In this document: piece after piece, positions 1-64,000 of the stretch
How positions within the stretch are numbered: the first letter of the stretch is position 1
Layout: every line of letters starts with the position of its first letter
Assembly (NCBI GenBank): GCA_022573225.1
Contig: JACZUI010000007.1
Coordinates: 2,183-66,182, forward strand
Direction of reading: 5' to 3'
DNA length: 64,000 bases
DNA from: Acidobacteriota bacterium
GTDB taxonomy: Bacteria; Actinomycetota; Acidimicrobiia; Spongiisociales; ZC4RG35
Made by a program: the position numbers and the translations under genes
Notes under the pieces: generated by a model
The model's database searches: none
Told to the model about the DNA's origin: nothing
Seen by the model: the letters and a program-made list of their open reading frames with translations, nothing else

Positions 1-44
1 CCGGGCTTCTCGCAGCCGGTCTGTTCGACGCCGAAGCGGCAGCA

Positions 45-587
45 GTGGCCCTCAGCGCTTCCGTGTCTGCACTGGCTGTCGCAGGCATCACATGGATGCT
101 GAACAAGAGCGCTCTCGGCAATGTGATCCTCTTGTTTGCCATCATCGGATCGGCGACTTCGCTCATGGCGGTGCTCAATGACAACACGCACAGCTCCTTC
201 TATGGACTAGCCGTATGGGCCATCGGGGTCGCCTGGACGATCCTTTCCTGGGCCGGTTACACACCACCGACTCGACCCGGCATGGTGGTCGGCTCCGCCG
301 CAGCACTCGTCGGAGCCCAAATGACCGCAACTGAGCCATTCCGTCCCCATGGGCTGACGCTCGGTGTCATCACCGTGACGCTGATCCTTGTCTCGGGAGC
401 CCGACTCGGGCGGATCGGTCTGCTCATCACAGGTGCCATCGGAGTCGTTGTCTTCTCGGTGCAGGTGGCCCAGGAGATCTTCGGGGGGTCTGAGCTCGCC
501 GTGGCTGTTGCCCTCGTGGTCGTTGCGGCCCTATTGGTGATCGGAGCGGTGGCTGCATCCCGCCGCCGGAAGGTTGAGGTCCTCTGA
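45..587 (+). CDS. Integral membrane protein of unknown function. The frame stays open to the window edge, so it may be 5' truncated.
   Basis: The translation is strongly hydrophobic with several TM-like stretches and GC-rich third positions. Its stop overlaps the next start (ATGA at 587). Confidence 0.5.
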   Translation: MALSASVSALAVAGITWMLNKSALGNVILLFAIIGSATSLMAVLNDNTHSSFYGLAVWAIGVAWTILSWAGYTPPTRPGMVVGSAAALVGAQMTATEPFRPHGLTLGVITVTLILVSGARLGRIGLLITGAIGVVVFSVQVAQEIFGGSELAVAVALVVVAALLVIGAVAASRRRKVEVL

Positions 588-1360
588 TGACTAAGGCGAA
601 CAGATCTACCACGGCCGCTCTGGTGGCGGGCGGCATCGTGATTGTCGCCATCGCGGTAATCGTCATATTTGGTTTCGTACCCACCCCGGAGTACCCGCCG
701 CTGGCCGAAGAACCCGATCCGGAGCTCTCCGGGCTGATCGCGTACTCCATTCCCGAAGACTCGGACCATGCCGACGAATTCGGATCCCGGTGCGTCTACG
801 TAGTCGAGTTCCCTGAAGGGCAAGCAGACAAGATCACCTGCCGTGACGAGATCGGATGGAGCATGGCGTGGACCGATGATGGCTGGTTGATCGTTGAGAG
901 CTTCGGCCAATTCAACGAGTTCGAGCCAGGGTTCCACGATTTTGGCCTGGCGTTGATCGAGCCCGTGGAGGGCGGGGCCTTTGAGACCGTAAGTTACGCA
1001 AACGATCCCAACTTCCTCTTTTCAGACCACCGGCAGACCCGAAAGGACGGCACCCGGGTCCGCGTGGAAGAGGGCGGTACAACGGTCGTCCTCTCGTCAC
1101 CCGACGGATCTACTAGGGATCTCTTTGGCTCAGACAGCGCACCATCGAACTATCACTTCAATGAAGCACAGTGGTCGCCCGACGGCGAGTACGTGCTCGT
1201 GGTTGACACAAAAGGTCGGATCATCGTTGCCTCGGCCTCAGGAGACCCGCTTCCTCGTGTGATCGCAGAGACCGGGCAAGAGTACGAAGTCACGATGGCG
1301 TGGTATCAGCCGGGGAACGCCACCTACACGGTGGCTCGAGAAGATCTGAATAGCCAATAG
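587..1360 (+). CDS. Membrane-anchored protein with a PD40/TolB-like beta-propeller repeat
   Basis: N-terminal TM helix (AALVAGGIVIVAIAVIVIFGF). WSPDGEYVLVVD resembles the PD40 repeat signature. The start is translationally coupled to the upstream ORF. Confidence 0.5.
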   Translation: MTKANRSTTAALVAGGIVIVAIAVIVIFGFVPTPEYPPLAEEPDPELSGLIAYSIPEDSDHADEFGSRCVYVVEFPEGQADKITCRDEIGWSMAWTDDGWLIVESFGQFNEFEPGFHDFGLALIEPVEGGAFETVSYANDPNFLFSDHRQTRKDGTRVRVEEGGTTVVLSSPDGSTRDLFGSDSAPSNYHFNEAQWSPDGEYVLVVDTKGRIIVASASGDPLPRVIAETGQEYEVTMAWYQPGNATYTVAREDLNSQ

Positions 1361-1504
1361 GAAAGCTGGACATATCCGCCTCAGACCTTGAATGTGCCGG
1401 GCCTCAGCTGCATTTCGGGTGCGGCGTACAACGACGCGGGCATTGTCCTGATCAAGCCACTCACAGCAGTTGCATTGTGAGCGCATCCCCGGTTGCCGGT
1501 TGAT

Positions 1505-2845
1505 CTATGGGGGTGCTCGGCTGGTGGTGTAGGTGTGGCCGAGTGGGCTGGTGTGTTGGTGGTTGCCGTTTTCGAGTCGTTGTAGTTGCCAGCCGTGGTC
1601 TCTGAGGATGTGGTCGTGTCGGCAGACTTGGGCGAGATGGTCGGTGTTGGTTGGGCCGCCTTGGGCCCAGGGTTTGCGGTGGTCGAGGTCGCAGCGCTGT
1701 GCGGGCATACGGCATCCGGGGAAGATGCAGACCGGGTACCGGGCGCGGACCTGTCGTTTGATCGACGCGGTGGGTCTTCTCCGGGTGGTGCCGGTGGCTA
1801 CGGGCTCTCCGTTGTCGGTGACCGTATAGCTCCACCGGGAGTGGGCTTGGTCGGCGGCTACTTGACGGGCGATGTCGGCTATCACCGGGCCCATCCCGGC
1901 CAGTTCGGCGGGGTGGTCGTCTAATCCGGCGAGGGTGGTCAACTCGACGTGAATGTCCAGACTCCCGCCACTGGATCCGGTTTGGAGGTTGCGGCCTTGG
2001 AGGAGGTCGAGGTACACGTCGGCTCGGATCTGGTCGATGCTTCTGGTTTCAGCCTTGGTTTTGAGGGATCTGGCTAACTGGTTGATCCGTTGTGATGCTG
2101 CGGTGACCCGGTATATCGGGAGTTGATAGCCGAGGAGGCTGGCGGTTCCGTCGGGGTTCGCCTCCGACACCACCCGCCGTTCCTCCACTCCTTGTTGGTA
2201 ACGGGTTTTGGCGTCGTCGGGGTCGGTTTCGACGCAGAGACGGCGGATCCGAGCCGCCAACTGGCCGGTGGTCAGTTTCGCAGCCTGTTCGACCACCCGT
2301 TCCACGATCCGGCGGGCGGTTCCCTCGGGTAGATGCGAGATGCCGTAGACGATCGTTTTGGCTCGTCGCAGGTCGATGTCACCCGCGTCGAAGGCGGCCC
2401 ATAGGGTGGGGAGACGTTCTTTGAGGTCGGTGGCCAACCCAAGTTCACTGTCGGCGGCCCGTCGGGTCAGGGTCAACGCAGTACGGATCTCATCAGAAGC
2501 GAACTCGACCGCCTCATCGCTCCACCCGGATTCGGGGTCGGTGCGGTGTGACACTTCGACCATCACCGCGTACAACCGGGCCTGATCATGGGAGGTCTGA
2601 CGTTGCTGGGCACACAGAACCGCCACCAGGTCGTAACCGGACAGTTGGCAGGGGTCCAAACCTGAGAGGATGGCGGCCAGATCAGGGCCCGGTGTCATCT
2701 TCTCCAAATCCGAGGGGATCCACTCGACCTGGGGCTGGTCGACATGTTCGGCCCATTGTTGGGCGGTCAACAGCTCATATTCGACGGCGGACAGCTCCGA
2801 TTCTACGTAGGCCGCGTACTCGACCTCGGATTCTCTACCGAACAT
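1505..2845 (-). CDS. DUF222 / HNH endonuclease family protein (13E12-repeat type)
   Basis: C-terminal HNH motif CIFPGCRMPAQRCDLDHRKPWAQGGPTNTDHLAQVCRHDHILRDHGW. The long helical N-terminal region is typical of actinobacterial DUF222 proteins. Confidence 0.85.
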   Translation of the reverse strand: MFGRESEVEYAAYVESELSAVEYELLTAQQWAEHVDQPQVEWIPSDLEKMTPGPDLAAILSGLDPCQLSGYDLVAVLCAQQRQTSHDQARLYAVMVEVSHRTDPESGWSDEAVEFASDEIRTALTLTRRAADSELGLATDLKERLPTLWAAFDAGDIDLRRAKTIVYGISHLPEGTARRIVERVVEQAAKLTTGQLAARIRRLCVETDPDDAKTRYQQGVEERRVVSEANPDGTASLLGYQLPIYRVTAASQRINQLARSLKTKAETRSIDQIRADVYLDLLQGRNLQTGSSGGSLDIHVELTTLAGLDDHPAELAGMGPVIADIARQVAADQAHSRWSYTVTDNGEPVATGTTRRRPTASIKRQVRARYPVCIFPGCRMPAQRCDLDHRKPWAQGGPTNTDHLAQVCRHDHILRDHGWQLQRLENGNHQHTSPLGHTYTTSRAPP

Positions 2846-2947
2846 ACGTTCGATGGTATACGACAGTCAAACAGAATGCAAGAGGTTTGTTTGGACTGAT
2901 TAAGGGTCAGGCTGGCAGTCTGCCACCGGTAGTAGCTTGGCGACTAA

Positions 2948-3754
2948 ATGCAGGTGAGTTCGGAGCAGATCGAGGCCTTCCAGCGTGACGGCGTCGTTTG
3001 CGTGCGCGGTGTGGCTTCGACTGACGAGGTCGCACTCGTTGAAACCGGAATCGAGCGTGTGCTCGACGAGCCGAGTCCGCTGTCGATGGTTGCTTCCAAG
3101 CCGGGAGACGGCCTGTTCGTCGAAGACTTCTGCAACTGGCAACGCATACCCGAGTTCGAGCAGTTCATCACGACGTCCAGTGCCGCCGCCATCGCCGGCG
3201 GGTTGATGCAGACGAACGTTGTCCGGCTCTATCACGACCATGTCTTGGTGAAGCAGTCGCAGACCGCCCAGAAGACTCCGTGGCATCAGGATCAGCCCTA
3301 TTACAACGTTGAGGGCCGTAAGAACGTGAGCATGTGGATGCCTGTCGACCCTGTCGCCCGCGAGGCATCGTTGGATTTCGTTGCCGGCTCCCACCATGGT
3401 CCCTGGCTGATGCCGCGCAGTTTTCTCGATGGTGAATCAAAGTGGTTTCCCGCCGATTCGCTTGACGAGCTTCCTGATATCGATGGCAATCGCGACGACT
3501 ATCGAATCGTTGGCTGGGAGCTGGAGCCAGGCGACGCGGTGTTCTTTCACATGCTGACTCTCCATGCCGCGGCAGGCGTCCCGTTGCGCAGACCACGGCG
3601 AGTTCTCTCGGTTCGATTTCTGGGAGACGACATGGTGCACGCCCCGCGTCCGTGGCGGACCTCGCCTCCTTTCCCCGGGCTCGAGGACGAGTTGGCAGTG
3701 GGAGCACCGCTGGACCACCCTTTGTTCCCGATCCTCTGGGAAGCCGGCGACTGA
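2948..3754 (+). CDS. Phytanoyl-CoA dioxygenase (PhyH) family Fe(II)/2-oxoglutarate oxygenase
   Basis: N-terminal FQRDGVVCVRGV, then WHQDQPYY (the HxD iron-ligand region) and a distal His in FFHMLTLHAA. Confidence 0.75.
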   Translation: MQVSSEQIEAFQRDGVVCVRGVASTDEVALVETGIERVLDEPSPLSMVASKPGDGLFVEDFCNWQRIPEFEQFITTSSAAAIAGGLMQTNVVRLYHDHVLVKQSQTAQKTPWHQDQPYYNVEGRKNVSMWMPVDPVAREASLDFVAGSHHGPWLMPRSFLDGESKWFPADSLDELPDIDGNRDDYRIVGWELEPGDAVFFHMLTLHAAAGVPLRRPRRVLSVRFLGDDMVHAPRPWRTSPPFPGLEDELAVGAPLDHPLFPILWEAGD

Positions 3755-4001
3755 GCACACTGCGCTTTTCCGTCAACCTCCATCACTTCGTAGCTACTGA
3801 TCCCTGTTATCGTTCCCCAAGCCGCACAGGGTGGAGGCCAGCGCAAAGTCGCTTCCCCAGTGAATTGCACGGCTCAGTTTCTCACCCCGGTTGAACCGCC
3901 TCTTCGACCGACTCTCGATCCCAAAGGCGATGATCGCCGCCCGGTCGAGCGAGAGATCGGCCAATTCCACTCAACTCCCCATCCGGGGCCCAGGAGTCAT
4001 C

Positions 4002-5492
4002 ATGACGACAACGTTCGCCCATTTAGGCTTACCCGACTCGCTCGTACAAGCTCTCGCCAGGCGAGACATAGTCGAGCCCTTCCCCGTCCAGGAAGTAACA
4101 ATCCCCGACGCTCTCGCCGGTAGGGATGTGTGTGGAAAGGCACCGACCGGGTCCGGCAAAACGCTCGCCTTCGGACTCCCTCTGCTGGTCAACGTCGACA
4201 AAGCAAGCCGCAATCGACCCCGGGCGCTGATCCTGGCCCCCACGAGGGAGCTTGCCGAGCAGATCAAACAGGATCTGGCTCCGCTCGCCAAGGCAGCCGA
4301 CCGCTTTGTGTTCGCCATCTACGGAGGCGTGGGATACGGCCCCCAGAAGGCAGCCTTGCGCAAGGGCGTCGACGTATTGGTGGCCACCCCAGGACGGCTC
4401 GAAGACCTCATGGAACAACGATCCGTCGATCTGAGTCAGGTCAACATCGTTGTCATCGACGAAGCGGATCGGATGGCCGACATGGGATTCCTTCCGGCCG
4501 TGCGGCGAATCCTCGATCGCACCTCCCAACGTCGACAGACGATGCTGTTCTCGGCGACGCTCGATGGTGATATCGCGGTGCTCAGCCGCGATTACCAGCG
4601 GGATCCTGTCCGTCACGAGACGGGGACGGTGGATTCGGAAACCATCGACGCTCGGCACCACTTCTGGTTGGTAGAGCATCACGACCGTCCTCAGCACACC
4701 GCCGATGTGGTCGCCGCGACTGGTCGCTCAATCGTGTTCACACGCACTCGGCACGGTGCCGACCGCGTCGCCAGACAGCTCACCAAGCTCGGGATCGGTG
4801 CGGTTGCCATGCACGGCGGGCGTTCACAGAACCAGCGCAACCGGGCCCTCAAGGCATTCTCGACCGGTCGTGCCGAGGCTTTGATCGCCACTGACGTTGC
4901 CGCACGAGGCATCCACATCGATGCGGTCGAATCCGTGATCCACTTCGATCCCCCCGCCGACCACAAGGACTACCTTCACCGGTCGGGACGGACCGCTCGG
5001 GCCGGCGCCTCCGGGATGGTCGTCAGTCTGGTGACTGGCGAGCAGCAGAGGACCGTCCGCCGCATGCAGCGAGACCTCGATCTGCATGCACCCATCGAGG
5101 CGCCCCGTCTCGATGCGCTCCACCGAGGCGGGCACCGAATCGGTGATCCTGCTCCCGAGGGACCGAGGCGAAGTGCTTCGCCCACGCGGCCGGATGTTCG
5201 GCCCAAGAAGCCACAGCAGCGGAACGCCACCAAGGGCGGGCAGAGTGTCTATGTGGCAAACCTGCCATGGGGAGCCACCGCCCAAGACATCCAGACGCTG
5301 TTCGGACGTTATGGCGAGGTTCACGAGGCCACCATCATCACCGATCGGCGAACCGGTCGCTCCAAGGGGTTCGGTTTCGTCGACATGCCCCAGCCTGCGG
5401 CCCGCGCTGCGATCGAGGCGTTGCATGGCTCGGAGCTGGACGGTCGAGACCTCACGGTCCGCCTGGCCCGACCGAGAACCCACCACGGCTGA
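4002..5492 (+). CDS. DEAD-box ATP-dependent RNA helicase with a C-terminal RNP-type RRM domain
   Basis: Helicase motifs are present: Q motif (F..LGL), AxTGSGKT, PTRELA, DEAD (VIDEADRM), SAT, HGGRSQNQR and HRSGRTARAG. After an Arg/Pro-rich linker come RNP-2 (VYVANL) and RNP-1 (KGFGFVDM). I chose ATG 4002 because AGGAG lies 6 nt upstream. Confidence 0.9.
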   Translation: MTTTFAHLGLPDSLVQALARRDIVEPFPVQEVTIPDALAGRDVCGKAPTGSGKTLAFGLPLLVNVDKASRNRPRALILAPTRELAEQIKQDLAPLAKAADRFVFAIYGGVGYGPQKAALRKGVDVLVATPGRLEDLMEQRSVDLSQVNIVVIDEADRMADMGFLPAVRRILDRTSQRRQTMLFSATLDGDIAVLSRDYQRDPVRHETGTVDSETIDARHHFWLVEHHDRPQHTADVVAATGRSIVFTRTRHGADRVARQLTKLGIGAVAMHGGRSQNQRNRALKAFSTGRAEALIATDVAARGIHIDAVESVIHFDPPADHKDYLHRSGRTARAGASGMVVSLVTGEQQRTVRRMQRDLDLHAPIEAPRLDALHRGGHRIGDPAPEGPRRSASPTRPDVRPKKPQQRNATKGGQSVYVANLPWGATAQDIQTLFGRYGEVHEATIITDRRTGRSKGFGFVDMPQPAARAAIEALHGSELDGRDLTVRLARPRTHHG

Positions 5493-5522
5493 CGTTCTCC
5501 CAATAGCATTCGTGAACGAAAC

Positions 5523-6224
5523 GTGAGCTTTCAACTCGAAGTCCTACCCCATCGCGATTGGGCAGATTCCATCGCAGACCTGTGGGCAGAGCGTCTGTCG
5601 GATAGTCCCGGACTGACAATGTGCCTGGCCACTGGAAGCACTCCGAAACCGGTCTATCGAGCGATTGCGGGCCATGCCGATTTGTCCGGGACCAAGGTGT
5701 TCCTACTCGACGAGTTCGGCTTGGAGCCTGGTGATCCAGCTCGGTGCGATGTGATGTTGGGTGACATGCTGCTGTCCCGACTCGAGGTGCCGCCCGCTCT
5801 CGAGAAGCTCAATCCGCAGGCCGCCAATCTCGACGCCGAATGCGATCGATACTCCCAAGCCATAGCCCGTGACGGATTGAGTCTCGTCATCCTCGGCCTC
5901 GGCACCAATGGGCATCTTGGCCTCAACGAACCGGGATCGGGCTACGACTCGACCACTCGAGTGGTCGCCCTAGCTGACGAGACGATGGCCGGGCTGAGCT
6001 CCTATGGGACAACGTCAACAACCAGTTGGGGTATGACAATCGGCCTTGCGGAGATCCTTTCTTCCGACGAGGCGTGGTTATTGGTATCTGGAGAGCACAA
6101 GGCTCAGATCTTGCGGCAGACGTTGATCGGACCCGTCGATCCCAGCGTGCCCGCCAGTTTCCTCCGCATGCACAGCAATGTCATCGTCTGGGTGGACGAA
6201 GCGGCATCTTCTCAGCTCGTCTAG
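5523..6224 (+). CDS. Glucosamine-6-phosphate deaminase / 6-phosphogluconolactonase family protein
   Basis: LATGSTPKPVY and GLGTNGHLGLNEPGS motifs of the NagB/Pgl fold. GTG start. Confidence 0.7.
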   Translation: MSFQLEVLPHRDWADSIADLWAERLSDSPGLTMCLATGSTPKPVYRAIAGHADLSGTKVFLLDEFGLEPGDPARCDVMLGDMLLSRLEVPPALEKLNPQAANLDAECDRYSQAIARDGLSLVILGLGTNGHLGLNEPGSGYDSTTRVVALADETMAGLSSYGTTSTTSWGMTIGLAEILSSDEAWLLVSGEHKAQILRQTLIGPVDPSVPASFLRMHSNVIVWVDEAASSQLV

Positions 6225-6306
6225 CCGCCGGCCGAGGCGCATCAGATAGTTCTCACCGAGTTGGGCAGCTTGCTCGGCGCCATCGGTGCTGCGTTGGCCG
6301 GAGTAC

Positions 6307-7011
6307 TCAGAACTTGGTTCGCTCCCGATAGTCGTCGAGCATGGCGGCCGTCGCCGTGGCTCCGCAGCGATCCGCGCCCGCCTCGATGACGGCCAGCAGG
6401 GCGTCAAGCGTTCGGACCCCGTGTGCGGCTTTCACCTTCACCTGCGGACCTACGCTGGCTCGCATCAGACGGAGGTCGTCAAGAGTCGCTCCCGTGGGTG
6501 CATATCCAGTTGAGGTCTTGACGTAGTCACCCCCGGCGGCTTCGACCAGTCGGCAGGCGATCACCTTTTGCTCGTCACTCAGGTAGGCGTTCTCGAGGAT
6601 CACCTTGACGAGAACATTTTCCGCTGATCTCTCCACGACAGCTCTGATGTCGTCCTCCACCGCGCGGTACTCGCTGGAAAGCAGCCAACCAATATTGAGA
6701 ACCATGTCCAGCTCAACAGCTCCGTCAGTCATGGCTCGATCGGCTTCGGCGACCTTGACTTCCGTCACGCTGTCGCCATGCGGAAAGGAGATCACAGTGC
6801 CAACTGCAGTTGAGGACTGCGAGAGCTCCTTGGCGGCTCTCGAGACATCTCCTGGCCTCACGCAGACGGACACGACTCCGTACCCATCTGCCAGTTGGCA
6901 GCCGGAGACGACTTCGTCGAGGGTCAGAAATGGCTTCAAGAGAGAGTGATCAATCGATCCGGCTAGTTGTTCGTAGGAGACGTCGCGGACGGTGAGGTTT
7001 GTGGGCTTCAT
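6307..7011 (-). CDS. deoC: Deoxyribose-phosphate aldolase
   Basis: IDHSLLKP, the Schiff-base lysine context VKVILE, and YVKTSTGY. Confidence 0.9.
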   Translation of the reverse strand: MKPTNLTVRDVSYEQLAGSIDHSLLKPFLTLDEVVSGCQLADGYGVVSVCVRPGDVSRAAKELSQSSTAVGTVISFPHGDSVTEVKVAEADRAMTDGAVELDMVLNIGWLLSSEYRAVEDDIRAVVERSAENVLVKVILENAYLSDEQKVIACRLVEAAGGDYVKTSTGYAPTGATLDDLRLMRASVGPQVKVKAAHGVRTLDALLAVIEAGADRCGATATAAMLDDYRERTKF

Positions 7012-7189
7012 CCGACCGAGTGTGGCGGTCGATGTTGAAGATATCTACAAAACTTCATAGGCGCGTTCCGCTGTCGCCGACGACCGCAAACCCGTCGAAT
7101 CGACCGTCGACGGCGGTTGGTGACCTTTTCTGTGGATGGATAGCGCCACATATGGCGCCACGTACCTGAGGTAACCGGTGGAGAGGGGG

Positions 7190-8092
7190 TCAGCCGATTA
7201 GTGCGGGGAGGAGGGTGTCTTGCCCGAAAAGGAGCACAGTGCCGACGATCAGACTCAACACGGCGGTGACGGCCCCCATCGCCATATAGAGGCGGGCCCG
7301 GTTTGCCACGCGCTGGAACCCGAAGGTCGCCAGCACGGTGATCATCGTGTTGGAGAGGATGAGACCGGTCAGAAAGATGACCAGCACCAACAGCCCGGCC
7401 GACACACCACCGGCACCCGCAGCGGCCAGGAAAAGCACTACCTGGGTCGGTGTCTCTGCTCCGATTCCGTGAAGAGCGCCGACCCCAAGTGCAGATCGGC
7501 TCCCGAATTCGGCCACGTCCAACTCGTGCGTGTGGGTATGGCTATGGACAGGAGCGCGCAGAGGTCGTCCGGGCGCAGCTTCCACTGAAGGCTCCTCGGC
7601 CGACTCGTGATGAGCGTCTCCGGCTGCGGCGTGCGGGTGGTCATGCTGGACGGGAGGCCCGGACGAGCGGCTGAGCCTTGCCCGGACCGACCGGGCGAAT
7701 GCGAAGACGATCATCCACCGGCTGCGGGGACGAAATCTGCCCTTCTCCCGGATTAGTGATATCACCACAAACACTCCAAGAGCGATCAGGGTGACGCCGA
7801 CGACCCGGCCCATCAGCGCATCCACCCATGACGGAAGGGTGAGACCGACCAGGATGATCACGGTGCCAAGGGCCAGCACGACTGCGGCGTGGCCGGCTAC
7901 GTAGAGCGTGCCTAGCTTGAAACCGCGGCCCGGCTCCTCCTGCGTTGCACCGATGTCGGTGATTGCTGCGATGTGGTCCCAATCGATGCCGTGGCGCAGG
8001 CCGAGAAGAAAGGCGGCGACAACGAGACTCCATGTGAGCTGTGAGGTTGCACCCTGCGCCACTTGGGCGAACGCATCAAACATGGCGTCCAA
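7190..8092 (-). CDS. NiCoT-family nickel/cobalt transporter with a His-rich loop
   Basis: LGLRHGIDWDHIAAITD matches the NiCoT RHA-x-DADH signature. The second signature appears as HGIGAETPTQ. A central cytoplasmic loop is rich in His (HDHPHAAAGDAHHE, HSHTHTHE). Confidence 0.65.
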   Translation of the reverse strand: MDAMFDAFAQVAQGATSQLTWSLVVAAFLLGLRHGIDWDHIAAITDIGATQEEPGRGFKLGTLYVAGHAAVVLALGTVIILVGLTLPSWVDALMGRVVGVTLIALGVFVVISLIREKGRFRPRSRWMIVFAFARSVRARLSRSSGPPVQHDHPHAAAGDAHHESAEEPSVEAAPGRPLRAPVHSHTHTHELDVAEFGSRSALGVGALHGIGAETPTQVVLFLAAAGAGGVSAGLLVLVIFLTGLILSNTMITVLATFGFQRVANRARLYMAMGAVTAVLSLIVGTVLLFGQDTLLPALIG

Positions 8093-8101
8093 TGTAGTAA
8101 C

Positions 8102-9133
8102 TCATTCTCGGCGGGCCGGCGCCACATGACGGCCAACGGCGGCGGCGATGGCCCGCAGCTCGTCCATCATCGAGGCGAACCCATCCAGGGTGAGGCTCTG
8201 CTTGCCATCACTGAGAGCCGAGTCGGGATCATTGTGAACCTCCACGATGACACCGTCGGCGCCTGCCGCCACTCCGGATCTTGCCAGATGGGGGACGAGA
8301 GATCGTTCGCCGGCGGCGTGGCTCGGATCAACGATCACCGGCAGATGGGACCGCTGTTTCAAAACCGGCACGGCACTCACGTCGAAGGTGTTCCGGGTAG
8401 AGGTCTCAAAAGTTCTGATTCCCCTCTCGCAAAGGACGACATTGGGGTTTCCCGCCGAGACGACGTATTCCGCCGCCAGCAGCAGCTCTTCGACCGTCGA
8501 GGAGATCCCACGTTTGAGGAGCACCGGACGGGCCTGGGCGCCGACCTCGGACAGCAGCCTGAAGTTCTGCATGTTGCGGGCTCCGATCTGGAGCATGTCG
8601 GCGTAGCTGCCGACCAACTCGACATCCTCGGGGGCGACCACCTCGGTCACCACCGGCAGCCCGGTCTCCGCCCGCACCGAAGCGAGAAGCACGAGGCCTT
8701 CCTCGCCGAGGCCCTGAAAGCTATATGGAGAACTGCGGGGTTTGAAGGCGCCGCCCCGCAGCATCCGTGCGCCGGCGGAGGCGACGCCGCCGCCGGTGAG
8801 GCTCAACTGAGAAGCCCCCTCCACCGAGCACGGGCCGGCCATCACGACGACTTCCTCACCTCCGATGCGAACGTCCCCCACGCGCACCTCGGAGGATTCG
8901 GGGTGATGCTCCCTCGACACCTGGGGATATGGGAGCGCCACCTCTCGGATCTCGGTGACTCCCGGCATCGACGCGAGATCGTCGACCAGGGCCTGAGCCT
9001 CGGGACCGATCAGGCCGATGTGGGTCTCGTCGCCGATCTCGCTTAGGAGAAGACGGCCTCCATTCCGTTCGATGTGCCGGACCACCCTGGCCTTGTCCCG
9101 CAGAGAGCACTCCGACCCGAGCACGACGATCAT
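8102..9133 (-). CDS. 3-deoxy-7-phosphoheptulonate (DAHP) synthase, type I-beta, with an N-terminal ferredoxin-like regulatory domain
   Basis: [16 protein letters not shown] and the DPSH motif of the I-beta/KDO8PS fold. An extra N-terminal domain of about 75 aa resembles that of Thermotoga-type enzymes. The start overlaps the trpA stop by 4 nt. Confidence 0.85.
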
Positions 9134-9915
9134 GCCGACACCGCCGCGGGTCGCAACTCCTCCAGGAACACCCCGGGGTCCTCTCCCCGGTCGATGGCCT
9201 CGATCAGCGCACTCCCCACGACCACCCCGTCCACATGCCCCGAGAGCGTCTCGACCTGGTCACGGGAGCGGACTCCGAAGCCCGCGAGCACCGGGAGCGA
9301 AGCCGCAGAGCCGACCCGATCGAGATAGGCGAGCGTCTGCGTCGGGAGGGCAGCGTCGCCTCCGGTGACACCGGTCGTGGTCACGGCATACACGAAGCCG
9401 CCGCCCGCGGATGTCAATCGGATGAGGCGATCCTCCGGGGTGGTGGGTGTCACCAGTTGCACCAGGGCGAGTCCGCGGGGCTGCAACGTCTCCAGTAGCG
9501 GACCGCTCTCGTCGATCGGGAGGTCAGGGATGATCAGCCCTGAGGTCGTTGTCTCTGTCATGGCGACTCCGAGCCGATCGAGGCCAAAGGCCAGGAAGGG
9601 GTTGTAGTAGCCCATCAGAAGGTGGGGGGCTTTCAGAGATGGAGCCATGTCGCCCAGAACCTCGAAAATCCATTCGAGGGTTACCCCGTTTTCCAGGGCG
9701 ACTCGGCTGGCTCGCTGAATGGTCAGCCCGTCGGCCATGGGGTCGGTGAACGGAACTCCGATCTCGACGACATCTGCGGTCCCGGCGACCGCGGTGAGGA
9801 TGTCGGCAAACCCATCGAGACTGGGATAGCCGGCCGTTATGTAGGCGCAGAGCGCCGTGCCCGAGGCGGCGTCGATGGCCTCGCCGATGGCGGCCGACCC
9901 GAATGACTCAGTCAT
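9130..9915 (-). CDS. trpA: Tryptophan synthase alpha chain
   Basis: [19 protein letters not shown] motif. Sits in the trp operon and overlaps its neighbours. Confidence 0.9.
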
Positions 9916-11128
9916 GGGGGACCTCTCCGGTCAGAAGCTGGATGTCCTTGTCGCCGCGTCCCGACAGGCCGACCACGATCCTTGCGCCCGGGTGGCTCGC
10001 CGCCCAGCGTTTTGCCCCGGCCAGGGCGTGGGATGACTCGAGGGCGGGCAGGATTCCCTCGGCCGAGCTGCACTCGTGGAGGGCGTCCAGAGCGTCGTCG
10101 TCGGTGACCGACTCGTAGCGGGCTCGTCCCAGGTCGCGGAGAAGGGCATGCTCGGGCCCGACCCCGGGGTAATCGAGACCGGGTGCGATCGAATGGGTGT
10201 CCTCGATCTGGCCGTGTGCGTCCTGGAGGAGTGGGGTCATGGCTCCGTGCAGCACTCCCGGGCTTCCCTTGCCCAGGGTTGCGGAGTGAGGGTCGCCGTC
10301 CCCTCCCCTCCCGCCAGCCTCTATTCCCAACAACTCGACCTCGGGATCTCCCACAAACCCCCGAAACAGGCCGATCGCGTTTGATCCGCCACCTACGCAG
10401 GCAACTGCAACATCGGGCAGACCCCCGCCGCGGGCAATCATCTGGTTTCGGGCCTCATGCCCAATAACCGATTGGAACTCCCGCACCATCCACGGGTACG
10501 GATGAGGCCCGACCACAGATCCGAGGAGGTAGTAGGTGCCGTCCGGGTCGGACACCCAGTCACGCATTGCCTCGTCGATCGCCGATCTCAGGGTCTGGTC
10601 GCCGGTCTCGACCAGTATCACCTTGGCGCCGAGGAGCTTCATGCGCTCCAGGTTGGGTTTCTGACGTCTGGCGTCGATGACCCCCATGTAGACGGTGCAG
10701 GGCAGTCCAACCCGGGCGGCGGCGGCCGCGGTGGCGACTCCGTGCTGTCCGGCTCCGGTCTCAGCGACAATCCGGCTGACGCCGAGCCGCTTGGCGATCA
10801 GGGCCTGACCGAGGGCGTTGTTGATCTTGTGAGCGCCGGTGTGGCAGAGGTCTTCTCGCTTCAAGTAGACCTCGGCGCCCCACCGCTCACCAAGACCGGG
10901 CGCCGGGCTCAGCGCCGTCGGCCGGCCGATGAAGTCCCGTTGTTCGGCTTTCAGCTCTGCCTTGAACCCCGAGTCGGCGAGAAGCTCGATCGATTTGCGT
11001 TCAAGTCGTTGCAAGACCGCCATCAGCGTCTCCGGGACGAATCGACCCCCATATGGTCCGAATCGCCCGTCGGAGGGCGGCGCGCCCTCGATCAGCTCCG
11101 CGAGAAGTGAGTTCTTTGTCATGGTCAT
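9908..11128 (-). CDS. trpB: Tryptophan synthase beta chain
   Basis: LKREDLCHTGAHKINN (PLP lysine) and GGGSNAIG. Confidence 0.95.
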   Translation of the reverse strand: MTMTKNSLLAELIEGAPPSDGRFGPYGGRFVPETLMAVLQRLERKSIELLADSGFKAELKAEQRDFIGRPTALSPAPGLGERWGAEVYLKREDLCHTGAHKINNALGQALIAKRLGVSRIVAETGAGQHGVATAAAAARVGLPCTVYMGVIDARRQKPNLERMKLLGAKVILVETGDQTLRSAIDEAMRDWVSDPDGTYYLLGSVVGPHPYPWMVREFQSVIGHEARNQMIARGGGLPDVAVACVGGGSNAIGLFRGFVGDPEVELLGIEAGGRGGDGDPHSATLGKGSPGVLHGAMTPLLQDAHGQIEDTHSIAPGLDYPGVGPEHALLRDLGRARYESVTDDDALDALHECSSAEGILPALESSHALAGAKRWAASHPGARIVVGLSGRGDKDIQLLTGEVPHD

Positions 11129-11745
11129 GTTGTCACCAGTTCCTCTTCGGTCTCCCTGACTGCCTCTACAAACGCTCTAATTCGACCTGGGTCTTTGACC
11201 CCGGGCCTCGACTCGACGCCGCTGCTGACATCCACTCCAAAGGGGCGGATCGCCCGGATCACCTCACCGACGTTGTCGGGGTCGAGTCCTCCGGCGACCG
11301 TCATCCGACCTAGGACAGCGGCCTGTCGTGCCCCGGTGTGATCGACCTTGCGGCCTACCCCGCTCCGGGGCCCTTCATAGAGAAACCTTCGGCTTGACGT
11401 TGTGGCGGTATACGTCTCTATCTCTGCAGTGACGGTGGGAGACTCTCTGAACACCGGGAGCTTGGGGAACGAGGTCAACGTCGCCAGAGCTGAATGGTCC
11501 GCCTGGACGAGTCGAGCGTCGAACCGCTCCAGGACGTGTGTCACTTCTTGCATGGAGGGGCGAAGGAACACCGCGACCCGATCCAGGTCATCAGGGAGGT
11601 TCGAGGCGATGGCTGTTGCCTGGGCGGGGGTGAGCCGGCGGACCGAATCGGCGAAGACGAACCCGACGGCATCGACACCCGCCTCGACTGCGGCGTCAGC
11701 GCCGGTGGCGTCGGTGATGCCGCAGATCTTGATGTGAATCCTCAT
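11125..11745 (-). CDS. trpF: Phosphoribosylanthranilate isomerase
   Basis: IKICGIT at the N-terminus, about 200 aa long, located between trpC and trpB. Confidence 0.85.
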   Translation of the reverse strand: MRIHIKICGITDATGADAAVEAGVDAVGFVFADSVRRLTPAQATAIASNLPDDLDRVAVFLRPSMQEVTHVLERFDARLVQADHSALATLTSFPKLPVFRESPTVTAEIETYTATTSSRRFLYEGPRSGVGRKVDHTGARQAAVLGRMTVAGGLDPDNVGEVIRAIRPFGVDVSSGVESRPGVKDPGRIRAFVEAVRETEEELVTT

Positions 11746-12566
11746 AACGGCGTTCCGATCCCCGCGGCACGACGGCCTGCCGAGATGAGTGCACCAGCGG
11801 CGGCTCCGGGGTCGGCGCTGGTAACCAGCCCGGTGCCGACCAGGGCGAGGCGGTAGCCGAGGCGGACTGCCTGTATGGCGTCATCCGGTGAATGGATCCC
11901 GCTCTCGGCGACGGCAGGCAAGTTCTCGGGAAGCCGAGGAGCCATGGCTTTCAACCTTGAGGCATCCACTCCGAGCGTGGTCAGGTTGCGGGTGTTGACC
12001 CCGATCAGGATGTTGCGGGCGAACACCACCGAGGCCGCGGCGAGGTCAGACTCATCGAAGACCTCAATCAGGACGAACATGCCGAGACTCAAGGCCTGGT
12101 CGGTCATTTCGGTCAGGGTCTCTCCACTCACCATTCTTGCTATGAGGAGGACACCCGACGCTCCCGACGCCCTCGCCTCGAGAATCTGAATCGGGTCGAC
12201 CAGGAAGTCCTTGCGGAGAATGGGGATATCGACTGCGTCGGCTGCCGCTTCGAGATGGGCGAGACTCCCGTCGAAACGATCTGGCTCGGTGAGGACAGAA
12301 ACCGCCAGTGCCCCGGCGGTCTCATAGGACCTGGCCAGTTTCACCACCGCGGCACTCCCGCTTCCTTCGGGTACGAGCCTCCCATCGGCCGGGCTGGCCA
12401 GTTTGGCCTCGGCGATGAGGTCGAACCCGTCCTCGGATAGGTCGAGAGGCAGGGCCGGCCGGGCGTCCCGGGCCCGGGAGGTGAGCGTGGCCGCGCCAGC
12501 CCCGCGCCTTGCCTCGTCGGCCCTTCTTCGGCTCGACTCGGCCATCCTGGAAAGGAAGTCAGACAT
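11742..12566 (-). CDS. trpC: Indole-3-glycerol-phosphate synthase
   Basis: IAEAKLASP, ILRKDF and NTRNL motifs. I chose ATG 12566, which overlaps the trpD stop by 8 nt, rather than the longer ORF starting at 12614. Confidence 0.85.
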   Translation of the reverse strand: MSDFLSRMAESSRRRADEARRGAGAATLTSRARDARPALPLDLSEDGFDLIAEAKLASPADGRLVPEGSGSAAVVKLARSYETAGALAVSVLTEPDRFDGSLAHLEAAADAVDIPILRKDFLVDPIQILEARASGASGVLLIARMVSGETLTEMTDQALSLGMFVLIEVFDESDLAAASVVFARNILIGVNTRNLTTLGVDASRLKAMAPRLPENLPAVAESGIHSPDDAIQAVRLGYRLALVGTGLVTSADPGAAAGALISAGRRAAGIGTPL

Positions 12567-13565
12567 GGGCCATCGCCCTGAGACGGTCGAGAAGATCGCG
12601 GGCGCGTCCATCATCGATAGCGGCCGCGGCCTGATCGACCGCCTCGAGTGGAGCCTCGGCTCGCCCGGTGACCCGTAGAGCCAGGGAAGCGCCCAGTACC
12701 AGTGCGTCCCGGTGAGCGCCTGGCTCGCCGTAGAGGACGGCTTCGAGCGCGGCTGCGTTGAAGTGTGGGTCGCCGCCTGTGAGATCCTCGGGCTGGCACC
12801 GGGCTAGGCCGAAATCAAATGGGTCTTCGATGGACTGAACTACCGAGCCTCCGGTCACCTCGAAGAGGTGATAGGGGCCCACCGGAGTGGGCTCGTCCCA
12901 CCCGGGCTCGCCATGAACCACAAAGGCCCTCTTCACCGACATTCCGGCGATGGTCTCGGCCATCATTCGGGCGGTCTCGACGTCGAAGGCGCCGATCACA
13001 TGGAACGGGGGTGTGGCCGGGTTGGCAAGGGGCCCAGCCAGGTTGAAGATTGTGCGCACACCGAGCGCTCGTCGCACCGGTGCGATGGCCTTCATCGCCG
13101 GATGGAATCCGGGGGCGAACAGGAAGGTGAAGCCCGTCCTGTTGAACACTTCTGCTGCTTCCCGTCTGTCCCATGGGACACTGAGCCCCAATGCGGTCAG
13201 AACGTCGGCGCTGCCGCTATTGCTCGATATCGACCGGTTTCCATGCTTGATCACCGGGGCGCCCGCAGCGGCCGCCACCAGCGCCGATCCCGTGGACAGG
13301 TTGAAGCTCCCCGATCCGTCGCCACCGGTGCCGACGATGTCCACCGCCGGTGTGTCCGCGGGGATGTCCGGCCGGATAGCCAGTTCTCGCAGGCCGTTGG
13401 CGAATGCTCTCAACTCATCGGGAGACTCACCCTTGGTCCGGAGCCCGGCTAGAGCCGCAGCGGCCAGGGTGGGATCGAGGGCGTCGTCGGTGAGATGACC
13501 CAGCAGGCGGCGGGCTTCGGTCTCGGTGAGGTCGGTCCCGGAGAGGATCTTCTCGACTAACTCTC

Positions 13566-13569
<4 letters not shown>
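12559..13569 (-). CDS. trpD: Anthranilate phosphoribosyltransferase
   Basis: DIVGTGGDGSGSFNLST and KHGNRS motifs. Confidence 0.9.
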
Positions 13570-14173
<604 letters not shown>

Positions 14174-14177
<4 letters not shown>

Positions 14178-15538
14178 AGACCCTCCGCCGCAAGGTCGAA
14201 CGCGGCGGCGATGGCGGCTCCCTTGGCGAGCGCCTCCTGATGCTCCCGCTCGGGGTCACTGTCGGCGACGATTCCGGCGCCGGCCTGATAGCTGTATTCC
14301 CCGTCCCTGAACACGACTGTGCGAATCGTGATGGCCTGGTCCATTGAGCCTCCATGGCCGAAGGATCCGATTGAACCCGAGTACCACTCGCGTCCCACCG
14401 GCTCGAGCTGGTCGATGAGCTCGATTGCCCGCAACTTGGGTGCTCCGGTCACCGTCCCTGCCGGGAAGGTCGCCGCAAACAGATCGAACGCGTCGAGGTC
14501 CGGGCGAAGCTTTCCGGTGACCCCGCTCACCATGTGCATGACATGGCTGTATCGCTCGATGATCCGATAAGGGTCGACCTTGATCGAGCCGGCCACCGCA
14601 GTGCGACCGAGATCGTTTCGTGCCAGGTCGACCAGCATCACGTGCTCGGCCGCTTCCTTGGGATCGGCGAGGAGCTGACGTTCCAACAGGAGGTCGTGAT
14701 CGTCGTCGTCCCCTCTCGGCTTGGTCCCGGCGATCGGCCGCAGTTCGGCGTCATGCCCGCTGAGGCGGGCCAGTGCCTCAGGGGAAGAGCCGACGACCTG
14801 GAAGTCGCTGAAGTCGAGGTAGTACATGTAGGGAGACGGGTTGAGAAGCCGCAGCGCCCGATAGGTGGCGAAGGGATGGATGTCGGTGTTCCCTGAGAAC
14901 TTGATCGAGAGCACCAACTGGTACACGTCTCCGGCGGTGATGTGGCCTTTCACCCGTTTGACGGCATCGATGAACTCGTGTTTCGACATGCTCGGGCTGG
15001 TTGGTCCGTGTTCACTCGATCCGTTCCCAGCCGGGATTGAGCCCCGCAGCATTGCTATGACCTCGCCTCGCAGGCTGGCTCGCTCGGGTTCCGATCCGGA
15101 ATGAAGAAGCGCGATGCGTCTGGTCAGGTGATCGAAGACCAGGATCGACTCTGTGGCCATGTAGGAGCCTTGGGTGGTCGAGGGTGAGTGTGGCGATGGC
15201 GGCAGGGGGTAGAGGCGGCGCACCAGGTCGAACCCCGAGGCCCCGACCAGCCCTCCCGAGAAGGTTTGGTCGCCTATCGCCGGAACGCATCGGGGGGCAA
15301 GACCCAAAGCCATTCTCAACCCGGTGAGCAACTCGGTCGACACCATCGAGCCGTCCACGTAGACGCCGTCGCGCTTCACCGAAACCTCGAGGGTCTCGCC
15401 GAAACCAATGAAGCTGTAGCGCCCCTGGTGCCCCGCCTCCACGCTTTCCAGCAGGTATCGTGGGCGCATCGGGGCAAGCCGAAGATAGGCGGAGACCGGG
15501 GTGTGCAGGTCGGCTGCTATGTCGAATGGTGGTTGCAT
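14174..15538 (-). CDS. trpE: Anthranilate synthase component I
   Basis: LLESV near the N-terminus, then FPAGTVTGAPK and GGSMDQAITIRT chorismate-binding motifs. AGAGGA Shine-Dalgarno upstream. Confidence 0.9.
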
Positions 15539-15583
15539 GTGGTCCTCTGTTCCTGCGGGATCTGAGGAGGGCCTGCTGCATCA

Positions 15584-15612
15584 GAAAACCCACCTCGCGA
15601 TCTCGAGGTGGG
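15584..15612 (-). terminator. trp attenuator terminator hairpin between the leader peptide and trpE
   Basis: On the minus strand: CCCACCUCG-AGAUCG-CGAGGUGGG, a perfect 9-bp GC-rich stem followed by UUUUC, 45 nt upstream of the trpE ATG. Confidence 0.7.
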
Positions 15613-15652
15613 CTGGTCTTGTCTGTGGTTGGTCAGAGCCTTTTCCGCACCT

Positions 15653-15706
15653 CTATGGGAACGGCCACCACCACTGGCTGGTCGGGCTGGTGCTTGTCTG
15701 GCTCAT
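15653..15706 (-). CDS. trpL: trp operon leader peptide (17 aa, MSQTSTSPTSQWWWPFP) with three tandem Trp codons
   Basis: Minus strand reads ATG AGC CAG ACA AGC ACC AGC CCG ACC AGC CAG TGG TGG TGG CCG TTC CCA TAG. It lies directly upstream of the terminator hairpin and trpE. It is too short for the ORF track. No obvious SD. Confidence 0.7.
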   Translation of the reverse strand: MSQTSTSPTSQWWWPFP

Positions 15707-15791
15707 TAGGGGTGAAGTTGTACCAGCAGGAGGCGACGGGGTCAACCCACCGGCCCTTATCGATCCGCCCAGAAGCTACGTTTGGTTCGGA

Positions 15792-16217
15792 ATGAAGGAT
15801 CGGAACTTGAAGCTGGCCTCCCAATTCCACCGATCGCTCTATCAGTTGACCGGTGGTCTCCTGGGGACACGCCTCGTCAACAACGACATGCTGCTGCTCA
15901 CGACCACCGGACATCGAACCGGCAAACGCCACACCGTCCCACTTCTCTATCTGAGCGACATGGGCCGATACGTCGTGATCGCCTCCTACGGAGGTCGTCC
16001 CCAAAACCCCGCCTGGTACACGAACCTCGTTGCCAACCCCGAGGTGGAGGTTCAGATCGGCAGACGGAGGTTCGCCGTCACCGCCCGGACGGCAGATCCT
16101 GATGAAAGGGCCGCCCTCTGGCCCCTGATCGTGGATGCCTACAAGGGGTACGCCGAATACCAGGCCCGCACCGATCGTGAGGTTCCGGTCGTCTATCTGG
16201 ATCCGGTTGAGAGCTAG
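15792..16217 (+). CDS. Deazaflavin (F420)-dependent nitroreductase family protein (Ddn/DUF385-like)
   Basis: LLLTTTGHRTGKRHTVPLLYL, NPAWYTNL and ERAALWPL are typical of the family. I chose ATG 15792. The longer ORF from 15501 would overlap trpE and trpL. Confidence 0.75.
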   Translation: MKDRNLKLASQFHRSLYQLTGGLLGTRLVNNDMLLLTTTGHRTGKRHTVPLLYLSDMGRYVVIASYGGRPQNPAWYTNLVANPEVEVQIGRRRFAVTARTADPDERAALWPLIVDAYKGYAEYQARTDREVPVVYLDPVES

Positions 16218-16227
16218 TCCCGTATGG

Positions 16228-17208
16228 CTAGGCGAACGCCGGGATCACCTCTCGGGCGAAGAGTTCCAGACTTGAGGTGTCATAGGCCGCGTCGGCGAAG
16301 TTGACGATGGCATAGGACATCCCCGCCTTCTCCCACTCCCGCAGGTCCTCAATGATCTTCTCGGGGGTGCCCGACGAGCCCCGGTAGAAATCCGTTTGAA
16401 GTTCGGCCCGATCTTCGGGCACGTATCGCATCAGCTGGTCCTTGAGCCCCTCCACCTTCTCGTCCGCTTCTGCCTGAGTCTCCGCACAGAAAATGTTGAA
16501 GTTGCTCGACCTGACGATGGCGTCATAGTCAGTGCCCACCGTCTCGCAATGCCCTTTGAGGACCTCGGACTTGTGGACGAACTCCTCCACGCTCGACGCG
16601 AAGTTGGTGTACTGGGCGTGGCGAGCCGCGATGTTGAGCGTCAGTTGCTCACCACCTCCGGCCACCCAGATCGGGATGTGCGGCTCCTGGAGGGGCTTTG
16701 GTTGACAGATCGCCCCTTTGAGGTTGTAGTACCGGCCCTCGTAATCCACAACGTCCTCGGTCCACATCGCCTTCATGATCTCGACACCCTCGCGCAGCAT
16801 CCCGATCCGCTCCGAGGGCTTGAGAAAGGGGTACCCGAAGCCGTCGTGCTCGTGCTCGTACCAGCCGGCCCCGATGCCCATCTCCAGCCTGCCGCCCGAG
16901 ATGACATCGATCGATGCCGCCACCTTGGCCAGGTAGGAGGGCGGGCGATAGGTGTTGCAGGTGCACATCTGACCCAATCGAACTGTGTCGGTGACTGCCG
17001 CCAGAGCGGCCATGAGGGTCCAAGCCTCGTAGGTGACTTCTTGGGTCGGCTCGGGCACGGTGTGGAAGTGGTCGTAGACCCACAACGAGTCGTAACCCGA
17101 TCTCTCGATGACATCGGCCACCGATGTCATTACCTGCCAGTGGTCCTTACGGTCGATTTCGACCAGATCGTGACGCCATCCCTGCGGTACAAACGCTCCA
17201 AAATTCAT
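16228..17208 (-). CDS. Luciferase-like monooxygenase (LLM) class, probably F420-dependent oxidoreductase
   Basis: LLM fold signatures: DSLWVYDHF, GGRLEMGIGAGW. Confidence 0.8.
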   Translation of the reverse strand: MNFGAFVPQGWRHDLVEIDRKDHWQVMTSVADVIERSGYDSLWVYDHFHTVPEPTQEVTYEAWTLMAALAAVTDTVRLGQMCTCNTYRPPSYLAKVAASIDVISGGRLEMGIGAGWYEHEHDGFGYPFLKPSERIGMLREGVEIMKAMWTEDVVDYEGRYYNLKGAICQPKPLQEPHIPIWVAGGGEQLTLNIAARHAQYTNFASSVEEFVHKSEVLKGHCETVGTDYDAIVRSSNFNIFCAETQAEADEKVEGLKDQLMRYVPEDRAELQTDFYRGSSGTPEKIIEDLREWEKAGMSYAIVNFADAAYDTSSLELFAREVIPAFA

Positions 17209-17278
17209 GCCGGCGACGGTAGCGCCGGAGGATCGTCGTCAGGGCAGGGAACGGCCGGTCTGGGATAGTCTCGCTGTC

Positions 17279-18430
17279 ATGTCCGTTTCCGACCGTCTTG
17301 CGCCCTTCGGGGTGACCATCTTCTCTGAGATGACCGCACTGGCGGAGGAGTACGGCGCCGTCAATCTCGGGCAGGGCTTCCCCAACTGGGATGGGGCCGA
17401 CTTCGTCAAGAGGGCGGCGGCGAAGGCAACTGTCGGTGGCGGGAACGACCAGTACCCGCCCAGTCACGGAATCCCGACGCTTCGAGAGGCGATCGCATCA
17501 CGTTATGGGCCTCGTATCGGGCGGGCGGTGGACCCGGAGACCGAGGTAACCGTGACCTGCGGCTGCACCGAAGCACTGGCCGCGGCTTTCCTGGGTCTGA
17601 TCAACCCGGGCGACGAGGTGATCCTGATCGAGCCTTACTACGACGCTTATCCGGTCTATATCTCGATGGTCGGCGCCGTTCCACGCTATGTCACTCTCAG
17701 GGCTCCTGAGTTTGCCCTGGATTTGGACGAACTTCGAGCAGCATTTTCCGCCAGGACGAAGGCGATCCTGGTGAACAACCCCCATAACCCGACCGGGCGG
17801 GTGTTCTCCAGCGAAGAGCTGGGCGAGATCGCATCCCTATGTCACGAGTTCGACTCGATCGCCATCACCGACGAGGTTTATGAGGAGATGGTCTTCGATG
17901 GCGTTCATCAACATCTTGCCTCGCATGAGGGCATGTGGGATCGCACTCTCACCCTGTCCTCACTGGGCAAGACATTCTCGCTGACCGGGTGGAAGGTCGG
18001 CTGGGGGATCGGGCCTGAAAGTCTCACCAAAGGCCTGAGAGCCGCCCATCAGTTCCTCACCTTCACGACTCCGACGCCGGTTCAGCACGGCGCGGCGGAG
18101 GCCCTGGGCGCCCCAGACCAATTCTTTGTCGATCTTCGGGATAGCTACCGGGAGAAGCGAGATCTCCTGAGCAAGGGTCTGGCCGACGTCGGATTCGAGG
18201 TGTATCTGCCTCAGGGGACCTACTTCCTCATGGCCGGTCACGACCATTTCGGCTTAGGCGACGACCGGGCCTTCTGTCGTCATCTGGTGGAGACCGCACG
18301 AGTCGCGGCCATCCCGCCGTCGGCGTTCTACCACCGGCCCGATGATGGCGGCGGGCTCATCCGGTTCGCCTTCTGCAAGGACGAGGCGACCCTCGAAGAA
18401 GCCATCGACCGTATGGCGGTGCTGGTCTAA
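17279..18430 (+). CDS. PLP-dependent aminotransferase, class I (YbdL / kynurenine-oxoglutarate transaminase-like)
   Basis: NLGQGFPNW, NNPHNPTG and SLGKTFSLTGWKVGW (PLP lysine). I chose ATG 17279. Confidence 0.85.
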   Translation: MSVSDRLAPFGVTIFSEMTALAEEYGAVNLGQGFPNWDGADFVKRAAAKATVGGGNDQYPPSHGIPTLREAIASRYGPRIGRAVDPETEVTVTCGCTEALAAAFLGLINPGDEVILIEPYYDAYPVYISMVGAVPRYVTLRAPEFALDLDELRAAFSARTKAILVNNPHNPTGRVFSSEELGEIASLCHEFDSIAITDEVYEEMVFDGVHQHLASHEGMWDRTLTLSSLGKTFSLTGWKVGWGIGPESLTKGLRAAHQFLTFTTPTPVQHGAAEALGAPDQFFVDLRDSYREKRDLLSKGLADVGFEVYLPQGTYFLMAGHDHFGLGDDRAFCRHLVETARVAAIPPSAFYHRPDDGGGLIRFAFCKDEATLEEAIDRMAVLV

Positions 18431-18431
18431 C

Positions 18432-19610
18432 TCAGGCGTTGGTTTCGCCCTGCACCCCCATCCCTACGTCTGCGATGACCTGGCCAACACAGATCAAGAG
18501 CACCACCAACGCCACCCACGTCGAACCGAGGAACGAGAGGAATCCAACGATCAGAAGCAGAAAGATGCCGAGGGCGCGGTTGCGTGCGATCGTCATGTGG
18601 AGGGTTGGTGAGCGTGTTGAAGAAGCAGCGAGATGGATGAGTGCCATCGCGCCGAATGCAACAGCGGATGAGCCGGCGAGCAGCCAGCGTTCGGCGGCAT
18701 CGAAGGCGCCATGGCCGGCACTCACCACTGCATGTTCGAGCCCTACTCCTGCCATCGCCACCCCGGTGGCGAGGAAGAAGTGGGAGTAGATCCATACGGT
18801 GGGCCGCCAGGCGCGACCGTCTTTGTCTCTCCTCCGAACCACCGATCCCTCGACGTTGTCGAAGTACATCCACCACATGCCGGCGGCCGCACCCACGCCA
18901 AACATCGCGGCGAGAGTGGTAGTAGCCGACCAGCCCGTTTGAGACAGCCCTACCACCACCGCGGCAATCGTTTCTCCGAGCACGACGATGGTGAAAAGCC
19001 CAAACCGCTCGGGTAGATGCGATACGTCGAGCGGCACACGCGCTTGTTCCCGGCGCATGAGCCAGGGTGTTGCGAGATCGATGCTGAATCCGGCCGCCCA
19101 GAGTGCGAAACGGGCCGGCTCGGGGACGAAGATCGAAATGGCCCAGAGCACGGCGCCGATCGAGAAACCGACGAGGTACCCGGTGACAAGCCTCCGTGTT
19201 GCGGGCACGTGTTTGCGGGCTCTCACGTACATGGCGATGAGGACGAGCCGTGACAGCGTGTAGGCCACGGCGAACGCCGCTGTCGAGCTGGCCGGCCCGG
19301 AGGAGAGTGAGGCAGCGGCTATCACAAGAGCGGCCATCTGGCCAGTAGCCAGAAGGCGATAGACCAGATCGTCGGTGTCATAGCGGTCGGCATAAAAGGT
19401 GTGGCTTGCCCAGAGCCACCACAAGAGCGCCATGTAGGCAACGTAGGACCAGACGCCACTCCAGGATGTGTCTTCGAGGAGCCTGCTGCCGAGAACTGCG
19501 ACAGCCACCACGAAGACGAGGTCGTAGAACAGCTCGAGCCAGGTGGCGGCGCGTTCCCCCTCTTCCGAGAGGGTGCGGAGCCGTGGCGGGCGAATGGTGG
19601 CGATCCTCAA
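18432..19610 (-). CDS. Low-temperature-requirement protein A (LtrA) family membrane protein
   Basis: N-terminal WLELFYDLVFVVAV signature and a polytopic hydrophobic body. Confidence 0.75.
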   Translation of the reverse strand: MRIATIRPPRLRTLSEEGERAATWLELFYDLVFVVAVAVLGSRLLEDTSWSGVWSYVAYMALLWWLWASHTFYADRYDTDDLVYRLLATGQMAALVIAAASLSSGPASSTAAFAVAYTLSRLVLIAMYVRARKHVPATRRLVTGYLVGFSIGAVLWAISIFVPEPARFALWAAGFSIDLATPWLMRREQARVPLDVSHLPERFGLFTIVVLGETIAAVVVGLSQTGWSATTTLAAMFGVGAAAGMWWMYFDNVEGSVVRRRDKDGRAWRPTVWIYSHFFLATGVAMAGVGLEHAVVSAGHGAFDAAERWLLAGSSAVAFGAMALIHLAASSTRSPTLHMTIARNRALGIFLLLIVGFLSFLGSTWVALVVLLICVGQVIADVGMGVQGETNA

Positions 19611-19844
19611 CGGAGTGATATCCGGATCATTTGGAGCCGGACCTTACCGGGGAGGCTCTGGGAGCCCGCTGAGCAATGCATGTCACTCATCTCGACGACC
19701 AGATCATCGCCACTCGCGGTGTCCTCGGCCCCGCCATTCCGCCCCAAGGAGTGGCGAAACCTCGTCCTTGCGAGTGACGCGCCTGGCCGCCGATCTGACC
19801 AACGGCATTATTCAGCCGACTCCTAGACCCCTAGATTGCCTCGT

Positions 19845-20162
19845 ATGACCGAAGACGAGCTACGCGATGGGGTGAGGCGTCTTCTGTCCCGGTATGACCT
19901 TTCCGAAGGTCGGGTGCTCGCGGGGACCGGATTCTTCGTTGACGGGCGCCTGGTGGTCGCCGTTATCGGGGCCGAGTTGTGTCTTCGCCTCGACGAGAGC
20001 CACAAGGTGGCCCGCTCCGATATCTCGCTGCTCCACTTTGCCGGTCGCCCTGTGCCGGGCTGGGCCGTCGTTGATGGCGACCAGCTCGACGACGATTCCC
20101 TGGCCGGTTGGGTCAACCGAGGGTTGGAGCAGCTTGGAGCCATCAACGAGTCAGGTCGCTAG
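19845..20162 (+). CDS. TfoX N-terminal-domain-like small protein (tentative)
   Basis: The size and the pattern GFFVDGRLVVAV..ELCLRLDE resemble the TfoX_N fold. Weak call. Confidence 0.35.
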   Translation: MTEDELRDGVRRLLSRYDLSEGRVLAGTGFFVDGRLVVAVIGAELCLRLDESHKVARSDISLLHFAGRPVPGWAVVDGDQLDDDSLAGWVNRGLEQLGAINESGR

Positions 20163-20239
20163 GGCCCTCCTTCGTCGCCTACGACTGTGCGAAAGGCTTG
20201 CCACTAGCCGTAACAGTGGCGTATCCTGATGGAGACGAA

Positions 20240-20330
20240 GCGCTCATCTAGAGCGGTGGAGGGAACAGGCCCTTTGATACCGCGGCAACCGGCGCAAGCA
20301 CGGTGCCAATGCCTGGATCGATGAGCTGAC
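20240..20330 (+). promoter_or_regulatory. SAM-I (S-box) type riboswitch aptamer in the metH leader
   Basis: GCUCAUC UAGAG CGGUGGAGGGA ACAGGCCC UUUGAUACC GCGGCAACC ... GGUGCCAAUGCC ... GAUGAGC. P1 pairs 20242-20248 with 20320-20326. The GGUGGAGGGA kink-turn/P2, GGCAACC..GGUGCC P3 and AAU junction all match the S-box consensus. P4 looks minimal or absent, so this may be a SAM-I/IV-like variant. Confidence 0.8.
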
Positions 20331-20435
20331 CTGGGGCTTTGGCCTTTGGCGCTCCTCAAGCGTTTCGAGAGAAACTAAGGAGTTGCCCACGGTGACCAAG
20401 TCAGATCCGTGCTGTATCCAATGTCCGGAGAAACG

Positions 20436-23400
20436 ATGACGGCCTATCTGGATGCCGTTGCGTCCGGTGTCGTCATTTTCGACGGTGCCACTGGCACCAA
20501 CCTCCAAACAGTGGGCTTGACGGCCGACGATTTCGGCGGCCCGTCATTGGAAGGCTGCAACGAGCTTCTCAACGTCACCCGTCCCGACGTGGTCCGGGCC
20601 CTGCACAGGTCGTTTCTGGATGTCGGGGTGGATGTCATCGAAACGAATACGTTTGGCGCCTTCTCGGTGCCGTTGAGCGAATACGGGTTGGAGAAACGGT
20701 CATACGAGATCGCCGCCGCCGGTGCCACTCTCGCCAGGGAGACCACCGACGCGTATACGGCCGCTGATGGGCGTCCCCGTTATGTAGCCGGATCGATCGG
20801 ACCCGGGACCAAGTTCGCCACTCTCGGCCAGATCACCTATATGGACTTGGTCGATTCCTATCAGGTTGAAGCGAGAGGCCTGATCGACGGGGGCGTCGAC
20901 CTCGTGATCATCGAAACCCAGTTCGATCTTCTTGGCGCCAAGGCCGCCATCGAAGGTGCCCGCCGCGCCATGCGTGACGCCTCGGTTGATCTTCCCGTCC
21001 AGGTCCAGGTCACGATCGAACTGACCGGTCGCATGTTGCCCGGAACAGAGATTGGAGCCGCCCTCAGTACGCTCGAAGCCCTCCATCCTGATGTGATCGG
21101 GCTCAACTGCGCCACCGGGCCCGGCGAGATGTACGAGGCGATCCGTCACCTCACCCGCTACTCGAGCGTTCCGGTCTCGGCGATCCCAAACGCCGGGCTT
21201 CCCCATGTCGAGAACGGGGAGATGGTCTATGACCTCGGCGCCGATGACCTGGCCGCCCATCTCGCGTCTTTCGTCACCGAGTTTGGGGTGGGAGTCATTG
21301 GGGGTTGCTGTGGCACCGGCCCCGAGCACCTCAGCGCAGTGGTGGAAGCCGTTCGGCCTCTCGAACCGAAGGACAGAGATCCTGAGTCGATCCCGTCGGC
21401 GGCTTCGATCTACAGCCAGGTTCCGTTCGATCAGGATGCATCATTCCTGATCATCGGCGAGCGGGCCAACGCCAACGGGTCAAAAGCCTTCCAGGAGGCG
21501 CTGCTGTCGGACGACCTCGAGTCGTGCGTCGCCATCGGAAAGAGTCAGTTGCGTGAGGGGGCTCATCTGGTCGACCTCTCTGTGGACTACGTCGGGCGCG
21601 ACGGGGTGGCCGACATGGAGAGGCTTGCTGCGGCTTTCGCTACCGATGTTGCAGCCCCGGTTGTGCTCGACTCGACCGAACCTGAGGTGATGGAGGCCGG
21701 TCTCCAGCAGCTCGGGGGGCGTTGTGTCCTGAACAGCGCCAATCTGGAAGATGGCGAAGGTGAAGGCTCCCGCATCGACCGGGTACTGACGCTGGCCCGC
21801 ACCTATGGCGCAGCGGTCATCTGCCTCCTGATCGACGAGGAGGGCCAGGCCAGGACTCTCGAGTGGAAGATGAGAGTGGCCCATCGGATCCACGACCTGG
21901 CTGTTGAGAAGTACGGGCTCGAGCCTTCCGATCTCATCTTCGATGCGCTGACCTTTCCGCTGACTACCGGTGGCGAGGACCTGCGACGCGACGGGATAGC
22001 CACGCTGGAGGCGATCAAGAGGATCAAGAAAGAGCTGCCGGGGACACGGACGGTGCTCGGAGTCTCCAATGTGTCCTTCGGTCTCAATCCGGCGGCTCGA
22101 CGGGTCATCAACTCGGTGTTTCTCCATGAAGCGGTGCAGGCAGGGCTCGACGCCGCGATCGTGCATGCCGGGAAGATCGAGCCGCTGTCGAACATCGACC
22201 CGGAACAGCGCGAGACCGCCTTCGATCTGGTGTACGACCGTCGAGAAGAGGGATACGACCCGTTGGAGAAGCTGCTGCAGCTCTTCGCCGGCGTGACCAC
22301 GACCGACGAGTCAGTCGACACTTATGAGGGCCTGGTTGTTGAGGATCGGCTCCCCAAGCGGATCATTGATGGTGATCAGAAGGGCATTATCGAGGACCTG
22401 GATCAGGCCCTGGACATGGGGCATAAGCCACTGGACATCATCAACCGTTTTCTGCTCGCCGGGATGAAGGTCGTCGGCGACCTGTTTGCGACCGGTGAGA
22501 TGCAGCTTCCGTTCGTCCTCAAGTCCGCCGAAACGATGAAGAAGGCAGTTGCACATCTCGAACCTCTCATGGAGAAGGCCGAGACGAATACTCGCGGCAA
22601 GATCGTGCTGGCCACCGTGCAAGGCGACGTCCATGACATCGGGAAGAACCTGGTCGACATCATCCTCAGCAACAACGGCTACCAGGTCCACAACCTCGGG
22701 ATCAAGGTGAGTATCTCCGAGATGGTCGCTGCCTATCGGGAGATGGGGGCCGATGCCATCGGGATGAGCGGACTGCTGGTGAAGTCGACGCTGATCATGA
22801 AGGACAACCTCGAGGAGCTGGAACGCCAGGGTCTCGGTCATGTTCCTGTCTTGCTCGGAGGTGCTGCCCTGACTCGGCGGTACGTCGAGTCTGATCTTCG
22901 CTCCCGCTACGCGGGACCCCTCTATTACGGCAAGAACGCCTTTGCCGGGCTCGACGCCATGGCCCACATCGCCGCCGGCGATGCGGCTCCTCAGCCGACG
23001 GCGCCCCGGGTGCGAGCCCGCGGTGCCGGAGAATCCGAGACTGTGCCGAATCGGTCGCCCTCGGTGAAGACCGACAATCAGATCTTCAAGCCACCGTTCG
23101 TGGGCTCCCGCGTCGTGAAGGGCATCTCCCTTGACGAGATAACCCCCTTCTTCAACCTCACCGCCCTGTTTCGGAACCAGTGGCAGTATCGGCCGGAGTC
23201 CGGCGAGACCGATGCGGAGTTCAAGGAGCGACTCGCTCCTTTGTTGCGCGAGCAGATGGCGCGAGCCCGTGCCGAAGATCTTCTCCACCCTCAGGTTGTG
23301 TACGGATACTTCCCGGCCAACGGCGACGGGGACGAGCTGGTGATCTGGGAGGATGAAGATCGAGTCTCGGAGCGCGCTCGGTTCGCCTTTCCCCGCCAGC

Positions 23401-23900
23401 AGGAAGATCCGTTCTTTTGCATCGCCGACTTCTTCAGGCCGGTCGGCGAGGAGATCGACTACGCCGCGTTCCACATCGTCACCATGGGACGCCGTATCTC
23501 AGAGCGCGCAGCCGAGCTGTTCGCCGCCGACGAGTATCAGGACTACCTCCATCTTCACGGACTGGGGGTGGAGATGGCAGAGGCGCTCGCCGAGCACTGG
23601 CATCACCGGGTCAGAACCGAATGGGGTTTCGCTACCGAGGACGGGCCGTCATTGCTCGGTCTGTTCCGTCAGAAGTATCGGGGGGGCCGGTATTCGTGGG
23701 GCTATCCGGCTTGTCCCGACCTGGAGGACAACGAGAAGGTGGCCGACCTCCTGGGCGCCAAACGCATCGGGATCGAGGTCGGTGAAGCCACGTCGTATCA
23801 GTACCAGCCGGAACAGACGACATCAGCGATCATCTGTCATCACCCTCAGGCCAAGTACTTCATCGCCCGCAAACCCAAGGAGGCCCGCAATGCTGATTGA
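20436..23900 (+). CDS. metH: Cobalamin-dependent methionine synthase
   Basis: All modules are recognisable: Hcy-binding (GLNCATGP, GGCCGT), pterin-binding, the B12 cap and binding region (DVHDIGKN, the DxHxxG motif) and the AdoMet activation domain. I chose ATG 20436 because GGAG lies 5 nt upstream. Confidence 0.95.
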   Translation: MTAYLDAVASGVVIFDGATGTNLQTVGLTADDFGGPSLEGCNELLNVTRPDVVRALHRSFLDVGVDVIETNTFGAFSVPLSEYGLEKRSYEIAAAGATLARETTDAYTAADGRPRYVAGSIGPGTKFATLGQITYMDLVDSYQVEARGLIDGGVDLVIIETQFDLLGAKAAIEGARRAMRDASVDLPVQVQVTIELTGRMLPGTEIGAALSTLEALHPDVIGLNCATGPGEMYEAIRHLTRYSSVPVSAIPNAGLPHVENGEMVYDLGADDLAAHLASFVTEFGVGVIGGCCGTGPEHLSAVVEAVRPLEPKDRDPESIPSAASIYSQVPFDQDASFLIIGERANANGSKAFQEALLSDDLESCVAIGKSQLREGAHLVDLSVDYVGRDGVADMERLAAAFATDVAAPVVLDSTEPEVMEAGLQQLGGRCVLNSANLEDGEGEGSRIDRVLTLARTYGAAVICLLIDEEGQARTLEWKMRVAHRIHDLAVEKYGLEPSDLIFDALTFPLTTGGEDLRRDGIATLEAIKRIKKELPGTRTVLGVSNVSFGLNPAARRVINSVFLHEAVQAGLDAAIVHAGKIEPLSNIDPEQRETAFDLVYDRREEGYDPLEKLLQLFAGVTTTDESVDTYEGLVVEDRLPKRIIDGDQKGIIEDLDQALDMGHKPLDIINRFLLAGMKVVGDLFATGEMQLPFVLKSAETMKKAVAHLEPLMEKAETNTRGKIVLATVQGDVHDIGKNLVDIILSNNGYQVHNLGIKVSISEMVAAYREMGADAIGMSGLLVKSTLIMKDNLEELERQGLGHVPVLLGGAALTRRYVESDLRSRYAGPLYYGKNAFAGLDAMAHIAAGDAAPQPTAPRVRARGAGESETVPNRSPSVKTDNQIFKPPFVGSRVVKGISLDEITPFFNLTALFRNQWQYRPESGETDAEFKERLAPLLREQMARARAEDLLHPQVVYGYFPANGDGDELVIWEDEDRVSERARFAFPRQQEDPFFCIADFFRPVGEEIDYAAFHIVTMGRRISERAAELFAADEYQDYLHLHGLGVEMAEALAEHWHHRVRTEWGFATEDGPSLLGLFRQKYRGGRYSWGYPACPDLEDNEKVADLLGAKRIGIEVGEATSYQYQPEQTTSAIICHHPQAKYFIARKPKEARNAD

Positions 23901-24681
23901 GTCGGCCGGCTGGCTGCGAGTCGCGGAAATCAACCCGCCGGAGTTGCCCGATCTCAGCCATCTGGATTTGGCGCCGGCCTGGAGCCATGTGCTCGTCACC
24001 GACAACGTCTTCGGTCGGATCCGGGTGTCGCCCTATGCCTTCTCGGCAAGGATCACCCATGACACGCCTCACGTTCACCCAACCGTCGTGGTGTCGACGC
24101 GGGATCGGAACATCCTCGCCATCGAATCCGAGGTTCGGGGTGCGCTGGGGAATGGGGTGAACTCGTTCCTCGTGGTGATCGGTGACACGGTTCCTCACAT
24201 CGATCACATGGCCCATCACTATGAGATTGTCGAGCATCTTCGGCGTCTTCGAGACGACCTTCCCAACTTCGAGGTAGGGATGCCGACCCGTTTCCGGGAA
24301 TGGCAGTTCCGTCGTCGGATCGAGCTCGGTACCGATTTCTTCGTGACGGGCCCGGTGCTGGATCCGGACGTGATCGGCCCCGAGATGGATCGGCTCAACC
24401 TGCGCGACGACGATCCGCCGGTCTTGCTGATGGTGATTCCCCCCTTCAGTCCGACGTGGGTCGATCAGATGGAGTCCATTGGAGCGGTTCCCTCGAGTGA
24501 AAAGCTTCGAAAGCGACTGGCCGAGGTTCCCCCCGACGTGCACCGGAAGCTCGGGTGGGAGATAACAGCCGAGATGGAACAGGCTGCCCGTGACGCCGGG
24601 GCGGCCGGCGTTGTGCTTATGGGCCTCAAGTTCAGCTCGGTTGTCGATGAGGCGGCTCAGGCCTGGCCAGAACTCCAGTAG
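23890..24681 (+). CDS. Methylenetetrahydrofolate reductase (MetF-like) family protein
   Basis: VAEINPP, VLVTDNVFGRIRVS, VVVSTRDRN...FLVVIGD and FFVTGPVLD follow the MTHFR TIM-barrel pattern. The ATG overlaps the metH stop by 11 nt. Confidence 0.65.
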   Translation: MLIESAGWLRVAEINPPELPDLSHLDLAPAWSHVLVTDNVFGRIRVSPYAFSARITHDTPHVHPTVVVSTRDRNILAIESEVRGALGNGVNSFLVVIGDTVPHIDHMAHHYEIVEHLRRLRDDLPNFEVGMPTRFREWQFRRRIELGTDFFVTGPVLDPDVIGPEMDRLNLRDDDPPVLLMVIPPFSPTWVDQMESIGAVPSSEKLRKRLAEVPPDVHRKLGWEITAEMEQAARDAGAAGVVLMGLKFSSVVDEAAQAWPELQ

Positions 24682-24691
24682 CTTCCGGGGC

Positions 24692-25345
24692 GTGACTCCT
24701 TTCGATCGCCAGGTGCGGGTCCAGATCTACCGCCATGTGATCGCCAGTTCCGAGGGGCCATCTGTGGCGCAGATCGCGGCAGAACGAGGATGGGCCCCCG
24801 ACGAGGTGGCCGAGGCCTTCCACAGACTCGCATCGGAACATCGGATTGTCCTGGTCCCTGAGGAGGACCGAGTCTGGATGGCCCATCCGTTCTCCGGAGT
24901 AGAGACCGGGTACGAGGTGATAGTCGGGAATCGCTCGTGGTTTGCCAACTGTGCCTGGGATGCCCTCGGCGTCCTGGCGTTGATGGGCGACGGCAAAGCC
25001 ATCTCGGCGCACGGCGAGACCGAGTTGGTGTGGAGCGTCGCCAACGGCACGGTGAGTCCCGATGGGGTGATTCACCTCCCAGTCCCGGCTCGAGAGTTCT
25101 GGGACGACATCGGCTTCACCTGAGGGAACATTCACGGGTTCCGGTCGGAATCCGAGCTTTCCTCCTGGCTGAGGGAGCACAACCAGGCGATTGGGTACAT
25201 TGCCCCGGTGCAGCAGATCTTCGAAATGTCGGTCGACTGGTACGCAGCGCGGCTGGATGAGGACTGGAGACCGCCTTCCCCCCAAGAGGCCTCCTCCTTG
25301 TTTGCCAGCCACGGGCTCGTCGGAGATTTCTGGGCGCTGGGCTAG
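24692..25345 (+). CDS. MerB-like (organomercurial lyase family) protein, 217 codons with an in-frame TGA (25121-25123) read as candidate selenocysteine
   Basis: The N-terminal HTH-like region and NCAWDALGVLALMG correspond to the MerB Cys96/Asp99 motif. The TGA aligns with the MerB FCC(159/160)HVHFF position. The frame stays open for 73 further GC3-rich codons (GNIHGFRSESELSSWLREH...) to TAG 25345. A SECIS-like hairpin follows. If TGA is a true stop, the CDS is 24692-25123. Confidence 0.55.
25135..25154 (+). promoter_or_regulatory. SECIS-like stem-loop downstream of the MerB-like TGA
   Basis: CGGGUUCC-GGUC-GGAAUCCG: an 8-bp stem with one G-U pair and a GGUC tetraloop at +23..+26 from the U of UGA. 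It resembles the E. coli fdhF SECIS apical loop. Confidence 0.5.
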
Positions 25346-25358
25346 GGGCGTCGAGACA

Positions 25359-26165
25359 ATGAGCCGTTTTGGATCTGAACAAGAGATGCTTGCCTTCTTC
25401 GACGAGCGCTATCTCCACGTCCTGGCACCGGTCATGCTGGAGATCGAGGCCGAGGCTCGGGGAACCGACTACGGAAGCGTCTCATGGAGCACCCGCGGAC
25501 AGGTCGAGCGGATGGCGACACACCTTGACCTTGGCAACGACAGCCGCCTGCTCGACATCGGGGCGGGGGCGGGCTGGCCCGGGCTCTATGTGGGCCAACG
25601 AACAGGGTGTCATGTCACCATGCTCGACTTTCCGGTCCATGGACTGAAGCTGGCGCTCGATCGGGCCGCTCGCGATTCGGTGGCGGCTCATGCGTCTGTA
25701 GCCGATGGGGCGTTGCTCCCCTTCTCCGAGGGCGTCTTTGAGGGAGTGATTCATAGTGACCTGTTGTGTTGCCTGACCCGTAAGCTCGAGGTTCTGGCGG
25801 AGTGCCGGCGAGTGGTTCGCCCAGGTGGGAGGATGGCCTTCACGGTGATAGAGGTGGTGCCCGACCTGGCTCCTGACGCGCACACGATCGCGGTCGAGTC
25901 GGGTCCGGAGTTCGTCGACACCGAATCGCCCTACGCCGATGTTCTCGCGGAAACGGGTTGGACCTTGAGCCAGGTTGAGGATGTGACCTCCGAGTTCCAG
26001 TCCATGGGTCGAACGCTGCTGCAATCAAGGGAGTCCCGCCGCGAGGCTCTCGTGGCCTTACTGGGCGCTGAGAACGTCGAGGAGATGATCGACCGCAACT
26101 GGGGAACCGTCGCATCGACAGAAGAGGGCCGGCTGTGTCGACGCCTCTACCTGGTCGAGGCATGA
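25359..26165 (+). CDS. Class I SAM-dependent methyltransferase
   Basis: Motif I LLDIGAGAGWPG, plus the post-I acidic residue and motif II/III pattern (VRPGGRMAF). I chose ATG 25359. The ORF-track start at 25191 is in a different frame from the coding-like MerB continuation and overlaps it. Confidence 0.8.
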   Translation: MSRFGSEQEMLAFFDERYLHVLAPVMLEIEAEARGTDYGSVSWSTRGQVERMATHLDLGNDSRLLDIGAGAGWPGLYVGQRTGCHVTMLDFPVHGLKLALDRAARDSVAAHASVADGALLPFSEGVFEGVIHSDLLCCLTRKLEVLAECRRVVRPGGRMAFTVIEVVPDLAPDAHTIAVESGPEFVDTESPYADVLAETGWTLSQVEDVTSEFQSMGRTLLQSRESRREALVALLGAENVEEMIDRNWGTVASTEEGRLCRRLYLVEA

Positions 26166-26629
26166 GCATCGGGTGGACGGGTCTCGTCTTGGCGGCCTTG
26201 GCCCTCGTTTCGTGCTCGGGGACGACCACCATCGTGGGCGACGCCGGCGTATCGAACCTGGCCGTGGGAGCGAGTGTCATCTCGTCGTCGCCTGGTCCGG
26301 GTAGCGGTGTGAGAACTGTCGCCGACGGTGATATGAACACCGGGTGGACCGGGCCGGATCCACCCTATTGGTTTGAGATCGATCTCGGTCGGCAGGTTGC
26401 GATCGAACGTGTTCGAGTGCTGGTCGGTCGGGATGTTGTGGCCAAGGTAGGAGTCAACGTGGGTGTGCACGACAATCCCGGTCGCCGGCCAGGATCATTT
26501 GACGGTGCATTACCGGGCGGGGACTGGCTTGACATCACGGTTGATTACGAGGCGCGGTTTATCCGGGTAACGGTTGAGGAAGCCGACGGTCACGCGACCT
26601 GGTTGGAGGTGGAGGTGATTCCTGGGTGA
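26162..26629 (+). CDS. Lipoprotein with a discoidin (F5/8 type C)-like domain
   Basis: Signal peptide plus lipobox (LALVSC). DGDMNTGW...YWFEIDLG...IERVRV is typical of a discoidin domain. ATGA overlap with the methyltransferase stop. Confidence 0.55.
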   Translation: MSIGWTGLVLAALALVSCSGTTTIVGDAGVSNLAVGASVISSSPGPGSGVRTVADGDMNTGWTGPDPPYWFEIDLGRQVAIERVRVLVGRDVVAKVGVNVGVHDNPGRRPGSFDGALPGGDWLDITVDYEARFIRVTVEEADGHATWLEVEVIPG

Positions 26630-26671
26630 ACAGTCCACAGCAAAGCGTTCTGAGTTTTCGCCGGTGGGCTT

Positions 26672-27574
26672 CTAGGCGTAGGACATGCCCATGCGCTTCT
26701 CGAAGCGTTCCGCCTTCTCCATGATCTGTGCCGGTACCGCCATGATCTTCTCTTGGAGCTCGGCCGCTGCCGGCTTGAGCCCGGTGAGATTGGCGATGCG
26801 CCAATCACGGAGCACGGGCATCACCACCTTGTCGTGGTGGATGCGGAGGTTGTAAACACCGGCCTTGGCCACTTCGAGCGAACGGCGCACGAATCGGGGC
26901 ATCGCCACACCGGGCATCTGGAATCCGTCGAGGGTTTTGAAGATCCCCGCCAGAACTGTCTCCGGGCTTTGGTCCAACATCGCCTGCATGACGCTCTTGT
27001 AGAAGATGTAGTGGTGGTTTTCGTCGGCGGCGATGTTCTTCATCATCTCGTAGGCGGCGGGGTCATCGGTGATCTTGCCGGCGTTGCGGTGACTCACTCT
27101 CGTTGCCAGCTCCTGGACCGCGGTGTAAGCGAAGATCTCGGTGGGATCGTCGTATGTCGGCTCGTAGCCGTTGATCACCGTGGCCATCCGGTCGTCCTCC
27201 AGCTCGTCCGGATCGCAGTTCCGCGAGGTCAGTAGATAACTTCTGATCCCGATCGCGTGTTGGCCTTCCTCGGCGGTCCATAGGTGATTCCATGCAGTGA
27301 ATGCCGAAGTCTTCGGCAAGTTCTGCTCGATGAGAGAGTGGTAGTAGGGGAGGTTGTCCTCGGTGAGAAGGTTCAGCACAAGCGATGTTCTGGCGTTCTC
27401 CGAGATGGTGCACTGTGAGACATCCCACGGCTTGTCGCGGAAACTCTCGCCTCTCTCCCACGGGACGATGTCGTGGAAGTACCAGTGGGTCCGCCGGGCC
27501 TTGTGCTCTTCAGTCAACCGGGCCACGTCGGGCTCGATTGCCTCGACCAGTTCGTAATTCTCGTTCAGGGCCAT
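26672..27574 (-). CDS. Acyl-ACP desaturase (soluble di-iron, DesA-like)
   Basis: Two di-iron EXXH motifs (TAEEGQHA and ADENHHY) and a length of about 300 aa. Confidence 0.8.
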   Translation of the reverse strand: MALNENYELVEAIEPDVARLTEEHKARRTHWYFHDIVPWERGESFRDKPWDVSQCTISENARTSLVLNLLTEDNLPYYHSLIEQNLPKTSAFTAWNHLWTAEEGQHAIGIRSYLLTSRNCDPDELEDDRMATVINGYEPTYDDPTEIFAYTAVQELATRVSHRNAGKITDDPAAYEMMKNIAADENHHYIFYKSVMQAMLDQSPETVLAGIFKTLDGFQMPGVAMPRFVRRSLEVAKAGVYNLRIHHDKVVMPVLRDWRIANLTGLKPAAAELQEKIMAVPAQIMEKAERFEKRMGMSYA

Positions 27575-27720
27575 TGGTTCCTCATAGCGGGGGATGTGAC
27601 AAGAACAATATCAGCGAGCGTATAGCAGGGGGAATCGGCCGCCTGATACCCAGGACTGGACCACCCTCATCGTCAGAAGTATAGGGCGGCCCATCACACC
27701 TGCTCGTTACCGTTTCGCCA

Positions 27721-28032
27721 ATGTGGGCCGACAGTGACGTTCGCCGCGTGGTTCTCGCCCGATTCATCTCACGAGTTGGTCTCATGGGACGCATCATGGG
27801 AGTGAACCACGTTCACAGCGAGGTCGGCCATCTCGTTCCGCTGGCGATCGCCCCTTTCCTCGCCGGGGTGTTTGGGGTTCAGGAGACCTTGATATTCGCC
27901 GGCGGGGTTGTTGCGCTTGTGGCTGCGCTCTTCTGGCCGGCAGCGAGCCGACTTGACCGCACCCGGTTGGTTGAAGTGCCTGCAACGGGGCTACCGGACC
28001 CGACCGATGAGCCGCGGTCGGTTGGGCATTGA
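27721..28032 (+). pseudogene. Probable C-terminal remnant of an MFS transporter
   Basis: Only the last roughly 2 TM helices of an MFS-like protein are present (LARFISRVGLMGRIMG..., LAIAPFLAGVFG...). There is no room for the rest upstream of it. Confidence 0.3.
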
Positions 28033-28124
28033 TAAGAGCCCGGACGCGCAGGGATGACACGGTGACGCGGTGGGTGTGACGCTCGCGTCGACCTGGGGAC
28101 TTCCTCGGTAGGCTCTCGCCATCC

Positions 28125-28988
28125 ATGACCGACGCCTCCACCGAGCAGGGAACTTCCACCACGGCGGTACGGACCGGTGTGTCGGTTGTGGCGCTGATAG
28201 CGACATTGGTGCTGTTCTGGGAGGGCTACAAGTTCATCTGGACGGCCCTGGAATGGACCTGGCCGGTGAACCCGTCGGATCGGACCTTGCCCCATACCTG
28301 GGATATCGTGGCTGCCCTCTTCAAACCAGCCCAACGCAACGGGCCGCTTCTGATCTTTGTCGAGTTGAAAGCGGCATTATTCACACTCCGGGAGGCCTTT
28401 GTCGGCTTCATCATCGGCGGCTCGATCGGCTTCGGACTCGGTGTTCTATTTGTTCGCTCTAAAACCTCAGAGCGAGCATTCATGCCCTACGTTGTCGGCT
28501 CTCAGACTGTGCCGATCCTGGCCATCGCCCCGATGGTGGTGGTATGGGGCGGCAAGCTCGATATTCCCCAATGGTTGACCGTCTCCATAATCGCTGCGTA
28601 TCTGACCTTCTTCCCCGTGACCATCAACACATTGCGCGGTTTGCGCTCACCCGAACCCACGGCGGTCGAGTTGATGCGGTCTTATGCGAGTTCGCCCAAC
28701 GAGACACTGTGGAAACTCCAGGTGCCTTCTGCAATGCCATACATCTTCACCGCGTTGAAAGTGTCGGCAGCAGCCAGCGTCATTGGTGCCATCGTTGGCG
28801 AGTTGCCCGCCGGCTTCCGCGGGGGGATCGGGCGGGACCTTCTCCAGTTCTCCCAGCAGTTCACCGCGGCTCCCGAGAAGCTGTTTGCCGCTGTGATCAT
28901 CGCCGGACTCGCCGGCATGGTGTTTGTTGGGGCGGTCACCGCGGCCGAGCACCGTTTCATCGCCGGTAGTAGGCGGGAGCCGACATGA
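28125..28988 (+). CDS. ABC transporter permease (NitT/TauT-type)
   Basis: Polytopic membrane protein with an EAA-like loop (MRSYASSPNETLWKLQVPSAMPY). Confidence 0.85.
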   Translation: MTDASTEQGTSTTAVRTGVSVVALIATLVLFWEGYKFIWTALEWTWPVNPSDRTLPHTWDIVAALFKPAQRNGPLLIFVELKAALFTLREAFVGFIIGGSIGFGLGVLFVRSKTSERAFMPYVVGSQTVPILAIAPMVVVWGGKLDIPQWLTVSIIAAYLTFFPVTINTLRGLRSPEPTAVELMRSYASSPNETLWKLQVPSAMPYIFTALKVSAAASVIGAIVGELPAGFRGGIGRDLLQFSQQFTAAPEKLFAAVIIAGLAGMVFVGAVTAAEHRFIAGSRREPT

Positions 28989-29755
28989 CCCTGGTCGTTG
29001 CTGCCGATCAGTTGGGAAAAGTCTTCGGCACAGGATCAGATTCCGTCGAGGCTCTCGCGGGCATCGATCTGTCCATTCCACAGGGAGACTTCATTTCGTT
29101 GATCGGTCCTTCGGGATGTGGGAAGTCGACGCTGCTTCGGCTGATCGGGGATCTACTCGAGCCGACATCGGGGAATCTGCTGACAAATGGCAAACAGCCG
29201 TCACAGGCTCGTCTCGACCGTGACTACGGAATGGTGTTCCAGTCGGCGACCCTGCTTGATTGGCGGACCGTCCGCAAGAACGTAGAACTGCCCTTGGAGA
29301 TCATGGACATCGCAGCCGAGGAGCGGTCGAAACGCGCCGGCGAGATGCTCGAACTGGTTCAACTAGACCAGTTTGGCGACCATTACCCCTGGCAGCTATC
29401 GGGTGGAATGCAGCAACGGGTTGCCATCGCCAGGGCTCTCGCCTTCGAGCCATCGTTGTTGTTGATGGATGAGCCCTTCGGGGCGCTCGATGAGATGACC
29501 CGGGAGTTGATGCAGCAAGAGGTGCTCCGGCTCTGGAGGGAGACCGGCATCTCGGTCGTGTTTGTGACTCACTCGATACCCGAGGCGGTCTTTCTCTCTA
29601 CAAGGGTTGTGGTGATGACCCCGCGACCGGGTCGGATCAGCGCGGAGATCACCATCGACCTGCCGGCGAAGAGGGATCAGGACACCCGCGAGGACCCCCG
29701 ATACTTTGAACTGATCACCGAGGTTCGGGAAGTGCTGCGCCGGGGAGAAGCATGA
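28985..29755 (+). CDS. ABC transporter ATP-binding protein
   Basis: Walker A GPSGCGKST, signature LSGGMQQR, Walker B LLLMDEP. Confidence 0.9.
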   Translation: MTLVVAADQLGKVFGTGSDSVEALAGIDLSIPQGDFISLIGPSGCGKSTLLRLIGDLLEPTSGNLLTNGKQPSQARLDRDYGMVFQSATLLDWRTVRKNVELPLEIMDIAAEERSKRAGEMLELVQLDQFGDHYPWQLSGGMQQRVAIARALAFEPSLLLMDEPFGALDEMTRELMQQEVLRLWRETGISVVFVTHSIPEAVFLSTRVVVMTPRPGRISAEITIDLPAKRDQDTREDPRYFELITEVREVLRRGEA

Positions 29756-30624
29756 CCGAGCGCGACGACGTCATACGTGAGAGTCATGAAACGGATGTCT
29801 TCACAGCCTTTGAAGGTGACCTACCCGTCGGTGGACGAAAGCCCTCCGCGATCAGGAACTTCAGCGGCAAATACCTGCCGGCACTCGCATCGTTCCTTGT
29901 AGTGATCCTTCTTTGGGAGGGTCTTACCCGCGCACTCGGCGTCGAGACCTTTGTCCTTCCCAAGCCCAGCGAGATCCTGACGAGTTTCGTCGAGACGTGG
30001 GATACCATCTGGGGTGCCGGGTTCCGTACCCTTTTCGAGGCTGTCGGTGGTTTCGTCATGGGGGTGTCGGCCGCAGTCGTGACGGCCCTGGCGGCGTCTC
30101 GGTGGGTGCGATTCAGGGATGGAATGCTGCCCATCGCCATCGCTCTGAGCGCCACACCCATCATTGCCCTCGCTCCAATCTTCAATAATTGGTTCACCAT
30201 CACCAGCCCTTTCTCGAAAATGGCGGTGGTGGCAGTGCTGGTCTACTTCCCGGTCATGATCAACACGACAAGGGGCCTACAGGAGGTGGACCAACGCGAA
30301 CTCGAGTTGATGCGCTCGGTTGCCGCGTCTCCGAACGAGACCATGCGACGGGTGCGGATCCCCCATGCGCTTCCCTTCTTCTTCGCATCGCTCAAAGTGG
30401 CAAGCGCGCTTTCGCTGATCGCAGCGATCGTTGCCGAGTACTTCGGGGGCCCACAGGATGTTCTGGGTCAATACATCATCAACCGGGCGAATCTCTTCCA
30501 GTTTCCCGATGCTTGGGCCGCGATCTTGGTTGCATCGTTGTTGGGCATCACCTTCTACATCCTGATCCTCGGCGCCGAGCGTCTTTTCATGCCCTGGCAC
30601 GTTTCGTTCCGAACCGGCAGGTAG
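29752..30624 (+). CDS. ABC transporter permease (second, NitT/TauT-type)
   Basis: Paralogous to 28125-28988. EAA-like loop MRSVAASPNETMRRVRIPHALPF. Confidence 0.85.
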   Translation: MTERDDVIRESHETDVFTAFEGDLPVGGRKPSAIRNFSGKYLPALASFLVVILLWEGLTRALGVETFVLPKPSEILTSFVETWDTIWGAGFRTLFEAVGGFVMGVSAAVVTALAASRWVRFRDGMLPIAIALSATPIIALAPIFNNWFTITSPFSKMAVVAVLVYFPVMINTTRGLQEVDQRELELMRSVAASPNETMRRVRIPHALPFFFASLKVASALSLIAAIVAEYFGGPQDVLGQYIINRANLFQFPDAWAAILVASLLGITFYILILGAERLFMPWHVSFRTGR

Positions 30625-30705
30625 CCGCGTTTTTCCCACTCTGCGTATGCCAAAGCGATGAGCCGATAAGGTGGACATCTGTTCAAAATCAAGAGGAGGA
30701 AAAGT

Positions 30706-31821
30706 ATGAAAATGTCTTTGTGGCGCCGTAGCGGGTTGTTGATTGGAGCGTTTGGGTTGGTGCTTGCTGCCTGCGGTGACAGCAATGGTGCAGGAGGAAT
30801 CGCCGAAGATTGTGATGAAGTCGATGAGGTGACACTCCAGTTGCAGTGGTTCGCCCAGTCGCAGTTTGCCGGGTACTACGTCGCCCTTGACAACGGTTTC
30901 TACGCGGACGAATGCCTCGATGTCGAGATACTCGAAGGCGGAGTAGACATCGTTCCCCAGCAAGTTCTCGCCACCGGCGGAGCCGAGTTTGGCCTTGCCT
31001 GGGTGCCGAAAGCCTTGGTGTCGCGTGAAGGCGGGGCGGACATCGTCAACATCGCCCAGGTGTTCGAGAGGTCCGGGACCCTCGAGGTCTCATTGGCCGA
31101 CTCAGGGATTGAATCTCCCGAAGATTGGGCCGGGAAAACGGTTGGGAACTGGGGCTTTGGCAACGAGTTCGAACTGACCGCTGCCATCTCCAAGTTCAAC
31201 GTTGCGGATGTGGAGCTCATCGGCCAGGACTTCACCATGAACGCCCTTCTCAACGGTGAGATCGACGCCGCCGAGGCGATGATCTACAACGAGTACGCCC
31301 AGGTGCTCGAGGCGATCAACCCTGATACCGGGGAGCTGTATCAGCCCGAAGACCTGAATGTCATCGACTTCAACGAGATCGGGACTGCGATGCTCCAGGA
31401 TGCGGTGTGGGTCGACGCCGGATGGATTGCCGAATCCGGCAACGAGGACATCGCCATTCGTTTCCTCACCGCCTCGTTCCGGGGTTGGATCCATTGCCTG
31501 GACAACTTCGATGATTGCGTCGATGTCGTCCTCGCAAACGGATCGACGTTGCCGGCCGGCCACCAGGAGTGGCAGCTCAACGAGATCTTGGCTCTGATTT
31601 TCCCCGCGACGAATGGCATCGGGATCATGAACGACGAGCTCTGGGACCAGACCGTCGCAGTTGCCACCGAGCAGATCCCAGAGCTTCAGGGAGTCGATGT
31701 CTCTGATGGCGCCTTTCGGACCGACCTGGCCGAGGCAGCCATCGGCAACATCGGCAGCCTGGACACCGACGGCGACGGCTACTCCCATCGCGACATCGAG
31801 CTAAAGGAAGGTGGCGAGTAG
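30706..31821 (+). CDS. ABC transporter substrate-binding lipoprotein (NMT1/THI5-like)
   Basis: Lipobox LVLAAC. LQLQWFAQSQFAGYYVA is typical of NMT1-like binding proteins. Confidence 0.8.
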   Translation: MKMSLWRRSGLLIGAFGLVLAACGDSNGAGGIAEDCDEVDEVTLQLQWFAQSQFAGYYVALDNGFYADECLDVEILEGGVDIVPQQVLATGGAEFGLAWVPKALVSREGGADIVNIAQVFERSGTLEVSLADSGIESPEDWAGKTVGNWGFGNEFELTAAISKFNVADVELIGQDFTMNALLNGEIDAAEAMIYNEYAQVLEAINPDTGELYQPEDLNVIDFNEIGTAMLQDAVWVDAGWIAESGNEDIAIRFLTASFRGWIHCLDNFDDCVDVVLANGSTLPAGHQEWQLNEILALIFPATNGIGIMNDELWDQTVAVATEQIPELQGVDVSDGAFRTDLAEAAIGNIGSLDTDGDGYSHRDIELKEGGE

Positions 31822-31873
31822 CAGGAGATCGAGAGCGGGCCTCGGCCTGAGGTAAGTTCAACGAGGTTGAGGG

Positions 31874-31906
31874 AAAGGCGAGGGGCTTACCCCCCTTCGC
31901 CTTTTC
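31874..31906 (+). terminator. Rho-independent terminator-like hairpin after the ABC transporter genes
   Basis: AAAGGCGAGGGG-CUUACC-CCCCUUCGCCUUU: a stem of about 12 bp with one bulge, running into UUUUCG. Confidence 0.6.
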
Positions 31907-31951
31907 GCTGGGCTACTAGGTTTGGGTTCAGCGTCGTCAGAAAGGATTCCG

Positions 31952-32794
31952 ATGCCCAACGTCGTCAGAGCCGCCATCGTCCAAACCGCGTGGACCGGCG
32001 ACCAAGACTCGATGATCAAGAAGAACGTCGACTACGCACGGCAGGCGGCCGAGCAGGGAGCCCAGGTGATGTGCTTCCAGGAACTGTTCTACGGGCCTTA
32101 CTTCTGCCAGGTCCAAGAGAACGAGCACTTCGCCTATGCCGAGCCAATCCCCGACGGGCCAACCACAAAGCTGATGCTGGATCTGGCGAAAGAGACCGGA
32201 ATGGTGCTAATCGTCCCGATCTTCGAGATGGAGCAGGCAGGCTTCTATTACAACACCGCCGCTGTCATCGATGCCGACGGGACCTATCTCGGCAAGTACC
32301 GCAAGAACCACATCCCGCATGTCAAGGGTTTCTGGGAGAAGTTCTACTTTCGCCCCGGCAATTTGGGATACCCCGTATTCGACACCGCCGTCGGCAAGAT
32401 CGGCGTATACATCTGCTACGACCGCCACTTCCCTGAAGGCTGGCGCGCCCTTGGCCTCAACGGGGCCAAGATCGTCTTCAACCCCTCGGCCGTCGACCGC
32501 GGGCTTTCGATGCACCTGTGGAACCTCGAACAGCCGGCGTCGGCCGTGGCCAATGAGTACTTCATCGGGGCGATCAACCGCGTCGGCAAGGAAGAATTCG
32601 GCGACAACGACTTCTACGGGTCTTCCTACTTCGTTGATCCGAGGGGTCAGATCGTCGGCGATTCCGCGTCGGACACCGAAGAGGAGTTGGTCATCCGAGA
32701 CCTTGACCTTGACACCGTCGAGGAGGTTCGCCAGCAGTGGGCCTTCTATCGCGACCGCCGTCCGGACGCCTATCAGGATCTCGTCGCACCCTAA
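31952..32794 (+). CDS. Beta-ureidopropionase-type carbon-nitrogen hydrolase
   Basis: CN-hydrolase catalytic triad context (CFQELF, KNHIP, ICYDRHFPE). Adjacent to dihydropyrimidinase. Confidence 0.75.
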   Translation: MPNVVRAAIVQTAWTGDQDSMIKKNVDYARQAAEQGAQVMCFQELFYGPYFCQVQENEHFAYAEPIPDGPTTKLMLDLAKETGMVLIVPIFEMEQAGFYYNTAAVIDADGTYLGKYRKNHIPHVKGFWEKFYFRPGNLGYPVFDTAVGKIGVYICYDRHFPEGWRALGLNGAKIVFNPSAVDRGLSMHLWNLEQPASAVANEYFIGAINRVGKEEFGDNDFYGSSYFVDPRGQIVGDSASDTEEELVIRDLDLDTVEEVRQQWAFYRDRRPDAYQDLVAP

Positions 32795-32803
32795 GGAGGG
32801 CCA

Positions 32804-34225
32804 ATGCCACGTTCAGTTATCAAGGGCGGCACCGTCGTCACTTCCACCGAGCAGATGCTCTCGGATGTTCTCATCGACGACGAGAAGATCGCCGCCCTGG
32901 CCGCACCGGATAGCCACGACTGGGAGGCCGGCGCCGACAAGGTCATCGACGCCACCGGTAAGTATGTGATCCCGGGGGGCATCGATGTGCACACTCACAT
33001 GGAGCTCCCCTTTGGCGGCACCAAGGCAGCCGACACCTTCGAGACCGGCACCCGGGCCGCCGCCTGGGGCGGCACAACCACGATCATCGATTTCGCCGTC
33101 CAGGCAAAAGAGCAGAACCTCATGGACGGGTTCGAGGCCTGGATGGGGAAGGCGGATGGAAACTGTGCCATCGACTATGGATTTCATCTGATCGTCGGCG
33201 ACGTCACCGACCAGTCGCTGAAGGAGATGGACATCGCTTTCGACGAGGGGGTCACGTCCTTCAAGATGTTCATGGCCTATCCCGGCGTGTTCTATTCGAC
33301 AGACGGCGAGATCTTCCGAGCGATGCAGAAGGCAACGGAGAACGGCTCGACGATCATGATGCATGCGGAGAACGGCATCGCCATCGACGTCCTGGTTGAG
33401 CAGGCCCTGGCCAGGGGTGACACAGATCCGATCTACCACGGGCTCACTCGACCGCCCATCCTCGAAGGCGAGGCCACCCATCGGGCAATCAAGCTCGCCG
33501 AACTGGCCGGGTGCCCTATCTACATAGTCCACATGTCCGCCACCGAGGCGCTTCTTGAACTGACCATGGCCCGCGACGACGGGCAAAACGCCTTCGGCGA
33601 GACCTGTCCCCAGTATCTGTTCCTGTCGCTCGATGATCTTGGCAACGGCTACGAGGGGGCCAAGTTTGTTTGCTCGCCCCCGATGCGTGATCGCGCCGAG
33701 GAGCATCAGGAAGCTCTTTGGAAAGGGCTGGCGACCAATGACCTTCAAATCGTGTCGACCGATCACTGTCCCTTTTGTTGGGGCGATCATCCCGAGTTCG
33801 GAACCCAAAAACAGCTCGGGCGAGACAGCTTCGCTTCCATCCCCAACGGGCTGCCCGGTGTGGAGAACCGGATGGAGCTGATCTATCACGGCGGTGTCCA
33901 CGAAGGCAGGTTGGGCCTGAACCGGTACGTTGAGGTGACGTCCACCACACCTGCCAAGATGTTCGGCCTCTATCCCCAGAAGGGGACAATCGCCGTGGGC
34001 TCCGATGCGGACGTCGTTGTCTTCGATCCCGACGAGGTGCACACACTGAGTGCCGAGACCCATCACATGTGGGTCGACTACTCGTGCTATGAGGGCCTGG
34101 AGATCACCGGGAAGGTCGAGACCGTCCTCAGCCGGGGCAAGACGATCATCGAAGACGGTGCCTACCACGGGTCTGCCGGCGACGGCCGCTATCTCCGCCG
34201 CGGGACCAACCAGTATCTGATCTGA
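32804..34225 (+). CDS. Dihydropyrimidinase / D-hydantoinase
   Basis: GGIDVHTHMELPF, SFKMFMAY (carboxylated Lys) and VSTDHCPF. Confidence 0.9.
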   Translation: MPRSVIKGGTVVTSTEQMLSDVLIDDEKIAALAAPDSHDWEAGADKVIDATGKYVIPGGIDVHTHMELPFGGTKAADTFETGTRAAAWGGTTTIIDFAVQAKEQNLMDGFEAWMGKADGNCAIDYGFHLIVGDVTDQSLKEMDIAFDEGVTSFKMFMAYPGVFYSTDGEIFRAMQKATENGSTIMMHAENGIAIDVLVEQALARGDTDPIYHGLTRPPILEGEATHRAIKLAELAGCPIYIVHMSATEALLELTMARDDGQNAFGETCPQYLFLSLDDLGNGYEGAKFVCSPPMRDRAEEHQEALWKGLATNDLQIVSTDHCPFCWGDHPEFGTQKQLGRDSFASIPNGLPGVENRMELIYHGGVHEGRLGLNRYVEVTSTTPAKMFGLYPQKGTIAVGSDADVVVFDPDEVHTLSAETHHMWVDYSCYEGLEITGKVETVLSRGKTIIEDGAYHGSAGDGRYLRRGTNQYLI

Positions 34226-34254
34226 CGATCAGCTCGGGCGGAAGGTTTCTCGCG

Positions 34255-35181
34255 TCATTCTCCCCGCCTGATGACCCGAAAGCCGATATGGCTGGAGGAG
34301 GTGTCGATCATCTGCGGCTGGCGGGCCGCCGGTCGGTAACGGAAGCAGTACTGGATCGTGCACAGGTGAGAACCGCCTTTGACAACCTTTCGGGGGATGG
34401 GCGTTCCAGGCTGTAGCGGGTCGAGACTTGCCTCCATCGACCCACCGCGAGGATCCGCCGGTGCGCAACAGGGAGCGTCATCTGTGACGTCGGATCGATC
34501 CTGATACCAGTCGTCCGTCCACTCCCAGACGTTGCCGGCCATGTCGTAGAGGTCATATCCGTTGGGTTCGTAGTGACCGGTCGGGCTGGTGCGAATCCAG
34601 CCATCGAGCTTGGTGTTCTCATAGGGGAACCCACCTTGCCAGGTGTTCGCTCTCGGCTCCGTCTCCTGTGAATCGTCATCACCCCAGACGAACTCGGCGC
34701 CGTCCAGGCCGCCGCGTGCTGCGAACTCCCATTCCGCTTCCGTCGGTAGCTGCATACCGGCCCACTCCGCATATCCAATCGCGTCCGGGTAAGCCACGTG
34801 AACGACGGGATGATCCTCGAGTCCCTCCAGCGATGAGCCGGGACCGGTGGGGTGCCTCCAGTCGGTGCCCCGAGCCCAAGCCCACCAATTCCCATGGGCT
34901 CGCAGATCCACCGGCCCTTCGGTCAGGCTGAAAAGGAGCGACCCCGGAACGAGGTCCTCTGGTTTGGCGCCCGGGTACAGCGCCGGATCGGGCGCCACCT
35001 CGGCCACCGTGACATGTTCGGTTGCTTCGACGAACTCGGCGAACTCGCGATTGGTTACCGTGCCTCGATCCATCCAGAAGCCATCGACTGAGACCCGCCG
35101 GACCGGGCCTTCGTCCGAATAGTGATCGTCGGAGCCCATGTCGAACTCACCACCGGGGATCCAGGTTTGTTCGTGGCTCAT
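34255..35181 (-). CDS. Formylglycine-generating enzyme (SUMF1/FGE) family protein
   Basis: WIPGGEFDMGS, GNVWEWTDDWY and GGSHLC motifs. I chose ATG 35181. Confidence 0.8.
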   Translation of the reverse strand: MSHEQTWIPGGEFDMGSDDHYSDEGPVRRVSVDGFWMDRGTVTNREFAEFVEATEHVTVAEVAPDPALYPGAKPEDLVPGSLLFSLTEGPVDLRAHGNWWAWARGTDWRHPTGPGSSLEGLEDHPVVHVAYPDAIGYAEWAGMQLPTEAEWEFAARGGLDGAEFVWGDDDSQETEPRANTWQGGFPYENTKLDGWIRTSPTGHYEPNGYDLYDMAGNVWEWTDDWYQDRSDVTDDAPCCAPADPRGGSMEASLDPLQPGTPIPRKVVKGGSHLCTIQYCFRYRPAARQPQMIDTSSSHIGFRVIRRGE

Positions 35182-35293
35182 GTGCTCTTCACCTCCCCCG
35201 TTTCTGGTGGTCTGTCTCCACACACCGCGGCCGGGTGGAACAAGATGATGGGGACGGCATCGTCATGGTCGGGGTGATTATGGTCCCTTGACC

Positions 35294-35662
35294 ATGCGTT
35301 TCGTCATTACCTTTCTGTCGACAGCGGCGTCGCTATGGATTGCCGTATGGCTGGTCAATGGCCTGGAGTTCGATGGGGGGTGGTGGCAGTTCGTGATCGT
35401 CGCAGTGATCATGGGACTGGCCAATGCCATCGTGAAGCCGATCCTCATGTTGTTCAGTCTTCCGCTGATAGTGCTGACCCTGGGGCTGTTCCTGGTGATC
35501 GTGAATGCTGCCGTGCTTCAACTCGTCGTATGGCTGTCCGGACCCAGCGTCTTCGACCTCGGCCTGACTTCGACCGGTTTTTTCTGGGCCACCTTCTGGG
35601 GTGCAGTCGTTATCTCGCTGGCGGGTTGGGTAATCGGCATCTTCATGCCCGACCGCTCCTGA
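35294..35662 (+). CDS. Small membrane protein, phage-holin-4_2 (PF04020)-like
   Basis: Four hydrophobic helices. GLANAIVKPILMLFSLPLIVLTLGLFLVIVNA is typical of the family. Confidence 0.55.
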   Translation: MRFVITFLSTAASLWIAVWLVNGLEFDGGWWQFVIVAVIMGLANAIVKPILMLFSLPLIVLTLGLFLVIVNAAVLQLVVWLSGPSVFDLGLTSTGFFWATFWGAVVISLAGWVIGIFMPDRS

Positions 35663-35691
35663 TCGGGGTCACACCCCTATTCTCCTCATCG

Positions 35692-36828
35692 ATGGCTGGT
35701 GAGATCATTCCCTTCACCATCGAGGTTGCTGATGATGTGCTCGACGATCTCCGTCGACGACTGCACAACACCCGCTGGCCCGAGGCCGAACTGGTCGATG
35801 ACTGGTCTCAAGGCATCCCGTTGTCGTATGTCCGGGAGGTCTGCGACTACTGGGCCGACGAGTACGACTGGCGCGCTCGAGAGGCAGCCCTCAACCGCTT
35901 CGACCAGTTCATCACCGAAATCGACGGTGTCGACATCCACTTCGTTCACATGCGATCGCCCCACGAGAACGCTCTGCCGCTCATCATCACCCACGGGTGG
36001 CCTGGCTCGATCGTCGAGTTTCACAGGGTTCTCGAACCGCTCACCGATCCAACAGCTCACGGCAGTGACGCTGCCCACGCCTTTCACGTCGTGGTGCCAT
36101 CACTGCCCGGTTTCGGGTTTTCAGGCAAGCCGACCGAGACCGGCTGGGGTGTCGATAAGATCGCTGACGTTTTCGCCGAGCTGATGGCGCGGCTTGGCTA
36201 CGACCGCTATGTGGCCCAGGGTGGCGACTGGGGCTCGGCGATCACGACCGCGCTTGGCGCCCTCCACCCCGACCAATGCGCCGCCATCCATGTGACGCTG
36301 GCCATGGGGTTTCGCCCGAAAGCCGACGGTGACCTCACCCGGGAGGAGCAGCGGGCGTTGGACCGAATTCAGTACTACCACGACTGGGATTCCGGCTACT
36401 CGAAGCAACAGTCGACCCGGCCCCAGACTCTTGGCTACGGCCTGGTCGACTCACCGGCCGGCCAGGCGGCGTGGATACTCGAGAAGTTCTGGGCCTGGAC
36501 CGACTGCGAAGGCCACCCGGAGAACGCGCTCACCCGGGATGAGTTGCTCGACAACATCATGTTCTATTGGGTGGGTGGCAGCGGAGCGTCGTCGGCACGT
36601 ATCTACTGGGAGAGCTTCGGTCGAGGCGTCCGGCACACGGTGTCGATCCCTTCCGGGTTCAGCGTGTTCCCCAAGGAGATCGTGCCTCCGGTTCGGAAGT
36701 GGGTCGATGAGTACTACACCGACATCCGGCACTGGAGTGAGTTAGACAGAGGCGGGCACTTTGCTGCGTTCGAGGTGCCGGACCTTTACCTCGACGAGGT
36801 CCGCTCCTGCTTTCGAGCCTTCCACTAA
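35692..36828 (+). CDS. Epoxide hydrolase (microsomal type, alpha/beta fold with EHN domain)
   Basis: The N-terminal EHN region (PF..V.D..L.DL..RL..TRWP) is followed by HGWPGS and GGDWGS (nucleophile elbow). I chose ATG 35692. Confidence 0.85.
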   Translation: MAGEIIPFTIEVADDVLDDLRRRLHNTRWPEAELVDDWSQGIPLSYVREVCDYWADEYDWRAREAALNRFDQFITEIDGVDIHFVHMRSPHENALPLIITHGWPGSIVEFHRVLEPLTDPTAHGSDAAHAFHVVVPSLPGFGFSGKPTETGWGVDKIADVFAELMARLGYDRYVAQGGDWGSAITTALGALHPDQCAAIHVTLAMGFRPKADGDLTREEQRALDRIQYYHDWDSGYSKQQSTRPQTLGYGLVDSPAGQAAWILEKFWAWTDCEGHPENALTRDELLDNIMFYWVGGSGASSARIYWESFGRGVRHTVSIPSGFSVFPKEIVPPVRKWVDEYYTDIRHWSELDRGGHFAAFEVPDLYLDEVRSCFRAFH

Positions 36829-36891
36829 CCGGCCCTCACGACAACGGCATTATCCGGCAGACACCTGAACCCCACTAAATTCCCTGTCCGC

Positions 36892-38103
36892 ATGCCGGAA
36901 TTCTCCACTTCATCGATTCTGGACATTGGAACCGAGTCATCCGACAGCGAGGAAATCAGGCTCCAAAAGCGAATGCTGGTTACCGCGGCTGTCCTGGTCG
37001 TTGTCCCTGCCGCTATTTGGAGCGTCACCTATTACATCCTCGGCGAGCCGGTAGCCGCTCTCATCCCGGGGGGCTACGCGTTTCTGACGATCATCAACCT
37101 TGGCGTCTTCGCTGCGACCAAGCGTTACCGAATGTTTCGGGCCACCCAGCTGATCTTCTTTCTCGTCCTGCCGTTTCTCCTCCAGCTCGCTTTGGGTGGT
37201 TTCGTGGGGGCGTCGGCGGTGATGCTATGGGCCTTGAACGCACCTCTCGGCGCGCTGGTCATGCAGGGAAGGAAACAGGCGGTCCGCTACATGATTGCGT
37301 ACGGGGCGCTGCTGATCATCAGTCTCGTTCTTCAGCCATCGACGACCATTGACAACAGCCTCAGCGAATCGGTGGTGGGGCTATTTTTCCTCCTGAACCT
37401 TCTGGGTGTGTCGGCGGTCGCATTCATCATGCTCAACTACTTCGTCGGCCAGCGTGATCGAATCCAGGGCGAGTTGGAAAGGGAGCGGGAGAAATCCGAG
37501 CAACTCCTGCTCAATATTCTTCCCGAAGAGGTTGCCGCCGATCTCAAAGAGTTCGGGCAGACGGAGGCGAAGCATTACGCCAGTGCCTCCGTCCTTTTCG
37601 CCGATCAGGTCGGCTTCACTCAGTTTGCCGGTCGGGTTTCGCCGACGGAGTTGGTGGCTACGTTGAATGAGATCTTCACGGAGTTCGACGACATCGCCGA
37701 ACGCCATGGAATCGAGAAGATCCGTACGATCGGCGACTCCTACATGGCGGCATCGGGGGTGCCTGTCGAGAATCCCGACCACGCCGCTGCAATGGCGCGG
37801 GCCGCTTTGGAGATGATCGGATTCATCGACTCATATGCCGACGTTGAGTTTCGCATTGGGATCAATTCGGGTCCTCTCGTCGCCGGTGTCGTCGGGACGA
37901 CGAAGTTCCAGTACGACATTTGGGGAGACACTGTCAACACCGCCAGTCGGATGGAATCTTCCGGGGAGCCGAGGAAGATCCAGATCAGCGAGGCGACCCG
38001 TGATCTGGTCCACGACCAGTTCATCTGCGACCCCCGGGGATCGGTAGAAGTAAAGGGCAAAGGGGAGATGAGCACTTGGTTCCTCGTCCGGGAGCGGGAC
38101 TAA
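36892..38103 (+). CDS. Membrane-bound class III adenylate/guanylate cyclase
   Basis: Polytopic N-terminal half of about 190 aa, then FADQVGFT, RTIGDSYMAASG and DIWGDTVNTASRMES. Confidence 0.85.
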   Translation: MPEFSTSSILDIGTESSDSEEIRLQKRMLVTAAVLVVVPAAIWSVTYYILGEPVAALIPGGYAFLTIINLGVFAATKRYRMFRATQLIFFLVLPFLLQLALGGFVGASAVMLWALNAPLGALVMQGRKQAVRYMIAYGALLIISLVLQPSTTIDNSLSESVVGLFFLLNLLGVSAVAFIMLNYFVGQRDRIQGELEREREKSEQLLLNILPEEVAADLKEFGQTEAKHYASASVLFADQVGFTQFAGRVSPTELVATLNEIFTEFDDIAERHGIEKIRTIGDSYMAASGVPVENPDHAAAMARAALEMIGFIDSYADVEFRIGINSGPLVAGVVGTTKFQYDIWGDTVNTASRMESSGEPRKIQISEATRDLVHDQFICDPRGSVEVKGKGEMSTWFLVRERD

Positions 38104-38115
38104 TGTCAAGCCTCA

Positions 38116-39609
38116 ATGAAGCAGATCAACCACTGGATCGACGGTCGGCTCTCGGCGGGCTCGACAGGACGAGTCGGGCCGGTTTTCAATCCCGCCTCCG
38201 GTGCGCAGACGGGCGAAGTCGCCATGGCTTCTGCGGATGACGTCGACACCGCGGTCCAAGCGGCGCGGCGAGCCTACGAGACATGGGGTGACTCATCCCT
38301 GACATCACGGCAGAACATCATGTTTGCGTTCCGAGAGTTGCTCGCGGCGAGGCGGATGGATTTCGCCAAGTTCCTCACGGCCGAGCACGGCAAGACCATC
38401 GACGACGCAATGGGCGAGGTCCAGCGGGGCCTCGAGGTTGTCGAATTCGCCTGCAACATCGCCCATCTTCTCAAAGGCGACTTCTCCGCGCAGGTCTCGA
38501 CCGGCGTCGACACGTACACGATCCGCCAGCCCCTCGGGGTGGTGGTCGGGATCACCCCTTTCAACTTCCCGGCAATGGTGCCCATGTGGATGTATCCAAT
38601 CGCGATTGCGTGCGGTAACACGTTCATCCTCAAACCGTCGGAGAAGGATCCGTCCTCCTCACTGCTGGCCGCCGAGTTGTTGGCCGAGGCGGGTCTGCCC
38701 GATGGAGTCTTCAACGTCGTGCAGGGAGACAAGGAGGCTGTCGATGCCTTGATCACCCATCCCGACATCGCCGCGATTTCGTTCGTCGGCTCCACTCCGG
38801 TTGCCCGCTATATCTACGAGACGGGTACTCACCATGGAAAGCGAGTTCAGGCTCTCGGCGGCGCCAAGAACCACATGGTTGTTCTCCCCGATGCCGACAT
38901 CGACCTCGCCGCCGACGCGGCCGTTTCTGCCGGATACGGGTCGGCGGGCGAGCGATGCATGGCTATTTCCGCTGTGGTCACCGTGGGCGACGCCGGTGAT
39001 CGGCTGATCGAAGGGGTCCGTACCCGAATCGAGAAGCTCAAGATCGGTCCCGGCGACGAGACCGGGGTGGAGATGGGCCCCCTGGTCACACGTCAGCATC
39101 TCGAGAAAGTTCGGAGCTACGTCGACGCCGGAGAATCTGAAGGAGCGCTGCTGATTGCCGACGGCCGCGACTTTGTGGTCGACGGCTACCAGGACGGCTT
39201 TTTCCTGGGCCCAACGCTGTTCGACAACGTCACGCCCGACATGTCGATCTACACCGATGAGATCTTCGGCCCGGTGCTTTCAACCGTGCGGATGGAGCAC
39301 TACGAGGAGGCCATTGAGTTGATCAACAAGAACCCCTACGGGAACGGCACGGCGGTGTTCACCAACGACGGCGGGGCTGCCCGCAAGTTCCAACAGGAGA
39401 TCCAGGTCGGAATGGTGGGGATCAACGTTCCGATTCCGGTGCCACTTTCGTTCTACAGCTTTGGCGGATGGAAGGATTCGATCTTCGGGTCGCATGCGAT
39501 CTACGGGCCGGAGGGAATCCACTTCTACACGCGTCAGAAGGTGGTCATTTCGCGCTGGGCCGATCCGCTTCATCGGGGCGTGGATCTCGGGTTCCCCACC
39601 CACGGCTGA
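38116..39609 (+). CDS. mmsA: Methylmalonate-semialdehyde dehydrogenase (CoA-acylating)
   Basis: ALDH fold with catalytic GERCMA. The C-terminal VGINVPIPVPLSFYSFGGWKDSIFG is characteristic of MmsA. Confidence 0.85.
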   Translation: MKQINHWIDGRLSAGSTGRVGPVFNPASGAQTGEVAMASADDVDTAVQAARRAYETWGDSSLTSRQNIMFAFRELLAARRMDFAKFLTAEHGKTIDDAMGEVQRGLEVVEFACNIAHLLKGDFSAQVSTGVDTYTIRQPLGVVVGITPFNFPAMVPMWMYPIAIACGNTFILKPSEKDPSSSLLAAELLAEAGLPDGVFNVVQGDKEAVDALITHPDIAAISFVGSTPVARYIYETGTHHGKRVQALGGAKNHMVVLPDADIDLAADAAVSAGYGSAGERCMAISAVVTVGDAGDRLIEGVRTRIEKLKIGPGDETGVEMGPLVTRQHLEKVRSYVDAGESEGALLIADGRDFVVDGYQDGFFLGPTLFDNVTPDMSIYTDEIFGPVLSTVRMEHYEEAIELINKNPYGNGTAVFTNDGGAARKFQQEIQVGMVGINVPIPVPLSFYSFGGWKDSIFGSHAIYGPEGIHFYTRQKVVISRWADPLHRGVDLGFPTHG

Positions 39610-39731
39610 ATCCTGGGCCTGTAGGGGCCACTGAGGAGCCGGTCAGCCCGCACATAGTGGGACGCTCCCGAGCTACGGCGCTGTAGCGGAAGGTGTAGGT
39701 TCAGAAGAACTCTGACGAACAGGAGGGAGTC

Positions 39732-39983
39732 ATGGAAGAGCAGAAAGACGTGGTTCTTTCCATCCATCTGACCGAGGACGAGACGGCCACCTCGGCGCTG
39801 GCGGTCCTGGATCTTCGGGGCGACCACTTCGAGGCAACAGGAAGCGCTCGGCGTAATCCGACCGATCCTCCCAAGCCATTGATCGGCGAAGAATTGGCCA
39901 TTGCCCGTGCCCTCGCCGGGTTGGAAAGTCAGATCATGGACGCCGCCCAGGAAAAGATCGAGGCGTTTGTAGCCGAGCAGTAG
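39732..39983 (+). CDS. DUF1876-like small protein
   Basis: 83 aa. The pattern T.A.A.L...G......G.ARRNP.D....IGEELA.ARAL..L recalls DUF1876. GGAGGGAG Shine-Dalgarno upstream. Confidence 0.55.
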   Translation: MEEQKDVVLSIHLTEDETATSALAVLDLRGDHFEATGSARRNPTDPPKPLIGEELAIARALAGLESQIMDAAQEKIEAFVAEQ

Positions 39984-40062
39984 GGAGGATGCTCGCTGCC
40001 TATTTGACGGCCATTGCTTCTCCATACTGGTTGGCATGTCGATCTGACATCATCGTGGTGAA

Positions 40063-40770
40063 ATGAAGATCGGTCTGCTGGTTTGTGATCATGTTCGGGC
40101 TGCGCACCTCGACATCGCAGGGGATTACGACGAGATGTTCACCCGACTCTTCGATCATCGCGACGACGTCGAGCTGGTCACATACGACGTCGTCAACGGT
40201 GGAATGCCCGGCAGTGCCACCGAATGCGATGCCTGGCTCACGACCGGATCGAGGTATTCCGTGAACGACGACGAGCAGTGGATACGCGACCTCGAGGCAT
40301 TCGTCCGTGAAGTGGCTGAGGATCGAGTGCCGCTCGTCGGCGTGTGCTTCGGCCATCAACTCATCGCCAAGGCCCTCGGCGGCTCTGTGGTGAAGAGCGA
40401 GCGTGGCTGGGGGGTGGGGATCGGGGAGGTTGAGATCGCCGATGGCTTGGACTGGGCCACGAACACGGGCTCGTACCGGGTGGCAAACATTCACCAGGAT
40501 CAGGTTGATCAGCTACCACCCGACGCCGAGATACTCGGGTGGAACGATCATTGCCCCGTCTCGATGATGAGTGTTGGTTCCACGATTCTTGGTATTCAGG
40601 GTCATCCAGAGATGGGACCCGATTACGTCGAGGCCGTGGTGCAGATGAGAAGGGGAACTCTGATTCCCGAGGATGTCGTGGAGGAAGGGTTGGCCTCATT
40701 GGTCAACGAACCCGACACAACGATGCTCGCCGACTGGATCATCGGGTTCCTCGGGACGGCGATGTCCTAA
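40063..40770 (+). CDS. Class I glutamine amidotransferase-like protein
   Basis: GVCFGHQ catalytic Cys elbow and GIQGHPE His motif. Confidence 0.8.
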   Translation: MKIGLLVCDHVRAAHLDIAGDYDEMFTRLFDHRDDVELVTYDVVNGGMPGSATECDAWLTTGSRYSVNDDEQWIRDLEAFVREVAEDRVPLVGVCFGHQLIAKALGGSVVKSERGWGVGIGEVEIADGLDWATNTGSYRVANIHQDQVDQLPPDAEILGWNDHCPVSMMSVGSTILGIQGHPEMGPDYVEAVVQMRRGTLIPEDVVEEGLASLVNEPDTTMLADWIIGFLGTAMS

Positions 40771-41057
40771 CCCCCGATCGAACAAATTTCGCAGCACGTC
40801 CGCGCGATGAATCAGAACGCAATTCTCATGGTGGAAGATATGGGTTCAGCCGATCATGATGTCCAGATTCTGACTGACCGGGTTTGGCATGCTCAGCGTG
40901 GCTGTGTTGTTGTTCGATGTCGACCGCCCGTATTTCCGTTGTGGGCGGGTGTTGTGGCGATGGCTAGTCCATTGGAGGTTTCTCGCAATAGCCCCCAAGT
41001 CGAACACCGGTAGATGTCGATAAGAAAGACAACGCTCGACATGTAGCGCTCCCACCT

Positions 41058-41090
41058 AAGAAGGCCCCTCGATTCCGGGGGGCCTTCTTT
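41058..41090 (+). terminator. Strong terminator-like hairpin inside an otherwise unannotated region
   Basis: AAGAAGGCCCC-(10 nt)-GGGGCCUUCUU: an 11-bp stem followed by UCAU. No annotated gene ends just upstream. Confidence 0.45.
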
Positions 41091-41363
41091 CATGGAGACC
41101 GCGATGAAAGCGATCGTCCAATACGAGTACGGGCACCTGATGTGACGTCATCCTCGAGACTGCGCGGACCGTTCGTTGTCGGATGTTTGGTTCCGGTCGT
41201 ACAGTCAGAGCACCTTGTTGTCACCGTTTGTGAGCCAGAGGCTGCGTCCGTTCCTTTCCATGCCAAACAAGGAGGGACGGTCTCAGCGGACTGGGACCGC
41301 TTCGGTCTCGCCGGGGCCGTCAGCGGAGATGGCGAGGCATGTCTGGCCGGATAGGCTTCGCTG

Positions 41364-42245
41364 ATGGATATCGGTCGTGTCGGGCTCTGGACGTTTCTGC
41401 TCGATGAGCATCCGACCTCACGCGTGCGCGAATTGGCTCAGGAGATCGAGGAGATGGGGTGGCCGACCTTGTGGCGGCCCGAGTCGACTGGCCGTGATGC
41501 CCTGGTGTCTTCGAGTGTCCTGTTGGATGCCACATCTCGGCTGGTCGTGGCGTCGGGCATCGCACAGATCTATGCACGGCATCCCGTGACAACCGCAGCA
41601 GCTCAGAAGACGCTGTTCGAGGCTCACGAGGGCCGATTCCTGCTCGGTTTGGGGGTGTCCCATGCCCCCTCCGTGGAGGGAATCCGCAAACTCGAATACC
41701 GGACTCCCTACTCGGACATGGTGGCCTACCTGGAGGCCATGGCGGAAGCTCCGTATACCGCTGTGGAGCCTGCCACCAAGCCGCCCACTGTTCTTGCTGC
41801 CCTTGGGCCGCGGATGCTGAAACTGAGTGCCGAAGCCGCAGACGGTGCCCACCCATATTTCACCCCACCTGAGCACACGGCGATGGCCCGCGACATTCTC
41901 GGGACAGGCCCACTTCTGGCTCCAGAGCAGATGGTGGTCATCGATGCCGACCTTGACAGGGCACGGAGTGTGGCCAGAGCGAATATGGCTCGCTATCTCA
42001 GATTGCCCAACTACACCAACAATCTGTTGCGCTGTGGATTCACTCAAAGTGACATCGATGACATGACGGACCGGCTAGTCGATGGGATCGTCGCCTGCGG
42101 TGACATAGACGTCACGGTCGAGAGGGTTCAACAACATCTCGATGCCGGCGCCGACCACGTCTGCATCCAGGTCCTCGTAGCCGACAACGATCTCGATATC
42201 ACCATCGAGCACTGGCACCATCTGGCCGACGCCTTCAACCTCTGA
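41364..42245 (+). CDS. LLM-class probable F420-dependent oxidoreductase
   Basis: Luciferase-like fold. The N-terminal GLWTF.LDE....VRELA.EIEE.GW..LW.PE pattern fits the TIGR03620-like group. Confidence 0.75.
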   Translation: MDIGRVGLWTFLLDEHPTSRVRELAQEIEEMGWPTLWRPESTGRDALVSSSVLLDATSRLVVASGIAQIYARHPVTTAAAQKTLFEAHEGRFLLGLGVSHAPSVEGIRKLEYRTPYSDMVAYLEAMAEAPYTAVEPATKPPTVLAALGPRMLKLSAEAADGAHPYFTPPEHTAMARDILGTGPLLAPEQMVVIDADLDRARSVARANMARYLRLPNYTNNLLRCGFTQSDIDDMTDRLVDGIVACGDIDVTVERVQQHLDAGADHVCIQVLVADNDLDITIEHWHHLADAFNL

Positions 42246-42254
42246 TGGGCCGCG

Positions 42255-42708
42255 TCAGATGGCTCGACCTATCTGCTTCAGGTGGGTGTTGAAGTCAGCT
42301 TTGAGATCCTTGTTCCGTTTCATCAGGAACAATTCGAGTTGGAACGCGTCGGCTAGAGCAGTCCCTGATGCGATTTCGGATGCGAGGTCGTGTTCTCGTG
42401 CCAAAGCAAGCGATGCACCGTCGAAGACAGTTTCGAGTGTGTCGGCTTCGAAGACGATCAGACCATCTGCATCCCCAAATATCCACATACCTGGCGCGAT
42501 TGTCACTCCTCGGATTCCGCGAGTTCGACGGTGTCTCGCACCATTCCGTCGATCACGAATCCGGCTAGATGTTTCCTGACGGCTTCGGTTCCGATCAAAC
42601 CACCGATCAACCACGCTCTTCATCGACGAGGACGGCGTGATCGTGGCCGTCGAGGAAGGCAACACGGGAGAGTTGAGAGCGATCATTGCCCAATTGGGCT
42701 GGTGAGTG
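42255..42708 (-). pseudogene. RraA / HMG-aldolase family gene disrupted by at least two frameshifts
   Basis: Family-like segments lie in three different minus-strand frames: VAFLDGHDHAVLVDEERG (stop 42609-42607), then AWLIGGLIGTEAVRKHLAGFVIDGMVRDTVELAESEE (stop 42505-42503), then GVTIAPGMWIFGDADGLIVF... Confidence 0.55.
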
Positions 42709-42881
42709 TCAGCTAACGCCCGAGGAACTCGATCCGACGCAGGGATGAGCAAGACTGCCCATCAGACAAAGGCAAAACTCAGCCGCACATTGCGTCGGTT
42801 ACTTAGCTCAACAGTGACGGTGGCAAGCCATCCTCGGTGACCGGCCTCTGCCTAGGTTCCTGCCGTTTCCGGCAGTGATGC

Positions 42882-43244
42882 TCAAATACTGACTACCCGG
42901 TCTGCTGCGACCGTGTAGTTGGCGAAGTCGACCGGGGTGATGAACGTGGCGTTCTTGCCTTCTAGATCCTGCTCGGAGACCCCACGGGCCTTTCCGCAGC
43001 CACCTCAGACGTAGACCGGAACACCATGTTCGATGATCTTCGGCCACAACTCTTTCAGTGGCGGCCAGCCGACACCGTCGATCTGATCGGACACGGAGTC
43101 CTTCATCAGATACGTGGCCTCCCCAAGAAGCACCAACTCTGGCTCATGACCAGCGTCAATGGCACCAATGGCTCCAACAAACGGGATAGTCGCCCGTGTC
43201 GGATCATCCGACCCATAAGTGCTGGTGTAGAGAATCGTCGCCAT
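42882..43244 (-). CDS. DsrE-family small protein, 120 codons with an in-frame TGA (43007-43005) read as candidate selenocysteine in a U-G-G-C motif
   Basis: GGAGG lies 6 nt upstream of ATG 43244. The translation MATILYTSTYGSDDP...HGVPVYV-TGA-GGCGKARGVSEQDLEGKNATFITPVDFANYTVAADRVVSI has DsrE-like size and pattern. The TGA falls where the family has the Cys of a CxxC-like site. Forty GC3-rich codons follow it, and a hairpin lies downstream. Confidence 0.55.
42974..42996 (-). promoter_or_regulatory. SECIS-like stem-loop downstream of the DsrE-like TGA
   Basis: Minus strand CGGA-AA-GGCC(C)-GUG-(G)GGUC-UCCG: a bipartite stem with an AA bulge. The apical loop carries G and U at +23/+24 from the U of UGA. 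Confidence 0.45.
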
Positions 43245-43469
43245 TATTCCTCCAATCTCCCCCGACAGCGTCCGTGCCAAGGGGTCGTCCGGGGACGCTG
43301 CCAAGGATCGCCACAGCCAAACCTACACCCCACGTCAAGTTGATGTGGGCTAGAAATCGTCCAGGCGAGCACGAATCGATCACAGGGCCCAAACGTTGCA
43401 ATGGCCCCCTGTGATCTTCCCCGGTTTTCCGGACGGTTTGATGTTCGTCTGCGTGAGAGTCTCGATCAA

Positions 43470-44804
43470 TCACGCCCAGCTGATGTGAGCGAGGGTGGAG
43501 GTGGTGCAGTAGAAAAGGCCGCCTTCGCCGTCCGGTGATAGGAACATGCCGTTGGCGATACGGGACCCGGTTTCAGCTCGATCGATCAGGAGCCCGCTTG
43601 CGATGTCGACGACAACTACGTCGTCAGTCCGGTCTTTCGTGAAGTCGTTGATGGCAAGCTCACCGGATTCGGGGTATACCACCGGCTGCATTGACGGCCG
43701 AATGTCCAGTTGCCAGCTGACTTCGAGTCCATCGCCGCTCGTGTCGATCCCCGCCAGACCACCATTGATCGAGTCCCAGGCGATCGCCATCCCATACTCG
43801 GGGACGTGGACCGGGGGAGCGATGATCCCTCCTCCGGGGGTTCCGAAGGGCTCGATTGTCTGGACGTTGCGTTCATCGGTGAGGTCGAATCGGATAAGTC
43901 TCTGTGCGCCCGTCCAAGGTGCTGGAAGCCTCCAAGACAGGTCGCTGCCAGGAGGAGACCGGAACCGACCGTTGGGTTCCAGCTGATGGATGCGTCGGAC
44001 TGACTCGATATCTCCACAATCCATCATCCAACCAGCGCCGTCTGTGAGGCATATGTCCCAGCCCAGACCCCATCGGTCGTCCGGTTCGCGATAGCGCGGC
44101 TGCCAGTCGTCGACCACCAGCCCATCGGGTTCAACCACCAGGCGCCAAATATGCTCTGTGCCTGGTACATAAATGTACTCCGCCCCCATGTCGTCGATGT
44201 CAGCAGCGATCCGTCCCATCGACCCTTCTGGGAGTACCAACGGTTCGTGGACGAGCTCGAGGGTGTCGGGATCGACGCGAGTGATCGTGGTGCCGCCTTG
44301 GCCTTCGAGGCGAAGGTCCTTTGTGATCAGTGTCCCGTCACCCAACGCAAGGAGCCCGTTGTGACTCCGGTCAACTGGAAGCTCGCGCTCGACGAGTATC
44401 GACAGGTCATCGGGATCTAGGCGGTGCAAGTAGGAGCCGTTGACGGACATGATGGATCCGTTGGCGTGAGCAAGGATTGCTCCGCACCAAACATGGTCGC
44501 CACATTGCAGTTCTCCGGAGCTGGCCAGCGGTTCTAGAGAATCGGGGTCGATTCGCTCCACCCATCCGAAAGGAGGAGGGCCGCTGAAGGCAGCCATCGT
44601 GCCGCCCAAATACCACTCTTCGGAGTCACGTCGAATGACCATGACATTCCAACGGTCATTTCGCCGAGTAGTGGTTCTGGCCGTGCCGCCGGCTGCGTCA
44701 AGCCGACCGGGTGCAGCCTTCTGACGCCTGTTGCCGCCGCACTCGACCGGCCAGGACGACGACCAATAGCCACCGTGCGGTTCGGTTCTGTCGAGAAGCG
44801 TCAT
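43470..44804 (-). CDS. Hypothetical protein, probably beta-propeller-like. Start uncertain (ATG 44804 or 44642).
   Basis: Long GC3-rich ORF with repeated beta-strand-rich segments. I recognise no family signature. The first roughly 54 codons are Arg-rich and look non-protein-like. Confidence 0.55.
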   Translation of the reverse strand: MTLLDRTEPHGGYWSSSWPVECGGNRRQKAAPGRLDAAGGTARTTTRRNDRWNVMVIRRDSEEWYLGGTMAAFSGPPPFGWVERIDPDSLEPLASSGELQCGDHVWCGAILAHANGSIMSVNGSYLHRLDPDDLSILVERELPVDRSHNGLLALGDGTLITKDLRLEGQGGTTITRVDPDTLELVHEPLVLPEGSMGRIAADIDDMGAEYIYVPGTEHIWRLVVEPDGLVVDDWQPRYREPDDRWGLGWDICLTDGAGWMMDCGDIESVRRIHQLEPNGRFRSPPGSDLSWRLPAPWTGAQRLIRFDLTDERNVQTIEPFGTPGGGIIAPPVHVPEYGMAIAWDSINGGLAGIDTSGDGLEVSWQLDIRPSMQPVVYPESGELAINDFTKDRTDDVVVVDIASGLLIDRAETGSRIANGMFLSPDGEGGLFYCTTSTLAHISWA

Positions 44805-45004
44805 CGGGTGAGCGTCATCAGCCTTGAGCCCACCATAGGAGGCCTTGGGAGGTCGCTGTTTGAGTCGGGTTGACCGAGAACATTGGCTCTAGTCGGTCAG
44901 TGGCCCCACCAACCTGGAGCAGGCCACGACCCAGGGCCCACTACCCAGCCCCACAAATCAGTAGAAGCGCGGGGGCAAGGGCGTGCGTGAGCTAACTTTG
45001 CCCA

Positions 45005-46006
45005 ATGGACTTTGGCGTCGTTCTTCAAACTGATCCACCCGCCTCCCGAGTTGTCGAGTTCGCTCGCAAGGCGGAGTCACTGGGGTTCTCCCACACGTGG
45101 ACATTCGACAGCCACGTCCTGTGGCAGGAGCCGTTCGTGATCTACTCCCGCATCCTTGCCGAAACGGAGAAGATGATCGTGGGTCCGATGGTCACCAACC
45201 CCGGCACGCGTGACTGGACCGTTATCGCATCCACATTCGCCACCCTCAACGACATGTATGGGCCGCGGACCATCTGCGGGATTGGGCGGGGCGACTCGGC
45301 TCTGAGATACATCGGTCGCAAGCCGCAGACGCTGGCGACGTTGGTCGAGTCGATGGACATCATCAAGCGCCTGGTGGCCGGCGAGACCGTCGAGTACAAC
45401 GGCAAGGATCTCCGCATGCCCTGGATCGAGGAGGGCTGGGACCTCCCGATGTGGGTTGCGGGGTACGGTCCCAAGGCGTTGGCGACGATTGGTCGGCACG
45501 CAGACGGGTTCATCCTCCAGTTGGCCGATCCGCAGATCCTGGAATGGACGATGGCAGCGGTCCACAAGGCGGCGCTCGAGGCCGGCCGCAACCCCGACGA
45601 CATCGCTATTTGCGTGGTGGCTCCTGCCTATGTGGGGGACAACATCGATCACCAGCGTGATCAGCTCCGCTGGTTCGGGGGGATGGTGGGCAACCATGTG
45701 GTCGACCTGGTCAACCGATACGGCGACGACGAGTCAAGGGTGCCGAAGGTCCTTTCCGACTACATCAAGGCCCGCGAGTCCTACGACTATGACCATCATG
45801 GGAGGGCGGGCAACAAATCAACAGACTTCGTGCCCGACGAGATCGTCGACAGGTTCTGTCTGGTGGGCCCCGCCGAGTCCCATATCGAGAAGCTTTCCCT
45901 TCTCAAGGACATGGGTGTCGATCAGTTCGGCCTCTACCTGATGCACGACGACATGGACGGGACTCTGCAGGCGTATGGCGAGGGCATCATCGACGCAGTC
46001 GGCTGA
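45005..46006 (+). CDS. LLM-class F420-dependent oxidoreductase (Mer-like)
   Basis: MDFGVVLQTDPP...LGFSHTWTFDSH and GIGRGDSA are luciferase-like monooxygenase motifs. Confidence 0.8.
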   Translation: MDFGVVLQTDPPASRVVEFARKAESLGFSHTWTFDSHVLWQEPFVIYSRILAETEKMIVGPMVTNPGTRDWTVIASTFATLNDMYGPRTICGIGRGDSALRYIGRKPQTLATLVESMDIIKRLVAGETVEYNGKDLRMPWIEEGWDLPMWVAGYGPKALATIGRHADGFILQLADPQILEWTMAAVHKAALEAGRNPDDIAICVVAPAYVGDNIDHQRDQLRWFGGMVGNHVVDLVNRYGDDESRVPKVLSDYIKARESYDYDHHGRAGNKSTDFVPDEIVDRFCLVGPAESHIEKLSLLKDMGVDQFGLYLMHDDMDGTLQAYGEGIIDAVG

Positions 46007-46019
46007 CGTGTAGCGGCCC

Positions 46020-46066
46020 GAGCGTGTGCAAATCACGGCGTCCAGCCCCGGGATCTGCACACGCTC
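46020..46066. terminator. Perfect 11-bp inverted repeat between convergent genes (possible bidirectional terminator)
   Basis: GAGCGTGTGCA-(25 nt)-TGCACACGCTC. It lies between the stop at 46006 (+) and the stop at 46083 (-). No clear U-tract. Confidence 0.4.
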
Positions 46067-46082
46067 AACCGCTGCGCGATCG

Positions 46083-46490
46083 CTAGGGCCGGGTGCGAAG
46101 CCGATTGACCGAGATCCGGATCAGCACGGAGTAGTCCTCGGCAAAACTGTGATCGGTCCAGCCGTTGGCTTTGATGCTCTCGGAATACTTGTCGACATAT
46201 TGGGGAAGGAGATGCGCCGGGATCGGATCATCCTCGATTGTTGCGGAGCCCTCCATGGTGACGATGGAATGGCCGTGCCGGTCGCTCCGAAGATTGAACG
46301 CCACTTGGGGGTTCGCGGCGATGTTGGCCAGTTTTGGCTTGGCCGGCCTGCTGTAGATCAAGAGATCGCTGCCATCCCTGAGGAACCAGACAATCGTGCT
46401 CTTGGGCTGGCCTTTGGGGGTGACCGTTGTCAGCCACCCGACCAGCTCCTCTTCGAGTTTGCCCCCAATTTGATCGAGGTTGGCCGTCAC
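46083..46490 (-). CDS. PPOX-class probable F420-dependent enzyme (pyridoxamine 5'-phosphate oxidase fold)
   Basis: 135 aa. VGWLTTVTPKGQPKSTIVWF and ANPQVAF follow the Rv1155/TIGR03618-like pattern. Confidence 0.75.
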   Translation of the reverse strand: MTANLDQIGGKLEEELVGWLTTVTPKGQPKSTIVWFLRDGSDLLIYSRPAKPKLANIAANPQVAFNLRSDRHGHSIVTMEGSATIEDDPIPAHLLPQYVDKYSESIKANGWTDHSFAEDYSVLIRISVNRLRTRP

Positions 46491-46534
46491 ATCTGCTCCT
46501 TGCTAGGTCGTTGGCTGCTTGCTGCATGGCTGGG

Positions 46535-47713
46535 TTACCGGCTCGCCATTGTCGGGACCACCGGGACAACCAGGCCCTGCCCCAGGTACGCCCGAGCCAT
46601 CATCCCATGGAACTGGTAGATCGTTCCCTCCCAACTACTGAGCGGTCCGTGGTGGTAGCCGCGCCTCGACACGCCTCGTTGGACGGCCTCGCATGCCGCC
46701 CAGTCCTGTCGATTGGTGAGGTCCCAGAAATCGACGGCATAGGAAGGATCGAACTCATCGATGGTGGTGCTCTCCGGGGCAAAGAGCCAGGAGCACTCGA
46801 CCTCGGTCCGGTCCACGTCGACAGGAGTGAGAAGGTGGGTCATCACATAGTCGGGACTCGCCGAGATCAGCAAGTTGGGCATCACAGCCAGATACCAAAC
46901 CTTGCGCTCGAGGTCGGAATCGATCCCACGGAAGTTGACTCCGCCGGTCGACCCGTCGAACGACATGGTGACCGCGTGATCCTTGAGGTCCATGGTCCCG
47001 CCGAACCACATTCCGGTTGGCTGACGGTCTCGCCCGCTATCTGGCGGTGTCACCTCGCAGAGATCGGGGTGAATATTGGCGCAGTGGTAACACTCGCTGT
47101 AGTTGTCGATGAGGATCTTCCAGTTCGCCCGAACGGTGTAGGAGTGAGTAGCGGCTGTGGCGAGACGATTGAGCTCATAGGGTGCCAAAAGGTCGGTCAG
47201 GTTGCCGAGGTGATCGGCCAGAGACCCCGCCTTGCCCGACGGATTGGCAAAGACCCAGCCGGCGTATATGTCGACCGGAATCTCGAAGAGGGGAAACTCG
47301 GCCGGGTTGAAGTCCTCAGTCTGAGTCAAGGTTGGGGCCGTCTTGAGGGTTCCGTCGAGTCGATACGTCCACGAGTGATACGGGCAACGAATCAGGTGGA
47401 CGTCAGCGGCATTACCGACAGGAGCCAGTTCGTGACCGCGGTGGCGACACACGTTGGAGAACCCCCGGAGCTTCTCATCGTCGTCCCGCGACAGCAGGAT
47501 CCCTTCACCGACCGTCTCTACCGCTCTCACCTGGCCCGGCGCCAACAGCTCATCCAACCGGCCGAGACACACCCAAGAGTCGGCGAACACGTGGGTTCGC
47601 TCCCAGGCCAACACACTCGCGTCTGTATAGGCCGAGGCGGGAAGGGTCCGGCTCCGGCCGAAGGGCGCGAGGACGGCCTCCAGGTCTCCCGTGTCTATGG
47701 GCGCGGCCAGCAT
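46535..47713 (-). CDS. Aromatic ring-hydroxylating oxygenase alpha subunit (Rieske 2Fe-2S)
   Basis: Rieske motif CRHRGHEL...CPYHSWTY. The C-terminal catalytic domain has NYSECYHC. Confidence 0.85.
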   Translation of the reverse strand: MLAAPIDTGDLEAVLAPFGRSRTLPASAYTDASVLAWERTHVFADSWVCLGRLDELLAPGQVRAVETVGEGILLSRDDDEKLRGFSNVCRHRGHELAPVGNAADVHLIRCPYHSWTYRLDGTLKTAPTLTQTEDFNPAEFPLFEIPVDIYAGWVFANPSGKAGSLADHLGNLTDLLAPYELNRLATAATHSYTVRANWKILIDNYSECYHCANIHPDLCEVTPPDSGRDRQPTGMWFGGTMDLKDHAVTMSFDGSTGGVNFRGIDSDLERKVWYLAVMPNLLISASPDYVMTHLLTPVDVDRTEVECSWLFAPESTTIDEFDPSYAVDFWDLTNRQDWAACEAVQRGVSRRGYHHGPLSSWEGTIYQFHGMMARAYLGQGLVVPVVPTMASR

Positions 47714-47836
47714 CCTCCCAGGCTATCTGTCTGCCCGATCCTGTGGTCATCACGGATCGAAGGGCGTCCAGTGGTACAGGCATGTGCGGCGGGGTGCGGT
47801 CGACATGTAGTCTCGCTCCCTACCCGAAAGGATCTC

Positions 47837-48265
47837 ATGTCCCTCAAGAGCACCGGTCGCACGCATTGGGACGGCGACCTATTCACCGGAAGCGGCGAGA
47901 CGAGTCTCGACAGCGGCGCTACTCCGCCGATGCGGGTCACCTGGAAGGCACGCGCCGAGGACCACGGAGGCCTGACGAGCCCCGAGGAGCTGATCGCGGC
48001 CGCACACGCGTCCTGTTATTCGATGGCTCTTTCCAACACGCTGGCCAAGGCAGGAACGCCTCCGACATCTATCGACACTCAGGCCACGGCCACTTTCGTT
48101 CCCGGCACCGGGATCACGGCCATGGAGCTGGAGGTGAGAGCGGCCGTTGCGGGGATCAGCGAAGATGATTTCCTCTCTGCCGCCCAGGACGCCAAGGAGA
48201 ACTGCCCCGTTTCGCAGGCTTTGAAGGGAAACGTCCCGATCAGCCTGGTGGCAAGCCTCTCCTAG
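47837..48265 (+). CDS. OsmC-family peroxiredoxin
   Basis: SPEELIAAAHASCYS and ENCPVS, the two conserved Cys. I chose ATG 47837 because GAAAGGA lies upstream. Confidence 0.85.
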   Translation: MSLKSTGRTHWDGDLFTGSGETSLDSGATPPMRVTWKARAEDHGGLTSPEELIAAAHASCYSMALSNTLAKAGTPPTSIDTQATATFVPGTGITAMELEVRAAVAGISEDDFLSAAQDAKENCPVSQALKGNVPISLVASLS

Positions 48266-48292
48266 GCCACCGGCAGGGATGTCGGGTGCAAC

Positions 48293-49891
48293 ATGATCCG
48301 GCTGATTCGGCCATTGTCTCTCCATATGGTCAGCCGATTTGTTGCACTGCTGTTGCTTCTCGGTGCGTGCTCGTCGGCTGAGACCCTCGACTCGACCGGC
48401 TCTTCCGCAGCCCCGGCCTCGACAACCACATCCTCGTCGACCACATCGCAACAAGAGCCTCCGGTCTTTCATCTGTTCGATTCGGAGGGACTCGACCTCG
48501 AGGTGTTTCGCGACGGTTTGATCACGGCCGAGAAGTCGGTGGTGGACCAGATGTTCTCCTCCGCCCCTCTATATGAGATGGATTTGGTCATGAAGGAGGA
48601 TCTGACCGGGATCTCCGGGGCGATGTCGGTGCGATTCGTCAATGGCGAAGTCGGCGCCCTTGGCGAAGTCGGCGCCCTTGGCGAAGTCGTCTTCCGTCTG
48701 TTTCCCAACATCTCCGATGGTTCTGTCCTTGTGAACGGACTGGCCGTCGACGGGTCCAGTGTCGAGCCGAGCTATGGGCTCGACGGCAGTGTGATGACGG
48801 TCCCGCTCGAGTCTCCCTTGCAGCCAGGGGAGCACGTGATCATCACCATGGAAATCGATGTCACCGCTCCCATCGAGGAAGGTGGAAAGTACGGGACGTT
48901 CTTGCTCGACGATGAGATCCTGGCCTTTTCTCACTTCTTCCCGATCCTCGCCGTGTATGACGACGAAGGCTGGAACACCGAGATTCCTGCTCCTCATGGC
49001 GACAGCGTCTTCTCCGACTCGGGTTTCTTCCTGGTTCGTTTGGAGACGCCGATGAACCTCACGGTGGTGACGTCGGGCCAATTGGTGGCGAAGGAGGTTC
49101 TCCCTGATAGTGATAACGAGGCCCGCTTTTACTCGGCCGGGCCGGTTCGGGACTTCTATCTGGCGGCCAGCCATCGCTTCGAGATGATCCAGGTTCGCGT
49201 CGGCGAGACGATCATCAACTCCTTTGCACCCCCCGAGTTCGCGGCCCAGAATCAGGACGTGCTGGCATCTGTCGAAGCATCGGTTGCGATGTTCAACGAA
49301 CTGTACGGGAGCTATCCCTACACGGAGCTCGACTTCGTCAGCACGGCAACACTCGCCCTCGGAGTCGAGTACCCCGGGGTTGTGGCCATGGCAATGGGTC
49401 ACTACGACCCGGAGTCCGGATTCGACCAACCAACAATTGTGTCGACAGTTGTCCACGAGGTAGCTCACCAGTGGTTCTATGGCACTGTCGGCAACGACCA
49501 GCTCGACGAGCCGTGGCTTGATGAGGCCATGGCCCAGTACGCGACGTGGGTGTACTGGCGTGAGACTCAGGGCGAGGGGGGCGACGAAGGATTCAGGACG
49601 CATCTCGACTCCCGTTGGGCTCGGGTGGAATACGCCGACATCCCGATCGGTCTGCCGGCTGATGCCTACGAAGGCACCGAGTACGGGGCGATCGTGTACG
49701 GGCGAGGCCCCCTCTTCGTCGATGGTCTGGCGAAGATCGTCGGCCAGGAGACATTCGACGAGTTCCTCGCCGAGTACGCGGCCACCTTCAAATACGGGAT
49801 CGCCTCAACCCAGGGTTACCAGGCCCTTCTCGAGAGGCACTGTGGGTGCGATCTGAGCCACGAGTTCGAGGCGGCGGTCTACCCGCGCTGA
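48293..49891 (+). CDS. M1-family zinc metallopeptidase, lipoprotein
   Basis: HEVAHQWFYG-x18-E gluzincin motif. Signal peptide and lipobox (LLLLGAC). The start could instead be the Met at 48326. Confidence 0.85.
   Translation: MIRLIRPLSLHMVSRFVALLLLLGACSSAETLDSTGSSAAPASTTTSSSTTSQQEPPVFHLFDSEGLDLEVFRDGLITAEKSVVDQMFSSAPLYEMDLVMKEDLTGISGAMSVRFVNGEVGALGEVGALGEVVFRLFPNISDGSVLVNGLAVDGSSVEPSYGLDGSVMTVPLESPLQPGEHVIITMEIDVTAPIEEGGKYGTFLLDDEILAFSHFFPILAVYDDEGWNTEIPAPHGDSVFSDSGFFLVRLETPMNLTVVTSGQLVAKEVLPDSDNEARFYSAGPVRDFYLAASHRFEMIQVRVGETIINSFAPPEFAAQNQDVLASVEASVAMFNELYGSYPYTELDFVSTATLALGVEYPGVVAMAMGHYDPESGFDQPTIVSTVVHEVAHQWFYGTVGNDQLDEPWLDEAMAQYATWVYWRETQGEGGDEGFRTHLDSRWARVEYADIPIGLPADAYEGTEYGAIVYGRGPLFVDGLAKIVGQETFDEFLAEYAATFKYGIASTQGYQALLERHCGCDLSHEFEAAVYPR
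48644..48689 (+). repeat. 18-bp tandem repeat, about 2.5 copies, in frame within the M1 peptidase
   Basis: GGCGAAGTCGGCGCCCTT occurs twice, then GGCGAAGTCG. It encodes GEVGAL-GEVGAL-GEV. Confidence 0.9.
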
Positions 49892-49920
49892 GCACACCAT
49901 GGCTTCGGGCATGCGGATGG

Positions 49921-51072
49921 CTACGACCCGGGAGCAGGCTCGTTCCTCAAGCGGATGTGCTCGATAACAAGGCTGACCACCAGGATCGCGGTCACAATGG
50001 CAGCGAAGACCTGCGCGTCCAGCGATCCCGCGAGCCAAGCCAGGGCGATCAGCACTACGGCAGCAGCGAGTCGCTCAGTCGGGATTCGCCTTATTGCCCG
50101 ATATGCCGCTCCAACCACCGAGAGCAGGACAAGCGCCACACCTACTGCCATTGCGAATCGACCTTCGGGGGGAATCGGATCGGTCGGATGCGCCACCACG
50201 TCCTCCAGTGCCAGCGCATAGAACACGATCCCGACCACAAGCGGATAGTGGAGGATGGAGTAGGCGTCACGGGCGAATCTCCCGCGTTCCTGACCGGTGA
50301 GTTGGGTGAGATGGGCCTCCATCCTCGGCGCAGCTCGGTCAAAGTAGGACCACCAGATTGCAGCGACCCCTACAAAGGCAATTGCGAGGGCCGTGATGTG
50401 CGCAGCGTCTCGCTCTACCTCTGACGCAGCGAGACCAAGCCCGACTACAGACTCGCCCAGTGCAATGATTATGAACAGACCGTTTCTCTCTGCGAAGTGT
50501 TTGGCGTCTATCGCCCACGACCCTTTGCCGGCATTGACAGCGCCCACAATGTCGAGAACCGCTCCTGCGACCCAGAGAACGCCTAGCCAGGGAGGTTCGA
50601 GAAAGCCACCGACGAGGACCAGGACCGAGGCCGCCCCGGCCAAAGGGAAGAATGTATAGAACGCCGCCCGCTGCTCTGGATGCGACTTCGACGCCACCCA
50701 GTAAAGGCCTGATGCAAGGGCGCGGACAGCAAAGTAGGTGACCGCGAACCAGCGTGAACTGTCACCGAAGGCCTCCGGGACAGCAAGGGCCATCAGGAGA
50801 GTCGTGCCCATTGCACCCAGGATGAAGAGACGGGTCGAGGTCGATGACGTGCCCGTCCAGTTGGTGGTCCAGGTGTACATCGACCAGGTCCACCACAAGA
50901 GCCAAAGCAAGAACGCGCCCTGAACCAGTCCCGCCGCGGTGGGCTGATGATGGACGAAGCCGACCACCTGGGTGATGGCGAAGACGTAGACCAGATCGAA
51001 GAACAGCTCGAGGGTCGAGGCGTTGCGCTCGGTTCCGCCCTTCACGATGTCGAGCCGGATCTCGTCGGTCAT
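49921..51072 (-). CDS. LtrA family membrane protein (second paralogue)
   Basis: LELFFDLVYVFAITQV signature. I chose ATG 51072 (MTDEIRL...). Confidence 0.75.
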   Translation of the reverse strand: MTDEIRLDIVKGGTERNASTLELFFDLVYVFAITQVVGFVHHQPTAAGLVQGAFLLWLLWWTWSMYTWTTNWTGTSSTSTRLFILGAMGTTLLMALAVPEAFGDSSRWFAVTYFAVRALASGLYWVASKSHPEQRAAFYTFFPLAGAASVLVLVGGFLEPPWLGVLWVAGAVLDIVGAVNAGKGSWAIDAKHFAERNGLFIIIALGESVVGLGLAASEVERDAAHITALAIAFVGVAAIWWSYFDRAAPRMEAHLTQLTGQERGRFARDAYSILHYPLVVGIVFYALALEDVVAHPTDPIPPEGRFAMAVGVALVLLSVVGAAYRAIRRIPTERLAAAVVLIALAWLAGSLDAQVFAAIVTAILVVSLVIEHIRLRNEPAPGS

Positions 51073-51094
51073 GGCGTGAGAAGCTAGCTGGCCA

Positions 51095-51643
51095 CTAGGA
51101 ACCGGCTTGACGCTTCCGATAGGCGGCAACCGCTTCCCGGGTCGAGCATGTCGAGGAGCAGTGCAGCCTCGAGCGATTGCGCGAGGTGTCGACGTAGACG
51201 TCGTTGCATGTAGTCGAGTTGCAAACTCCGAAACGGTCGACCCCATGGTCGACGATCACGCTGGCAAGCCCCATGGCGGTGGTAGCACCGAGCCACTGAA
51301 GCATCGATGAGCCAACGGGCTCGAAGTGGAGATGGGGGGTGCCGCTGTGAACACTCACGCGAGGTTCCGCCCCATGTTCGCTCAGAATTGCATTGACTCG
51401 TTCGGCCGCGGTTGCGTCGTCGGGGGACGCGATCACCTCTCTGAGCGAGTCCCGAAGGCCGCGAACGCGGGCCAGATTTCGAACCACCGGAGGCCGGGCC
51501 ACACCCTTCCACATATCCGAATAGTCATCCAGGAATGCCTTCAAATCGTCGGTGGAAGTGATGGTGTCGCCGTCGAGTTGCTTGGTGTTCACCAATGCGA
51601 TGGCGAGTGCCACAGGAGCGTCTAGGTAATGAGAGAAATCCAT
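51095..51643 (-). CDS. CGNR zinc-finger (ABATE domain) putative regulator
   Basis: C-terminal FGVCNSTTCNDVYVDTSRNRSRLHCSSTCSTREAVAAYRKR is the CGNR zinc ribbon. Confidence 0.8.
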   Translation of the reverse strand: MDFSHYLDAPVALAIALVNTKQLDGDTITSTDDLKAFLDDYSDMWKGVARPPVVRNLARVRGLRDSLREVIASPDDATAAERVNAILSEHGAEPRVSVHSGTPHLHFEPVGSSMLQWLGATTAMGLASVIVDHGVDRFGVCNSTTCNDVYVDTSRNRSRLHCSSTCSTREAVAAYRKRQAGS

Positions 51644-51764
51644 TTGGCGTATTACATCCTCTGTGTTACTGTAATAAGCATAAGAGCAAAGAGTCCTTAC
51701 GTCAAAGACGAAGGCCCGTCGGTCGCCCGTGGCGATCGGCTGTCAGTCACCTAGGAGGTGCGTT

Positions 51765-51947
51765 GTGCTGCATGTTCATTGCGATCGGCTCGGAAAAGAA
51801 GTTCTGATTTGGCCCGGCTCTGTTCAAGGCATCCAGAACACCGAGCAGGGCATGGTCGTCACTTACCGGTGTGCATGTGGTGACACGGCCCAGATGGTCA
51901 CGGGCAAAGACGCACGCACCGAGCTCAGCGCACACGTCGCCGCTTAG
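51765..51947 (+). CDS. Small Cys-containing hypothetical protein (60 aa), divergent from the CGNR gene
   Basis: AGGAGG lies 7 nt upstream of GTG 51765. Translation VLHVHCDRLGKEVLIW...YRCACGD. No recognisable family. Confidence 0.35.
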   Translation: MLHVHCDRLGKEVLIWPGSVQGIQNTEQGMVVTYRCACGDTAQMVTGKDARTELSAHVAA

Positions 51948-51954
51948 AGTCGGC

Positions 51955-53352
51955 TCAGGCGTCTCGTCGGAGTGTCTCGAGCGAGCGGTCCGGGTCGTAG
52001 ATTCGGACCAGATTGGCCAGGTCACCCTTGATCTCGATGCTCGATTGGACCAGCGTCAGAGCGACTTCCGGCGGTAGGTCGGGAGCTTTCGCAGGGCTTA
52101 TCCCGGAGTGAAGGCCCAAGAGCTCCAGGTGTGAACCTGGCCCGTCTGTGTCCATCCCCAGCAAGGCCAGACCTCGAACTTCTTCGGTTGTGTTGGCCCA
52201 CTCGTCTGCGAGCAGGATGGCGTGGTATGTATTCGGTGACTCGATCATGAGCAAGGCCAGCATGAGCTCTTCCCGGGTTTCTGGGACTGTCTCGACATCC
52301 AGGCGTCGACGAACAGTTTCCCTTGCCTCATTCGGGGAAGATCTCGCCGTCGCCCAAGCTGCCACACCGCGGATCATGGACGATGGGTGTTCCAGGTGCT
52401 CCGTGATCGGATTCCAGGCAGCGTCCTCGCCCGAGTTGCCGGCAGCGACGAGGATGTTTCGCCGTAGATAGCGACCATCCCGAATCGGTACGTACCACCA
52501 GGAGAATCGATCGATGAGTCCGGCGTCGGAGAGTGCCAGCAGATCAGTGAAAGGCAGATCAAGCGGTTGGGGTTGCGACGTTTCCAATGCCCGTTTGCCC
52601 GGTGGGCAGGCGGTGAGGCACTCGTCGCAGCCGTAGATCCGCCGGCCGAGGTGTGGCCGGATCCAGTGGGGAATCGAGCCGCGGGTCTGAAGCCATGTGG
52701 AAAGGCATCGCCTCGCGTCCAGGCCCTGATCGCTGAGAGCATTGGTGGGGCAGGCGGGGTAGCAGGCAACACAGGTTCCGCAGTCACGGACCATCGGCGT
52801 GCTTGCTTCCAGGGGAGCGTCGGTCACCACCGAACCCAGCAGCATCCACGGGCCGTGACCAGGAGTGAGCACCATCGTGCTCTTACCCGACCAACCGACG
52901 CCGGCCCGGACGGCGGCAGCCCGGTCGACCAACCGGTTGTCGTCGATGAGGATCTCAGCGCGAAACCCGTTTTCCTCGAGATCGTCGGCCAACGCACCGG
53001 TGATACGGGTCAGCTCTCGATAGTGGTCTGAGGTAGCGAACCGTCCCACCACCGCTCCGCTTTCGGCAGGTGCCGCCCCTCCCTCGAGATAGTCCCATCC
53101 CACCACAAGGATTCGCTTCGCCCAGGGGAACGATCTTCTGATATCGGTGGCTGATTCGGGGTCGTCGTAGGTGAAATGGAGCGGCCCGGAACGGCCTGTC
53201 AGCTTCTGCTCGCGTAGCGTGAGCAGTTCCTGTTCGAACAGGTCGGCTCCCGCCACCCCCACAGATGCAGCGCCCAGTTCTGTGGCGCGGTCAAGAAGTC
53301 GAGCGGTCAACCCGTTGGGCATCAACGACCTCCGGTCATCCCAGACCGCCAT
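51955..53352 (-). CDS. queG: Epoxyqueuosine reductase with HEAT-like region and an extra C-terminal tail
   Basis: Two 4Fe-4S motifs (CGTCVACYPACP, CDECLTACPP), an N-terminal DUF1730-like region and WWY.. in the B12-binding region. At 465 aa it is longer than a typical QueG. Confidence 0.8.
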   Translation of the reverse strand: MAVWDDRRSLMPNGLTARLLDRATELGAASVGVAGADLFEQELLTLREQKLTGRSGPLHFTYDDPESATDIRRSFPWAKRILVVGWDYLEGGAAPAESGAVVGRFATSDHYRELTRITGALADDLEENGFRAEILIDDNRLVDRAAAVRAGVGWSGKSTMVLTPGHGPWMLLGSVVTDAPLEASTPMVRDCGTCVACYPACPTNALSDQGLDARRCLSTWLQTRGSIPHWIRPHLGRRIYGCDECLTACPPGKRALETSQPQPLDLPFTDLLALSDAGLIDRFSWWYVPIRDGRYLRRNILVAAGNSGEDAAWNPITEHLEHPSSMIRGVAAWATARSSPNEARETVRRRLDVETVPETREELMLALLMIESPNTYHAILLADEWANTTEEVRGLALLGMDTDGPGSHLELLGLHSGISPAKAPDLPPEVALTLVQSSIEIKGDLANLVRIYDPDRSLETLRRDA

Positions 53353-53745
53353 TCAATCGCCAAGCACGCCCGGGTCGGCCGGGACGTCGACTCCGTGTTC
53401 CTGGAGGTCGGCCAGGGGAACGATCTCCAGTGCTCGTTCGTGGGTCGAAGCCAGGACTACGGGGGCACCGACCCCGGCATCATGAGCACGTTGCCAATTC
53501 GCCGCGGTGACACACCACCGATCACCAGGGGTCAAGCCGGGAAAGTGGTACATCGGCATCGGCGTGATCAGATCGTTACCTATGCCGCGCTGATGATCGA
53601 GGAACTCCGCAGTGACCACGGCACACACAGTATGGCTCCCCAGATCCTCGGGGCCGGTCCGGCAGTCGCCGTCGCGATAGAACCCGGTGAGGGGGTCGGC
53701 ACCACAGGGCTCGAGCTCTGTGCCGAGGACATTCCAGTCGGCCAT
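53353..53745 (-). CDS. DUF2237 family protein
   Basis: NVLGTELEPCG.DP.TGFYRDG.C.TG.ED.G.H.VCA..T.EFL is the typical DUF2237 pattern. Its stop abuts the queG start. Confidence 0.7.
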   Translation of the reverse strand: MADWNVLGTELEPCGADPLTGFYRDGDCRTGPEDLGSHTVCAVVTAEFLDHQRGIGNDLITPMPMYHFPGLTPGDRWCVTAANWQRAHDAGVGAPVVLASTHERALEIVPLADLQEHGVDVPADPGVLGD

Positions 53746-53935
53746 CGTGGGAAGTATGGCGGGTTGCTGGGGATGCCGCCGTCTCATGCATTGAATCCCA
53801 AGTTCAGACGGTTGCGCCAGACCAAACCGGCCGCAATGGAAGGGAGCCTGGCGGCGCGAACCGTTTTCGGCTTGGCGACGTATAGGTAGGTGTTCTACCG
53901 GCGAGCAGAAAGGCTGATGACAGTGAGCCCGGCGC

Positions 53936-54427
53936 TCAGTATCCGTAGCCGCCGCTGTCGTCGATGCCCGTCGATTCGACCTGTGTTTGGACCAGGTTGC
54001 CGTCGGGGTCGACGACAAACCACACCCCGTTGACGTCTTGGCCATTTGTATCACCCGGGCTGGCGTCAGCCGAGTAGGTGTAGAGAGGCCGGCCGCCCAC
54101 CGTCAGCTGCTCAGTTCCGTCGTCTCTGGTGCTTGTCGCGAAGGTCGCGGTGTCGAGACCGGTGCCGATGGCGGTGTCACCCGAAACCGGCGGCCAGACA
54201 CTGGCGCATCCGTCGGTGCAAACGCTCTTGCCGTTGCCGTCCTCGGTGAAAACGTACATGGAGAAGCCGCTTGGATCAACGAGGATTGTCCCGAGTTCGG
54301 TGTCCGCCGTGGAGACGCCTCCGGTGACCTCGGAGCTTTCTTGTCTGGTCGATTCGGCAGGTCCCGACGCACATGCGGCAATAGTCATCAGTCCCGCCAT
54401 CGCGAGGGCGGTAGTCCGGATCTTCAA
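53936..54427 (-). CDS. Secreted lipoprotein with COG4315-type repeats
   Basis: TTG start 54427 with AAGGGAG upstream. Lipobox IAAC. The repeated pattern G..LVD..G...Y.F..D......C...C...WPP is present. Confidence 0.65.
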   Translation of the reverse strand: MKIRTTALAMAGLMTIAACASGPAESTRQESSEVTGGVSTADTELGTILVDPSGFSMYVFTEDGNGKSVCTDGCASVWPPVSGDTAIGTGLDTATFATSTRDDGTEQLTVGGRPLYTYSADASPGDTNGQDVNGVWFVVDPDGNLVQTQVESTGIDDSGGYGY

Positions 54428-54505
54428 CGTGGCTCCCTTCTTGATTTCATACCCGGCAGTACGAGTCAAAGACTGCCATGGTTCGCGATCTGGCAGAATC
54501 AGTCC

Positions 54506-55024
54506 ATGGACCGTGAAGTGCTGGAGCGCTTCCGGATCGGGGACGAGGCGGCCGTGAAGGCCGTCTACGACCGTTTCGGTGGCCCGGTGTTCGCCCTGTC
54601 TATGAACATCCTGGGCGATCACGGGCTAGCGGCCGACGCCACCCAGCAGACTTTCTTCAAGGCCTGGCGAGCAGCGTCGACCTACGACCCGGAGCGAAGC
54701 ATCGGACCCTGGATCTATGCGATCGCCCGGCGAACGGCAATCGATATTCATCGCAGTCGAGCTCGCGTTGTGCCCAGCGAGGACGTGGATGTTGTCGTGC
54801 TGCCCTCTGGTTTGGAGACGGCCTGGGAGGTGTTCGAGGTCAGGTCGGCATTGGATCAGCTACCGGATGACGAGCGAATTGTGGTGCGAATGAGTCACTT
54901 CGAAGGTTTGACCCACGTTGAGATCGCCGAGCGTCTCGGGATCCCGGTGGGGACGGTCAAGTCGAGATCACATCGGGCGCATCAGCGTTTGATCGGACTG
55001 CTTCGACATGTGGAGGAGACATGA
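54506..55024 (+). CDS. ECF-type RNA polymerase sigma factor
   Basis: Region 2 (ADATQQTFFKAWR...WIYAIARRTAIDIHR) and the region 4 HTH (LTHVEIAERLGIPVGTVKSR). Confidence 0.85.
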   Translation: MDREVLERFRIGDEAAVKAVYDRFGGPVFALSMNILGDHGLAADATQQTFFKAWRAASTYDPERSIGPWIYAIARRTAIDIHRSRARVVPSEDVDVVVLPSGLETAWEVFEVRSALDQLPDDERIVVRMSHFEGLTHVEIAERLGIPVGTVKSRSHRAHQRLIGLLRHVEET

Positions 55025-55070
55025 GGGCGTGGAGGCCAGGCTGGCATAGCGGTGTCGAGGGAGGTATCGG

Positions 55071-55718
55071 ATGAAACCGGAAGACCCTCGGATCGAGTAT
55101 CTGGCATCCGGATCCGGAGACCCAGAGGGCGAGACCGATCACCTCGACCTCATCCGTGACCTGCTCGATCAGGAGTCAACCTGGGCGGAGCCGCCTCCCG
55201 AAGTCGTGGATGCCTTGATGGCCTCGATTGGCGAGGGCGAACCACCGCAAATCCCCGCGGTAAAACCTCGGAGAAGAGTCAACTGGACGGCCATCGCGGC
55301 GGTTCTGGGTTTGACCGCGATCCTTGTTGCGATGTTGTTGGGTCCGCTGTCCGGGACTGCGCAACCTGTTCCCGAAGCGATCGTTGCCCTGACCGGAACG
55401 GAACTGGCGCCGACATTGGAGGGAAACGCCGCGGTTCGACCCACCGGGTCCGGGTGGTGGATCCGACTTGAGCTGACTGGCCTGCCGCCGGCGCCCGAGG
55501 GCAGCTACTACCAGGGATGGGTTGGCAATCAGGCCGATGCAGTCAGCATCGGCACCTTCCACATGCGTGATGGGGAAGACCCGGTCGTTCTCTGGTCTGG
55601 AGTCAGCCTGATCGACTATCCGTCTCTATTCGTGACCCTCCAGGAAGAGGGCAAGGGCACCCAGCCATCTGATCGGGTGATGTTCGCGGGAGCCATCGAA
55701 GGGCTGGACGAGGGCTGA
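55071..55718 (+). CDS. Anti-sigma factor with an RskA-like extracytoplasmic domain
   Basis: Immediately downstream of the sigma factor. It has a single TM helix, and YYQGWVGNQADAVSIGTF resembles the anti-sigma-K C-terminal domain. Confidence 0.6.
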   Translation: MKPEDPRIEYLASGSGDPEGETDHLDLIRDLLDQESTWAEPPPEVVDALMASIGEGEPPQIPAVKPRRRVNWTAIAAVLGLTAILVAMLLGPLSGTAQPVPEAIVALTGTELAPTLEGNAAVRPTGSGWWIRLELTGLPPAPEGSYYQGWVGNQADAVSIGTFHMRDGEDPVVLWSGVSLIDYPSLFVTLQEEGKGTQPSDRVMFAGAIEGLDEG

Positions 55719-55842
55719 CATCCACTTGAAACGATCAGGCGCGATGTTTGTGGCCTGGGCTCACATGTCCCGGCTACGGTTCAGCCCTCCCGAATGGAGT
55801 TAGTGCCCTCCTCATCCCCAATACTGGTGTTTCGGTGAACCC

Positions 55843-57903
55843 GTGACGGCCCGATTGCAACGTCGGCTTGGCCTGTACGCCGTGTTCACAGTGTCTATCG
55901 GGGCCATGATCGGATCGGGGATCTTCGTCTTGCCGGGCCTGGCCTTCGAGGTTGGGGGTCCCAGCATGATCATCGCCTACGCGCTGGCAGGAGTGATCGT
56001 GTTCCCCGCGGCGCTCGCCCAGTCGGAGATGGCAACCGCTATGCCTCGAGCCGGCGGTGCCTATCTGTACATCGATCTCGCCATGGGACCACTGATGGGC
56101 ACCATCGCCGGGATCGGCGTCTGGTTCTCCCTTGTGTTCAAGTCGGCGTTCGCTCTCGTCGGACTGGGCATCTACCTCGGTTTCTTCACCGACCTGGACC
56201 CGATGATGGTGGGAGTCGCCGTGGGAGCAGGGTTGCTGCTTCTCAATCTGATTGGGATCAAGGAGTCCGGCAATGTTCAGGCTCTCCTGGTGACCCTGGT
56301 CTTTATCGTTCTTTTCATCTTCATCGGAGGCGGAGCGACCTTCGTCGAGAGTGACTTCTATCACCCCTTCCTCACGGCCGACCTTGGTGGTCTTTTCAAG
56401 ACGGCGGCACTCGTCTTCGTCTCGTACGCAGGGGTTACCAACGTGGCCAGCATCGCCGAAGAGGTGTCGAATCCAGCGCGGACCCTCCCTGTCGCGATCA
56501 TCAGTTCGCTTCTCGTGATGATGTTCGTCTACCCGGCCGTCACATATGTCATGGTTGGGATCACGCCGCCGGAGATCCTTTCCGGTGACCTGACACCGAT
56601 GGTGACGGCGAGCGCCCAGGTCTTCCCGGAGTGGATGGTGAATCTGATTGCCGTCATTGGAGTGTTCGCCCTGGCTTCCATGGCCAACGCCGGCCTGCTG
56701 GCGTCGTCTCGATACCCCTTTGCGATGGCGCGCCGTCGTCTTGTCCCATCGATTTTCTCCCATGTTGGGACGCGCTCAGGCACCCCTACGTGGTCGCTGA
56801 TCCTCACCGGCATGCTGTTGATGGGTCTCGTGGCGTTTCTCCCGGTGTTCGATCTGGCGAAACTGGCATCCGCATTTCTTCTGCTCGTCCTGGCGATGAT
56901 CTGCCTGGCTCAGCTCGCTTTCCGCAGTTCGAAACTGTGGTGGTATCGACCCAAGTTCCACGCCCCCGGATACCCGCTGGTGCCCATTTCCGGGGTAATT
57001 GCCTGTCTGGCGCTGATCACTCAACTCGGAACGGAGGCTCTTGTGGGGGCGGGGACGATCATTGTGGGTGGCGCTGTCTGGTATCAGGTATACGGGCGAT
57101 CGCGGGCGATCAAGGAGAGCGCCTTTAGGGAGAGCGTTCGACAGCAGGGAATGTCCCGGCTTCTCGGTCTCATCGAGGAGGCGTTGAACGAAGATTCACG
57201 GCGGGTTGCCGTGGTCTCCAAAAGGGAGCGCAGCGCGACTCCTCTGCTTCGCATCGGTCGACCGTTGGCTGGCTCAGATCGTGAGTCAGAACTGGTCCGG
57301 CTTCTTCAAACGGGCGAAGACTTGGAAGAGAAGATCCTCGAGTACGAGCCCGATCTGGTCATCGGCGCTCAGACCGCGATCGACGGTCGCCATGACGAGC
57401 TACCCGCTGATCGAGACGCTGTGCTGTTCATGGGTGGCGAACTGGGGGAGATACGGCGGATTGCCGTTCTCGGCTCGGGCGGACCGTATGACGTGCTGAA
57501 GATTTGCCTGGCGGCGAAACTAGCCCAGGCGGAAGACGCATCGATTCGTTTCGTCCATGTGCTCGACCCGGCCGTGTCACGGGCCCAGGTCCGTTCCATC
57601 GAGCGGTTCCACGCCGACGTCGGCGAGCTGTGCGGGGTCCCCACCGAGTCAATGGTGATTGAGTCGGAAGACTTGCTCGTTGCCCTGACCTCGGCTGTGG
57701 GTGACGCCGATCTGGCGATCATCGGGGCACCCCGAGGAAGACATTTCTTCACCGACCTGATCGATCGGATCGTCAGTGGGATCGCACCGCCGGTCTTGGT
57801 GGTCCGGGTGGCCGCGAAAGACGAACCAGCCTCATTGCGGAGTTTCTTTGACCGGGTGGTGGCGAGTCGGCTGACCCGCAGCGACGCCACTCACGATAGC
57901 TAG
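55843..57903 (+). CDS. APC-superfamily amino-acid permease fused to tandem universal stress protein (Usp) domains
   Basis: The roughly 430-aa polytopic N-terminus has IGAMIGSGIFVLPG. The roughly 250-aa soluble C-terminus has a Usp-like layout. GTG start. Confidence 0.8.
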   Translation: MTARLQRRLGLYAVFTVSIGAMIGSGIFVLPGLAFEVGGPSMIIAYALAGVIVFPAALAQSEMATAMPRAGGAYLYIDLAMGPLMGTIAGIGVWFSLVFKSAFALVGLGIYLGFFTDLDPMMVGVAVGAGLLLLNLIGIKESGNVQALLVTLVFIVLFIFIGGGATFVESDFYHPFLTADLGGLFKTAALVFVSYAGVTNVASIAEEVSNPARTLPVAIISSLLVMMFVYPAVTYVMVGITPPEILSGDLTPMVTASAQVFPEWMVNLIAVIGVFALASMANAGLLASSRYPFAMARRRLVPSIFSHVGTRSGTPTWSLILTGMLLMGLVAFLPVFDLAKLASAFLLLVLAMICLAQLAFRSSKLWWYRPKFHAPGYPLVPISGVIACLALITQLGTEALVGAGTIIVGGAVWYQVYGRSRAIKESAFRESVRQQGMSRLLGLIEEALNEDSRRVAVVSKRERSATPLLRIGRPLAGSDRESELVRLLQTGEDLEEKILEYEPDLVIGAQTAIDGRHDELPADRDAVLFMGGELGEIRRIAVLGSGGPYDVLKICLAAKLAQAEDASIRFVHVLDPAVSRAQVRSIERFHADVGELCGVPTESMVIESEDLLVALTSAVGDADLAIIGAPRGRHFFTDLIDRIVSGIAPPVLVVRVAAKDEPASLRSFFDRVVASRLTRSDATHDS

Positions 57904-58712
57904 GAACCTCTTCCACCCTGGTTGCTCGCCGGCACGTCTGCGGGAGGCCCGTTTCCGTTTCCGTCAGATGCAGGGTTGCTCTGTCCTGTGATCTCACGGG
58001 CGAGTTGGGATACTCCTTGGTCGAAGTCCTGTGCTGTGAGGTCCGTGCCGGCGATCCACGTCAGCATCTCGGCCACCCGGGACCTGACTTCCATCCCATT
58101 TTCCTCATCCAGATCCATCGCTGCGAGTCGCGAGGCGGCCGAGTGAAGAGCAGCGGCCGCCGCGGTCACGTCTTCGTCTTCGCCACCCGATGCGTCCAGG
58201 GCTTCGGCTGCGTGGGCGAGGGCTTCCGCCGACCGCCCATGGTTGACGAGGGCGCCCGCCTCTAGTAGGCGCTCTCCCAATCCGCCTGCCCCCAATCCGA
58301 CGTTCTCCAGCGCCCGGTCGATTCCGTATAGGGAGTCTCCCGGTGCTGCACCGTTAGACGCAAATGCCACACCGGTCATCCCGACCAGAAGGAGAACAGC
58401 TGCCAGCGCGGTCCCAAATCTGGGCGAGGATGCTAGCCAGCCCCTGCGGCGATGGGCCCGAGCACTGGACGGCTCAGCCGCGCCTGCCGACCTCGTTGAC
58501 TCGAGACGTGCGATCTTCGCTGCTTCTGCGGCATAGCGCTGTGTGTCTGCCTGGCTGGGGTCGTAAGAACCATTCACCCTCAACATCTCTAGAAGCGGGG
58601 CAAGATCGGCCGCTTCCCGGCTGTCGGGATTGCCGCCGGTCAGAAGCAGCTCGATGTCGTGGTCGGAGAACCTGGTTTTCATTTCACTCTCGTAATCGTC
58701 AAAACGGCTCAT
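57900..58712 (-). CDS. Putative anti-sigma factor / DUF5667-like membrane protein
   Basis: Overlaps the upstream ECF sigma gene by 4 nt. It has a single TM helix (ALAAVLLLVGMTGVAFA), and the extracytoplasmic helical region contains PGDSLYGIDRALE. Confidence 0.5.
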   Translation of the reverse strand: MSRFDDYESEMKTRFSDHDIELLLTGGNPDSREAADLAPLLEMLRVNGSYDPSQADTQRYAAEAAKIARLESTRSAGAAEPSSARAHRRRGWLASSPRFGTALAAVLLLVGMTGVAFASNGAAPGDSLYGIDRALENVGLGAGGLGERLLEAGALVNHGRSAEALAHAAEALDASGGEDEDVTAAAAALHSAASRLAAMDLDEENGMEVRSRVAEMLTWIAGTDLTAQDFDQGVSQLAREITGQSNPASDGNGNGPPADVPASNQGGRGS

Positions 58713-59296
58713 TTGGATACGCCCTCCAGGTCGAGCATCCGCCGGAGAGCCAGGAGCCCCCGGCGTTGCAGGGCCTTTACCGCACCAGTGCGTTTGCCCA
58801 TCACGTTGGCCGTTTCTTCGACGGTGAGGTTTGCAATTACCCGAAGGGACAACACGTCGCGCTGCTCTTCGGTGAGAAGACCAAAGGCCTTGCGGATCTC
58901 TTCAGTGACTAGCTGGTCAACGGCCTCGCTCTCAGCGTCGCCACCGGCTGGGTCGACTAGAGCGTCTTCCAGGGAGGTGACCTCAGCTCGCCGACCGGCG
59001 GCTCGGCGTGCATCGATCAGCCGTCGGTGGGCGATCACGAAAACCCACGAGCGAAACGATCCTTCGGACCCCTGGAACGTCTGGAGGTTCCGGGCGACCT
59101 GGAGGAAGGTCTCCCCGGCGAGATCCTCAGGCTCCGGGGCCCCCCGACTCGCCAGATATCCGGTAACCGGGCCCGCTAGGTCTCGGTAGAGGCGGGCCCA
59201 AGCCCACTCGGCTCCTTCCTTGGCCGCTTGAAGGACGCTCTCGAAGCTGTCATCCGGGGACATGTGAAGGTGTTCTCGCATCGGCTTCGGAGTCAA
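58709..59296 (-). CDS. ECF-type RNA polymerase sigma factor
   Basis: Region 2 (EDLAGETFLQVARN...SWVFVIAHRRLIDARR) and region 4 (LTVEETANVMGKRTGAVKALQRRG). Confidence 0.85.
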   Translation of the reverse strand: MTPKPMREHLHMSPDDSFESVLQAAKEGAEWAWARLYRDLAGPVTGYLASRGAPEPEDLAGETFLQVARNLQTFQGSEGSFRSWVFVIAHRRLIDARRAAGRRAEVTSLEDALVDPAGGDAESEAVDQLVTEEIRKAFGLLTEEQRDVLSLRVIANLTVEETANVMGKRTGAVKALQRRGLLALRRMLDLEGVSK

Positions 59297-59522
59297 CCAT
59301 GGTGACCAGCATCCACCAGAGTGTTGACCTGGAAGCCGATGTATCTTGGGGATTGGGGATGAGTCGTGTCACTTGAGGTCGATCTCCATTATCGGACGTC
59401 CCCGCAGATCCCCTAAACGAGATGCGGCAATCTCATCAACCCGACGTACCCCAAAGGACCTCTCTGGCGATAACGAGGGTGAAACTGGAATAGGGTTAGA
59501 TCGGGAACGGAAGGGATAGAGA

Positions 59523-60137
59523 GTGCAGAATCTGAAACGGAAGGGAATCGTGTTGGTGGCCCTTATCGGGCTTCTCGCGACGTCTGGATTGGCATACGCG
59601 GCTCCGACCGAGGGAGATCCGCCGGAGGACACCTCCTTCACTTACGCCTACGACGCTGACCGCCACATTCTGCTGTGGAGCGTCTCCAGCCTCGAGGAAG
59701 CGGCAGGGGTTGGCTGCGCACTTGAGGGCGCATCGCTGGTTTACGGCGTTACTGTCGAAGGTGTGATCTCCGTCGAATACGGAGAGGGTTGTGGGTTGAG
59801 TGGCGCCGAAGTGACGGGACCATCGGGGCAGATCAATCACGGCATGTTCATGAAGCTGTTCAAGTCTCTGTACGAGGGGCATGGACGAGGTTGCCTCAAC
59901 CGATATCTGGCCCAGTCGGGTTTCGGGAAGGACACCCAGAAGATCAGCGTGAGCGACGTCAGCTCTGAATTCGTGTCGGTTGTCGAAGGAGACGGAGCCG
60001 TAGTCGAGTTCACTACATCCCTCGCCGATTGCGAGCACGGCAGCCAGGCAAACGGAGCCGAGGCCGCATCAGAACACGGCGGCCGACCCGAGTCGCCCGG
60101 AAAGTCCGACAGCGCCCCCCCGGGTCGCAGCGAGTAA
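59523..60137 (+). CDS. Secreted protein of unknown function
   Basis: Signal peptide (IVLVALIGLLATSGLAYA), GTG start with a purine-rich SD, and a terminator hairpin downstream. Confidence 0.5.
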   Translation: MQNLKRKGIVLVALIGLLATSGLAYAAPTEGDPPEDTSFTYAYDADRHILLWSVSSLEEAAGVGCALEGASLVYGVTVEGVISVEYGEGCGLSGAEVTGPSGQINHGMFMKLFKSLYEGHGRGCLNRYLAQSGFGKDTQKISVSDVSSEFVSVVEGDGAVVEFTTSLADCEHGSQANGAEAASEHGGRPESPGKSDSAPPGRSE

Positions 60138-60156
60138 CCCATTCCCCTGGCTGGTG

Positions 60157-60190
60157 AACGGGACGGTCCTCACTGGGCCGTCCCGTTTCT
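60157..60190 (+). terminator. Rho-independent terminator-like hairpin
   Basis: AACGGGACGG-(11 nt)-CCGUCCCGUU: a 10-bp stem followed by UCU, 20 nt after the stop at 60137. Confidence 0.55.
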
Positions 60191-60333
60191 AGTCCCCTCT
60201 AAATCGGTGGGTTCGCTCAGGCATGGGGCTTTCCAAGCCAAACTCGGATGTGCTCCGAATCTCAGCTAGAACGGATTCAGAACTGGGACCAACGTGAACG
60301 AATCGATCACCAAGCATCGGCCGTGAGGCGCCA

Positions 60334-60993
60334 TTGCTGCCAGCGACGATTACCACGCCCCTGTCGCTTCCACCGGAGCAGGTAGCCTCGATAGTTCAGG
60401 CTAAGGAGCGGACGCTGACGCCATCGCCGACATCTCGTAGAGCCCAGGCTCTCGGCCTCAACGCCATCCTGGCGAAGGTTGCCGCGGGTGACCGCCAGGC
60501 CTTTGCACAGTTTTACGACGAAATGGCCGGTGCTGTCTTGGGTGTGGTGGTGCGCATCGTTCGCTCCCAGTCCTTGGCCGAGGAGGTGGCCCAGGAGGTG
60601 TTCCTCGAGGTTTGGAGGAAGGCGACCAACTGGCAGCCGGAGCGAGGTGCGGCGGCCACCTGGGTGCTGATGATCGCCCGCGCCCGCGCCATCGATCAGG
60701 TCCGAAGCGAGCAAGCTTCAAAAGACCGGCAAGACCGGGTCACGCCGGGTTGGATCGAACCCGCCTCAGACGATGTTGCTGAGAGAGTGACAGTGAGCGA
60801 TGAGCATTCGGAGGTACGGACGGCCCTGACCAGGCTGAGTGATGCACAACGAGAGGTCATCCGTCTCGCCTTCTACGGGGGAAAGACTTATGTCGAGGTG
60901 GCCAACCACCTGGGCCTGCCGGTAGGGACTGTCAAGACGAGAATGAGAGACGGTTTGATCCGCCTGCGACAGATCTACGGGGTGACGCGATGA
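60334..60993 (+). CDS. sigK: ECF sigma factor, SigK-like (start uncertain)
   Basis: LAKVAAGDRQAFAQFYDE...AEEVAQEVFLEVWRKA is the SigK-type region 2, and the region 4 HTH is YVEVANHLGLPVGTVKTR. It is followed by rskA. Confidence 0.75.
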   Translation: MLPATITTPLSLPPEQVASIVQAKERTLTPSPTSRRAQALGLNAILAKVAAGDRQAFAQFYDEMAGAVLGVVVRIVRSQSLAEEVAQEVFLEVWRKATNWQPERGAAATWVLMIARARAIDQVRSEQASKDRQDRVTPGWIEPASDDVAERVTVSDEHSEVRTALTRLSDAQREVIRLAFYGGKTYVEVANHLGLPVGTVKTRMRDGLIRLRQIYGVTR

Positions 60994-61679
60994 GCCAGAT
61001 CCACGACTTGGCTGCTCCTTACGTCCTCGGTTCGCTCGATGCCGATGAGCGGTTGGCGTTTGAGGAGCATCTCGAATCCTGCCCTGCATGTCAAGGAACT
61101 GTTGCCGAGCTGGGTGATGGGCTGGCTGCGATGGCTTTGGCCGATGCAATTGAGCCGCCCCCGGAGCTTCGCAAAGTAGTTCTCGAGGGAGTTGAGCCGG
61201 CGGGCCCCGAACCCGTTGCCTCCATCCCCAAGAGACGTAGCTGGCTCCGAGTGCTGGCTCCTGTTGCTGCTGTGGCCGCGCTGGTATTGGCGACCGTTTC
61301 CATCTTGAGCGCGGACCCTGTTCAGGAGATTGCCGCCGCTCCCGACGCGATGACAATCGATCTGGTCACAACACAGGCTTACCCGGGCACCCCGCCCTCG
61401 GTGGCCACGGTGGTGTTCTCACCGAGCCTCGAGGCAGCCTTCGTCGATTTCGACGGTTTGGCCCCGCTTGACCTTGACAGGACATATCAGATCTGGCTGA
61501 TCGGTGATAACGACCCGATCCCAGCGGGAATCTTCACTCCTGACCGAAATGGTGTGGCGGAGGTCCCGGTCGATGGACTGGCGACCCCCGACCAGACGCT
61601 GGGCATAACGGAGGAACCGCAGGGAGGCTCGACTGCACCCACCGGAGAGGTGCTATTCGCAGCCGAGTTTTCTCCTTGA
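60990..61679 (+). CDS. rskA: Anti-sigma-K factor RskA (zinc-binding N-terminus)
   Basis: HLESCPACQ ZAS-like motif, a TM helix, and a C-terminal TYQIWLIGDNDPIPAGIF RskA domain. 4-nt overlap with the sigma gene. Confidence 0.75.
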   Translation: MSQIHDLAAPYVLGSLDADERLAFEEHLESCPACQGTVAELGDGLAAMALADAIEPPPELRKVVLEGVEPAGPEPVASIPKRRSWLRVLAPVAAVAALVLATVSILSADPVQEIAAAPDAMTIDLVTTQAYPGTPPSVATVVFSPSLEAAFVDFDGLAPLDLDRTYQIWLIGDNDPIPAGIFTPDRNGVAEVPVDGLATPDQTLGITEEPQGGSTAPTGEVLFAAEFSP

Positions 61680-61786
61680 CGACCGCTTAACCCGCATCCG
61701 GTCAAGGTCTGGCCATGCCCGGAACGGCACATGAACGATTTGTGAACACTGGCCCTCTGCGACGACCGCCCCCTTACGGTTCTGGC

Positions 61787-62491
61787 ATGTCGCTTGTCGG
61801 GTTCTCCGGTCGCCCAGTTCTCGTTGTAGACGACGAGCCGATAGTGCGGGAGGTCATAACCGCCTACCTGACCCGAGATGGTTTTCAGGTCACGGAGGCG
61901 GGGGATGGTCTGTCGGCGCTTCGTCACCTGGAGACCGACCGACCCCACTTGATTGTTCTCGATGTGATGCTCCCGGAGCTGGACGGGCTGTCGGTGCTCT
62001 CCGAGGTCCGAAAACATTCGGACGTGCCCGTCATCCTGCTCACCGCGCGTAGTGAGGAGACCGACCGGGTGCTCGGACTCGAGCTCGGGGCCGATGACTA
62101 TGTGGTCAAGCCGTTCTCTCCCAGGGAGCTGGCGGCCAGGGTACGAGCCGTTCTCAAGAGATCTGACGTCGAGCCTGCGCCCGTCCTTGGAACACTTGAG
62201 TTCGAAGGTCTCCTGATCGACGAGGCAGCGAGGGAGGTAACTGTCGATGGGCGGATCGCGGGCCTGACTCCCAAGGAGTTCGAGCTTCTCGTCTTCCTCG
62301 CGACTTCCCCGCGGCAGGTGTTCTCCAGGGGTCAGCTCCTAGAGCGGGTGTGGGACTCCAACTCCGAATGGCAGGATCCTTCGACCGTCACGGTGCACAT
62401 CCGCCGCATCCGCCAGAAGATCGAGTCCGATCCCGAAAGCCCGCGTTGGCTGACAACGGTGTGGGGCTTTGGCTACAGGTTCGAGCCATGA
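61787..62491 (+). CDS. OmpR-family response regulator
   Basis: Receiver domain (VLVVDDEP, LDVMLPELDG, phosphoacceptor Asp) and a winged-helix output (LTPKEFELL..., TVWGFGYRF). Confidence 0.85.
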   Translation: MSLVGFSGRPVLVVDDEPIVREVITAYLTRDGFQVTEAGDGLSALRHLETDRPHLIVLDVMLPELDGLSVLSEVRKHSDVPVILLTARSEETDRVLGLELGADDYVVKPFSPRELAARVRAVLKRSDVEPAPVLGTLEFEGLLIDEAAREVTVDGRIAGLTPKEFELLVFLATSPRQVFSRGQLLERVWDSNSEWQDPSTVTVHIRRIRQKIESDPESPRWLTTVWGFGYRFEP

Positions 62492-63675
62492 AGGTTGCCA
62501 TTGCCGCAGTGACGCTCGTGGTCGTCGGTCTGGCTGTGTTTGAGCTGATCATGCGTCCGTCTTCTGCCGAGCGGGTCGAGGTGGGGATCATCTTTGGCTT
62601 CATGGCTTTGCTGACCGCTGTCGCAGCGCTTTACCTGCCCCGCTTCGCCAGGCGGGCCCGGACGCTTCGGATCACAGTCGTCTTCCTCTCGGTCGCATCC
62701 TTTCTCATCGTGGTGCTCGGGCTGGTTGCGTCGGCGCAGAGGATGTTTCTCTCAGATCATGACCTGGCGATTCTTCTCGTGTTCGCGGGCTTCGGTGTTT
62801 CCGCTGCTCTGATGTTTGCCATTTTGACCAGCGGTCCCCTGACTTCCGATCTCACCCGGATGGCAGCTACGGCCGGCCGGATCACATCGGGCGATCTGGG
62901 GTCCCGGGCCGAAATCGATCGACTCGATGAGGTTGGTGAGCTTTCCTCCGCGATCGATGTGATGGCAGTCACGCTGCAACGAGCCGAGATCGACCGCGTG
63001 AGAGACGAAGACGCCCGACGAGAGTTCTTTGCGGCAGTAGGCCACGATCTCCGGACCCCGCTCGCATCGCTCCAGGTAGCCGTCGAAGCGATGCAGGACG
63101 GTGTTGCCTCCGAGCCGGACCGATACCTCGATTCGATGGGTCGGGACGTCGAAGCACTGTCACGGCTTGTCGATGACCTATTCCTCCTAGCCCGCCTCGA
63201 GTCGGGTTCCCTTGCTGTGACCCCGGCTCTCATCGATCTCACGGAGATGGCGGACGAGGCCATTGAGGTCCTGGAGCCGATTGCGAGGCGCGCCGACGTG
63301 TCGCTGCGTCTTGATGCAGAGCGGAGGGTGATGGCCGAAGCCGGGCCCGAGGCGGTGATGCGGGTCATGAGGAACCTCCTGGATAACGCCATCCGTCATT
63401 CTCCCGCCGGGGGAGAGGTTGTGGTAACCGTTACCAACGGTTCATCCGCATCGGTCACGGTACGTGACGACGGTCCCGGGTTCTCGGCAGAGTTCGTCGA
63501 TCGCGCCTTCGAGCGATTCAGTCGTGACGACGCCGCCCGGATGAGGGCAACAGGCGGGGCCGGGTTGGGCCTCGCCATCGCCGAAGGGTTTGTGACCGCG
63601 CTCGGGGGCGAGATCTGGGCGGAGCCGGGACCTGGAGGAAAGGTCGCCTTCCTGCTTCCAAAACATCGGTCGTAG
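62488..63675 (+). CDS. Sensor histidine kinase (HAMP-HisKA-HATPase_c)
   Basis: Two TM helices, a HAMP domain, the H-box FFAAVGHDLRTPL, the N-box NLLDNAIRHS, and G-boxes DDGPGF and GGAGLGLAI. ATGA overlap with the regulator stop. Confidence 0.85.
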   Translation: MKVAIAAVTLVVVGLAVFELIMRPSSAERVEVGIIFGFMALLTAVAALYLPRFARRARTLRITVVFLSVASFLIVVLGLVASAQRMFLSDHDLAILLVFAGFGVSAALMFAILTSGPLTSDLTRMAATAGRITSGDLGSRAEIDRLDEVGELSSAIDVMAVTLQRAEIDRVRDEDARREFFAAVGHDLRTPLASLQVAVEAMQDGVASEPDRYLDSMGRDVEALSRLVDDLFLLARLESGSLAVTPALIDLTEMADEAIEVLEPIARRADVSLRLDAERRVMAEAGPEAVMRVMRNLLDNAIRHSPAGGEVVVTVTNGSSASVTVRDDGPGFSAEFVDRAFERFSRDDAARMRATGGAGLGLAIAEGFVTALGGEIWAEPGPGGKVAFLLPKHRS

Positions 63676-63727
63676 GGGCCAAGCAAGGGCCGTCTAGTTG
63701 GAATCCGGGCTCGGATCTCCGGGTCGC

Positions 63728-64000
63728 TTATTCGGTGATGTCAGTCAGGAACCGATCGGCTTGACTTATCTCCCTCAAAGACCTCAGATCGGCAAACACG
63801 GTCAAGGCCCCGGCGGCAAGATGTCGTGCGTCGTCAACGTCGCCGCTGGTCTTGTGGACCCGGGCAAGGGCAAGGTTGGTTCGTGCCACCTCCCAGGGGA
63901 CCTTGGTCTTCTCAAATCCGCTTCTTGCCTTCTGGAGCAGACTCAACGCCGTGTCGAGATCACCCTGCTTGTCTGCCATCGCGCCTTGGAGACGGTCGTA
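63728..64000 (-). CDS. C-terminal TPR-like end of a larger protein (runs off the window)
   Basis: The open frame continues to the window edge. The helical repeats (LDTALSLLQKA..., ARTNLALARVH...) are typical of the TPR tails of large LuxR/AfsR-type regulators. Confidence 0.45.
   Translation of the reverse strand, partial: YDRLQGAMADKQGDLDTALSLLQKARSGFEKTKVPWEVARTNLALARVHKTSGDVDDARHLAAGALTVFADLRSLREISQADRFLTDITE

What the first reader, a model, noticed from the sequence alone, without database searches (positions are those of the whole stretch)
20240..26629. SAM-riboswitch-led operon joins metH and an MTHFR-like gene to a MerB-like lyase, a SAM methyltransferase and a lipoprotein, with no mer genes nearby
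The five + strand genes are packed with overlaps or gaps of no more than 13 nt:
- The metH stop and MTHFR-like start overlap by 11 nt.
- 10 nt separate the MTHFR-like gene from the MerB-like start.
- 13 nt separate the MerB-like gene from the methyltransferase.
- The methyltransferase and lipoprotein share an ATGA overlap.
The only recognisable regulatory element is the S-box aptamer upstream of metH. MerB homologues normally sit in mer operons with merR/merA/merT/merP, and none is present here. A carbon-metal(loid) bond lyase homologue, possibly with Sec, is co-transcribed with the methyl-cycle enzymes and a methyltransferase and controlled by SAM level. This suggests a role in handling a methylated metal or metalloid or another methyl-donor by-product, such as methyl-Hg, methyl-Se, methyl-As or damaged methyl-cobalamin chemistry, rather than classical mercury resistance. 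That functional idea is speculation. The gene linkage is observed.
Basis: partly seen in the sequence, partly recalled or inferred. Interest (0 to 1): 0.7.

Follow-up and report, generated by a model that had tools for sequence, protein, structure and literature searches.

The report
Unannotated selenocysteine MerB-like lyase family
The five-gene cluster behind a SAM riboswitch is real, but its link to methionine synthase is a local accident of gene order; what matters is that the "MerB-like" gene encodes selenocysteine at its catalytic site and belongs to a large family that databases cut short at that codon.

Summary
Observation confirmed. A SAM-I riboswitch (20241-20327) precedes metH, a short MTHFR-fold gene, a MerB-like gene with an in-frame TGA (25121), a class I methyltransferase and an F5/8-type-C lipoprotein. 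The junctions are as stated: 11-nt overlap, 10 nt, 13 nt and ATGA. No mer genes were found in the ORFs scanned.

The TGA is a selenocysteine codon.
- It aligns with catalytic Cys159 of MerB.
- 79 of 80 related genome loci from at least seven phyla carry TGA there, and one carries TGC.
- The frame stays open for about 75 further conserved codons.
- A covarying hairpin with an invariant GGUC loop starts 11 nt after the TGA.
- Arg CGG and Ser UCG, which form that loop, are fixed in 75/75 TGA forms. They vary in all three Cys forms checked.

The family is not SaoL, the only MerB-like selenoprotein I found described, and NCBIfam has no model for it.

The functional link to the methyl cycle is not supported. 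Riboswitch-metH-MTHFR is a conserved pair. The genes after it (histidine kinase, secreted protein, MerB-like, methyltransferase, lipoprotein) come and go between related Acidimicrobiia. Outside that clade the MerB-like gene sits in unrelated contexts.

Likely function, by inference only: a Cys/Asp/Sec lyase that cleaves carbon-metal bonds.

The parts
20198..20227 (+). Sigma-70-like promoter candidate (TTGCCA-18-TATCCT) just upstream of the riboswitch
   Evidence: Consensus scan. It is the only promoter-like site in 19600-27700 and no more than chance would give (1 found, 1.5 expected).
20241..20327 (+). SAM-I (S-box) riboswitch aptamer
   Evidence: RF00162 at 70.6 bits against gathering 44.4. 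The same element sits upstream of metH in L001, L007, L009 and L010. Aptamer conservation is shown in A3.
20392..20439 (+). 15-codon upstream ORF with a strong Shine-Dalgarno (AAGGAG, 20377-20382). Its TGA overlaps the metH ATG as ATGA.
   Evidence: Read from the sequence. A short ORF in the same position, though not of the same sequence, is present in L010 and L007. Its function is not tested.
20436..23900 (+). metH, cobalamin-dependent methionine synthase (ORF listing starts it at GTG 20409)
   Evidence: TIGR02082 at 1257 bits against cutoff 1011, with five Pfam domains. The start is inferred from alignment with relatives.
23890..24681 (+). Short (263 aa) divergent MTHFR-fold protein that overlaps the metH stop by 11 nt
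   Evidence: - PF02219 scores only 19 bits, below gathering 24.
- The AF2 model (pLDDT 77, pTM 0.81) matches MTHFR structures at E 1e-9 and TM 0.66-0.74.
- 1197 homologues were found; the 120 listed are 73-82% identical, and those carrying a source name are Acidimicrobiia/Actinomycetota MAGs.
- It follows metH in every locus examined.
24692..25345 (+). MerB-like selenoprotein gene (217 aa; Cys87, Asp90, Sec144)
   Evidence: - Both halves hit PF03243.
- The sequence aligns with MerB2 (5c17) and MerB.
- Family truncation pattern.
- TGA conservation.
- MerB fold of the Cys-form homologue P0004.
25121..25123 (+). UGA selenocysteine codon at the position of catalytic Cys159 of MerB
   Evidence: - Aligned with Cys of MerB2 and MerB.
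- TGA in 79 of 80 genome loci and TGC in 1.
- Cys in 71 of 79 full-length representatives.
25135..25154 (+). SECIS-type hairpin: an 8-bp stem with a GGUC tetraloop, starting 11 nt after the UGA
   Evidence: - Fold.
- 89.6% of cells paired, 6 of 8 pairs with compensatory change, covariation 0.353 against 0.159 in shuffles (0/500), slid controls at most 0.105.
- Loop codons CGG-UCG are fixed in 75/75 UGA forms (74 loci; window) and differ in all 3 Cys forms.
25359..26165 (+). Class I SAM-dependent methyltransferase of unknown substrate
   Evidence: - Methyltransf_11/25.
- No NCBIfam model reaches its cutoff; the best is the DVU_1556 family at 56 bits against 155.
- The family is small, with 72 hits.
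- It pairs with the MerB-like gene only within the syntenic clade.
26162..26629 (+). Lipoprotein with an F5/8 type C (discoidin) domain
   Evidence: PF00754 at 31 bits, with lipobox LVSC. A 57%-identical orthologue in L093 follows the histidine kinase and secreted protein with no MerB-like gene or methyltransferase nearby.

Best explanation
Two things of different age sit in one probable transcription unit.

(1) A conserved housekeeping pair. A SAM-I riboswitch controls metH and a short MTHFR-fold enzyme, which together regenerate methionine from homocysteine. This is an ordinary S-box regulon.

(2) Variable cargo in the slot downstream of that pair. In this lineage the cargo is a MerB-like selenoprotein, a class I methyltransferase and an F5/8 lipoprotein.

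The MerB-like gene is intact, not truncated. Its UGA (25121) is read as selenocysteine with the help of a SECIS hairpin (25135-25154, GGUC loop, 11 nt after the UGA). That places Sec at the position of catalytic Cys159 of organomercurial lyase, beside the retained Cys87 and Asp90, which correspond to MerB Cys96 and Asp99.

Shown:
- the selenocysteine recoding signature;
- the MerB fold;
- the retained catalytic triad;
- the family's breadth: at least 554 loci in the GTDB species-representative genome collection, with at least seven phyla among the 80 kept;
- its distinctness from SaoL.

Inferred:
- The protein cleaves a carbon-metal(loid) bond by protonolysis as MerB does. Methylmercury or another trace organometal is the most likely substrate, and Sec would raise affinity and nucleophilicity.
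- In this genome it is co-transcribed with metH and so comes under SAM control incidentally.

My confidence by step: selenoprotein about 0.9; MerB-type organometal lyase chemistry about 0.45; metH adjacency is incidental synteny about 0.8.
For: Sec codon:
- The TGA aligns with the Cys of MerB2 (5c17) and with Cys159 of MerB.
- 36 of 36 truncated database homologues end at the same ...FT residue.
- 79 TGA and 1 TGC in 80 genome loci, never TAA or TAG. The downstream frame is open for 68-91 codons with a conserved FRSE..W motif.
- Coding periodicity continues after the TGA, with no conserved restart codon.
- 71 of 79 full-length representatives carry Cys at the site.

SECIS:
- Hairpin with covariation.
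- Loop-forming codons CGG and UCG are invariant in the UGA forms. The Cys forms L013, L094 and L095 use CGC-TCG, CGG-TCC and AGG-AGC and lack the hairpin.
- From my own knowledge: the GGUC loop and its distance (G23-C26 counted from the U of UGA) nearly match E. coli fdhF, where SelB contacts G23/U24 of a GGUC loop.

Fold: the AF2 model of Cys form P0004 (pLDDT 83) matches only MerB2 and MerB in the PDB (E 4e-10 to 1e-5).

Sec machinery exists within class Acidimicrobiia (bioRxiv 10.64898/2026.04.03.716425).

Incidental linkage.

Housekeeping pair.
Against: - No biochemical data exist for any member of this family.
- selA/B/C/D and tRNA-Sec could not be checked in this organism. None is in the 64-kb window or in the 60 loci scanned for tRNAs.
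- The hairpin lies in coding sequence and the sequences are related, so part of the covariation signal could come from protein constraints and shared ancestry.
- Only three Cys-form DNAs were available for the contrast.
- A Hg-Se bond would make product release hard, and no MerA-like acceptor is encoded nearby. Catalytic turnover on mercury is therefore uncertain.
- Direct adjacency to metH-MTHFR does recur in two sub-lineages that are about 55% identical in the MerB-like protein. Some selective value of co-expression cannot be excluded.
Confidence: 0.62

Rival explanations
1. The MerB-like lyase and the methyltransferase form a SAM-regulated module that serves the methyl cycle. It would remove methylated metal(loid) by-products of methylcobalamin/SAM chemistry or damaged methyl donors, and is placed behind the riboswitch for that reason.
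For: - Gaps of 10-13 nt and no terminator-like site between the MTHFR-like gene and the end of the cluster.
- The metH-MTHFR-MerB-like-methyltransferase order recurs in L001, L005 and L007-L009, with the riboswitch upstream where it is visible.
- L010 keeps metH within 2 kb, in divergent orientation.
- From my own knowledge: methylcobalamin is a natural organometallic compound that methylates Hg(II) non-enzymatically.
Against: - The association is confined to one syntenic clade, in which the desaturase and ABC transporter are equally 'linked'.
- Within the clade the MerB-like gene is separated from metH by a histidine kinase and a secreted protein (L006, L081). It is found without metH (L003/4, L084-86). 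It is absent from four of four further metH-MTHFR loci (L090-93) and is a deletion remnant in L087.
- About 65 loci in other phyla show no methionine genes nearby.
- The region after the aptamer has no classical terminator. Control may act on translation of the leader ORF and metH, and need not extend to distal genes.
Confidence: 0.13
2. The protein keeps the MerB fold but is not a lyase. The Cys87/Sec144 pair would act as a selenenylsulfide redox centre or as a high-affinity metal(loid)-binding or sensing site, possibly with the N-terminal winged-helix-like domain acting in regulation.
For: - Most bacterial selenoproteins are thiol/selenol oxidoreductases (reviews PMC9312934 and PMC13188914).
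- Weak structural matches of the N-terminal ~65 residues to winged-helix regulators (ranks 12-50).
- 28 of 79 full-length Cys-form representatives have Cys instead of Asp at the proton-donor position, a Cys3 site typical of metal binding.
- Two-component systems are recurrent neighbours in Acidimicrobiia.
Against: - Every Sec form examined keeps the MerB proton-donor Asp in an invariant ANCAWD motif.
- The only significant structural matches are MerB enzymes over the whole length.
- Canonical MerB has the same N-terminal domain.
Confidence: 0.2
3. The gene is broken. TGA is a true stop, giving a non-functional 143-aa fragment, or a two-piece protein restarted downstream.
For: Gene callers in public databases-aa products and sometimes a separate 62-71-aa C-terminal ORF.
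Against: - The same TGA, never another stop codon, is kept in 79 of 80 loci across phyla at 35-86% protein identity.
- The downstream frame is always open and conserved.
- No conserved restart codon follows the TGA.
- A conserved SECIS-type hairpin is present.
- The missing part holds a catalytic residue.
- A genuinely degraded copy looks different: L087 has an internal deletion.
Confidence: 0.03

Closest known systems
SaoL, the MerB-like organometallic lyase selenoprotein of the SAO system (NF040728; Haft & Gwadz, bioRxiv 10.1101/2022.07.06.499078)
   Same: It has the MerB superfamily fold. Sec replaces the residue equivalent to MerB Cys159. Databases truncate it at the UGA. It is not part of mercury-resistance operons.
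   Different: - SaoL has a CU dipeptide; this family has an invariant T-U with no adjacent Cys.
- The window protein scores 29 bits on NF040728 against a cutoff of 140, and only over its N-terminal half.
- SaoL occurs in strict anaerobes (Clostridia, Deltaproteobacteria, Spirochaetes) inside a nine-gene SAO locus with other selenoproteins.
- This family is mainly in Acidimicrobiia, Thermoleophilia, Acidobacteriota, Gemmatimonadota, NC10 and Chloroflexota and has no conserved neighbourhood.
Canonical organomercurial lyase MerB / MerB2 (PDB 3F0P, 5C17; PF03243)
   Same: It shares the fold (TM 0.52-0.67) and the catalytic Cys-x-x-Asp motif. The third ligand is at the same aligned position.
   Different: - Sec replaces Cys159, and there is no Cys160.
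- Sequence identity is only about 18-20%.
- It falls far below the MerB equivalog cutoffs (30 bits against 193, and 20 against 200).
- No merR/T/P/A genes lie nearby in the window, and no recurrent mer-like neighbour appears in 76 loci.
S-box (SAM-I riboswitch) control of methionine-regeneration genes
   Same: An RF00162 aptamer lies directly upstream of metH and an MTHFR gene. It is conserved in relatives.
   Different: Nothing unusual in kind. The expression platform is not a classical terminator, and a short SD-led upstream ORF overlaps the metH start. Extra unrelated genes follow in this lineage.
MetF/MTHFR, including the flavin-independent mycobacterial enzymes (PDB 7WMZ, 8QPJ)
   Same: The model has the TIM-barrel MTHFR fold. 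The gene is coupled to metH by overlapping stop and start codons.
   Different: It is short (263 aa) and below the Pfam gathering score. It gives no sequence-level PDB hit even with a profile. Cofactor use (FAD or none) is not determined.
E. coli fdhF SECIS (from my own knowledge)
   Same: A hairpin immediately 3' of the UGA, with a GGUC apical loop. Loop positions are 23-26 from the U of UGA here and 22-25 in fdhF.
   Different: The stem here is shorter (6-8 bp) and no bulged U was evident. SelB binding is not tested.

Membership tests
Bacterial selenoprotein gene (Sec-UGA recoding) | In-frame UGA at a position occupied by Cys in homologues (a Sec/Cys pair) | tested here: met
   TGA in 79 loci and TGC in L013. 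Cys in 71 of 79 full-length representatives. The site aligns with MerB Cys159.
Bacterial selenoprotein gene (Sec-UGA recoding) | Reading frame conserved past the UGA | tested here: met
   tblastn matches cover query residues 1-216 across the TGA. The frame stays open 68-91 codons with a conserved FRSE..W motif. Codon periodicity persists and there is no conserved restart.
Bacterial selenoprotein gene (Sec-UGA recoding) | SECIS stem-loop just downstream of the UGA with G(U) in the apical loop | tested here: met
   Hairpin at +15..+34 with an invariant GGUC loop and covariation above both controls. The loop codons are fixed only in UGA forms.
Bacterial selenoprotein gene (Sec-UGA recoding) | selA, selB, selC (tRNA-Sec) and selD present in the same genome | not testable with these tools
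The machinery is reported in Actinomarinales, of the same class.
Canonical MerB organomercurial lyase | Score above the equivalog cutoff (NF009710 / NF033555) | tested here: not met
   30.2 bits against 193, and 20.5 against 200. The Pfam domain PF03243 is met by the N-terminal half (32 bits against 27).
Canonical MerB organomercurial lyase | Catalytic Cys96, Asp99 and Cys159 | tested here: inconclusive
   Cys87 and Asp90 are present in an invariant ANCAWD motif. The third position is Sec rather than Cys.
Canonical MerB organomercurial lyase | MerB three-dimensional fold | tested here: met
   The model of Cys-form homologue P0004 (48% identical to the window protein) matches 5c17 at E 4e-10 and TM 0.64/0.67, and MerB entries at E 2e-8 to 1e-5. 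The window protein itself could not be submitted.
Canonical MerB organomercurial lyase | mer operon context (merR, merT/P, merA) | tested here: not met
   No such domains in 38 window ORFs. No recurrent mer-like neighbour in 76 loci.
Canonical MerB organomercurial lyase | Protonolysis of Hg-C bonds | not testable with these tools
   Needs an enzyme assay.
SaoL (SAO-system MerB-like selenoprotein) | Score above the NF040728 cutoff | tested here: not met
   29 bits against 140, over residues 5-98 only.
SaoL (SAO-system MerB-like selenoprotein) | CU (Cys-Sec) dipeptide | tested here: not met
   The motif is [FY]-T-U-x-x-I in every locus.
SaoL (SAO-system MerB-like selenoprotein) | Nine-gene SAO neighbourhood | tested here: not met
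   The neighbours are metH, MTHFR, a methyltransferase, a histidine kinase, a GNAT acetyltransferase and others. No conserved transporter or selenoprotein cluster is present.
SAM-I riboswitch (RF00162) | Covariance-model score above gathering, with the full-length aptamer | tested here: met
   70.6 bits against 44.4, covering model positions 1-108.
SAM-I riboswitch (RF00162) | SAM-dependent control of the downstream genes | not testable with these tools
   The expression platform is unclear, with no classical terminator.
MTHFR (PF02219) | Pfam gathering score | tested here: not met
   19 bits against 24. Many close homologues do carry a precomputed PF02219 hit.
MTHFR (PF02219) | MTHFR TIM-barrel fold | tested here: met
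   The top 50 Foldseek PDB matches are all MTHFRs, at E 1e-9 to 7e-7 and TMq 0.54-0.74. The model's pLDDT is a moderate 77.
MTHFR (PF02219) | FAD-binding and catalytic residues; enzymatic activity | not tested
   I did not examine residue-level correspondence.

The most novel reading that the evidence does not exclude
This is a large selenoprotein family, unrecognised as far as I could search. It comprises Cys/Asp/Sec (and in some anaerobes Sec/Asp/Sec) MerB-type lyases spread through Acidimicrobiia, Thermoleophilia, Acidobacteriota, Gemmatimonadota, NC10, Chloroflexota and Desulfobacterales. These enzymes would demethylate methylmercury or another trace organometal independently of mer operons. 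Surveys of merB miss them because gene callers stop at the UGA and the catalytic Cys159 signature is then absent.
Probability: 0.3. Interest if true: 0.8.

Novelty: new variant of a known kind. Interest (0 to 1): 0.62.

Why it matters
Mer-independent breakdown of methylmercury in soils, sediments and oceans is poorly explained. Gene-based surveys count only MerB proteins that carry Cys96, Asp99 and Cys159.

A widespread MerB-fold family with selenocysteine at the catalytic site, carried by abundant soil and marine phyla, would be a concrete candidate for that missing activity. It would also be a direct molecular link between selenium and organometal chemistry.

The finding has practical value too. 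Hundreds of database entries named 'organomercurial lyase' or 'hypothetical protein' of about 143 aa are truncated annotations that need correcting.

It also settles the operon question. The SAM riboswitch-metH-MTHFR pair is ordinary, and the genes attached behind it in this genome are interchangeable cargo.

Tried and rejected
- I looked for a conserved neighbour of the MerB-like gene by clustering all ORFs within -7/+6 kb in 76 loci. Apart from clusters of ORFs overlapping the MerB-like gene itself, no cluster covers more than 13 loci. The ABC transporter, GNAT, histidine kinase/response regulator and TerB-like neighbours are all lineage-specific.
- I tested whether the lipoprotein is related to the recurrent secreted 350-aa neighbour. 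It is not.
- I looked for Sec machinery: tRNA-Sec and selA/B/D in the window and loci.
- I searched the window for other TGA-split ORFs with a SECIS-like hairpin. There are none.
- Sequence searches of the MTHFR-like protein against the PDB, alone and as a profile, found nothing. Only the structure comparison worked.
- An alignment that included the window's C-terminal fragment misplaced it, and I discarded it.
- The GOS (PMC2398784) and ISME 2016 (PMC5029168) papers, cited by a review for a 'MerB-like' selenoprotein, contain no mention of it in the text or supplements held.
- Two papers were not held: PMC9879109 and PMC12013261.
- One Cys-form locus had no DNA available.
- Folding the riboswitch expression platform gave no structure better than shuffles.

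Full report
**1.

Rfam places a SAM-I riboswitch aptamer at 20241-20327 on the + strand (70.6 bits against gathering 44.4). It is the only Rfam hit in the window. Five + strand genes follow.
- an 11-nt overlap between metH and the next gene;
- a 10-nt gap before the MerB-like gene;
- a 13-nt gap before the methyltransferase;
- an ATGA overlap between the methyltransferase and the lipoprotein.

The cluster ends against a convergent acyl-ACP desaturase gene (26672-27574, - strand).

The gene identities are as follows.
- metH is unambiguous (TIGR02082 at 1257 bits).
- The methyltransferase is a generic class I enzyme.
- The last gene is an F5/8-type-C lipoprotein.

Pfam scans of 38 ORFs spread over the 64 kb show housekeeping genes: trpE/C/B, DAHP synthase, a DEAD-box helicase, ABC transporters and luciferase-like oxidoreductases. 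They show no mer genes and no selenium-machinery genes. Composition is even at about 62% GC, and gene packing is tight throughout.

**2. The MerB-like gene is a selenoprotein gene.**

The frame 24692-25345 contains a single TGA at 25121. The part before it matches positions 1-41 of Pfam MerB, and the part after it matches positions 87-125. With Cys substituted at the stop, the protein aligns with MerB2 (5c17) and MerB. The substituted residue falls on the catalytic Cys (Cys159 in MerB), and the ANCAWD motif falls on Cys96/Asp99.

Database and genome evidence:
- A search of 5.8 billion proteins returned 547 homologues. Nearly all of the best 120 are about 143 aa long and cover 66% of the query.
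- In an alignment, 36 of 36 truncated homologues end at the same Thr.
- In the best 80 loci the codon at this site is TGA in 79 and TGC in one. It is never TAA or TAG.
- The frame then runs on for 68-91 conserved codons with the motif x-x-I-x-x-F-R-S-E..W.
- Third-position variability stays highest after the TGA, and no restart codon is conserved.
- In a library of 1.84 billion 50%-identity representatives, queried with Cys form P0004, there were 860 hits at E of 0.001 or better. Of the best 150, 58 end at the site, 79 span it (71 of those with Cys) and 5 are isolated C-terminal fragments.

This is the classical Sec/Cys signature.

**3. A SECIS element is present and under RNA-level selection.**

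Eleven nucleotides after the UGA an 8-bp hairpin with a GGUC loop begins (25135-25154).
- Across 75 UGA forms, 89.6% of cells pair.
- Six of eight pairs show compensatory changes. For example, columns 17/32 read CG 28, GC 23, UA 15.
- The covariation score is 0.353 against 0.159 in shuffles (0 of 500 reach it) and at most 0.105 when partners are slid.

Because the hairpin is coding sequence, I looked at synonymous usage. The Arg and Ser codons that form the loop are CGG and UCG in all 75 UGA forms (74 loci; the window). The three Cys forms for which DNA was available encode the same F-R-S peptide with CGC-TCG, CGG-TCC and AGG-AGC, and they do not form the hairpin.

From my own knowledge, the E. 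coli fdhF SECIS also presents a GGUC loop, at positions 22-25 from the U of UGA. SelB contacts G23 and U24 there. Here the loop is at positions 23-26.

Sec machinery could not be checked for this organism. It is reported for another order of the same class.

**4. Fold and relatives.**

The model has pLDDT 83 and pTM 0.81. Its only significant PDB matches are MerB2 and MerB, at E 4e-10 to 1e-5 and TM 0.45-0.67.

The literature I could search knows one MerB-like selenoprotein, SaoL of the anaerobic SAO system. SaoL has a CU motif and a nine-gene neighbourhood. The window protein differs from it in four ways:
- It scores 29 bits on the SaoL model against a cutoff of 140.
- It has T-U, not C-U.
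- It occurs in different phyla.
- It has none of that neighbourhood.

No model in NCBIfam release 20 (June 2026) reaches its cutoff, and NCBI-named members are 133-143-aa 'organomercurial lyase' or 'hypothetical protein' entries. Two possibly relevant papers were not available to me, so prior description cannot be fully excluded.

A survey of MerB diversity required Cys159, and so would have discarded these truncated entries. The same paper shows that more than half of merB genomes lack merA.

**5. The link to metH is local synteny, not a conserved functional unit.**

From the MerB-like side:
- Direct metH-MTHFR-MerB-like-methyltransferase order is found in the window, L001, L005 and L007-L009. 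The riboswitch is confirmed upstream in L001, L007 and L009.
- Closer and equally close relatives differ:
  - L081 and L006 have a histidine kinase and a Thr/Pro-rich secreted protein between the MTHFR gene and the MerB-like gene, and no methyltransferase.
  - L084-86 and L003/4 have the kinase, the secreted protein and the MerB-like gene without metH.
  - L010 has metH-MTHFR divergent, about 2 kb away.
  - L087 keeps the methyltransferase beside an 89-aa internally deleted remnant of the MerB-like gene.

From the metH side, four further Acidimicrobiia loci have riboswitch-type metH-MTHFR pairs that are 75-79% identical in the MTHFR protein. None has the MerB-like gene. One of them (L093) carries a 57%-identical orthologue of the lipoprotein after the kinase and secreted protein.

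The desaturase and ABC transporter are as syntenic as metH throughout the clade. In the remaining roughly 65 loci, from other phyla, there is no recurrent neighbour. Distant homologues of the methyltransferase are not next to MerB-like genes.

I conclude that riboswitch-metH-MTHFR is the conserved unit. The MerB-like gene, methyltransferase, kinase pair and lipoprotein are interchangeable cargo in the slot behind it.

**6. The housekeeping pair.**

The 263-aa protein after metH falls below the Pfam MTHFR threshold and has no sequence-level PDB match. Its model (pLDDT 77) matches MTHFRs from Thermus, E. coli and human, and the flavin-independent mycobacterial enzymes (E 1e-9, TM up to 0.74). 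A database search found 1197 homologues; the 120 listed are 73-82% identical, and those carrying a source name are Acidimicrobiia/Actinomycetota MAGs. 'MTHFR-like' is therefore right.

A promoter-like site precedes the riboswitch. No convincing terminator lies inside the cluster, so co-transcription is plausible. The region after the aptamer has no classical terminator and did not fold better than shuffled sequence, so how far SAM control reaches is unknown.

**7. Mechanism and verdict.**

Shown: Sec recoding, the MerB fold, the retained Cys/Asp, the family's breadth and the absence of any mer or SAO context.

Inferred:
- The protein carries out protonolytic cleavage of a carbon-metal(loid) bond. 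Sec would act as the second ligand or nucleophile, possibly tuned for trace substrates.
- Product release from a Hg-Se bond without MerA is a real difficulty for a catalytic role on mercury.
- A redox or metal-binding role is a serious rival.

As a SAM-riboswitch operon the finding is ordinary. As a selenoprotein it is a new, large variant of a recently recognised kind.

Noticed in passing
L066 (2038 and 2227), L067 (1838 and 2027), L068 and L073 (8247 and 8436): Family members in Anaerolineales, Desulfobacterales and a 'Bacteroidales' bin carry two in-frame TGAs. One is at the Cys159 site. The other replaces the first catalytic Cys (WGN*VWD instead of ANCAWD). These would be double-selenocysteine forms. 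The first UGA is followed by a longer, different hairpin.
   Followed up: partly
window 20377-20439: Between the riboswitch and metH lies a strong Shine-Dalgarno (AAGGAG) and a 15-codon ORF (MTKSDPCCIQCPEKR). Its TGA overlaps the metH ATG as ATGA. A short ORF occupies the same place in L010 (also with an ATGA overlap) and in L007, but the peptide sequence is not conserved. It may couple riboswitch control to metH translation.
   Followed up: partly
L087 5690-5959: An 89-aa ORF joins the first ~20 residues of the MerB-like protein to its last ~65. The whole catalytic core is deleted, while the neighbouring methyltransferase is intact. This is a genuine decay product, in contrast with the TGA forms.
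   Followed up: partly
Proteins P0198-P0298 (alignment A6): Among full-length Cys-form representatives, 28 of 79 have Cys in place of the proton-donor Asp (C-x-x-C plus C). A few have Trp at the Sec site, as P0005 does with FTW. Trp (TGG) is one mutation away from TGA.
   Followed up: partly
L081 5523-7978; L084 5491-7985; L003, L004, L006, L090, L092, L093: A histidine kinase, followed by a 350-367-aa signal-peptide protein with a Thr/Pro-rich linker, a C-terminal membrane anchor and no Pfam hit, is a recurrent pair downstream of metH-MTHFR and upstream of the MerB-like gene in Acidimicrobiia.
   Followed up: partly
L059, L060, L062, L064, L070, L072, L076: In Gemmatimonadales loci the MerB-like selenoprotein gene is followed by a GNAT acetyltransferase in seven loci. 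In six loci (five of those seven, plus L069) an ORF follows that I judged TerB-like by eye. A tRNA-Leu(taa) gene lies upstream in the five loci where tRNAs were scanned.
   Followed up: partly
L001, L004 (CAXMPS01), L009 (CAXMMT01): Contigs that are clearly Acidimicrobiia-like by gene content and synteny belong to MAGs labelled 'Gammaproteobacteria' and 'Boseongicola'. This suggests mis-binned or mislabelled assemblies. One bin (CAXMPS01) holds two different copies of the MerB-like selenoprotein gene.
   Followed up: no
window 18432-19610 (-) and 49921-51252 (-): There are two LtrA (low-temperature requirement A) paralogues in the window, each matching PF06772 at about 290 bits.
   Followed up: no
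window 43470-44885 (-): A 471-aa ORF with coding-like codon composition has no Pfam match at E of 1e-4 or better.
   Followed up: no
window 19845-20159 (+): A small TfoX_N-like ORF (22 bits, below the Pfam cutoff) sits just upstream of the riboswitch. A TfoX_N-like gene lies a few kb upstream of the MerB-like gene or of metH in L001, L003/4, L084-87 and L090, so it is part of the same synteny block.
   Followed up: partly

Follow-up and report, generated by a model that had tools for sequence, protein, structure and literature searches.

The 64-kb stretch of DNA analysed here, called the window below, carries a MerB-like gene that is interrupted by an in-frame TGA, and the question is whether this codon ends a short protein or is read as selenocysteine (Sec). 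The original prediction, made from the letters of the DNA, had proposed a candidate Sec at the catalytic Cys of MerB. In this study, we believe that UGA 25121-25123 very probably is a true Sec codon served by a SECIS element. Every refuting condition of the original prediction that could be put to the test turned out in its favour. The proposal is supported by the conservation of the UGA together with a downstream hairpin, by covariation within this hairpin, by the contrast with Cys-form homologues and by the switch of the codon to UAG in one bacterial family.

The frame that starts at GTG 24692 runs for 143 codons to the TGA at 25121-25123 and stays open for another 73 sense codons up to TAG 25343-25345, and every predicted coordinate was borne out. 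The aligned M or V of the homologues falls at the start position of the window gene, and the GC3 of the C-terminal 73 codons is 0.81. The features of the gene are as follows.

24692..25345, + strand: complete gene of the predicted MerB-like selenoprotein, translated as 217 codons including Sec144 and followed by the TAG stop.
24950..24952, + strand: codon TGT of Cys87, the equivalent of MerB Cys96, to which it aligns; invariant in 150/150 loci.
24959..24961, + strand: codon GAT of Asp90, the equivalent of MerB Asp99, to which it aligns; invariant in 150/150 Sec-form loci.
25121..25123, + strand: in-frame UGA, predicted selenocysteine 144, the equivalent of MerB Cys159 according to the alignment and a codon tally over 151 loci.
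25124..25342, + strand: C-terminal 73 codons, conserved and open in nearly all loci, dropped in annotation or called as a separate small ORF.
25135..25154, + strand: predicted bacterial SECIS hairpin within the CDS, with an 8-bp stem in the window and a GGUC apical loop at 25143-25146.

Mechanical ORF calling gave a truncated ORF at 24590..25123 and assigned to the next gene a TTG start at 25191, which lies in a different frame and overlaps the MerB-like C-terminus. The expected truncation and the spurious 25191 start were thus both reproduced. Genome-wide reassignment of UGA was considered and rejected, because TGA terminates 32 of the 50 large ORFs of the window. As UGA is otherwise the commonest ordinary stop there, the recoding would be local and would involve no change of the genetic code.

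The product was scored against Pfam with the TGA read as Cys. It matched PF03243 (MerB) at 69.7 bits against a gathering cut-off of 27, over residues 67-184 and profile positions 1-125 of 126, so that the match spans the TGA as would be expected if homologues align across it. Profile positions 87-125 fall in the C-terminal 73 codons, and each half of the product, taken alone, also matches its counterpart in the profile. When the protein was aligned by HMMER with solved MerB and MerB2 structures, FANCAWD fell on YAWCALD, which contains Cys96 and Asp99; with the solved MerB structures, FT-[TGA]-GNIHGF fell on SF-C159-(C/S)HVHFF, with the TGA on Cys159. The same correspondence had earlier been drawn by eye, and HMMER reproduced it. 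The Cys-form homologue P0004, which is 47% identical to the window protein, was modelled with AF2 at a pLDDT of 86.4, and Foldseek found 10 significant PDB matches to this model, all of them MerB or MerB2, with a TM of about 0.6. We conclude that the predicted product of the window gene is a MerB-family protein with UGA at the Cys159 column, the evidence on the fold coming from the P0004 model.

Related loci were fetched as DNA from species-representative genomes. In 151 distinct loci, the codon after "...FT" was TGA in 144, TAG in 6 and TGC in 1. The 144 TGA loci come from independent assemblies and lie at 35-87% protein identity. Complete chromosomes that carry the gene include OY969787.1, OY970267.1, OY969889.1 and OY970397.1. 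The carriers belong to Actinomycetota (Acidimicrobiia, Gaiellales and other Thermoleophilia, and several orders of Actinomycetes including Mycobacteriales), Acidobacteriota (Vicinamibacterales), Gemmatimonadota and Chloroflexota. The residue before the UGA was Thr in 97% of loci, giving the motif FT-U-[GSA]. In nearly all loci, the frame after the codon was open for 71-75 codons, and the encoded residues were conserved. In 4,446 sequence pairs, the substitutions in this downstream stretch at codon positions 3, 1 and 2 were 125,724, 64,473 and 54,649, respectively, position 3 having about twice as many as either of the others. The 73 downstream codons are conserved, with changes biased to the third position, and there was no sign of decay in the relatives, a few damaged loci aside (L040 with a 1-nt deletion and L148 with a broken frame).

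Protein databases show the same boundary from the other side. Among the best 120 matches in a database of 5.8 billion proteins, about 115 were 139-145 residues long and stopped at residue 143, covering exactly the first 66% of the query at identities down to 45%; P0004 is a rare full-length match and reads FT-C-GNIHGFRS. With P0004 as the query, HMMER was run exhaustively against 1.84 billion cluster representatives and returned 860 relatives. In the best 150 of these, about 64 ended at "..FT" and 77 spanned the column, about 70 of the 77 with the Cys that the original prediction had named as a check at this place. A few of the best 150 show W or G at the Sec column, and we attribute this to translation of TGA with alternative genetic codes.

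These truncations have a practical consequence. Hundreds of database entries for the Sec MerB-like clade are fragments of 139-145 residues that lack a catalytic residue and the C-terminal third, and clade members are named truncated "organomercurial lyase" or "hypothetical protein" at NCBI. No NCBIfam model reached its cut-off on the window protein, and because none covers the clade, annotation pipelines will go on truncating its members. Surveys of demethylation that use merB as a marker would miss the clade genes or misjudge them as truncated.

The hairpin that would serve this codon was also examined. In the window, it has the sequence CGGGUUCC-GGUC-GGAAUCCG. The 8-bp stem and GGUC loop at 25135-25154, with G and U 24-25 nt from the U of the UGA, were confirmed as originally described. 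Counting the U of UGA as 1, the GGUC loop occupies nt 23-26. The stem core conserved in the family has 7 bp (25136-25142 with 25147-25153), and across 76 TGA loci positions 16-22 pair with 27-33 around an essentially invariant loop of G23, G24, U25 and C26. Among 65 distinct sequences, 97.4% of cells were paired and both sides had changed in 5/7 pairs; 0/500 shuffles reached any of the observed measures, and when the 3' arm was slid by 1-3 columns, pairing fell to 46-66%. Locus L022 is an example in which the closing pair C-G has become A-U through CGG to AGG and UCG to UCU, with both amino acids kept. Folding of 25121-25175 as a single sequence gave an unexceptional energy (z = -0.28), and this score is uninformative since the coding sequence is rich in G+C. 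On both strands of the window, it is the sole GGUC-loop hairpin with an 8-bp stem, and just 4 have stems of at least 6 bp. Rfam, searched at the gathering threshold and at E <= 10, offered no matching bacterial SECIS model, the sole match being a spurious miRNA. The comparison with other loci indicates that the predicted hairpin is more than chance.

The RNA element appears also to constrain the protein. The Arg encoded within the hairpin is CGG in 148/149 loci and the Ser is UCG in 148/149, with a synonymous entropy of 0.06 bit each, while Arg9 and Ser68, two residues of these genes that are just as conserved, are encoded by 5-6 codons and have entropies of 2.05 and 1.46 bit, respectively. 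The stem couples residues +5 and +10, so that Gly occurs with Ala, Pro or Ser, Ala with Gly, and Leu or Phe with Glu. This is a co-constraint of RNA and protein, in which the loop of the predicted SECIS fixes an Arg-Ser dipeptide and the stem ties residues +5 and +10 to each other.

Homologues with Cys at the same column served as the control. With the single protein P0123 as the query, 69 Cys-form loci (TGT/TGC) were fetched from Bacteroidota, Alphaproteobacteria, Chloroflexota and Deinococcota. The GGUC loop was present in 0/69, and the Cys forms carry E-N, D-D, E-S and similar pairs where the Sec forms carry R-S. L008, the one TGC locus nested among the Sec forms, reads CGC/GAC and its hairpin is degraded. 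The hairpin accompanies the TGA, which 144/151 orthologues keep, and is absent from the Cys forms, as had been foreseen for a selenoprotein gene.

The codon itself varies in one family. A scan of 80 loci, seeded with the orthologue of Blastococcus jejuensis, contained 5 TAG and 75 TGA loci. TAG with an intact hairpin was found in exactly the five cultured Geodermatophilaceae, namely B. jejuensis JCM 15614, B. capsensis, B. saxobsidens DSM 44509, Geodermatophilus saharensis DSM 45423 and Modestobacter excelsi 1G6, and the other 75 loci, including the closest relative outside the family (78% identity), have TGA. The tRNA-Sec of Geodermatophilaceae is reported to have a CUA anticodon (PMC5330540), and the families of this group reported there with Sec encoded by UAG are FdhA, UGSC and AhpC (Mukai 2016, as cited in PMC5330540). 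The codon at the putative Sec site thus follows the reported anticodon of tRNA-Sec, being TAG in Geodermatophilaceae and TGA elsewhere in the scan. Our own search of genome contigs for this tRNA, with the guessed pattern GGACTCTAAATCC N{15,45} GGTTCGA, gave 18 matches, none of them in Geodermatophilaceae, and the guess of the anticodon stem was evidently wrong; ARAGORN found no tRNA-Sec in the fetched loci. The TAG pattern is predicted by neither a pseudogene, nor a split gene, nor generic read-through.

Read-through without selenium would mean that the UGA is decoded as Trp, Cys or Arg by a tRNA that is near-cognate or acts as a suppressor, and that the hairpin stimulates this event. Hairpins downstream of a stop are able to promote read-through in other systems, and the 64-kb window contains no Sec machinery: there is no tRNA at all in it, hence no tRNA-Sec, and no SelA, SelB or SelD domain in its 36 large ORFs. 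The closest substitute for sel genes is the TAG switch of Geodermatophilaceae, which supports Sec decoding indirectly. Sec machinery has also been reported in another order of Acidimicrobiia (bioRxiv 10.64898/2026.04.03.716425), which says nothing of the organism of the window. However, the loop sequence and the spacing are those of a bacterial SECIS bound by SelB (GGUC, as in E. coli fdhF), the codon becomes UAG only in Geodermatophilaceae, and the pairing of Sec with Cys at a catalytic thiol is the classic signature of a selenoprotein. We consider this explanation highly unlikely. It is harder still to credit a split gene, in which a protein of 143 residues would assemble with a C-terminal part of about 71 residues made separately, by re-initiation or from a start of its own, and the hairpin would serve to couple translation or to stabilise the mRNA. 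In 58/76 loci, ATG stands as the third codon after the stop, and gene callers do emit C-terminal ORFs of about 71 aa (P0230, P0233, P0246 and P0266), but in the window and its whole subclade this codon is ATT or ATC, and no ATG, GTG or TTG precedes the conserved GNIHGFRSE. Moreover, the second part always follows the first in frame and without a gap, TAA or TAG hardly ever takes the place of the stop, save for TAG in exactly the lineage with tRNA-Sec(CUA), and the catalytic Cys of the homologues lies at the very same column, where splitting would remove a catalytic residue. Finally, a pseudogene or an error of sequencing or assembly needs only a single-base change from TGC/TGT to TGA, and the few loci that look damaged (L040, L148) might suggest one, but it is effectively refuted by the same TGA in 144 independent, divergent assemblies, by an intact downstream frame under purifying selection and by a hairpin that covaries across loci.

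We return to Sec insertion as the preferred explanation. The whole reading, a 217-residue MerB-family enzyme with a SECIS-directed Sec144 at the second catalytic thiol, is in our view very probable. UGA 25121-25123 would be decoded as Sec by SelB and Sec-tRNA(Sec), directed by a SECIS hairpin that lies in the next 11 codons and has a stem of 7-8 bp and a GGUC loop. SelB would bind this hairpin while the ribosome stands at the UGA and would bring the Sec-tRNA. Sec144 would replace the second catalytic thiol of MerB (Cys159) and form a Cys-Asp-Sec triad with Cys87 and Asp90. By analogy with MerB, a soft metal(loid) centre could then be bound through S and Se, the carbon ligand protonated and the carbon-metal(loid) bond cleaved. 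What we infer is that Sec is really inserted, how the enzyme would work chemically and what it would act on. The leading candidate for the substrate, again by analogy, would be an organomercurial such as methylmercury, and we hold organomercurial lyase activity specifically with much lower confidence than the Sec codon.

The gene neighbourhood was considered for clues to function. The neighbours in the window include an acyl-ACP desaturase and the following features.

20241..20327, + strand: SAM riboswitch (RF00162, 70.6 bits against a gathering score of 44.4) at the head of a possible operon.
20409..23900, + strand: cobalamin-dependent methionine synthase MetH, with five MetH Pfam domains.
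23923..24681 (start approximate), + strand: divergent MTHFR-like ORF, whose end lies 10 nt upstream of the GTG of the MerB-like gene.
25359..26165, + strand: class I SAM-dependent methyltransferase with Methyltransf_11/25 domains, beginning 13 nt after the TAG.

The MTHFR-like ORF scored 19.2 bits with PF02219, below the cut-off, and 46.5 bits with NF006396 on the MTHFR part, far below the cut-off; the methyltransferase at 25359..26165 reached no curated NCBIfam cut-off. The order riboswitch, MetH, MTHFR-like, MerB-like (Sec) and methyltransferase is common only to the window and its closest relative, L001. Over 80 loci, the neighbourhood is not conserved between lineages, and synteny is lineage-specific, for example with PurM-like and Lrp-like genes in Gaiellaceae. 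No mer genes (merR, merT/P, merA) adjoin the window gene or recur among the neighbours of the 80 loci, and the SAO neighbourhood is absent around the window gene and among these loci. The gene order in the window is suggestive of methyl metabolism and of nothing more specific, and the Sec MerB-like gene may be tied to the methyl cycle in the lineage of the window. A wider speculation, which we regard as unlikely on present evidence, is that the clade is an unrecognised mer-independent organometal(loid) lyase of aerobic soil, freshwater and marine Actinomycetota, Acidobacteriota, Gemmatimonadota and Chloroflexota, with a Sec nucleophile that cleaves trace methylmercury or methylated Se, As, Sn or Te. 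If this were true, it would be an overlooked sink in environmental demethylation.

As for known systems, the apical loop in the SECIS of E. coli fdhF is GGUC, and its G and U are separated from the U of UGA by about 23-25 nt. The window hairpin likewise lies immediately 3' of the UGA, inside the CDS, with a GGUC loop. In contrast, its loop is one nucleotide farther from the UGA and the 7-bp stem of the clade has no conserved bulged U. Like the selenoproteins of Geodermatophilaceae that are encoded with UAG, the MerB-like orthologues of Blastococcus, Geodermatophilus and Modestobacter have TAG and a SECIS hairpin, whereas the window gene uses TGA. The MerB-like family is absent from the list of UAG-Sec genes in PMC5330540 and would be a further one beyond FdhA, UGSC and AhpC; as Geodermatophilaceae include cultured strains, Sec insertion could be tested directly in them.

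Canonical MerB (R831b; PDB 3F0P, 3F2F) and MerB2 (5C17) share with the window protein the fold, the catalytic columns and a similar length, but the identity is 17-21%. The models of canonical MerB gave low scores (NF033555, 20.5 bits against 200; NF009710, 30.2 bits against 193). Against Cys96, Asp99 and Cys159 of MerB, the clade has an invariant Cys87 and Asp90 and, as the third member, a UGA (predicted Sec), with no equivalent of Cys160. This triad would be chemically analogous to that of MerB and is not the one that defines MerB. Unlike canonical MerB, the window gene has no merR/T/P/A beside it.

The nearest precedent is SaoL (NF040728), the "selenocysteine-assisted organometallic lyase" of the SAO locus (Haft & Gwadz; bioRxiv 10.1101/2022.07.06.499078, J Bacteriol 2023). 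The original prediction did not place MerB among the characterised selenoprotein families, and this needs correction, since SaoL had been described in 2022/23, although the window gene is not SaoL. SaoL is the sole PF03243 entry in the selenoproteome reviews of 2022 and 2026; the main texts of GOS 2008 and Peng 2016 mention no MerB-type selenoprotein. A description of the present clade was not found in the searchable literature, and outputs of BSepDB or deep-Sep may hold members as "SaoL/MerB-like". In SaoL, Cys and Sec form a CU dipeptide, the gene lies in a nine-gene SAO neighbourhood and the hosts are anaerobes only (bioRxiv 10.1101/2022.07.06.499078). Similarly to SaoL, the window protein belongs to PF03243, has its predicted Sec at the MerB Cys159 column and retains the equivalents of Cys96 and Asp99, and the genes of the clade are routinely truncated at the UGA in databases. 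We regard the clade, judged by its sequences, as a second MerB-family selenoprotein clade that is distinct from SaoL and independent of the anaerobe-restricted SAO system, and that occurs in abundant aerobic phyla. What makes the clade noteworthy is its breadth, the systematic mis-annotation of its members, the unusually clean SECIS and the UAG-encoded orthologues in cultivable Geodermatophilaceae. The differences from SaoL are clear: NF040728 gives 28.6 bits against a cut-off of 140, over residues 5-98 only (the N-terminal half); the motif is Thr-Sec-[Gly/Ser/Ala] instead of CU; the clade lacks the SAO neighbourhood; and in contrast to SaoL of anaerobes, its carriers are mostly members of aerobic soil and marine phyla, including cultured aerobic actinomycetes.

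The codons of Asp139 and Ile140 (window 25106-25111), which lie 4-5 positions 5' of the UGA of the MerB-like selenoprotein gene, were nearly fixed at GAC ATC among the 150 loci compared. GAC was found in 142 of 144 and ATC in 143 of 146, and the entropy of the two codon columns was 0.11 and 0.14 bit, respectively. The codon of Asp90 was far looser, with GAC in 102 and GAT in 48. The fixed GAC ATC may reflect a demand that Sec decoding makes on the nucleotides 5' of the UGA. The SECIS element also had variants among orthologues of the UGA form. The loop was GGAC in L210, with Thr ACG replacing Ser UCG and all 7 of the 7 stem pairs formed, and it was GGGC in L053, with Ala GCC, while L180 retained the GGUC loop and paired only 4/7 in the standard register.

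Some orthologues looked damaged. A 1-nt deletion immediately 3' of the hairpin left L040 with only 11 downstream codons. In L148, the downstream frame was still open where the fetched locus ended, 27 codons on, and it departed from the family after about 13; we suspect a frameshift. The alignment of L063 was broken at residue 98. These three loci could be pseudogenes or assembly errors.

The MerB-like Sec family is mis-annotated in protein databases in three ways: as W/G read-through, as a separate C-terminal gene, and as a 143-residue fragment. For example, the UGA was translated as W or G in entries P0005, P0129, P0169, and P0199, which looks like alternative-code gene calling, and the C-terminal piece of about 71 residues was entered as a gene of its own in P0230, P0233, P0246, and P0266. 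Among the Cys forms, a sizeable subgroup (28 of the best 150 of 860 relatives) carried Cys in the column where MerB has Asp99, giving a C-C-C pattern (for example, P0130, P0132, P0140, and P0150). This replacement implies that metal binding or catalysis is arranged differently in this part of the family.

The following features lie upstream of the MerB-like gene in the window:
20241-20327, forward strand, SAM riboswitch (RF00162, 70.6 bits)
20409-23900, forward strand, metH, directly downstream of the riboswitch

The MerB-like gene is two genes downstream of metH on the same strand, with intergenic gaps of 10-15 nt, and because of this arrangement it may be under SAM control.

The closest relative of the window, L001 (CAXMPS010000106.1; MetH 96%, MerB-like protein 87%), had an identical gene order and was labelled 'uncultured Gammaproteobacteria'. 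A mistake in binning or labelling probably lies behind this name: markers typical of Actinomycetota are present in the window (F420H2 quinone reductase, three luciferase-like monooxygenases, DUF222, and two LtrA), and the other close relatives are all Acidimicrobiia.

ARAGORN reported the following CUA-anticodon tRNA genes, each as 'tRNA-Pyl':
L161, 1150-1239
L164, 2841-2928
L167, 5143-5224
L174, 1085-1173, reverse strand
L175, 5570-5657
L176, 61-151
L178, 65-148

These genes are long (82-91 nt), and their hosts were Hyphomicrobiales, Cupriavidus, Pirellulaceae, Thermoleophilia, Terriglobia, Vicinamibacterales, and Phycisphaerae. Their products appear to be UAG-decoding tRNAs with a long variable arm, similar to tRNA-Sec or to allo-tRNA.

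What the first reader, a model, noticed from the sequence alone, without database searches (positions are those of the whole stretch)
42882..43244. Second in-frame TGA: DsrE-family protein with a U-G-G-C redox-type motif and its own SECIS-like hairpin
On the minus strand, ATG 43244 (GGAGG 6 nt upstream) opens a frame that reads ...IIEHGVPVYV. It then hits TGA (43007-43005) and continues in frame with GGCGKARGVSEQDLEGKNATFITPVDFANYTVAADRVVSI to TGA 42884-42882. That is 120 codons, the normal DsrE-like size, with GC-rich third positions after the TGA.
The TGA creates a U-x-x-C motif (UGGC) where DsrE-like proteins, as far as I recall, have a conserved Cys after the VYVC-type strand. Sec/Cys pairs in CxxC-like motifs are the most common selenoprotein architecture, and a DsrE-like selenoprotein family has been reported from comparative genomics (from memory).
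Downstream, 42996-42974 forms a bipartite stem (CGGA/UCCG, AA bulge, GGCC/GGUC) with an apical GUG loop. This places G and U at +23/+24 from the UGA.
Basis: partly seen in the sequence, partly recalled or inferred. Interest (0 to 1): 0.75.

Follow-up and report, generated by a model that had tools for sequence, protein, structure and literature searches.

The report
DsrE-like selenoprotein gene with SECIS
This is a real 120-codon gene for a small DsrE-family protein whose in-frame TGA almost certainly encodes selenocysteine; it belongs to a selenoprotein family described since 2004-2008, although public databases still cut it short at 79 residues.

Summary
On the minus strand, ATG 43244 opens a frame that meets TGA at 43007-43005 and runs 40 more codons to TGA 42884-42882.

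The Pfam DsrE model (PF02635) spans the TGA. In 51 genes from many phyla, TGA sits in exactly this column. In 48 of them the frame stops exactly 41 codons later, with normal coding periodicity. Fifteen other relatives have Cys in that column.

A hairpin lies 18-30 nt after the U of UGA (GGCCC-GUG-GGGUC). It pairs in 91% of cells, covaries, and fixes the synonymous codons GCC-CGT-GGG in 41 of 45 Sec genes against 0 of 12 Cys genes. This is a bacterial SECIS.

Sec80 aligns with the active-site Cys of DsrE-family proteins (TusD Cys78) and caps a helix. Cys83 lies one turn on, giving a U-x-x-C motif.

The "DsrE-like, UxxC" selenoprotein family is already catalogued, so this is a new member of a known kind.

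Not shown:
- The Sec machinery is absent from the 64 kb window, so it could not be checked.
- The biochemical function is unknown.

One side result stands out. In 13 of 51 relatives, but not in the window, the gene sits next to an ArsM-like arsenite methyltransferase gene, in at least 10 of them a selenoprotein gene.

The parts
43249..43253 (-). Shine-Dalgarno-like GGAGG, 4 nt upstream of the ATG
   Evidence: Read directly from the sequence.
42882..43244 (-). Complete DsrE-like selenoprotein coding sequence: 120 sense codons including Sec80, plus the terminal TGA
   Evidence: Translation. PF02635 matches residues 5-119. The N-terminus (MATILY) and C-terminus (DRVVSI-stop) coincide with those of homologues in 48 of 51 Sec loci.
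43005..43007 (-). In-frame TGA, read as selenocysteine (residue 80)
   Evidence: TGA occupies this column in 51 genes and Cys in 15 relatives. The column aligns to Cys in 3MC3, YchN and TusD.
42996..42998 (-). TGC codon for Cys83, the resolving partner in the U-G-G-C motif
   Evidence: Cys83 is present in at least 90% of the 28 aligned family members.
42971..43000 (-). SECIS hairpin. The core is 42974-42996: lower stem CGGA/UCCG, an AA bulge, upper stem GGCCC/GGGUC. The apical loop GUG is at 42983-42985. A further GCU/AGC extension reaches 42971-43000.
   Evidence: Folds. The upper stem pairs in 46-51 of 51 Sec genes and covaries. The loop is GUG in 47 of 51 Sec genes. Synonymous sites are fixed only in the Sec forms.
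42882..42884 (-). True stop codon (TGA)
   Evidence: In 48 of 51 Sec genes the stop falls exactly 41 codons after the UGA.

Best explanation
The gene at 43244-42882 (minus strand) encodes a 120-residue cytoplasmic protein of the DsrE/DsrF fold. Codon 80 (UGA) is recoded to selenocysteine.

**Recoding step (inferred from the established bacterial mechanism).** The hairpin lies immediately 3' of the UGA, with its G-containing GUG loop at nt 23-25. It would recruit SelB-GTP-Sec-tRNA(Sec) to the ribosome, so that Sec is inserted instead of termination.

**Protein level.**
- Sec80 ends a beta-strand and caps the following helix. Cys83 sits one turn later, giving U-G-G-C.
- This is the position of the reactive Cys of characterised DsrE-family proteins (TusD and DsrE Cys78).
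- I infer that Sec80 is the nucleophile. It would accept a sulfur, selenium or metalloid adduct, or a disulfide.
- I infer that Cys83 then resolves it through a selenenylsulfide. This would make the protein a small redox or chalcogen-transfer protein.

**Shown here:** the frame, its family, the Sec/Cys column, the conserved SECIS, and the structural position of the residue.

**Inferred only:** actual Sec insertion, the selenenylsulfide chemistry, and the substrate.
For: **Frame and family**
- The frame and its TGA are as described.
- PF02635 matches across the TGA, E = 2.8e-13.
- Of the 120 best database relatives, 116 are called truncated at this same point, nearly all at exactly 79 aa.

**Conservation across genomes**
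- tblastn matches cover residues 1-120 in loci from Acidimicrobiia, Chloroflexota, Acidobacteriota, Alphaproteobacteria, Poribacteria, Rokubacteria and Gemmatimonadota.
- There are 51 TGA genes and 15 Cys genes in the column. Sister taxa differ: Bryobacteraceae L077 has Cys, while L079 and L080 have TGA.
- In 48 of 51 Sec genes the stop is exactly 41 codons after the UGA, with zero in-frame stops.
- Identity by codon position is 0.60/0.62/0.37 downstream and 0.58/0.70/0.38 upstream.

**SECIS**
- 91.2% of cells are paired, against 81.7 +/- 1.2 in shuffles (0 of 500 reach it).
- The covariation score is 0.225 against 0.063 (0 of 500). All slid registers reach at most 67.6%.
- A-R-G is encoded GCC-CGT-GGG in 41 of 45 Sec genes and 0 of 12 Cys genes, Fisher p = 2.6e-9. 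The window's own codon usage would give this combination a frequency of about 0.016.
- Third-position identity in the hairpin zone is 0.57, against 0.37 elsewhere.

**Genome context**
- TGA is also the commonest ordinary stop in the window (33 of 57 genes), so the code is not reassigned.
- The same 79-aa call occurs on at least 23 metagenome contigs. Three of the four contigs fetched matched the window over this gene, two exactly and one with a single substitution; the fourth was not matched by the script. This argues against a sequencing error.
- A second TGA-interrupted gene (MerB-like) in the window has a hairpin with the same UGA-to-loop spacing.

**Structure**
- The Sec column aligns to Cys in 3MC3, YchN and TusD.
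- In an AlphaFold model of the Cys homologue P0090 (pLDDT 86), that Cys lies at the strand-helix junction.
- Foldseek top hits are all DsrE-family structures.

**Literature**
- The DsrE-like UxxC selenoprotein family is catalogued.
Against: - No tRNA-Sec, selA, selB or selD is present in the 64 kb window or in the held fragments of relatives. Sec competence of this genome is therefore unproven.
- The window's hairpin alone is statistically weak.
- The Fisher and shuffle statistics are not corrected for phylogeny.
- The match to TusD is weak (E = 0.04), although the motif alignment is clean.
- There is no conserved operon partner in the window, so the substrate is a guess.
- No experimental data exist.
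Confidence: 0.9

Rival explanations
1. The TGA is a genuine stop. The gene makes a 79-residue truncated DsrE-like fragment or is a pseudogene, and the downstream 40 codons are untranslated.
For: Gene callers annotate it this way everywhere. TGA is the commonest stop codon in the window. No Sec machinery is seen in the window.
Against: - The downstream 40 codons are stop-free in all 48 Sec genes compared (3 of the 51 lacked complete downstream sequence or a stop at +41) and end at the same position in all 48.
- They show the same codon-position periodicity as the upstream part.
- The Pfam model and the fold need the C-terminal part.
- Cys homologues are colinear with the Sec forms.
Confidence: 0.03
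2. The UGA is read through, but with a standard amino acid rather than selenocysteine. This could be Trp, Cys or Gly supplied by a near-cognate or suppressor tRNA, or by a local code change.
For: Some database entries translate the codon as W (P0001 and P0002). Sec machinery has not been demonstrated for this genome.
Against: - The homologous column is Cys, the signature of Sec/Cys exchange, and never Trp or Gly encoded by a sense codon. One database relative, P0003, is called with Tyr there, and its DNA was not read.
- A structured element with a SECIS-like position and a G-containing loop is conserved only in the TGA forms.
- TGA ends 33 of 57 ordinary genes in the window.
Confidence: 0.05
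3. The hairpin is a by-product of the conserved peptide K-A-R-G-V in a GC-rich genome, not a functional RNA element.
For: The stem overlaps highly conserved residues (A86, R87 and V89 are at least 90% conserved). Its stability in the window is only in the top 3.4% of synonymous recodings.
Against: - Cys-form genes encode the same A-R-G with varied codons and lose pairs 20-28 and 21-27, which form in only 3-4 of 14 genes.
- Pairs 17-31 and 18-30 covary with changes on both sides in 14 and 12 sequences.
- CGT (12% of Arg codons) and GGG (26% of Gly codons) are not preferred codons in this window.
Confidence: 0.02

Closest known systems
DsrE-like selenoprotein family (PF02635, UxxC motif). Sources: Desulfovibrio vulgaris representative WP_014524487.1; Sargasso Sea, PMC1088965; 'DsrE 2' in the GOS study, PMC2398784; 2026 review, PMC13188914.
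   Same: - Same Pfam family.
- Same U-x-x-C motif.
- Same kind of SECIS, immediately after the UGA with a G in a small apical loop.
- Sec forms are at least as common as Cys forms, as in GOS (19 Sec against 15 Cys).
- Function is unknown there too.
   Different: Orthology with the D. vulgaris representative was not tested. The relatives found here are mostly from Acidimicrobiia, Chloroflexota and Acidobacteriota MAGs, not Deltaproteobacteria. No NCBIfam model recognises this subfamily, and NCBI, JGI and ENA records still truncate it at 79 aa.
TusD and DsrE, the sulfur-relay subunits of TusBCD and DsrEFH (PDB 2D1P, 2HY5)
   Same: Same fold. Sec80 aligns with the persulfide-carrying Cys78 at the strand-helix junction; the role of Cys78 is from established knowledge of the Tus and Dsr systems.
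   Different: - There are no DsrF/DsrH or TusC/TusB partner genes nearby.
- TusD has a single reactive Cys (ICVAA), not a C/U-x-x-C pair.
- Sequence similarity is marginal (E = 0.04).
YchN (E. coli, 1JX7) and the Sulfolobus solfataricus DsrE/DsrF-like protein 3MC3. JGI labels several of the database relatives 'predicted peroxiredoxin'.
   Same: These are the closest solved structures: 3MC3 has E = 6e-6 by profile and TM 0.78 by fold, and YchN shares the C-x-x-C (LCKTCTDGRG). Both are stand-alone small proteins of unknown function.
   Different: They carry Cys, not Sec. They lack the invariant GSDDPTRA loop of this subfamily.
SaoD (CD2369-family DsrE-like protein of the SAO system; Haft and Gwadz, bioRxiv 10.1101/2022.07.06.499078)
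   Same: A DsrE-like protein with an invariant CxxC, found in genomes rich in selenoproteins and next to a MerB-like selenoprotein.
   Different: SaoD is never a selenoprotein and belongs to a nine-gene locus in anaerobes. No such locus is present here.

Membership tests
Bacterial selenoprotein gene (UGA recoded by SECIS and SelB) | In-frame UGA followed by a conserved coding sequence in the same frame | tested here: met
   In 48 of 51 genes the stop is exactly 41 codons later. Codon periodicity is 0.60/0.62/0.37.
Bacterial selenoprotein gene (UGA recoded by SECIS and SelB) | Sec/Cys pair: at least two homologues with Cys in the UGA column (criterion of PMC1088965) | tested here: met
   15 Cys-form genes, including L048, L050, L054, L077 and L029.
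Bacterial selenoprotein gene (UGA recoded by SECIS and SelB) | Stem-loop immediately downstream of the UGA with a small apical loop containing G | tested here: met
   The loop is GUG at nt 23-25 in 47 of 51 genes. The stem covaries and is absent from Cys forms.
Bacterial selenoprotein gene (UGA recoded by SECIS and SelB) | The genome encodes selA, selB, selC (tRNA-Sec) and selD | not testable with these tools
   None is in the 64 kb window or in the held fragments of relatives. The rest of the genome is not available.
Bacterial selenoprotein gene (UGA recoded by SECIS and SelB) | Selenium actually incorporated at the UGA | not testable with these tools
   Needs 75Se labelling or mass spectrometry.
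DsrE/DsrF-like family (PF02635) | Pfam model scores above the gathering threshold over the whole domain | tested here: met
   50.5 bits against 22.7, model positions 4-115 of 116.
DsrE/DsrF-like family (PF02635) | DsrE fold with a reactive Cys at the strand-helix junction | tested here: met
   This was tested on the Cys homologue P0090, not on the window protein itself. The model has pLDDT 86, with the Cys at the end of strand 102-106 before helix 107-112. Foldseek top hits are 3MC3, 1JX7, 3PNX, 2QS7 and 2HY5_A. The profile alignment places the column on Cys in 3MC3, YchN and TusD.
DsrE-like selenoprotein family of the literature (UxxC) | PF02635 domain with Sec in a U-x-x-C motif | tested here: met
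DsrE-like selenoprotein family of the literature (UxxC) | Orthology with the published representatives (WP_014524487.1, AACY01486889) | not tested
   Those sequences could not be retrieved with the tools. No Desulfovibrio locus was among the 80 best loci.
DsrEFH / TusBCD sulfur-relay complex | Adjacent genes for the paralogous F/C and H/B subunits | tested here: not met
   The window's neighbours are luciferase-like monooxygenases, a GATase, an aldehyde dehydrogenase, a Rieske oxygenase and hypothetical proteins. No DsrE-family neighbour cluster appears across the loci.

The most novel reading that the evidence does not exclude
The UxxC DsrE-like selenoprotein may be a dedicated partner of the selenoprotein form of arsenite methyltransferase (ArsM), or more broadly of selenium-based metalloid and organometal detoxification. 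It could act as a selenol reductant that recycles ArsM, or as an As(III)/methyl-As(III) carrier.

In 13 of 51 Sec-form loci the adjacent, co-oriented gene is ArsM-like. In at least 10 of these, ArsM has Sec in its conserved W-T-G-C-I-A-G Cys column. None of the 15 Cys-form loci has this neighbour.

Other recurrent neighbours are ArsR-rhodanese regulators, MBL-fold hydrolases and MFS transporters. The window itself lacks the ArsM neighbour, but it carries a MerB-like gene with its own in-frame TGA 18 kb away. My two searches returned no title or abstract mentioning a DsrE-like/ArsM linkage; the GOS and 2022 review papers list both families separately.
Probability: 0.2. Interest if true: 0.55.

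Novelty: new member of a known kind. Interest (0 to 1): 0.3.

Why it matters
**For annotation.** This gene and hundreds of relatives are truncated to 79 residues in NCBI, JGI and ENA records. The truncation removes the catalytic U-x-x-C motif and one third of the fold. No NCBIfam model catches the subfamily. The very uniform SECIS, GCC-CGT-GGG-GTC overlapping the peptide A-R-G-V, would make an easy rule for correcting these records.

**For biology.** The gene marks this Acidimicrobiia-like organism as a probable selenium user. It adds to the evidence that Sec forms dominate this DsrE subfamily in many soil, groundwater and marine MAG lineages. The recurrent pairing with a selenoprotein ArsM gives a testable lead for a family whose function has been unknown for 20 years.

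Tried and rejected
- **Hairpin significance from the window alone.** It was not significant against dinucleotide shuffles (z = -0.77) and only moderate against synonymous recodings (3.4%). I relied on comparative data instead.
- **Rfam.** No family hit at the site; the only window hit is a SAM riboswitch.
- **NCBIfam.** No specific model. Only spurious weak zinc-finger-like hits caused by the CxxC.
- **Sec machinery.**
  - ARAGORN on the window and on 60 loci found no tRNA-Sec.
  - Pfam scans of 30 window ORFs found no SelA, SelB or SelD.
- **Structure prediction of the window protein itself.** I modelled the Cys homologue P0090 instead.
- **Synteny.** The window shares only the gene itself with its closest relative L001 (83.5% nt identity over 461 nt). 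There is no conserved operon partner in the window. The methyltransferase at 25.3-26.2 kb is not ArsM-like and has no Sec.
- **Promoter and terminator scan.** Nothing was found around the gene.
- **A single continuous 10-bp stem register for all genes.** Rejected: below pair 17-31 the register differs between lineages, with a 5' AA bulge in the window, a 3' A bulge in Acidobacteriota, and no bulge in L014 and L040.

Full report
**1. Observation**

On the minus strand, ATG 43244-43242 opens a frame. It is preceded by GGAGG at 43253-43249, 4 nt upstream. The frame reads 79 codons to TGA 43007-43005 and continues in frame for 40 codons to TGA 42884-42882. None of the 40 downstream codons is ATG, GTG or TTG, so that segment cannot be initiated separately.

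- The lower stem is CGGA/UCCG.
- An AA bulge follows.
- The upper stem is GGCCC/GGGUC, which is 5 bp including one G-U pair.
- The apical loop is GUG at nt 23-25.

RNAfold recovers this structure. On its own it is unremarkable. Against dinucleotide shuffles z = -0.77. Against 5000 synonymous recodings of the same peptide drawn from the window's codon usage, it scores -11.3 against -6.9 +/- 2.2 kcal/mol, and 3.4% of recodings fold as well.

**2. What the protein is**

With the TGA read as a residue, Pfam's DsrE/DsrF model PF02635 matches residues 5-119, which are model positions 4-115 of 116. The score is E = 2.8e-13, 50.5 bits against a cut-off of 22.7. The domain therefore spans the TGA. NCBIfam has no specific model for it.

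A profile of 28 family members finds DsrE-family structures in the PDB:
- 3MC3, E = 6e-6
- YchN (1JX7), E = 2.6e-4
- TusD (2D1P), E = 0.04

In each alignment the TGA column falls on a Cys. In TusD the alignment is ...VALNIC-VAAALRRGV. The Cys is chain residue 90 of a 140-residue construct, which corresponds to native Cys78. From established knowledge of the Tus and Dsr relays, this is the persulfide-carrying residue.

The window protein itself could not be submitted for structure prediction. I modelled the genuine Cys homologue P0090 instead, with mean pLDDT 86 and the core above 95. In the model the equivalent Cys106 ends strand 102-106 and caps helix 107-112, and the second Cys sits in the first helical turn. 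Foldseek against the PDB returns only DsrE-family folds at the top: 3MC3 (TM 0.78), 1JX7, 3PNX, 2QS7, 2HY5_A, 2FB6 and 1L1S.

**3. Comparative evidence for recoding**

*Database calls.* A search of 5.8 billion proteins gave 284 relatives. Of the best 120, 116 are called truncated at this point, nearly all at exactly 79 aa; a few have a shifted or extended N-terminus. The four full-length calls show W (P0001, P0002), Y (P0003) or a true Cys (P0090, IYACGACCRARS) at that column. The W calls are presumably TGA translated under another genetic code.

*Reading the DNA.* I read the DNA of 80 genomic loci from GTDB species representatives. The results were as follows:
- 51 genes, counting the window's own, have TGA in exactly this column.
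- They come from Acidimicrobiia, other Actinomycetota, Chloroflexota, Acidobacteriota, Alphaproteobacteria, Poribacteria, Rokubacteria/Methylomirabilota, Gemmatimonadota and Fimbriimonadales.
- 15 genes have TGC or TGT there. These are Chitinophagaceae, some Acidobacteriota, a Dehalococcoidia and a Thermoplasmatota.
- Sister lineages differ: Bryobacteraceae L077 has Cys, while L079 and L080 have TGA. This is the usual pattern of Sec/Cys exchange.

*Coding signal downstream.*
- In 48 of 51 TGA genes the next stop is exactly 41 codons later.
- The reading frame has zero stops, against 1.8 and 0.8 per 38 codons in the other two frames.
- Pairwise identity by codon position is 0.60/0.62/0.37 downstream and 0.58/0.70/0.38 upstream. 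The downstream part is therefore under the same purifying selection as the upstream part.

*Not a code change or an error.* TGA also terminates 33 of 57 ordinary genes in the window, so the genetic code is standard. The identical 79-aa call occurs on at least 23 contigs from different metagenomes, all syntenic with the window. Three of the four contigs fetched matched the window over this gene, two exactly and one with a single substitution; the fourth was not matched by the script. A sequencing error is therefore excluded.

**4. The RNA element**

Across the 51 TGA genes the upper stem pairs in nearly every sequence:

| Pair (nt from U of UGA) | Paired |
|---|---|
| 18-30 | 49/51 |
| 19-29 | 51/51 |
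| 20-28 | 50/51 |
| 21-27 | 51/51 |
| 22-26 | 46/51 |

The loop is GUG in 47 of 51 genes.

The formal count on alignment A3 gave these results:
- 91.2% of cells are paired, against 81.7 +/- 1.2 in shuffles (0 of 500 reach it).
- The covariation score is 0.225 against 0.063 (0 of 500).
- 26 cells have changes on both sides, against 7.8 expected.
- All slid registers reach at most 67.6%.
- Pair 18-30 occurs as GC 36, CG 7, AU 3, UA 1, GU 1 and UG 1.
- Pair 17-31 occurs as AU 13, UA 8, GU 5, CG 4 and GC 2.

Below these pairs the stem continues, but its register differs by lineage. The window has a 5' AA bulge, Acidobacteriota have a 3' A bulge, and L014, L040 and L055 have no bulge.

The decisive control is the set of Cys-form genes:
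- They encode the same A-R-G with varied codons, such as GCG CGC GGT, GCA CGC GGC and GCC CGA GGC.
- Sec genes use GCC CGT GGG in 41 of 45 cases, against 0 of 12 for Cys genes (Fisher p = 2.6e-9, not corrected for phylogeny).
- Pairs 20-28 and 21-27 form in only 3-4 of 14 Cys genes.
- From the window's own codon usage, that codon triple would be expected at a frequency of about 0.016.
- Third-position identity rises to 0.57 in the hairpin zone, against 0.37 elsewhere.

**5. Context**

No tRNA, selA, selB or selD is present in the window or in the held fragments of relatives. This is uninformative for the genome as a whole.

The neighbours in the window are unrelated metabolic genes:
- luciferase-like monooxygenases
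- a GATase
- an aldehyde dehydrogenase
- a Rieske oxygenase
- a 390-444-aa hypothetical protein upstream

Synteny with the closest relative L001 (Acidimicrobiia MAG, 92% aa identity) is limited to the gene itself.

A second TGA-interrupted frame lies at 24.6-25.3 kb. It is MerB-like, and PF03243 spans its TGA at 25121 (...GFT-U-GNIHGF). It is followed by an 8-bp hairpin whose GGUC loop sits at nt 23-26 from the U, the same spacing as in the DsrE-like gene. Two independent candidates with matching SECIS geometry support Sec decoding in this genome.

**6. Functional lead from relatives**

In 13 of 51 Sec-form loci, and in 0 of 15 Cys-form loci, the adjacent gene is ArsM-like. It is co-oriented and lies 130-1300 nt away. 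It matches NF008823 at E = 7e-65, though its 219 bits fall below that model's curated cut-off of 263. In at least 10 of these loci ArsM itself carries TGA in ...DLWTG-U-IAGAL, the catalogued UxxG ArsM selenoprotein motif.

Other recurrent neighbours are an ArsR-rhodanese regulator, an MBL-fold hydrolase related to GloB and sulfur dioxygenases, and an MFS transporter. The window lacks all of these neighbours. I therefore treat the link to metalloid or sulfur detoxification as a hypothesis, not a finding for this locus.

**7. Mechanism**

*Shown:* a DsrE-fold protein with a conserved UGA, a conserved SECIS, and the recoded residue at the family's reactive-Cys position with a second Cys three residues on.

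*Inferred:*
- SelB-dependent insertion of Sec at residue 80.
- Sec80 acts as the nucleophile, and Cys83 resolves the adduct through a selenenylsulfide.
- The protein works as a redox or sulfur/selenium/metalloid-transfer protein.

The subfamily also has an invariant GSDDPTRA loop (residues 11-18), and H33, E42, R87 and D93 are at least 90% conserved. I have not explained what these residues do.

**8. Comparison with what is known, and novelty**

"DsrE-like protein, PF02635, UxxC" has been a listed prokaryotic selenoprotein family for about two decades:
- the comparative-genomics work the 2022 and 2026 reviews cite for this family, with a Desulfovibrio vulgaris member listed by 2006 (PMC1794560)
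- the Sargasso Sea study, with 2 sequences and a figured SECIS
- the GOS study, where "DsrE 2" has 19 Sec and 15 Cys sequences
- the 2022 and 2026 reviews

Its function remains uncharacterised. The finding is therefore correct, and it is a new member of a known kind. Orthology with the published representative was not tested.

It is not a DsrEFH/TusBCD complex, because no partner subunit genes are present. It is not SaoD, which is never a selenoprotein and sits in a different locus.

**9. Verdict**

| Measure | Value |
|---|---|
| Observation | confirmed |
| Confidence that this is a selenocysteine-encoding DsrE-like gene with a functional SECIS | about 0.9 |
| Confidence in any specific biochemical role | low |
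| Interest | about 0.3 |

The interest is modest. Its practical value is correcting a widespread mis-annotation. Its most interesting by-product is the ArsM(Sec) association.

Noticed in passing
window 24590-25345 (+), TGA at 25121-25123; hairpin at about 25135-25154: A MerB-like (alkylmercury lyase, PF03243) frame is interrupted by an in-frame TGA at ...DDIGFT-U-GNIHGF, the position of the MerB FCCHVHFF active-site Cys. The Pfam model spans the TGA. An 8-bp hairpin, CGGGUUCC-GGUC-GGAAUCCG, follows, with its loop at nt 23-26 from the U. It has T-U rather than the C-U of the published SaoL family and only weak NCBIfam scores, so it may be a different MerB-like selenoprotein subfamily.
   Followed up: partly
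L001:6072-6857, L004, L012, L015, L017, L024, L040, L042, L046 (Sec forms); L075 (Cys form): ArsM-like arsenite methyltransferase genes lie directly beside the DsrE-like Sec gene, on the same strand, in 13 of 51 species. In at least 10 of them ArsM has its own in-frame TGA at W-T-G/A-U-I-A/G-G. None of the 15 Cys-form DsrE-like loci has this neighbour. L040 and L042 carry a second, more divergent methyltransferase with TGA at ...ALA-A/G-U-LAG.
   Followed up: partly
L063, L069, L071-L074, L079, L080 (Sec forms); L048, L050, L054, L056, L062 and others (Cys forms): Acidobacteriota and Bacteroidota members carry an N-terminal extension of 26-35 residues that looks like a signal peptide. Several have an RR motif (for example MFRRQLLSRLPLFGLGLL...), suggesting exported, possibly Tat-dependent, versions that include Sec forms. 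The window's protein has no such extension.
   Followed up: no
L077 versus L079/L080; L060, L061, L066: These look like recent Sec-to-Cys conversions. L077 (Bryobacteraceae, TGC) keeps the whole hairpin, but its loop is GCG. L060 and L061 (C-E-P-S-G-R-A-L-G) have lost the second Cys yet keep a vestigial stem. L066 (the same C-E-P-S motif) has also lost the second Cys; its stem was not examined.
   Followed up: no
window 42860-42875 (-): A perfect 6-bp hairpin with a GAAA tetraloop (CUGCCG-GAAA-CGGCAG) starts 6 nt after the true stop codon of the DsrE-like gene. No U-run follows, and the terminator scan does not call it.
   Followed up: no
window 20241-20327 (+) and 20409-23900 (+): A SAM (S-box) riboswitch (Rfam RF00162, 70.6 bits) lies upstream of a B12-dependent methionine synthase (metH) gene.
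   Followed up: no
window 43470-44804 (-) (called as 390 aa in L081-L084): A large ORF immediately upstream of the DsrE-like gene, on the same strand with a 225-nt gap. It has no Pfam or NCBIfam match. It is conserved in the syntenic metagenome contigs but not next to the DsrE-like gene in other species.
   Followed up: partly
P0003 (ENA, 120 aa, from a 541-nt contig): One database relative is called full length with Tyr in the Sec/Cys column (PIYV-Y-GGCAKARG). I did not read its DNA, so I cannot say whether it is a real Tyr variant or an artefact.
   Followed up: no
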